Below, piece after piece: positions 1 through 64,000 of a stretch of DNA of 64,000 bases (position 1 is its first letter; the number at the start of each line of letters is the position of its first letter). Both the position numbers and the translations under genes were made by a program. The notes under the pieces are model-generated. The model was not told the origin of the DNA. It saw nothing but the letters and a program-made list of their open reading frames with translations, and searched no databases. The stretch comes from Escherichia coli (GTDB lineage Bacteria; Pseudomonadota; Gammaproteobacteria; Enterobacterales; Enterobacteriaceae), in the NCBI RefSeq assembly GCF_003334815.1, contig NZ_QOWO01000007.1; one strand, 5' to 3'.

Positions 1-499
1 CCGCATCCACATCATCAAATACCCCCTCGCGAACCATGAACGTTTTACCCGAGCCGCCTTCTTCGCCAGGACAACCATAAAAGCGCACCGTGCCGCCTTG
101 CCCATATTGTTCCAGCCATTTCTTGACGGCTATTGCAGCGGCAAAGGCGGCGGTTCCCAGCAAATTGTGTCCGCAACCGTGACCATTTTCACCGGGCGTC
201 ACGGATGTAGGTTGCGCGCAACCTGCTTGCTGACTTAAACCTGCCAGGGCGTCATATTCTCCCAGCAGGGCGATAACCGGTTTGCCTTGACCAAACGAAG
301 CAATAAAGGCATTTGGGATATTGCCTACGTTGCGGGTAACGGTGAAGCCTGCAGATTCCAGCGCCGAAGCCAGATGCTCCGCTGACCAGAACTCTTCAAA
401 ACGTGTTTCTGGATGATCCCAGATTTGATCGGCAATATCGGTATAACGTTGGCGATCGGCTTCAATCGCATCGTCGATAAAACGATAGATTTCCTGCAT
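1..499 (-). CDS. abgB: p-aminobenzoyl-glutamate hydrolase subunit B, 5' portion only (gene runs off the window start)
   Basis: Minus-strand ATG at 497-499 overlaps the abgA stop (ATGA); reverse translation begins MQEIYRFIDD; absent from ORF track because no stop lies inside the window. Confidence 0.8.
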   Translation of the reverse strand, partial: MQEIYRFIDDAIEADRQRYTDIADQIWDHPETRFEEFWSAEHLASALESAGFTVTRNVGNIPNAFIASFGQGKPVIALLGEYDALAGLSQQAGCAQPTSVTPGENGHGCGHNLLGTAAFAAAIAVKKWLEQYGQGGTVRFYGCPGEEGGSGKTFMVREGVFDDVDA

Positions 500-1809
500 C
501 AGATACCTCGCGTCCAGGGAAAATTGAGCGCGGTGCGCGCCAGCGTTTCGACGGCAATAGCGAGAACCTGCTCGTCAAAATCGAATTTTTCGTTGTGATG
601 ACCTGCCGCCAGCTGTGTGCCAAACACCACGTAGGAGGCTTGCCCTTGATGTTGCTGCACGCGGGCCATCATTAATGTGGCATCTTCGGAACCCGCAGGC
701 GCTTCAACACGTTCAATGGCCTGATTGACCCCCGCGACCTGAGCCGCCTGACTTTGCAACCATGCGACCCATTGCGGCGAAGGAGAACTGGCGGTAGCTG
801 CACCCATCAGACGAGTTTCAACGCCGACACCATACATGGTTGCTGCGCCCTGAATCGCTTGTTGTGCACGGTCAAAAACATATTGATTAATGACGTCGCT
901 GGCCCCGCGTGTTTCCACTTTCAGCAACGCCGAGGCAGGAACAACGTTACGACCGCTTCCTGCCTGCATAACGCCCACGTTTACTCTGGAAGCTCCTTCG
1001 CTGTGCGGGGCGATTGCATGCAGTGCAAGAGTGGCTTGTGCTGCCGCCAACAAGGCATTGTGACCGTCTTCTGGTTTTGCGCCTGCGTGAGCGGCGGTAC
1101 CGGTGAAGTGCGCGTCAAATTTGGTGGTTGCCATAAAATTATCACTGCCGCACACCACGGTGCCCGCAGGTACGCCAGTGCCAATGTGCACGGCAGTAAA
1201 ATAATCAACATCATCTACGACACCTGCATCGACCATCGCCCGCGCGCCACGCGTACCTTCCTCTGCAGGCTGAAAAATCAGTTTGATGACGCCATGTAGT
1301 CCGGACTCGAACTGTTTAAGGGTATGCGCCAGCCCAAGCCCAATGGCGGTATGTCCATCATGACCACAGGCATGCATCATTCCGGCGTTACATGACGCAA
1401 AACCGTCGCGGTAGGGGCGATGGCTGACATCCTGCTCTTCACTGAGATCCAGCGCGTCCATATCGACACGGAAAGCCATCACCGGACCGGGGCGACCGGT
1501 ATCCAGGGTGGCGACGATACCAGTGAAACCACCTTCAAAAGCCGCAATCCATTGTGCTAGCGCACCCTGTTGACGAGCGCGCTCGAATTCGCGTTGTAGA
1601 GTGAATTCATCAGGTAATCCCATCCGGCTACTTTCATTAACTACTTCGCGACCCAGCGCCAGTGAATAGCCGAGCTGGTGCAATTCTTCCGCAACAAGGG
1701 TGGCAGTGCGGAATTCCACCCAGCCAGACTCTGCATAGTGATGAAAATCACGTCGCCAGTGCGATAATTTTGGGGCAAGCGAATTAACAAATTGATTCAA
1801 AGACTCCAT
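499..1809 (-). CDS. abgA: p-aminobenzoyl-glutamate hydrolase subunit A (M20 peptidase family)
   Basis: Track ORF 499..1824; start moved to internal ATG (MESLNQ...) preceded by GGAAAGG; divergent from abgR. Confidence 0.85.
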   Translation of the reverse strand: MESLNQFVNSLAPKLSHWRRDFHHYAESGWVEFRTATLVAEELHQLGYSLALGREVVNESSRMGLPDEFTLQREFERARQQGALAQWIAAFEGGFTGIVATLDTGRPGPVMAFRVDMDALDLSEEQDVSHRPYRDGFASCNAGMMHACGHDGHTAIGLGLAHTLKQFESGLHGVIKLIFQPAEEGTRGARAMVDAGVVDDVDYFTAVHIGTGVPAGTVVCGSDNFMATTKFDAHFTGTAAHAGAKPEDGHNALLAAAQATLALHAIAPHSEGASRVNVGVMQAGSGRNVVPASALLKVETRGASDVINQYVFDRAQQAIQGAATMYGVGVETRLMGAATASSPSPQWVAWLQSQAAQVAGVNQAIERVEAPAGSEDATLMMARVQQHQGQASYVVFGTQLAAGHHNEKFDFDEQVLAIAVETLARTALNFPWTRGI

Positions 1810-1984
1810 AACCTTTCCCGTCATCAGTAAAAAGTGTGACCCGGTTCACGTAGCGATAGTTTTTACTTATCACTAACTGATTTTTCACAGTTTTAACCGT
1901 TCATAAATTACCCTGACACAATCATCTGCATTAAAGTAGATGCCAGTTTCTTTGGTCTGATAAATAACGGTTATCGGTGGCGTC

Positions 1985-2893
1985 ATGGCTTTTCAGGTAA
2001 AAATTCATCAAATTCGGGCTTTTGTTGAAGTGGCTCGTCAGGGCAGCATTCGCGGAGCGAGCCGAATGTTGAATATGTCGCAACCGGCACTGAGTAAATC
2101 TATTCAGGAGCTAGAAGAAGGGTTAGCGGCGCAACTCTTTTTTCGCCGTAGTAAAGGCGTGACGTTAACTGATGCCGGTGAAAGTTTTTATCAGCACGCC
2201 AGTCTAATTCTTGAAGAGCTGCGCGCAGCCCAAGAGGATATTCGCCAACGACAAGGGCAACTGGCAGGGCAGATTAATATCGGCATGGGGGCCAGTATTT
2301 CCCGCAGTCTGATGCCAGCTGTCATATCTCGTTTTCATCAGCAGCATCCGCAGGTAAAAGTACGCATTATGGAAGGGCAACTGGTGTCGATGATTAATGA
2401 ATTGCGTCAGGGAGAATTGGATTTCACCATCAATACCTATTATCAGGGACCGTACGACCACGAATTTACTTTTGAGAAATTACTGGAAAAGCAATTCGCG
2501 ATCTTTTGCCGCCCGGGACACCCCGCCATTGGTGCCCGTTCGATCAAACAGTTACTGGATTACAGCTGGACAATGCCGACGCCACACGGCAGCTACTACA
2601 AACAGTTGAGTGAATTGCTTGACGATCAGGCGCAAACGCCACAGGTCGGTGTAGTCTGCGAGACGTTCTCAGCCTGTATCAGTCTGGTGGCAAAAAGCGA
2701 TTTTCTCAGCATACTGCCTGAAGAAATGGGCTGCGATCCCTTGCACGGACAGGGGCTGGTGATGTTGCCGGTTAGCGAAATTTTACCGAAAGCGGCCTAT
2801 TATTTGATTCAGCGGCGTGATAGTCGCCAGACACCACTGACCGCGTCATTAATCACGCAATTCCGGCGAGAATGCGGCTATCTGCAAAGTTAA
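1985..2893 (+). CDS. abgR: LysR-family transcriptional regulator of abg operon
   Basis: 302 aa; N-terminal helix-turn-helix (SQPALSKSIQELE); divergent from abgA. Confidence 0.9.
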   Translation: MAFQVKIHQIRAFVEVARQGSIRGASRMLNMSQPALSKSIQELEEGLAAQLFFRRSKGVTLTDAGESFYQHASLILEELRAAQEDIRQRQGQLAGQINIGMGASISRSLMPAVISRFHQQHPQVKVRIMEGQLVSMINELRQGELDFTINTYYQGPYDHEFTFEKLLEKQFAIFCRPGHPAIGARSIKQLLDYSWTMPTPHGSYYKQLSELLDDQAQTPQVGVVCETFSACISLVAKSDFLSILPEEMGCDPLHGQGLVMLPVSEILPKAAYYLIQRRDSRQTPLTASLITQFRRECGYLQS

Positions 2894-2900
2894 AACTGCA

Positions 2901-2995
2901 TAAAAAAATAGAGTCTGTCGACATCCGCCAGACTCTACAGTACACACAGCAGTGCATCCGCGTCTTAAATCCGGCATTGTCTCCTCTGCGCCGGT
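2901..2995 (-). ncRNA. mcaS: McaS (IsrA) small regulatory RNA
   Basis: Reverse complement reads ACCGGCGCAGAGGAGACAATGCCGGATTTAAGACGCGGATGCACT... and ends in hairpin AGAGTCTGGCGGATGTCGACAGACTCT plus T7; lies in abgR-smrA spacer as in K-12. Confidence 0.75.
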
Positions 2996-3222
2996 GACTG
3001 TGTTATAACGGTTTTAACCTTTAGTTGCCAATTTTCTTCAGTGACAGATTTCACGAAAATATAAGTTACATTATTAATATCGTGAATGAATAATCATGCA
3101 TAAGTATTTTGCTTAAAATATCGGCAATATTTGGAACTTATTACTGGAAATTTGGGTAATACGTTGTTGGACCGACCCGGTCTGGTTATCATATCGCGCT
3201 CTTAATTGCGGGAGGATGTAAC

Positions 3223-3786
3223 ATGAACCTTGACGACAAATCGCTGTTTCTTGACGCCATGGAAGATGTCCAGCCGCTGAAACGTGCTACCGATGTCCAC
3301 TGGCATCCAACGCGTAACCAACGTGCGCCGCAGCGTATCGACACGCTGCAGCTTGATAATTTCCTCACCACCGGATTTCTCGACATCATCCCACTAAGTC
3401 AGCCGCTGGAGTTTCGGCGGGAAGGGTTGCAACATGGGGTGCTGGATAAGCTGCGCAGTGGTAAATATCCGCAACAGGCGAGCCTGAATCTTTTGCGCCA
3501 GCCGGTGGAAGAGTGCCGCAAAATGGTGTTCAGTTTTATTCAACAAGCCCTGGCGGATGGTTTGCGTAACGTGCTGATTATTCATGGTAAAGGGCGGGAT
3601 GATAAATCGCATGCCAATATTGTCCGCAGCTATGTGGCGCGCTGGCTGACCGAATTTGATGATGTTCAGGCATATTGCACCGCGCTACCGCATCATGGCG
3701 GCAGCGGGGCGTGTTACGTCGCACTACGTAAAACGGCGCAGGCGAAGCAAGAAAACTGGGAGCGCCACGCTAAGCGCAGTCGTTGA
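3223..3786 (+). CDS. smrA: Smr-domain DNA endonuclease-like protein
   Basis: 187 aa ORF, RBS GGGAGGATG upstream; matches ydaL/smrA position. Confidence 0.85.
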   Translation: MNLDDKSLFLDAMEDVQPLKRATDVHWHPTRNQRAPQRIDTLQLDNFLTTGFLDIIPLSQPLEFRREGLQHGVLDKLRSGKYPQQASLNLLRQPVEECRKMVFSFIQQALADGLRNVLIIHGKGRDDKSHANIVRSYVARWLTEFDDVQAYCTALPHHGGSGACYVALRKTAQAKQENWERHAKRSR

Positions 3787-3806
3787 TCTCGAGACGCATC
3801 CGCGGC

Positions 3807-5039
3807 TTATGCCGCCAGCACGCGGTTGCGTCCATCATTTTTCGCCCGATACAAAGCATCATCAACGCGTTTAAACAGTTCATCGATGCTTTCATTTCCT
3901 TCGTGATGCGCCACACCAATGCTGACGGTAAAGCGTGGTAAGCCCGAAATACTCACTTTTGCCACGCTTACGCGGATAGTTTCAGCCAGCGAAAGCGCGG
4001 TATCCAGTGGGGTTCTTGGTAGCAATAAGACAAACTCTTCGCCTCCCCAACGAAACACCAAATCGCCTTTGCGAGCGCAACTTTCGAGGGTGCGGGCGAG
4101 GGCGCATAACACCTCATCACCTTTAGAATGCCCATAGAGATCGTTAATGTGTTTAAAACGATCGGTGTCGATGAGCAACAAGCTGTAATCCTGAGCGATG
4201 GCGAGATGCTGCATTTGGCCTGGTTCCGTAATGTGATAAAACTGTCGCCGATTCAGTAATCCGGTCATCGCGTCATGGTGAGCAGCATGTTCCAGCTGCT
4301 CCTCCAGCCGTTTTTGCTCAGTAATATCATGCACAATACATAACATGAGCTTGTCGCCATAAATTTCAATCGGTCCGGCATAGGTCTGCACATGACGAGT
4401 CGAACCATCCGCCAGTTTATGAACAAAATTCAAAGGTTTATGACCACCGGGTAAATGCGAGATTTCATGCATGATAGGCATGACGCGACGCCCGAGCATA
4501 TTTATTTCCCAGGTATGTTTCTGGCACATCGTTTCATGGTTATAACCATAGAAATTGAGCGCGGCGAGGTTAGCATCGACGATTTGTCCATCTCGTGACG
4601 GGTCAATCAACAACATTGGTGCAGAGTTAGTCAGAAAAAAGCGCGCATAAAAACCTTGTTTTTTGCGCTGATAATTTGCCGAGCGACTGGCTTTTAAACC
4701 CAGCGTTGCCGGCGCTTCGATACCTTCGAAAATAATCACCGGTTCTGTTTCTGTCAGCTTTCGCAAAACAAGCCGACAGCTCAATGCTGTTTCCTCTTCT
4801 TTACGCTGAACAGTGAGGATTTCGATAATATCGTGTTGGTTTTGCAGATCGGAGAGGTATTTCGGCAGTTCTTTTTGTGAGGAGACGGAATAGGGTCCGG
4901 TTCGTAGCTGACTAAACGTGAGGTCTTGCATCAACAGTTTCGCCGCGCTATTGGCATAAATTAACTGTTCCTCAAAGGGCGAAACGATCCAGACAGGACT
5001 GGTGAGTAAGTCCAGGGTATTGAAGTTGTGCGTAATCAT
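3807..5039 (-). CDS. dgcM: diguanylate cyclase (PAS-PAS-GGDEF)
   Basis: Track ORF 3807..5099; start moved to internal ATG (MITHNF...) for 410 aa; GGEEF motif (RWGGEEFVLL) in C-terminus. Confidence 0.85.
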   Translation of the reverse strand: MITHNFNTLDLLTSPVWIVSPFEEQLIYANSAAKLLMQDLTFSQLRTGPYSVSSQKELPKYLSDLQNQHDIIEILTVQRKEEETALSCRLVLRKLTETEPVIIFEGIEAPATLGLKASRSANYQRKKQGFYARFFLTNSAPMLLIDPSRDGQIVDANLAALNFYGYNHETMCQKHTWEINMLGRRVMPIMHEISHLPGGHKPLNFVHKLADGSTRHVQTYAGPIEIYGDKLMLCIVHDITEQKRLEEQLEHAAHHDAMTGLLNRRQFYHITEPGQMQHLAIAQDYSLLLIDTDRFKHINDLYGHSKGDEVLCALARTLESCARKGDLVFRWGGEEFVLLLPRTPLDTALSLAETIRVSVAKVSISGLPRFTVSIGVAHHEGNESIDELFKRVDDALYRAKNDGRNRVLAA

Positions 5040-5272
5040 TGAGATCCCGTTATTTTTATCAATTTTTGTTGCTATCCGATCGCAAAAAAGCCACGTCATA
5101 TGATCAGATAATTCTGATAATGATAGACGCTATTTAACACTTCACACGGTTTGTATACGGAAAAGCATTTTGCTTTTTGTATTCAATTTAGACAGAATTT
5201 TATTAATCATTTCAGGGTAATGGGGTGATGAGATGTTGCGTAACAGGGCCAGAAGGCTAGACTACAAAATAA

Positions 5273-6277
<1,005 letters not shown>

Positions 6278-6323
6278 CAAAAGCAATTTTTCCGGCTGTC
6301 TGTATACAAAAACGCCGCAAAGT

Positions 6324-6337
6324 TTGAGCGAAGTCAA
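6324..6337 (+). promoter_or_regulatory. FNR box (TTGAG-N4-GTCAA) centred about -42 from FnrS 5' end
   Basis: Near-consensus TTGAT-N4-ATCAA half-sites at class II activation distance from the sRNA start. Confidence 0.6.
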
Positions 6338-6372
6338 TAAACTCTCTACCCATTCAGGGCAATATCTCTCTT

Positions 6373-6494
6373 GCAGGTGAATGCAACGTCAAGCGATGGG
6401 CGTTGCGCTCCATATTGTCTTACTTCCTTTTTTGAATTACTGCATAGCACAATTGATTCGTACGACGCCGACTTTGATGAGTCGGCTTTTTTTT
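6373..6494 (+). ncRNA. fnrS: FnrS small RNA
   Basis: Sequence GCAGGTGAATGCAACGTCAAGCGATGGGCG...GCCGACTTTGATGAGTCGGC plus T8 terminator; zntB-dbpA spacer as in K-12. Confidence 0.85.
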
Positions 6495-6551
6495 GCCTGT
6501 TATTTATCAGCGTCTACCCTTTAAGAGTCCACCCAATGACCAGAGGGAAAT

Positions 6552-6725
6552 ATGACGACACTTATTTATTTGCAAATTCCTGTCCCTGAACCGATTCCTG
6601 GCGATCCTGTTCCAGTGCCCGATCCGATCCCTCGCCCGCAACCCATGCCTGACCCACCACCCGATGAAGAACCGATTAAATTGTCGCATCGTGAGCGTAG
6701 ATCTGCGAGGATACGCGCCTGCTAA
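6552..6725 (+). CDS. candidate 57-aa proline-rich small protein (MTTLIYLQIPVPEPIPGDPVPVPDPIPRPQPMPDPPPDEEPIKLSHRERRSARIRAC)
   Basis: ATG with GAGGG 5 nt upstream; intact frame to TAA; below ORF-track length cutoff; function unknown. Confidence 0.4.
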   Translation: MTTLIYLQIPVPEPIPGDPVPVPDPIPRPQPMPDPPPDEEPIKLSHRERRSARIRAC

Positions 6726-6754
6726 CTTTGCGTCGATGACCACGAGAATAGATT

Positions 6755-8128
6755 GTGACCGCTTTTTCTACCCTGAATGTTTTGCCTCCCGCCCAACTCA
6801 CGAACCTTAATGAGTTGGGTTATTTAACCATGACGCCGGTGCAGGCCGCCGCGCTTCCGGCGATCCTTGCCGGAAAAGATGTTCGCGTGCAGGCGAAAAC
6901 CGGCAGCGGCAAAACGGCGGCTTTTGGCCTCGGCTTGTTACAGCAAATTGATGCGTCGCTATTTCAAACCCAGGCTTTAGTGCTGTGTCCTACGCGTGAA
7001 CTGGCGGATCAGGTGGCAGGTGAATTGCGTCGGCTGGCGCGTTTTCTGCCAAATACCAAAATTTTGACGTTGTGCGGTGGTCAACCGTTCGGTATGCAGC
7101 GTGATTCGTTGCAACATGCGCCGCATATTATCGTGGCAACGCCGGGGCGTTTGCTGGATCACCTGCAAAAAGGCACGGTATCACTGGATGCGTTGAATAC
7201 GCTGGTGATGGATGAGGCCGACCGCATGCTGGATATGGGATTTAGCGATGCCATTGATGATGTCATCCGTTTTGCGCCTGCATCTCGACAGACGCTTCTG
7301 TTTTCGGCAACCTGGCCGGAAGCCATCGCTGCAATCAGCGGACGAGTGCAACGCGATCCTTTGGCGATTGAAATTGACTCAACAGATGCTTTGCCACCCA
7401 TTGAACAACAATTTTATGAGACATCCAGCAAAGGCAAAATTCCTCTGTTGCAACGGTTATTAAGCTTGCATCAGCCATCCTCTTGCGTGGTGTTTTGCAA
7501 TACCAAAAAAGATTGCCAGGCTGTCTGCGACGCGCTGAATGAAGTAGGGCAAAGTGCATTGTCATTACACGGCGATTTGGAGCAACGCGATCGCGATCAG
7601 ACCCTGGTACGTTTTGCTAACGGTAGCGCCCGTGTACTGGTCGCGACTGATGTTGCTGCGCGTGGTCTGGATATTAAATCGCTTGAGCTGGTGGTGAACT
7701 TTGAGCTGGCGTGGGACCCTGAAGTTCATGTACATCGCATCGGTCGTACAGCTCGTGCAGGAAATAGCGGTCTGGCGATCAGTTTCTGTGCTCCGGAAGA
7801 AGCACAGCGGGCCAATATCATTTCTGACATGTTGCAGATAAAACTTAACTGGCAAACGCCGCCAGCTAATAGTTCCATTGCGACGCTGGAAGCAGAAATG
7901 GCAACGTTGTGTATCGATGGCGGGAAAAAAGCCAAAATGCGCCCGGGTGATGTATTAGGTGCACTGACAGGAGATATCGGGCTTGATGGCGCAGATATTG
8001 GCAAAATCGCCGTGCATCCGGCGCATGTCTATGTCGCGGTCCGTCAGGCTGTTGCTCATAAAGCATGGAAACAGTTACAGGGCGGGAAGATTAAAGGAAA
8101 AACGTGCCGGGTGCGGTTATTAAAATAA
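6755..8128 (+). CDS. dbpA: ATP-dependent RNA helicase DbpA (DEAD-box)
   Basis: 457 aa, GTG start; motifs AKTGSGKT and VMDEADRM. Confidence 0.9.
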   Translation: MTAFSTLNVLPPAQLTNLNELGYLTMTPVQAAALPAILAGKDVRVQAKTGSGKTAAFGLGLLQQIDASLFQTQALVLCPTRELADQVAGELRRLARFLPNTKILTLCGGQPFGMQRDSLQHAPHIIVATPGRLLDHLQKGTVSLDALNTLVMDEADRMLDMGFSDAIDDVIRFAPASRQTLLFSATWPEAIAAISGRVQRDPLAIEIDSTDALPPIEQQFYETSSKGKIPLLQRLLSLHQPSSCVVFCNTKKDCQAVCDALNEVGQSALSLHGDLEQRDRDQTLVRFANGSARVLVATDVAARGLDIKSLELVVNFELAWDPEVHVHRIGRTARAGNSGLAISFCAPEEAQRANIISDMLQIKLNWQTPPANSSIATLEAEMATLCIDGGKKAKMRPGDVLGALTGDIGLDGADIGKIAVHPAHVYVAVRQAVAHKAWKQLQGGKIKGKTCRVRLLK

Positions 8129-8175
8129 TGAAATGTTGAATTGCCGGGTGCAAGAGTAAACATCTTATTCGGGAT

Positions 8176-8213
8176 TGCCGGATGCGACGCTGGCCGCGTC
8201 TTATCCGGCCTCC
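8176..8213. repeat. REP (palindromic unit) element
   Basis: TGCCGGATGCGACGCTGGCCGCGTCTTATCCGGCCTCC matches the REP consensus GCCGGATG...CTTATCCGGCCTAC. Confidence 0.65.
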
Positions 8214-8222
8214 ATAAGAGTA

Positions 8223-8246
8223 GCCCGATACGCTTGCGCATCGGGC
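8223..8246. terminator. hairpin between convergent dbpA and ttcA
   Basis: GCCCGAT...ATCGGGC stem 10 nt before ttcA stop. Confidence 0.45.
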
Positions 8247-8256
8247 GCTATCCTGG

Positions 8257-9192
8257 TTATTTCACTTCAACCACATTCAGCCGTAACTCATCCAACTGAT
8301 TTTCATCTTCTTCTGGCTGCCAGCACGCCGGTTGTAGTGGGATCTCTTCGCGATCAAACGCCAGATCACCCCCGTTAACCACTTCAGAACCGTGGGTGAT
8401 GCCTTTGAAATCGAACAGGTTGGTATCGCACAGATGCGACGGCACCACATTCTGCATCGCGCTGAACATCGTCTCGATACGCCCTGGATAACGTTTATCC
8501 CAGTCACGCAACATGTCAGCAATCACCTGACGTTGCAGGTTAGGCTGTGAACCGCACAGGTTGCACGGAATAATCGGGAACGCTTTTGCATCGGCAAATC
8601 GCTGAATATCTTTCTCGCGGCAGTAGGCCAGCGGACGAATAACGATATGTTTGCCATCATCGCTCATCAGTTTCGGAGGCATACCTTTCATCTTACCGCC
8701 GTAGAACATATTTAAGAACAACGTTTGCAGGATATCGTCACGATGGTGACCCAACGCGATCTTCGTCGCCCCCAGTTCCGTTGCGGTACGATAAAGGATA
8801 CCGCGACGAAGGCGAGAACACAGTGAGCAAGTGGTTTTGCCCTCTGGAATCTTCTCTTTCACGATACCGTAAGTATTCTCTTCAACAATCTTGTACTCAA
8901 CGCCCAGCTTTTCAAGATACTCGGGCAGAACGTGTTCCGGGAAGCCCGGTTGCTTTTGATCGAGGTTAACAGCCACCAGCGAAAAATTGATTGGCGCGCT
9001 TTGCTGCAAATTGCGCAGAATCTCCAGCATGGTATAGCTGTCTTTACCCCCGGAGAGGCAAACCATGATGCGATCGCCTTCTTCAATCATATTGAAGTCA
9101 GCAATGGCTTCGCCCACGTTACGACGCAGACGTTTTTGTAATTTGTTCAGGTTGTATTGTTCTTTCTTACTAATTTCTTGATTTTGCGACAT
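8257..9192 (-). CDS. ttcA: tRNA 2-thiocytidine(32) synthetase
   Basis: 311 aa; PP-loop SGGKDS and CxxC pairs; N-terminus [14 protein letters not shown]. Confidence 0.9.
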
Positions 9193-9341
9193 TTAAAAGC
9201 GACTCAATTCGTTATATGGCATCAGAAGAGTATGCGTCATGCCGGAACGCCCAGCATAAGAAATCTGATATAAAAAACTGTGGCGTGTATGGTACGGATT
9301 AGAGGGGAAAATGTCAGCACATTTGCGAAATGAATCAAAAA

Positions 9342-9361
9342 GCCCGCAGCAATGTGCGGGC
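9342..9361 (-). terminator. uspF intrinsic terminator
   Basis: On minus strand GCCCGCACATTGCTGCGGGC followed by TTTTTGATT, just downstream of uspF stop. Confidence 0.6.
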
Positions 9362-9368
9362 GTTAGTG

Positions 9369-9884
<516 letters not shown>

Positions 9885-9910
9885 TTAGATCAAAGGAGGA
9901 AGAATAAGCA

Positions 9911-9935
9911 GAAAAAGCCCGCCATAACAGCGGGC
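9911..9935 (-). terminator. ompN intrinsic terminator
   Basis: Minus strand GCCCGCTGTTATGGCGGGC followed by TTTTT. Confidence 0.6.
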
Positions 9936-9943
9936 AGGAGGAT

Positions 9944-11077
9944 TTAGAACTGATAAACCAGACCTAAAGCGACAATATCATCGGTAGAGATGCCATTGGC
10001 AGCGTAGAAGCTGTCATCTTCATCCAACAGGTTGATTTTATAGTCAACGTAGGTGGACATGTTTTTATTGAAATAGTAAGTCGCGCCAATATCGGCGTAT
10101 TTAACCAGATCTTTATCATCAACACCTGCCGGGTTGTCTGCACCACCCGCAGCGTGCAGGTCACGGCCTTTAGACATCAGGAAAGAGACTGCCGGACGCA
10201 GACCAAAATCAAACTGGTACTGTGCAGTGACTTCAAAATTCTGGGTTTTGTTTGCCACAGCATAATCGCTGTCGCCAAACGGGGTCATATTACGCGTTTC
10301 TGAATACATGGTTGCCAGGTAAATATTGTTAGCATCGTATTTTAGCCCAGCAGTCCACGCGTCTGCTTTATCACCACCCGCCGCAGTATGGTTAACCTGG
10401 TCATTGGTGCGGTCAGAAGAGGTGTATGCCGCACCAGCGCTAAAGCCCATGCCTAAATCATATGTTGTGGAAAGACCCCAGCCGTCACCGTTTTCATGGC
10501 GAACATCACGTCCGTTGTTGGTGCCTTCCTGACCATTACTGGCTCCTTCGTTGTTACCTTGATACTGCACCGCGAAGTTCAGACCATTTACCAGACCGAA
10601 GAAATCAGTATTACGATAAGTCGCGACGCCATTGGCTCGACCAGTCATAAAGTTGTCTGCATTGGTATAAGAGTCACCGCCAAATTCAGGCAGCATATCG
10701 GTCCAGCCTTCGATGTCGTACATTACGCCATAATTACGTCCGTAATCGAAAGAACCGTAATCTGCAAATTTCAGCCCGGCAAATGCCAGACGGGTCCATG
10801 ACTGGTTTTTTGAAGATTCAGTGTTGTTTGCCTGAATATTGTATTCCCATTGACCGTAGCCAGTGAGTTGATCGTTAATTTGGGTTTCGCCTTTAAAACC
10901 CAGACGCGCATAGCTCTGGTCGCCATCTTTCGCTGAATTATCAGAAAAATAATGCAGGCCATCAACTTTGCCATACAGATCTAATTTGTTGCCGTCTTTA
11001 TTATAAACTTCGGCTGCATGTGCAGCACCTGCGGCGAGCAGGGCAGGAATTAAAAGTGCCAGTACTTTGCTTTTCAT
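9944..11077 (-). CDS. ompN: outer membrane porin N
   Basis: 377 aa; signal peptide [22 protein letters not shown]-terminal ...GLVYQF. Confidence 0.9.
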
Positions 11078-11304
11078 TGAATAAATCCTTTAGTTATTTT
11101 ATTTGCCTTTTATCCCCATTTCGGGGAGTGAAAACATCCTAAAGGAGAAGTTCAGTTAGCCGATAAATATCATTTGTTACGCCTTAAGTAAAACCTTAAT
11201 CAAATAATTCCTCTGAAATGATAATAAGTCTGGTGAATGTATCGAAGATAATACATACAAAATAAAAATTATACTTTTAATTTGCTATACGTTATTCTGC
11301 GCGG

Positions 11305-11413
11305 GTTATATGCCTTTATTGTCACAGATTTTATTTTCTGTTGGGCCATTGCATTGCCACTGATTTTCCAACATATAAAAAGACAAGCCCGAACAGTCGT
11401 CCGGGCTTTTTTT
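11305..11413 (+). ncRNA. micC: MicC small RNA
   Basis: Sequence GTTATATGCCTTTATTGTCACAGATTTTATTTTCTGTTGGGCCATTGCATTGCC...AGCCCGAACAGTCGTCCGGGCT plus T9; ompN-ydbK spacer. Confidence 0.85.
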
Positions 11414-11443
11414 TTAGAATTGGATAATCCTTATCCAGAGCAT

Positions 11444-21702: not shown

Positions 21703-23202
21703 ATGACAGAGCCGCATGTAGCAGTATTAAGCCAGGTCCAACAGTTTCTCGATCGTCAACACGGTCTTTATATTGATGGTCGTCCTGGCCCCGCACAAAG
21801 TGAAAAACGGTTGGCGATCTTTGATCCGGCCACCGGGCAAGAAATTGCGTCTACTGCTGATGCCAACGAAGCGGATGTAGATAACGCAGTCATGTCTGCC
21901 TGGCGGGCCTTTGTCTCGCGTCGCTGGGCCGGGCGATTACCCGCAGAGCGTGAACGTATTCTGCTACGTTTTGCTGATCTGGTGGAGCAGCACAGTGAGG
22001 AGCTGGCGCAACTGGAAACCCTGGAGCAAGGCAAGTCAATTGCCATTTCCCGTGCTTTTGAAGTGGGCTGTACGCTGAACTGGATGCGTTATACCGCCGG
22101 GTTAACGACCAAAATCGCGGGTAAAACGCTGGACTTGTCGATTCCCTTACCCCAGGGGGCGCGTTATCAGGCCTGGACGCGTAAAGAGCCGGTTGGCGTA
22201 GTGGCGGGAATTGTGCCATGGAACTTTCCGTTGATGATTGGTATGTGGAAGGTGATGCCAGCACTGGCAGCAGGCTGTTCAATCGTGATTAAGCCTTCGG
22301 AAACCACGCCACTGACGATGTTGCGCGTGGCGGAACTGGCCAGCGAGGCTGGTATCCCTGATGGCGTTTTTAATGTCGTCACCGGGTCAGGTGCTGTATG
22401 CGGCGCGGCCCTGACGTCACATCCTCATGTTGCGAAAATCAGTTTTACCGGTTCAACCGCGACGGGAAAAGGTATTGCCAGAACTGCTGCTGATCACTTA
22501 ACGCGTGTAACGCTGGAACTGGGCGGTAAAAACCCGGCAATTGTATTAAAAGATGCTGATCCGCAATGGGTTATTGAAGGCTTGATGACCGGAAGCTTCC
22601 TGAATCAAGGGCAAGTATGCGCCGCCAGTTCGCGAATTTATATTGAAGCGCCGTTGTTTGACACGCTGGTTAGTGGATTTGAGCAGGCGGTAAAATCGTT
22701 GCAAGTGGGACCGGGGATGTCACCTGTTGCACAGATTAACCCTTTGGTTTCTCGTGCGCACTGCGACAAAGTGTGTTCATTCCTCGACGATGCGCAGGCA
22801 CAGCAAGCAGAGCTGATTCGCGGGTCGAATGGACCAGCCGGAGAGGGGTATTATGTTGCGCCAACGCTGGTGGTAAATCCCGATGCTAAATTGCGCTTAA
22901 CTCGTGAAGAGGTGTTTGGTCCGGTGGTAAACCTGGTGCGAGTAGCGGATGGAGAAGAGGCGTTACAACTGGCAAACGACACGGAATATGGCTTAACTGC
23001 CAGTGTCTGGACGCAAAATCTCTCCCAGGCTCTGGAATATAGCGATCGCTTACAGGCAGGGACGGTGTGGGTAAACAGCCATACCTTAATTGACGCTAAC
23101 TTACCGTTTGGTGGGATGAAGCAGTCAGGAACGGGCCGTGATTTTGGCCCCGACTGGCTGGACGGTTGGTGTGAAACTAAGTCGGTGTGTGTACGGTATT
23201 AA
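21703..23202 (+). CDS. feaB: phenylacetaldehyde dehydrogenase
   Basis: 499 aa from ATG (track starts 1 codon earlier at GTG); aldehyde dehydrogenase family. Confidence 0.9.
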
Positions 23203-23220
23203 TCTGGTTCGCTCATAAGT

Positions 23221-23248
23221 AAAAAACGGCACCTGGTGCCGTTTTTTT
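23221..23248. terminator. bidirectional intrinsic terminator (feaB / tynA)
   Basis: AAAAAA-CGGCACC-t-GGTGCCG-TTTTTTT. Confidence 0.75.
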
Positions 23249-23259
23249 GTCTGAAACAA

Positions 23260-25533
23260 TCACTTATCTTTCTTCAGCGCCCCTAGCGTTGGCGTTTCGT
23301 CAAAGAAGTTCCATGGTTTCAGCAGAGTATGTACCCATTCGGTCGGCATAATCGGCCACTCTTCGGCGCGGGCCACATGTGTGGTGCCGGTGGTCATCCA
23401 GACAACGGCGTCGGTGTTGTCCAGCGACTCGTTATCCTTACTGTATTGTCCAAGACCGGTGTCATGAGTAGAACGGTTCGGATATTTGCCTTCCGGGAAA
23501 CGCTCGCCAGGATGATAACGCGTTACCCAGAGCTGCTTGTCCATAAAGCTTAAACGATGATAGATCCACTCGTCCGGCGCGAACTGGGCACCTTTTGCTA
23601 CCGGGTGAGTACCACCTGCATAAGGAATAATTTGATAGGAAACCGGATTGCCCATGCGGTTCTCTTTGTTCGGGTTACTCAACAGACGAATCGTGCCCGG
23701 ATCAAATTTCTGTGCGGCATCCTGTTCATTGCCGATGTTGTACTGATTAACTTGCATGGTACTGGTGCGTGGGCCACCGGCAGTATTCGGTTTTACCACT
23801 GGGTCCATCGCCACCAGGCTGTTATTCTCGCCATCTACATCCAGATCGAGGCGGAAATTATAAATATGTTGGTGTGTAGTACCCACGATATTGTGATCGA
23901 TAAGCGTGCCGTAGCGCGTGTCATCTTTCGCCGTCTCATCGTGCATGGTTTTCGCTTTAACACCTTTCACCGCTTCGATGCCCGTAGCACCGGCATCGAT
24001 GCCAATAGTGCCGTTTTCATGGAAGATCCAGTCAAAAATGTAGTCATAGTTACCCACTGTACTGATCCAGCGCACCACTAACTCCCGGCGTTCGGTACTG
24101 ACGTTGGGCTGGCCCATTTCCTGATGCTTATACTCCGGCCCGGCATAACGTTCAAATACCGCGATAGCGCGAGGGATCTCCATCGGCACGCCAGTGTAGT
24201 CGGCGATGGTTTCATTAAGGAGCACTGCGTTAGACGGGGCATCTTTACCACGAGCAATTGGTGAGGTTAGCGTGCCCATACCGTAGTCACCAGAGTCCAG
24301 ATACGCTTTAAAGTACCAGCCAATATCAGGATCACCGTAAGGCACAATCATGCCGCCGAGAGAACCTTCGTACATGACTTTGCGTTTGGTGCCATTGTCG
24401 TTATAAGTCACGGTGGAGATCATCGGCCCGACGCGAGAGTTCATGCTGAGGTGAAAATCCCAGTTCCGCCAGTGAATCATATCGCCAGTAATGGTGTAAT
24501 TTTTACCTTCAGGCTCAATGATTTGCATAGGCTTAACTGCCGGAGCAACGCGGTCACGGCCATCAAATGGGCGTGCGGTCATTGGCACCGGAACTACCGG
24601 ACCTTCTTCAATCTTAACGATTTTTTTCTGTTCTAAATCAACGACCGCCACCAGGTTTTCGATGGGATGTGCCCAGTAGTTGCCATCACCGACATCAAGA
24701 TAGCTGATGACTTTGAGCAACCGGGCATCTTGTTTCAGGCCATCTTTACCATCGAAATAACCTACGGTCAGCGGCGTGGTAATCACTTTTTTCGCATCAG
24801 TAATACCGCGTTTCTTCACGGCAGCGGCAAATTCTTCACTGTTGTTAATAATGTTCTGCACACTGGCGAAATCATCCAGCAACACCATACCGTGGGCGTC
24901 TTTAATGGGTTGCCAGGAGAGCAGTTTGTTGTTTTGCAGATCCACCACCGCTTCGATGATATGTTTGCCGTCGAGCATAATGACGTCGGCTTTGCGCGGC
25001 TGGTCAACCGGTTTGTTTTCCAGCGCAAACGCCCAGACAGCTTCTTTATCTGGCGGTAGCAGGGAGATCTCAGTAAAACGGGTATTGGGTTTGAAGTCCG
25101 CGGAAGCTTTAACAATTTCAACGGCCTGTTTAATTTCGTCCGCAGTTAGCGCATTAAGTGGGTGAGGGCGCTTTTCTACCTGAAAGGTTTGATCCAGCCC
25201 GGACTGGAAAACATCGTTAATAAAGGTGTCAGAAACCCAGGCTTTATTGTCTTTCATCACTACCGGTACTTGCAGTGCCAGAGGCTGACCATTAACAATT
25301 GCTGTTTGCGCACCAGGCTTCACTTTCACGTACGCGCCATCTTTAATCAGGGTAAAGAGCTGGGCGTAGTCGTCCCACTGCACATCGGCACCAAATTCTT
25401 TAAGCGTTTTATCCATTGGCACCATATGCGCTTCACCACCGTGGGCAAATACCGGCGCTTGCCAGGCGAAACTTAAGGCGACTGCCAACGCCAGGGTTGT
25501 TTTACGGGCAGAATACAGAGAGGGGCTTCCCAT
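23260..25533 (-). CDS. tynA: copper-containing primary amine oxidase
   Basis: Track ORF 23260..25569; start moved to MGSPSLYSARK for 757 aa; signal peptide. Confidence 0.9.
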   Translation of the reverse strand: MGSPSLYSARKTTLALAVALSFAWQAPVFAHGGEAHMVPMDKTLKEFGADVQWDDYAQLFTLIKDGAYVKVKPGAQTAIVNGQPLALQVPVVMKDNKAWVSDTFINDVFQSGLDQTFQVEKRPHPLNALTADEIKQAVEIVKASADFKPNTRFTEISLLPPDKEAVWAFALENKPVDQPRKADVIMLDGKHIIEAVVDLQNNKLLSWQPIKDAHGMVLLDDFASVQNIINNSEEFAAAVKKRGITDAKKVITTPLTVGYFDGKDGLKQDARLLKVISYLDVGDGNYWAHPIENLVAVVDLEQKKIVKIEEGPVVPVPMTARPFDGRDRVAPAVKPMQIIEPEGKNYTITGDMIHWRNWDFHLSMNSRVGPMISTVTYNDNGTKRKVMYEGSLGGMIVPYGDPDIGWYFKAYLDSGDYGMGTLTSPIARGKDAPSNAVLLNETIADYTGVPMEIPRAIAVFERYAGPEYKHQEMGQPNVSTERRELVVRWISTVGNYDYIFDWIFHENGTIGIDAGATGIEAVKGVKAKTMHDETAKDDTRYGTLIDHNIVGTTHQHIYNFRLDLDVDGENNSLVAMDPVVKPNTAGGPRTSTMQVNQYNIGNEQDAAQKFDPGTIRLLSNPNKENRMGNPVSYQIIPYAGGTHPVAKGAQFAPDEWIYHRLSFMDKQLWVTRYHPGERFPEGKYPNRSTHDTGLGQYSKDNESLDNTDAVVWMTTGTTHVARAEEWPIMPTEWVHTLLKPWNFFDETPTLGALKKDK

Positions 25534-25723
25534 TATTAACCTCGTCAGATGTTGTGTTCTTGTTAGCAACCGCGCTCTGTGGGCGGTTTAGTCAGGTTCA
25601 CATTATCAGTACTGATGCAAAGGGGATTGCCTGCACCTGCCAGGTTGTTTGGCAGGTGTGCCAGCTTTTCATACAGTGGATGCCCTGAAAATAGATGTAC
25701 ACATCATGCATAATGTGACAACG

Positions 25724-25738
25724 TCACAAAACTTAGTG
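25724..25738. promoter_or_regulatory. palindrome TGTGAC-aac-GTCACA upstream of tynA
   Basis: Shares the GTCACA core with the feaB promoter repeats; candidate FeaR site. Confidence 0.3.
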
Positions 25739-25740
25739 AA

Positions 25741-25770
25741 ATAAAAGGGCAACTATTCGCCGTTGCCCTT
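25741..25770 (-). terminator. paaZ intrinsic terminator
   Basis: Minus strand AAGGGCAACGGCGAATAGTTGCCCTT followed by TTTAT. Confidence 0.6.
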
Positions 25771-25780
25771 CATTCACCGA

Positions 25781-27826
25781 TTAATCGACAAAATCACCGT
25801 GCTGCCTGGCCACCAGCGTCAGAATTGAATACAGCGCCACCGGGGTTTGATGCTGATTGAATACCTCTACAGCCCATTCCACCACACCTGTTGGTTTTTC
25901 TTCTGCGCTACGCTGTTTTTTCAGCGTCTTGCGCTTACAGGTGAGACGCACCTGGATGGTATCGCCTGGCTTTACGGGTTCGATAAAACGCAAGCTTTCC
26001 AGCCCGTAGTTAGCAATGACCGGACCGACACCGGCATCGACAAACAGACCCGCAGCCGCAGAAAGCACAAAATACCCATGCACCACCCGCTCACCGAAAA
26101 TAGATTCGGCAGCAGCAATCTTATCCATATGTGCATAGAAATGATCGCCGCTGAGGCAAGCAAAGTTAACAATATCGGCCTCTGTCATTGTGCGGCGGGG
26201 AGTCAACAGGCTGTCGCCTGGTTGTAGCTCCTCAAAATATTTGCGGAACGGATGAATACGATCTTCTTCGACTTTCGCACCGCGCACCCACTGTTTACTG
26301 ATAGCGGCAAGCATCGTCGGACTACCCTGAACAGCGGTTCGCTGCATGTAATGTTTCACCGCTCGTAAACCGCCTAATTCTTCACCGCCTCCTGCGCGAC
26401 CAGGCCCACCATGTACCAGTTGTGGCAGTGGGGAGCCATGCCCGGTGGATTCTTTTGCCGACTCTTCATTGAGGATCTGAATTCGCCCATGCGTACGTGC
26501 CGCGTCGGCAATAAACTGACGCGCAATTTGCGGATCAGCCGTCACCAGCGTTCCCGCAAGGCTACCGCCGCCTGCACAAGCCAGTTGCAGAGCATGTCGC
26601 TGGTTTTGTGCTGGCATCAGCGTTGCGACAGGGCCAAAGGCTTCTGTTGCATGTACCGCCGGTGTTTCATCCGGCTGCGGACAGTACAATAAGGTTGGCG
26701 GGAAGAAGGCACCCGCAGCAGATAAATCCGCCTGACCACCGAGGCGAATCTCGCATCCTGCAGCCAGCAATATGTTCACTTTTTCCTGCACATCGGCACG
26801 CTGCTCAGCATTTACCAGTGCGCCCATTTTCACGCCTTCCTGAGCAGGATCACCGACCACGACTTTCTGTAATCGCGCAACCAGAGCATCACTGACAGCA
26901 TTAACCAATGCCTGCGGCACAATAATCCGCCGGATTGCCGTACATTTTTGCCCGGCTTTTGTGGTCATCTCACGCACAACTTCACGAATAAACAGCGCAA
27001 ACTCCGGTTGATCCGGGGTGACATCTTCGCCCAGTACGCAGCAGTTCAGGGAATCAGCTTCCATAGTGAAGGGGATAGATTTGGCGACGATATTTGGCTG
27101 AACTCGCAGCATCTGTCCGGTCGCCGCTGACCCCGTGAAAGTCACCACATCCTGGCTGTCCAGATGATCCAACAAGTCGCCAGCACTACCGCAGATCAGA
27201 CTAATTGCGCCTTCGGGAACAAGACCACTATCGACAATTGATTTCACCATCGCCTGAGTCAGTTGGGCCGTCGCGGTAGCTGGTTTGATGATGGCTGGCA
27301 TTCCGCCCAGCCACGTTGGTGCCAGCTTTTCCAGCATTCCCCAGCAGGGGAAGTTAAAGGCGTTAATATGCACTGCCACGCCTGACTTTGAGGTCAGTAA
27401 ATGGCGCGCGGCAAATCCACCTTCTTTCGATAAGGGGATCAATTCATCTTCCGGCCACAGCGTATCGTCAGGCAGCTCCCGGCTACCGAGGCTGGCGTAA
27501 GTAAATAACGTCCCAATGCCACCTTCAATATCAACCCAACTGTCTGCCCGCGTTGCGCCTGTTTGCGCAGAAAGAGCATAGAAACGCTCTTTTTCACTCA
27601 GCAGATGTTTAGCGACCGCTTTAAGCATCGCCGCACGTTCGATAAAGGTCATAGCGCGAAGGGCGGGGGCACCTTTTTCAATGGCAAACTGGCGGGCAGC
27701 CGCCATATCAAGACCTTCACTGGTCACTTCCCATAACGCCTCGCCGCTAATAGCGTGGTGAATCAAACGGCTACGGCCCCGGCCAGACTGCCAGGTACCG
27801 GATAAGAAACTGGCTAACTGCTGCAT
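25781..27826 (-). CDS. paaZ: bifunctional oxepin-CoA hydrolase / aldehyde dehydrogenase
   Basis: 681 aa; N-terminal ALDH and C-terminal MaoC hot-dog domains. Confidence 0.9.
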
Positions 27827-28058
27827 CGCTACTCTCCAGATGTTTCACATTTCTGTTGCTAATAGTTAAATCGCGAATCATAAAAAGCAAGGGATCTTTT
27901 AACGAAATGTTAACTATGCGATCTGTATAGCAACTGCGGAAAACATTAATGCACTGATAAATAATGATTTATAAAAATAGGGTGCGAAATCCGTCACAGT
28001 TCAAACATACAAAATTTGTGATTTTACTTAACTATTGTGTAACTTTCATAAAACAATG

Positions 28059-28097
28059 TGATTCGTGTTTTTAATTAATTCACGAAAACTGGAATCG
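28059..28097. promoter_or_regulatory. PaaX-type operator TGATTC-N27-GAATCg in paaA promoter
   Basis: Inverted half-sites with 27-nt spacer, 14 bp upstream of paaA GTG. Confidence 0.5.
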
Positions 28098-28110
28098 TAA
28101 AGGTGATGAC

Positions 28111-29040
28111 GTGACCCAAGAAGAACGCTTTGAGCAACGGATAGCCCAGGAAACGGCTATCGAGCCACAGGACTGGATGCCCGATGCTTACCGAAAGACA
28201 TTGATCCGCCAGATTGGGCAGCATGCGCACTCCGAGATTGTTGGTATGTTGCCTGAAGGTAACTGGATCACTCGCGCACCAACCTTGCGGCGTAAAGCCA
28301 TTCTGTTGGCCAAAGTGCAGGATGAAGCCGGTCATGGTCTGTATCTCTATAGCGCCGCCGAAACACTGGGCTGCGCCAGAGAAGACATCTACCAAAAAAT
28401 GCTCGACGGACGGATGAAATATTCCTCCATCTTTAATTATCCGACATTGAGTTGGGCTGATATCGGTGTTATCGGCTGGCTGGTGGATGGCGCAGCGATC
28501 GTCAATCAGGTGGCGTTATGCCGCACTTCTTATGGCCCGTATGCCAGAGCAATGGTGAAAATCTGCAAAGAAGAGAGTTTTCACCAGCGTCAGGGGTTTG
28601 AAGCCTGCATGGCACTGGCGCAGGGCAGCGAAGCTCAAAAGCAGATGTTGCAAGACGCCATTAACCGTTTCTGGTGGCCAGCCTTAATGATGTTCGGGCC
28701 AAACGATGATAACTCGCCAAACAGCGCCAGAAGTCTCACCTGGAAAATCAAACGTTTCACCAACGACGAACTCCGCCAGCGTTTCGTGGATAACACCGTT
28801 CCACAGGTTGAAATGCTCGGTATGACCGTTCCTGACCCGGATCTGCATTTTGACACTGAAAGCGGTCACTACCGCTTTGGTGAGATCGACTGGCAGGAGT
28901 TTAACGAAGTAATTAACGGTCGCGGAATTTGTAATCAGGAGAGGCTCGACGCCAAACGTAAAGCCTGGGAAGAAGGTACCTGGGTACGGGAAGCAGCGCT
29001 GGCCCATGCACAAAAACAACATGCCCGTAAGGTCGCATAA
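28111..29040 (+). CDS. paaA: phenylacetyl-CoA 1,2-epoxidase subunit A
   Basis: 309 aa, GTG start; di-iron oxygenase family. Confidence 0.9.
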
Positions 29041-29051
29041 GGAGATTCAAA

Positions 29052-29339
29052 ATGAGTAATGTTTACTGGCCGTTATACGAAGTTTTCGTGCGTGGCAAAC
29101 AGGGCTTATCACACCGCCATGTTGGCAGTTTACATGCTGCCGATGAGCGGATGGCACTGGAAAATGCCCGTGATGCTTACACCCGTCGTAGCGAAGGATG
29201 TTCAATTTGGGTGGTGAAGGCGAGTGAAATTGTTGCCTCGCAACCGGAAGAACGCGGTGAATTTTTTGATCCGGCTGAAAGCAAGGTCTATCGCCATCCA
29301 ACGTTTTACACCATCCCTGATGGCATTGAGCACATGTGA
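29052..29339 (+). CDS. paaB: phenylacetyl-CoA epoxidase subunit B
   Basis: 95 aa. Confidence 0.9.
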   Translation: MSNVYWPLYEVFVRGKQGLSHRHVGSLHAADERMALENARDAYTRRSEGCSIWVVKASEIVASQPEERGEFFDPAESKVYRHPTFYTIPDGIEHM

Positions 29340-29347
29340 GGTCGGAA

Positions 29348-30094
29348 ATGAATCAGTTAACGGCTTACACCTTGCGCCTGGGCGATAACTGCCTGGTGCT
29401 CTCCCAGCGGTTGGGTGAATGGTGCGGTCACGCACCGGAACTGGAAATCGATCTCGCACTGGCAAACATTGGCCTCGATTTATTAGGTCAGGCACGCAAC
29501 TTCTTATCGTATGCCGCTGAATTAGCGGGAGAAGGCGATGAAGATACCCTGGCCTTCACCCGAGACGAGCGCCAGTTCAGCAACTTATTGTTGGTTGAAC
29601 AACCAAACGGCAATTTTGCCGACACCATTGCACGCCAGTATTTCATCGATGCATGGCATGTGGCGCTCTTTACCCGTCTGATGGAAAGCCGTGATCCGCA
29701 ACTGGCGGCGATTTCTGCCAAAGCAATTAAAGAAGCGCGCTATCACCTGCGTTTTAGTCGTGGCTGGCTGGAGCGACTGGGCAATGGTACTGACGTATCA
29801 GGGCAAAAGATGCAGCAGGCCATCAACAAGTTGTGGCGTTTTACCGCCGAACTGTTCGATGCCGACGAGATTGATATTGCACTGAGTGAAGAGGGTATTG
29901 CGGTTGATCCACGCACTTTACGCGCAGCGTGGGAAGCCGAAGTTTTTGCCGGGATCAACGAAGCCACATTGAACGTACCGCAAGAGCAGGCGTATCGCAC
30001 TGGCGGTAAAAAAGGACTGCATACCGAACACCTTGGACCCATGCTGGCAGAAATGCAGTATCTCCAGCGTGTCTTGCCCGGTCAGCAATGGTAA
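29348..30094 (+). CDS. paaC: phenylacetyl-CoA epoxidase subunit C
   Basis: Track ORF from 29336 (GTG); ATG at 29348 gives 248 aa. Confidence 0.85.
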   Translation: MNQLTAYTLRLGDNCLVLSQRLGEWCGHAPELEIDLALANIGLDLLGQARNFLSYAAELAGEGDEDTLAFTRDERQFSNLLLVEQPNGNFADTIARQYFIDAWHVALFTRLMESRDPQLAAISAKAIKEARYHLRFSRGWLERLGNGTDVSGQKMQQAINKLWRFTAELFDADEIDIALSEEGIAVDPRTLRAAWEAEVFAGINEATLNVPQEQAYRTGGKKGLHTEHLGPMLAEMQYLQRVLPGQQW

Positions 30095-30108
30095 CAGAGG
30101 AGATGGGT

Positions 30109-30606
30109 ATGCAACGTCTGGCCACCATTGCACCGCCACAGGTTCATGAGATATGGGCGCTACTCAGCCAGATCCCGGACCCGGAGATCCCGGTGCTGAC
30201 CATTACTGATTTAGGCATGGTGCGTAATGTGACACAGATGGGAGAAGGATGGGTGATCGGCTTTACGCCGACATATTCCGGTTGTCCGGCAACGGAACAT
30301 TTGATTGGCGCGATACGTGAGGCAATGACAACCAACGGGTTTACCCCCGTTCAGGTTGTGCTGCAACTCGACCCGGCATGGACCACCGACTGGATGACCC
30401 CCGATGCCCGTGAGCGTCTGCGAGAGTATGGCATTAGCCCGCCCGCCGGACACAGTTGCCATGCCCATTTGCCGCCAGAAGTACGTTGCCCGCGCTGCGC
30501 CAGCGTCCATACCACACTTATCAGTGAATTTGGTTCCACGGCCTGCAAAGCATTGTACCGCTGCGATAGTTGCCGCGAACCTTTCGATTATTTCAAATGT
30601 ATTTGA
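30109..30606 (+). CDS. paaD: phenylacetyl-CoA epoxidase subunit D
   Basis: Start moved to ATG with GAGGAG RBS; 165 aa. Confidence 0.85.
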   Translation: MQRLATIAPPQVHEIWALLSQIPDPEIPVLTITDLGMVRNVTQMGEGWVIGFTPTYSGCPATEHLIGAIREAMTTNGFTPVQVVLQLDPAWTTDWMTPDARERLREYGISPPAGHSCHAHLPPEVRCPRCASVHTTLISEFGSTACKALYRCDSCREPFDYFKCI

Positions 30607-30613
30607 GGATGCC

Positions 30614-31684
30614 ATGACAACGTTTCATTCCTTAACAGTGGCAAAAGTCGAGTCGGAAACCCGTGATGCGGTGACCATTACCTTTGCGGTGCCCCAGCCT
30701 TTGCAGGAGGCGTATCGCTTTCGCCCCGGTCAACATTTGACCTTAAAAGCCAGCTTTGATGGTGAAGAATTACGCCGTTGTTACTCCATTTGCCGCAGCT
30801 ATCTGCCTGGCGAAATTAGTGTGGCGGTGAAAGCCATTGAAGGCGGACGTTTCTCCCGCTATGCCCGCGAACACATCCGCCAGGGTATGACGCTGGAGGT
30901 CATGGTGCCGCAGGGGCATTTCGGCTATCAGCCGCAGGCCGAACGCCAGGGGCGCTATCTGGCAATTGCAGCAGGATCAGGTATTACGCCAATGCTGGCG
31001 ATTATCGCCACCACTTTACAAACCGAGCCTGAAAGTCAGTTCACCCTGATCTACGGTAACCGTACCAGCCAGAGCATGATGTTTCGCCAGGCACTGGCAG
31101 ACCTGAAAGACAAATATCCTCAGCGTTTACAGTTGTTGTGCATTTTCAGTCAGGAAACCCTCGACAGCGATCTGCTTCACGGGCGTATTGACGGTGAAAA
31201 ATTACAGTCACTTGGGGCCTCGCTCATTAATTTTCGTCTTTATGATGAGGCATTTATTTGTGGTCCGGCGGCGATGATGGATGACGCGGAAACCGCCTTA
31301 AAAGCACTGGGAATGCCAGATAAAACCATTCATCTGGAGCGGTTTAATACGCCTGGCACGCGCGTCAAACGTAGCGTTAACGTGCAAAGTGACGGACAAA
31401 AAGTGACTGTACGTCAGGATGGGCGGGATCGGGAAATCGTGCTTAATGCCGACGATGAAAGCATTCTCGATGCGGCATTGCGCCAGGGGGCGGATCTGCC
31501 CTATGCCTGCAAAGGCGGCGTCTGTGCGACCTGCAAATGCAAAGTGCTGCGTGGCAAAGTGGCGATGGAAACCAATTACAGTCTGGAACCGGATGAACTG
31601 GCCGCAGGTTATGTGTTGAGTTGCCAGGCACTGCCGCTGACCAGCGATGTGGTGGTTGACTTTGACGCGAAGGGGATGGCATGA
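30614..31684 (+). CDS. paaE: phenylacetyl-CoA epoxidase reductase subunit (FNR-like with 2Fe-2S)
   Basis: Track ORF extended to 30404; ATG at 30614 (MTTFHSL) gives 356 aa; C-terminal CATCKC ferredoxin motif. Confidence 0.85.
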   Translation: MTTFHSLTVAKVESETRDAVTITFAVPQPLQEAYRFRPGQHLTLKASFDGEELRRCYSICRSYLPGEISVAVKAIEGGRFSRYAREHIRQGMTLEVMVPQGHFGYQPQAERQGRYLAIAAGSGITPMLAIIATTLQTEPESQFTLIYGNRTSQSMMFRQALADLKDKYPQRLQLLCIFSQETLDSDLLHGRIDGEKLQSLGASLINFRLYDEAFICGPAAMMDDAETALKALGMPDKTIHLERFNTPGTRVKRSVNVQSDGQKVTVRQDGRDREIVLNADDESILDAALRQGADLPYACKGGVCATCKCKVLRGKVAMETNYSLEPDELAAGYVLSCQALPLTSDVVVDFDAKGMA

Positions 31685-32448
31685 GCGAACTGATCGTCAG
31701 CCGTCAGCAACGAGTATTGTTGCTGACCCTTAACCGTCCCGCCGCACGTAATGCGCTAAATAATGCCCTGCTGATGCAACTGGTAAATGAACTGGAAGCT
31801 GCGGCTACCGATACCAGCATTTCGGTCTGTGTGATTACCGGTAATGCACGCTTTTTTGCCGCTGGGGCCGATCTCAACGAAATGGCAGAAAAAGATCTCG
31901 CGGCCACCTTAAACGATACACGTCCGCAGCTATGGGCGCGATTGCAGGCCTTTAATAAACCACTTATCGCAGCCGTCAATGGTTACGCGCTTGGGGCGGG
32001 TTGCGAACTGGCATTGTTGTGCGATGTGGTGGTTGCCGGAGAGAACGCGCGTTTTGGGTTGCCGGAAATCACTCTCGGCATCATGCCTGGCGCAGGCGGA
32101 ACGCAACGTTTAATCCGTAGTGTCGGTAAATCGTTAGCCAGCAAAATGGTGCTGAGCGGAGAAAGTATCACCGCTCAGCAAGCACAGCAGGCCGGGCTGG
32201 TTAGCGACGTCTTCCCCAGCGATTTAACCCTCGAATACGCCTTACAGCTGGCATCGAAAATGGCACGTCACTCGCCGCTGGCCTTACAAGCGGCAAAGCA
32301 AGCGCTGCGCCAGTCGCAGGAAGTGGCTTTGCAAGCCGGACTTGCCCAGGAGCGACAGTTATTCACCTTGCTGGCGGCAACAGAAGATCGTCATGAAGGC
32401 ATCTCCGCTTTCTTACAAAAACGCACGCCCGACTTTAAAGGACGCTAA
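31681..32448 (+). CDS. paaF: 2,3-dehydroadipyl-CoA hydratase (crotonase fold)
   Basis: 255 aa. Confidence 0.9.
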   Translation: MSELIVSRQQRVLLLTLNRPAARNALNNALLMQLVNELEAAATDTSISVCVITGNARFFAAGADLNEMAEKDLAATLNDTRPQLWARLQAFNKPLIAAVNGYALGAGCELALLCDVVVAGENARFGLPEITLGIMPGAGGTQRLIRSVGKSLASKMVLSGESITAQQAQQAGLVSDVFPSDLTLEYALQLASKMARHSPLALQAAKQALRQSQEVALQAGLAQERQLFTLLAATEDRHEGISAFLQKRTPDFKGR

Positions 32449-33236
32449 TGATGGAATTCATCCTCAGTCATGTAGAAAAGGGCGTGATGACACTAACGCT
32501 CAACCGCCCGGAACGCCTGAACAGTTTTAATGATGAGATGCACGCACAACTGGCAGAGTGCCTGAAACAGGTCGAGCGCGACGACACTATCCGTTGCCTG
32601 TTACTTACAGGTGCCGGGCGCGGATTTTGTGCTGGTCAGGATCTTAACGATCGTAACGTTGATCCCACAGGCCCCGCACCGGATTTAGGGATGTCAGTTG
32701 AACGTTTCTATAACCCACTGGTACGTCGCCTGGCAAAACTGCCAAAACCGGTGATCTGTGCAGTCAATGGCGTGGCGGCAGGGGCAGGCGCAACACTGGC
32801 ACTGGGGGGCGACATCGTTATTGCTGCCCGTTCAGCAAAATTCGTCATGGCGTTTAGTAAGTTAGGCTTAATACCCGATTGCGGTGGAACCTGGTTACTG
32901 CCACGCGTTGCCGGACGAGCGCGCGCCATGGGGCTGGCACTGCTGGGGAATCAACTGAGTGCTGAACAGGCGCACGAATGGGGGATGATCTGGCAGGTTG
33001 TTGATGATGAAACGCTGGCAGATACCGCGCAACAGCTGGCACGGCATCTGGCGACACAACCGACATTTGGTCTTGGACTTATCAAGCAAGCGATAAATAG
33101 CGCTGAAACCAATACGCTCGATACGCAACTGGATCTGGAACGTGACTATCAGCGACTTGCCGGACGGAGCGCAGATTATCGTGAAGGTGTCAGTGCGTTC
33201 CTGGCTAAACGCTCACCGCAGTTCACGGGGAAATAG
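32448..33236 (+). CDS. paaG: 1,2-epoxyphenylacetyl-CoA isomerase (crotonase fold)
   Basis: 262 aa. Confidence 0.9.
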   Translation: MMEFILSHVEKGVMTLTLNRPERLNSFNDEMHAQLAECLKQVERDDTIRCLLLTGAGRGFCAGQDLNDRNVDPTGPAPDLGMSVERFYNPLVRRLAKLPKPVICAVNGVAAGAGATLALGGDIVIAARSAKFVMAFSKLGLIPDCGGTWLLPRVAGRARAMGLALLGNQLSAEQAHEWGMIWQVVDDETLADTAQQLARHLATQPTFGLGLIKQAINSAETNTLDTQLDLERDYQRLAGRSADYREGVSAFLAKRSPQFTGK

Positions 33237-33237
33237 C

Positions 33238-64000: not shown

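Follow-up and report, generated by a model that had tools for sequence, protein, structure and literature searches.

Does the spacer downstream of zntB in this stretch of Escherichia coli DNA encode the small RNA FnrS, and is the inverted repeat in front of it a class II binding site for FNR? The question arises from an earlier note, made from the letters alone, that recognized three small RNAs (sRNAs), FnrS, McaS and MicC, and placed the FNR half-sites at the canonical -41.5 position. The whole stretch that we have analysed, 64,000 nucleotides long and referred to below as the window, was placed on the E. coli chromosome by Megablast and is an ordinary stretch of it. The identity and structure of fnrS, the anatomy of its promoter and its conservation across species were established here from the DNA sequence itself.

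Identity and structure of fnrS

The 601 bases around fnrS are 100% identical to those of E. coli K-12 MG1655, and the fnrS region is found at an identity of at least 95% in 5393 of 5426 complete E. coli genomes. Based on the list of open reading frames and a collinear RefSeq genome, the gene order is abgB, abgA, abgR, [McaS], smrA, dgcM, ynaN, zntB, [FnrS], ynaL, dbpA, ttcA, uspF, ompN, [MicC] and nifJ/ydbK. FnrS thus lies in its conserved location, the spacer with zntB upstream and ynaL-dbpA downstream, as the earlier note had expected. The features at and around this spacer are the following.

5233-5280, plus strand: ynaN, an annotated small protein of 15 aa, just upstream of zntB
5294-6277: zntB
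6309-6312, plus strand: conserved A-tract, -64 to -61 of the fnrS promoter
6324-6337, plus strand: FNR box TTGAGCGAAGTCAA, half-sites TTGAG-CGAA-GTCAA, centre at 6330.5
6360-6365, plus strand: -10 hexamer CAATAT, -13 to -8 from the annotated +1
6373-6494, plus strand: FnrS sRNA, 122 nt, from the Rfam match and identity to K-12
6379-6410 (nt 7-38), plus strand: 5' stem-loop of FnrS, from folding and the Rfam structure
around 6416-6432, plus strand: single-stranded C/U-rich pairing region of FnrS, from the fold
6434-6459 (nt 62-87), plus strand: small hairpin of FnrS, from the fold
6467-6486 (nt 95-114), plus strand: terminator stem of FnrS, GC-rich, 8 bp, from the terminator scan and the fold
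6487-6494, plus strand: U8 tail of FnrS, a T8 run after the terminator stem
6552-6725, plus strand: ynaL, an annotated small protein of 57 aa, proline-rich (MTTLIYLQIPVPEPIPGDPVPVPDPIPRPQPMPDPPPDEEP...)
6755-8128: dbpA

The start of ynaL lies 58 nt past the FnrS terminator, and dbpA follows just downstream of ynaL.

The Rfam scan matched the FnrS model RF01796 over its full length (model positions 1-119 of 119) to 6373-6490 on the plus strand, scoring 134.8 bits (gathering score 60, E 4.4e-24). The interval 6373-6494, which the earlier note had given for FnrS, coincides exactly with the K-12 feature b4699 and matches it as a string over 122 of 122 nt. The K-12 locus has the same neighbours, the same FNR box and the same terminator; its intergenic region is identical at 274 of 274 positions, and within the locus itself there are no differences at all. 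It is virtually certain that the locus is the native E. coli fnrS, accompanied elsewhere in the window by mcaS, micC and rydC, and we found nothing substantive against this reading. The description of FnrS goes back to Durand & Storz 2010 and Boysen et al. 2010.

The RNA is closed by a Rho-independent terminator and its U-tail, a 3' module for which the literature supports binding by Hfq (PMC11572966). When 77 different FnrS sequences were aligned, the terminator helix showed compensatory changes across genera, with both sides altered in 31, 22 and 23 sequences at three adjacent pairs, and the 5' stem shows a few such changes too. The folding z-score of FnrS (minimum free energy) is a modest -1.67, and the identification therefore rests on homology and not on energy. 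Positions nt 43-53 are conserved, and this conservation was not imposed by the search that collected the sequences, whereas the invariance of nt 1-8 and 19-41 is in part a product of the search pattern and of the GCAGGTGA filter described below. The conserved segment includes the published pairing site C47-U49. The published FnrS pairing mutants are G4C/G5U, C47A-U48A-U49G and U57A-U58G-U59A (PMC8595263), and the mutated sites map in the window to 6376-6377 (G4/G5), 6419-6421 (C47, U48 and U49) and 6429-6431 (U57-59).

The program-made list of open reading frames does contain a frame across this interval (6371-6589, TTG start, 72 aa), which would suggest a small protein in place of a non-coding RNA. 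However, this frame passes straight through the canonical intrinsic terminator, is called as a gene in none of the annotation records that we compared, and is broken across genera by insertions and deletions of 1 and 2 nt (alignment columns 42, 57-59, 66-67, 87 and 95). The paired, compensatory changes in the helices likewise fit an RNA and not a reading frame. The one- and two-base indels rule the frame out, and we have rejected it; a coding function for the interval is scarcely conceivable, and FnrS as a non-coding RNA is the reading retained here.

A conserved FNR box upstream of fnrS

The half-sites TTGAG-N4-GTCAA are present at 6324-6337, as noted earlier, and the box matches the consensus TTGAT-N4-ATCAA at 8 of its 10 defined positions. 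Counting of motifs alone is weak evidence for such a box. By chance the exact pattern would occur 0.11 times per window, and 11 of 100 shuffles had one; sites that deviate from the FNR consensus at no more than two positions abound in the window (48 observed versus 37 ± 5.7 expected), which is not significant. Motif counting was therefore dropped as proof of the FNR box, and phylogenetic footprinting was used instead.

Loci were collected with a degenerate pattern taken from the FnrS 5' stem, using one genome per species. The search gave 118 loci with enough flanking DNA, 92 of which start with the FnrS 5' end GCAGGTGA; the other 26, which are chance matches to the search pattern in unrelated phyla, served as a negative control. 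The 92 FnrS loci represent many genera of the Enterobacterales, including Yersinia, Serratia, Erwinia, Pantoea, Dickeya, Pectobacterium, Photorhabdus, Edwardsiella, Hafnia and Arsenophonus. Counted from a +1 that in species other than E. coli is assigned by homology to K-12 and not mapped, the centre of the best FNR-like site lies at -42.5 in 90 of these loci and at -41.5 in the other two, with 7-9 of 10 positions matching. In the 26 control loci no FNR-like site occupies a fixed position, the best ones falling at 25 different places.

The columns T-48, G-47, T-39, C-38, A-37 and A-36 of the FNR box are invariant in 90 species. Pairwise identity averages 0.88 in the half-sites, compared with 0.39 in the region from -35 to -16 and 0.28 from -80 to -66. 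In each of the 92 loci, the centre of the box lies 29.5 bp from the first base of the -10 hexamer, and every hexamer has the form CAnnnT. Conservation of the box at a fixed spacing amid near-random flanks is a clean phylogenetic footprint.

Near the start, the footprint alignment has only four invariant positions, G-14, C-13, A-12 and T-8. The last three indicate that the -10 hexamer is CAnnnT, in which A2 and T6 are the essential bases. A hexamer one base further downstream, AATATC (-12 to -7), was also considered and rejected: different species would have different bases at its second position, whereas in CAnnnT both A2 and T6 remain invariant.

The region from -35 to -30 reads TAAACT, a poor element with three of six matches to TTGACA. 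A scan for sigma-70 consensus promoters found none at fnrS, a result that is uninformative as to whether a promoter is present. The poor -35 element and the lack of a consensus promoter fit a promoter that depends on an activator. Other class II FNR promoters, such as those of dmsA, narG, nirB and ydhY, likewise have an inverted repeat resembling TTGAT-N4-ATCAA over a weak -35 region. The fnrS half-sites differ from them in having G as the innermost base in place of the consensus T or A (TTGAG...GTCAA).

In K-12, FNR ChIP-seq gave a peak at fnrS, where Table 1 of Myers et al. 2013 lists the FNR site at -42.5 (PMC3688515), and the K-12 sequence under this peak is identical to that of the window. 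It could be argued that the box is a chance match and that fnrS is transcribed independently of it, and both the frequency of the exact pattern in shuffled DNA and the abundance of two-mismatch sites would favour such a view. Chance matching, however, does not account for a box whose spacing to the -10 hexamer is the same in all 92 species while its flanks are near-random, for the control loci without a site at any fixed position, or for the ChIP-seq peak on the identical K-12 sequence. These observations have effectively refuted chance matching, which we consider barely credible. The FNR box is real because of its position and its conservation, together with the published ChIP-seq, and not because of a motif count.

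Position of the box and activation of the promoter

The earlier note gave the position of the box as -41.5. From the annotated +1 (G6373) its centre is at -42.5, so that the number in the note was wrong by one base and the class was right: the range given by Myers et al. for class II sites is -41.5 ± 4 (PMC3688515), and the fnrS box, at -42.5 and overlapping the -35 region, is a class II activator site. The poor -35 under the box, the missing sigma-70 consensus, the ChIP-seq peak and the retention of the site in 92 of 92 species all bear out this call. The footprint is also a clean positive control for the scan, in which a reader of sequence only placed a transcription-factor site within one base.

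We place the box at -42.5 and not at -41.5 because the curated annotation starts at G6373. That this G is the +1 is also indicated by the Rfam model of FnrS, which begins there, by the names of the published mutants (G4C/G5U, C47-U49 and U57-59), which fit this numbering only (PMC8595263), and by Myers et al., who likewise give -42.5 (PMC3688515). The same four observations stand against the proposal that the RNA starts one base earlier, at T6372, and that the box is truly at -41.5. In favour of T6372, the 29.5 bp between the box and the hexamer equal the spacing of a -41.5 site with its hexamer at -12 to -7, two Yersinia loci that are one base shorter between the hexamer and the RNA 5' end have the box at -41.5, and the choice of start site can vary. 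On balance a start at T6372 is unlikely, and we retain G6373.

With the start at G6373, fnrS has the canonical spacing between box and -10 element of class II FNR promoters, but there are 7 nt and not 6 between the -10 hexamer and the start, which moves the centre of the box to -42.5 from the mapped +1. Relative to RNA polymerase, the box would therefore be in the canonical class II position, with the extra base lying between the -10 element and the start; measured from the -10 element, the geometry is the canonical -41.5. Between the hexamer and +1 there are 7 nt in 90 of the loci, and the two from Yersinia have 6.

The two exceptions are Yersinia aldovae and Yersinia artesiana, the only species of the 92 with 6 nt, in which the box is at -41.5 and the spacing from the box to the -10 hexamer is unchanged.

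The following sequence of events best accounts for this arrangement. Under anaerobic conditions, the [4Fe-4S] FNR dimer would bind TTGAGCGAAGTCAA at 6324-6337, overlapping the poor -35 region, and, acting as a class II activator, would recruit or activate sigma-70 RNA polymerase at CAATAT (6360-6365). Transcription would then run from G6373 to the GC hairpin and U8 tail (6467-6494) and yield the 122-nt FnrS. Together with Hfq, FnrS would pair with mRNAs that the cell can do without in anaerobiosis, including sodB, maeA, gpmA, cydDC, iscR and others, contacting them close to their ribosome-binding sites through the 5' end and the single-stranded C/U-rich stretch of the sRNA. Such pairing would block translation and lower the mRNA levels, and the FNR regulon would in this way be extended from activation to repression. 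FnrS has been described as being under FNR control, made on the switch to anaerobiosis and repressing multiple genes, and iscR mRNA as being bound by it with the help of Hfq (PMC11572966). The pairing takes place in the 5' regions of mRNAs such as iscR and likely blocks ribosome access. For the window, FNR occupancy, anaerobic induction, Hfq dependence and the targets are taken from literature on the identical K-12 sequence. The geometry of the contact between FNR and RNA polymerase is what we infer, as is the possible role of the upstream A-tract.

This A-tract is conserved at -64 to -61: of 90 distinct upstream sequences, 88% have A at -63 and 96% have A at -62, and the full AAAA occurs at the same offset from the FNR box in 50 of the 92 loci. 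G-14 (position 6359), next to the -10 hexamer, is invariant in some 90 species of Enterobacterales. The DNA surrounding these two features has drifted close to randomness, and the FNR box and the -10 hexamer leave both unexplained. We suggest, quite tentatively and from conservation of the sequence, that the A-tract might be a UP-like docking site for the C-terminal domain of the RNA polymerase alpha subunit upstream of FNR, and that G-14 might provide a contact by the -10 element. If this were true, the two together might account for the strength and tightness of PfnrS as an anaerobic promoter. PfnrS is in use as a hypoxia-inducible promoter and is a routine part in engineered probiotics, E. 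coli Nissle among them (PMC12005768).

Other small RNAs and strain differences in the window

Three further sRNAs of E. coli are found in the window.

2902-2995, minus strand: McaS (IsrA), 94 nt, between abgR and smrA, 94 of 94 nt identical to K-12 b4426
11305-11415, plus strand: MicC, 111 nt, between ompN and ydbK/nifJ, 111 of 111 nt identical to K-12 b4427
62770-62834, minus strand: RydC, 65 nt, between cybB and ydcA, 65 of 65 nt identical to K-12 b4597

All three gave full-length Rfam matches above the gathering scores. McaS (RF00115) was matched at 2995-2900 on the minus strand with 118.4 bits (gathering score 42), MicC (RF00121) at 11302-11422 on the plus strand with 125 bits (gathering score 90), and RydC (RF00505) at 62834-62771 on the minus strand over the full model with 92.5 bits (gathering score 48). 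An Rfam scan had been proposed in the earlier note as the check on FnrS, McaS and MicC, and all three assignments withstood it, including the spacers abgR-smrA for McaS and ompN-ydbK(nifJ) for MicC. Only the ends of two intervals needed correction: McaS, given as 2901-2995 on the minus strand, ran 1 nt too far into the U-tract of its terminator (the K-12 match is to 2902), and MicC, given as 11305-11413, had the correct 5' end and stopped 2 nt short in the U-tract at the 3' end (the K-12 match is to 11415). Differences of 1-2 nt within terminator U-tracts are immaterial.

RydC was missing from the earlier note and is the fourth known sRNA in the window.

McaS folds into three hairpins, including the terminator, followed by U7, and MicC ends in a terminator hairpin plus U9 according to both the terminator scan and the fold. 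The minimum-free-energy z-score of RydC is -0.48. The known pseudoknot of this RNA cannot be represented in the folding used. Single-sequence folding z-scores of the sRNAs are weak throughout (-0.48 to -2.30), and folding energies were for this reason not taken as functional evidence; structure alone would not identify these RNAs. All defining features of the four sRNA families that are open to testing in silico are present. In K-12, McaS/IsrA (b4426), MicC (b4427) and RydC (b4597) have the same sequence and synteny, with no differences detected, and the intergenic regions of mcaS, fnrS and micC are all 100% identical between the two genomes. McaS regulates csgD, flhDC and pgaA and titrates CsrA, MicC represses ompC, and RydC activates cfa.

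The earlier note called these RNAs known elements, and their exact identity to curated K-12 ncRNA features leaves no doubt of it: the loci of FnrS, McaS, MicC and RydC are already known and fully described, and nothing sets them apart from the K-12 originals. The scientific weight of finding these four textbook Hfq-dependent sRNAs of E. coli is small. Their value lies in annotation. The curated record NC_000913.3 annotates mcaS, fnrS, micC and rydC as ncRNA features; the features of mcaS, fnrS and micC are absent from the PGAP RefSeq records NZ_CP032667.1 and NZ_CP028748.1, in which the DNA is identical to the window. The expectation that annotation based on open reading frames often misses sRNAs is borne out by these two records. 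Pipelines resting on such PGAP records would leave the sRNA spacers empty, and an Rfam pass recovers all four.

The window differs from K-12 at other loci. In K-12 the cryptic Rac prophage (23 kb) is located at the end of ttcA, between ttcA and uspF. The window does not contain Rac, and ttcA (8257-9192) is followed directly by uspF (9369-9803), the junction being at 9192-9369. The ydbA region (39576-45344) is likewise without IS2D and IS30C, which in K-12 split ydbA into a pseudogene. The first 2.5 kb of this region are about 98% identical to K-12 and contain internal repeats that are about 89-90% identical.

A permissive Rfam scan of the window (E up to 0.1) revealed no further RNAs beyond a sok-like match at 63394-63552 on the minus strand, which is sub-threshold at 40.1 bits (gathering score 59). 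This match falls in the hokB/mokB/sokB toxin-antitoxin locus at 63394-64000, where collinearity with K-12 ends at 63472, inside sokB. From about 63473 to the end of the window the sequence is that of an IS150 end (TGTACTGACCCCAAAAAGTTGGACAG...), which indicates that an IS150 insertion breaks up the sokB/hokB locus of this strain.

Follow-up and report, generated by a model that had tools for sequence, protein, structure and literature searches.

The open reading frame (ORF) between the FnrS terminator and dbpA in the analyzed stretch of Escherichia coli DNA (64,000 nucleotides, hereafter the window) corresponds to ynaL, a real gene for a small protein that is translated and has been annotated before. 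We lean towards the view that it is an independent gene whose X-Pro peptide likely acts in trans, and that it is not primarily a leader of dbpA (positions of all features are given in Table 1).

Table 1. Coordinates in the window of ynaL, its neighbours and the sequence features within and around it.
Feature	Position	Strand	Description
zntB	5294-6277		neighbour before FnrS
FnrS sRNA gene	6373-6490	+	Rfam RF01796, 134.8 bits
FnrS intrinsic terminator	6467-6494	+	8-bp stem and T8; terminator scan and Rfam alignment
Putative weak sigma-70 promoter of ynaL	6493-6520	+	TTGCCT (6493-6498), 16-nt spacer, TACCCT (6515-6520); inferred only
ynaL Shine-Dalgarno (SD) sequence	6543-6547	+	GAGGG; all genera keep it, as GGAGGG, AAGGAGG or CAGGAGG
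ynaL coding sequence	6552-6725	+	57 aa and TAA; ORF list, RefSeq, Pfam; product detected (PMC6001520)
Alternating X-Pro core	6591-6662	+	codons 14-37 (EPIPGDPVPVPDPIPRPQPMPDPP-P); deeply conserved, peptide-selected
PPP triplet	6654-6662	+	CCA CCA CCC, codons 35-37, D-PPP-D context; from sequence
Invariant block A	6672-6690	+	CCGATTAAATTGTCGCATC, codons 41-46 and 1 nt; synonymous sites invariant in 34 distinct sequences
Invariant block B	6699-6719	+	AGATCTGCGAGGATACGCGCC, codons 50-56, rare codons AGA, AGG, ATA; invariant in 34 sequences
dbpA initiation region	6743-6770	+	CGAGA (weak SD), 7 nt, GTG 6755, then invariant GTGACCGCTTTTTC
dbpA	6755-8128	+	ATP-dependent RNA helicase DbpA; downstream neighbour in the Escherichia-type arrangement

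Identity of the gene and its product

Exactly this ORF is annotated in RefSeq as ynaL, "proline-rich small protein YnaL", in the sampled E. coli genomes and in the MG1655 record, and 5391 of 5426 complete E. coli genomes contain the region. The product, MTTLIYLQIPVPEPIPGDPVPVPDPIPRPQPMPDPPPDEEPIKLSHRERRSARIRAC (57 sense codons), matches the Pfam family PF23677 (YnaL) from end to end (hmmscan; residues 1-57 against model positions 1-57, E=2.2e-40, 136.8 bits), and all homologues among the at least 120 listed carry the same family. VanOrsdel 2018, who first reported detection of this small protein, encoded between fnrS and dbpA (MG1655 1,409,308-1,409,481), placed a chromosomal SPA tag on ynaL and detected the product by immunoblot, stated that ynaL was positive in a tetracycline-arrested ribosome-profiling screen, and remarked on its adjoining dbpA (PMC6001520). 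The RefSeq annotation, the Pfam family and the detected product mean that ynaL is not an unannotated gene, so that the suggestion of an "unannotated microprotein", made in the initial annotation, is right about the microprotein but not about its being unannotated. A literature search on ynaL in connection with EF-P, the regulation of dbpA or FnrS returned only VanOrsdel 2018, with no function assigned to the protein.

The frame itself had been described correctly, running from the ATG at 6552 to the TAA at 6723-6725 directly upstream of dbpA, whose GTG lies 29 nt past the ynaL stop. The GAGGG motif is likewise present, separated from the ATG by 4 nt (AAAT) rather than the 5 nt given before, and prolines account for 16 of the 57 residues (28%) instead of about 35%. 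Both the PxP repeats and the PPP triplet are found in the product. Proline content reaches 50% within residues 10-41, and at residues 19-37 the prolines alternate strictly as (X-P)n, so the PPP is a unit of this series in which X is itself Pro.

Selection on the X-Pro peptide

In total, 43 loci from Enterobacteriaceae and Erwiniaceae were examined, 35 of them from a scan of a genome collection covering about a dozen Enterobacteriaceae genera, and 8 from the out-group. The ynaL frame is intact in all of them (35/35 and 8/8, respectively). Frame conservation and the behaviour of synonymous sites had been proposed as checks, and both speak for a gene, with dN/dS between 0.04 and 0.15. Codon statistics, based on an ungapped core of 39 codons in 34 distinct DNA sequences, gave entropies of 0.19, 0.18 and 0.85 bits for codon positions 1, 2 and 3, and a dN/dS of 0.15, compared to 0.03 for 120 dbpA codons from the same genomes.

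The N-terminal ~15 residues of YnaL vary freely and the remainder is nearly invariant. In codons 18-40, which hold the X-Pro tract, amino acids are fixed and third positions vary at 1-1.9 bits, a combination which indicates selection on the peptide. Over Enterobacteriaceae and Erwiniaceae, lineages devoid of dbpA at the locus included, dN/dS of the X-Pro core is 0.04-0.08. When only lineages without adjacent dbpA are considered, a core of 24 codons shows pS of 0.74 (saturated), pN of 0.11-0.14 and dN/dS of 0.04-0.05, and such strong selection in these lineages implies that the peptide is selected independently of dbpA.

These data also bear on the possibility that the ORF is a product of chance. 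ORFs of 57 codons are common by chance, the sequence is of low complexity, and the ORF list of the window contains many ORFs of similar size, with the length of ynaL alone not being beyond chance. Against this stand the frame kept at 43 loci, the low dN/dS and the codon periodicity, as well as the conserved SD sequence and ATG and the detected protein (PMC6001520), by which the chance origin is effectively refuted.

Conservation of the tract extends beyond the prolines to its X residues (D, I, R, Q, M, D), which suggests that the tract may serve as a surface for a specific interaction and not as a generic spacer. AlphaFold2, supplied with the family alignment, presented YnaL as an extended chain without secondary structure (pTM 0.23), with local pLDDT of ~90 over residues 21-40, and this model is consistent with a rod of the polyproline-II type. 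In a profile search of 1.8 billion representative proteins, only 35 representatives of the YnaL family were retrieved, two further branches among them.

Conservation of amino acids next to a variable N-terminus would likewise be predicted for a nascent peptide acting in cis, and specific binding is not the only reason for which an X-Pro repeat of low complexity can be conserved.

Gene neighbourhood and transcription

In the group comprising Escherichia, Salmonella, Citrobacter, Klebsiella and Enterobacter, dbpA starts 14-29 nt past the ynaL stop, or the two genes overlap. The position of the stop codon wanders, being found at codon 47 or 48, at codon 58 in E. coli, after extended tails (RACL, RACYR, RACRLSAF), or within dbpA where the genes overlap. 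In two loci with short-tail forms (...EEPIKLSR; L038 and L039) the ORF ends at codon 47, in L038 with the double stop TGA TAA, and dbpA follows ~62 nt later, which implies that translation of the tail is dispensable.

A second, out-group branch ends in ...DPPPHR, ...DPPPHM or ...DPPPYR, and its carriers are Phytobacter diazotrophicus, Mixta, Scandinavium, two Erwinia species and an unclassified Enterobacter. Four of the loci have a stem-loop and convergent ttcA after zntB, FnrS and the ORF, and dbpA is missing from the locus: Phytobacter (L040), Mixta (L043), Scandinavium (L044) and Enterobacter sp. BIGb0383 (L046). The Erwinia loci (L041, L042, L045) carry the ORF, ttcA(+) and dbpA(+) in this order, and in Erwinia sp. 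an intrinsic terminator (GGCCGG...CCGGCCTTTTTT) lies directly 3' of the ORF, with a TATAAT promoter ahead of ttcA. A strong SD sequence precedes the ORF in all out-group loci. That the ORF is retained without dbpA next to it speaks against its being a leader dedicated to dbpA.

The upstream side is constant, as 42 of the 43 loci have FnrS immediately before the ORF: it could be aligned in 35/35 genome loci, RF01796 was also found directly upstream in L038, L040, L041 and L043-L046, and the contig of L039 begins too near the ORF to include the FnrS region. This raises the possibility that the ORF is functionally tied to FnrS, for example through read-through of its terminator or anaerobic co-regulation, rather than to dbpA. 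FnrS is the only constant neighbour, with the ORF starting ~55-70 nt after it in two families, at least two rearrangements have occurred on the downstream side, and the putative -35 hexamer of ynaL overlaps the end of the T-tract of the FnrS terminator. However, the adjacency may only reflect an undisturbed intergenic region beside zntB, the terminator is strong, and YnaL-SPA was seen in ordinary LB cultures (PMC6001520). A naive search for duplexes between FnrS and the ynaL-dbpA mRNA gave nothing above shuffles, the whole-length duplex energy being worse than that of shuffles by this crude method. On balance, we assign a functional tie to FnrS a low probability.

In regard to transcription of ynaL, both hexamers of the putative promoter and their spacing are conserved in most Enterobacteriaceae, the putative -10 reading TAnnnT (TACCCT, TACGCT, TATTTT, TACCTT). 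In a sigma-70 consensus scan 0 sites scored above threshold, with TTGCCT-N16-TACCCT falling below it, and a 9-nt deletion affects the spacer in L023-L025. Alternatively to a promoter role, CTACCCT could pair with the GGAGGG(T) SD sequence in read-through transcripts. A terminator scan of the + strand from 6495 to dbpA found no terminator-like site, and because no terminator separates them, ynaL and dbpA are probably co-transcribed in the Escherichia-type group.

Invariant blocks linked to dbpA

The 3' part of ynaL contains two blocks, A (CCG ATT AAA TTG TCG CAT) and B (AGA TCT GCG AGG ATA CGC GCC), in which synonymous sites are invariant, and this indicates a constraint at the nucleotide level. 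The dbpA initiation region is nucleotide-invariant as well, the spacer before it being free to vary, and dbpA begins with GTG in every genus, Erwinia included. In L038 and L039 block B is found 3' of the stop, where it persists as non-coding DNA with one mismatch between flanking spacers that have diverged. Such preservation in non-coding form points to a cis element and not to a constraint on the peptide. AGA, AGG and AUA are three of the rarest codons in E. coli, and their presence in a block constrained as nucleotides would be a by-product. Both blocks are absent from every locus that lacks dbpA immediately downstream, Erwinia included. Blocks A and B therefore look like a dbpA-linked cis element, previously undescribed in the literature searched.

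Several potential explanations for the blocks were inspected. RNAalifold over positions 6660-6780 returned only hairpins of 3-4 bp and no consensus switch, and folds of the E. coli sequence alone were no more stable than those of dinucleotide shuffles (z -0.39 and -0.80). A long-range helix between GUCGCA in block A and UGUGAC at the dbpA start is predicted in E. coli and Salmonella; it was rejected, as its pairing probability ranges from 0.00 to 0.98 depending on the genus and is near zero in most genera. All partner bases are invariant and thus show no covariation. Mimicry of 23S hairpin 92, which would allow autoregulation by DbpA, was also rejected: positions 6660-6760 aligned to 23S 2454-2606 with a score of 14, against a shuffle mean of 14.3, and the score was matched by 671 of 1000 shuffles, or by 296 of 300 when the whole 23S rRNA was used. 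Among known RNA families in Rfam, FnrS alone was found at E<=1. No consensus match to a sigma-70 promoter exists inside the blocks or on the opposite strand, and resemblances to sigma-E, sigma-54 and sigma-28 promoters, judged by eye, are partial and not conserved. As regards overlapping genes, 8 of the 34 sequences lack the ATG of a +2-frame ORF at 6664-6810, and the free third positions do not agree with an antisense ORF at 6507-6743, so that neither was accepted as the cause of the invariance.

As a separate observation, a short GCG/CGC hairpin can be drawn within block B (GCG-AGGAUA-CGC) with GGA in its loop, a candidate motif resembling those bound by CsrA, although L038 and L039 have a broken stem (GAG).

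Another model is that of pure translational coupling, in which ynaL of E. coli-type genomes delivers or unmasks ribosomes for a poor dbpA start, the invariant blocks and the rare codons slow these ribosomes, and the peptide is irrelevant. It would fit with the GTG and weak SD sequence (GAGA) of dbpA in all genera, with the distance of 14-29 nt or the overlap between the genes, and with the invariant blocks that hold AGA-AGG-AUA 35-55 nt before the GTG. However, this model needs no selection on the peptide, which is nevertheless strong and accompanied by free synonymous sites. In addition, L038 and L039 retain block B and the dbpA start beyond a stop located 62 nt from dbpA, so passage of ribosomes over block B is not required, and Erwinia dbpA uses a GTG-type start of the same kind without an ORF ahead of it. 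Strict termination-reinitiation coupling is thus weakened by L038, L039 and the Erwinia dbpA starts, and we regard pure coupling as improbable.

The PPP triplet and the stalling-leader model

Polyproline motifs flanked by Asp are among the stronger stallers of ribosomes. In the 113 homologues that were parsed, DPPPD is present in 106; E. albertii and a Citrobacter clade have DPSPD, three of the DPSPD proteins in the latter being without any PP, and the rest of the gene is unchanged. From established polyproline stalling, it is a reasonable inference that YnaL synthesis would be dependent on EF-P. Polyproline stalls in the absence of EF-P were reported to cause Rho-dependent polarity (Elgamal et al. 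2016, PMC5021804), and a secondary polar or coupling effect of this kind on dbpA could occur in E. coli.

A stronger proposal, put forward in the initial annotation, is that ynaL is a stalling leader by which dbpA responds to EF-P or proline status. In such a model, low EF-P or low prolyl-tRNA would arrest ribosomes at the PPP, and dbpA expression would change through an RNA switch, or because transcription and translation become uncoupled and Rho terminates. Several features agree with it, such as the high conservation of D-PPP-D, the second PPP that DPPPHR-type tails of the out-group branch (DPPPHR, DPPPHM, DPPPYR) add two codons before the stop, and the weak-SD, GTG-started dbpA 29 nt downstream with no terminator between. 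The run of CCN codons is a C-rich, G-poor stretch with C/G of 2.3, above the 99th percentile of the window, and precedents exist in the EF-P/Rho polarity (PMC5021804) and in the proline-codon leader ORFs mgtP and mgtL of Salmonella (PMC3641672, PMC6460261).

Several findings nevertheless speak against the model. Purifying selection on the ORF is strong in loci lacking dbpA, and also in Erwinia, where ttcA with its own promoter separates it from dbpA. The PPP has become PSP in E. albertii and the Citrobacter clade with no other change in the gene, and conservation in the tract covers every X residue as well as the prolines. The stall site lies 93-101 nt from the dbpA start with no consensus RNA switch to bridge this distance, the candidate long-range helix is inconsistent among genera, and the folds are no better than shuffles. 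The C-rich, rut-like stretch is located upstream and not downstream of the stall site, C/G downstream being ~0.9-1.05. Finally, among the entries listed in the EF-P/EfpL profiling supplement there is no ynaL, only the PPI motif of dbpA itself with ratios near 1, and ynaL is not among the entries in searchable published EF-P datasets. Taken with the selection on the ORF in loci lacking adjacent dbpA, the PSP variants and the lack of an RNA switch leave the proposal of an EF-P- or proline-sensing dbpA leader without comparative support, and we consider it unlikely.

On the other hand, the tight juxtaposition with dbpA, its GTG and weak SD sequence, and the blocks inside the ORF leave room for real coupling in cis in E. 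coli-type genomes. One form that it might take, to which we give only a slim chance, is that in the Escherichia-type arrangement dbpA expression is set by ribosomes that translate ynaL and must first pass the PPP and then blocks A and B, AGA-AGG-AUA codons included, with the blocks serving as an operator bound by a factor. If true, DbpA, a helicase of 50S assembly that acts at the peptidyl-transferase centre, would be tuned by the capacity of the ribosome and EF-P for peptide-bond formation.

Proposed role of ynaL

Under the preferred reading of ynaL as an independent gene, the selected part of YnaL would be an acidic tract of ~25-30 residues (DPVPxDPVPIPDPIPRPQPMPDPPP), forming an extended, non-globular rod of the polyproline type, with the N-terminus free to vary. 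The gene would be a unit of its own, having a strong SD sequence, a probable weak promoter just past the FnrS terminator and, behind the ORF in several genera, a stem-loop or terminator of its own. Judging from selection alone, YnaL would most likely be a trans-acting small protein or ligand, rigid and rich in proline. In the Escherichia-type group the 3' third of ynaL would additionally cross two blocks of the upstream control region of dbpA. The PPP would very probably make YnaL synthesis dependent on EF-P, and any effect on dbpA would be secondary and not the reason for the existence of the ORF.

YnaL is one of many validated small proteins of E. coli, and selection acts on the X-Pro peptide as such, which is conserved in both families and goes with the FnrS locus rather than with dbpA. 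This shifts the focus from a "dbpA leader" to a proline-rich peptide that may act in trans. New in this regard are the X-Pro peptide as an independently selected unit with FnrS as its constant neighbour, and the invariant blocks of 19 nt and 21 nt as a candidate control element for the ribosome-assembly helicase gene dbpA.

Comparison with known systems

The ORF is identical in sequence and position to the YnaL family (PF23677), of which it is the founding member. Salmonella mgtP, in the leader of mgtCBR, and mgtL, in the leader of mgtA, resemble ynaL as short ORFs with Pro codons and a gene downstream on the same strand, the likeness being one of sequence only. The leader RNAs that contain them are long and have defined alternative stem-loops or rut sites, whereas no conserved alternative structure was found for ynaL; mgtP and mgtL occur only ahead of the regulated gene, whereas ynaL also stands alone without dbpA; and they contain a few Pro codons, compared to ~25 conserved residues in ynaL. 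Of the properties that characterize this class of leaders, ynaL thus shows neither a linking RNA structure or rut site nor an occurrence restricted to positions before dbpA.

SecM, TnaC and MifM share with YnaL a variable N-terminus, a conserved C-proximal segment of ~40 residues, which is approximately the length of the exit tunnel, and an adjoining downstream gene. Unlike in these arrest peptides, the stop and the C-terminal residues of YnaL are not conserved (RAC, RAI, RACRLSAF, stops at codon 47, DPPPHR-type ends), the tail of ynaL is conserved at the level of nucleotides and not of the peptide, and in four genera there is no downstream gene for the ORF.

The spacer of TonB, (Glu-Pro)n(Lys-Pro)n, is similar to YnaL in its alternating X-Pro pattern and predicted extended form. 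The matches to TonB are weak (NCBIfam TonB, E=2.9e-4, 20.8 bits; Pfam TonB_N, E=0.75), and homology was rejected, as the score against NF008084 compares with a cutoff of 315 bits and only residues 9-43 match the proline spacer, a compositional resemblance. TonB has a transmembrane and a C-terminal domain, whereas YnaL is a stand-alone peptide of 57 aa with neither.

Invariant blocks and downstream gene order

Within the 3′ third of ynaL, the proline-rich small-protein gene preceding dbpA, two nucleotide-invariant blocks, A and B, are present, and the comparison of loci located them only where dbpA lies directly downstream. Block B is also kept as non-coding DNA in two loci whose short-tailed ORF stops at codon 47 (L038 and L039). 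The two blocks are considered a candidate control element of dbpA.

Gene order downstream of ynaL varies by genus. The ynaL locus itself is without dbpA in Phytobacter (L040), Mixta (L043), Scandinavium (L044) and Enterobacter sp. BIGb0383 (L046), whereas in Erwinia (L041, L042 and L045) ttcA is inverted and placed before dbpA. In the window, according to the MG1655 annotation, a site-specific integrase gene is situated directly beyond ttcA, which suggests that a prophage boundary adjoins the ynaL-dbpA locus.

Features in the window (coordinates refer to the window)
Feature	Position	Strand	Sequence	Remark
Block A	6672-6690		CCGATTAAATTGTCGCATC	nucleotide-invariant
Block B	6699-6719		AGATCTGCGAGGATACGCGCC	nucleotide-invariant
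Putative weak ynaL promoter	6493-6520		TTGCCT-N16-TACCCT	conserved; directly 3′ of FnrS terminator
ORF within FnrS	6381-6524	+	MQRQAMGVALHIV...	47 codons
ORF labelled ydaN	5233-5280			15 codons; RefSeq product 'protein YnaN'
intR	~9244 onward	-		site-specific integrase gene

Region between FnrS and ynaL, and other small ORFs

The conserved motif in this region could be a weak promoter of ynaL, with its -35 element overlapping the T-tract of the FnrS terminator; its spacer carries a 9-nt deletion in the Citrobacter loci L023-L025. Alternatively, judging by complementarity, CTACCCT could pair with the GGAGGG(T) Shine-Dalgarno sequence and thereby mask it in FnrS read-through transcripts.

FnrS itself encloses an ORF, which one metagenomic record (P0146) calls as a 106-aa protein, with FnrS-derived sequence fused to a YnaL-like ORF; this fusion is almost certainly a gene-calling artefact. 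The ydaN-labelled ORF, separated by 13 nt from the GTG at 5294 with which zntB begins, is a second tiny upstream ORF in the window and might be a leader.

Variation of ynaL length and tails

Length changes also occur inside the alternating X-Pro repeat, where E. coli E69 (L009, 3001-3138) has an 11-codon in-frame deletion and a Salmonella enterica protein (P0053) has an in-frame duplication of 10 residues, PDPRPHPQPM. Both look like frame-preserving repeat slippage. The position of the stop codon wanders among loci: in Klebsiella michiganensis (L030) and K. grimontii (L031) the ORF, measured from one stop to the next, is extended to 109 or 88 codons and overlaps the beginning of dbpA, while in K. 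pneumoniae (L033) a gap of 14 nt separates the end of ynaL from dbpA, and other loci present the YnaL tail variants RAC, RAI, RACL, RACYR and RACRLSAF.
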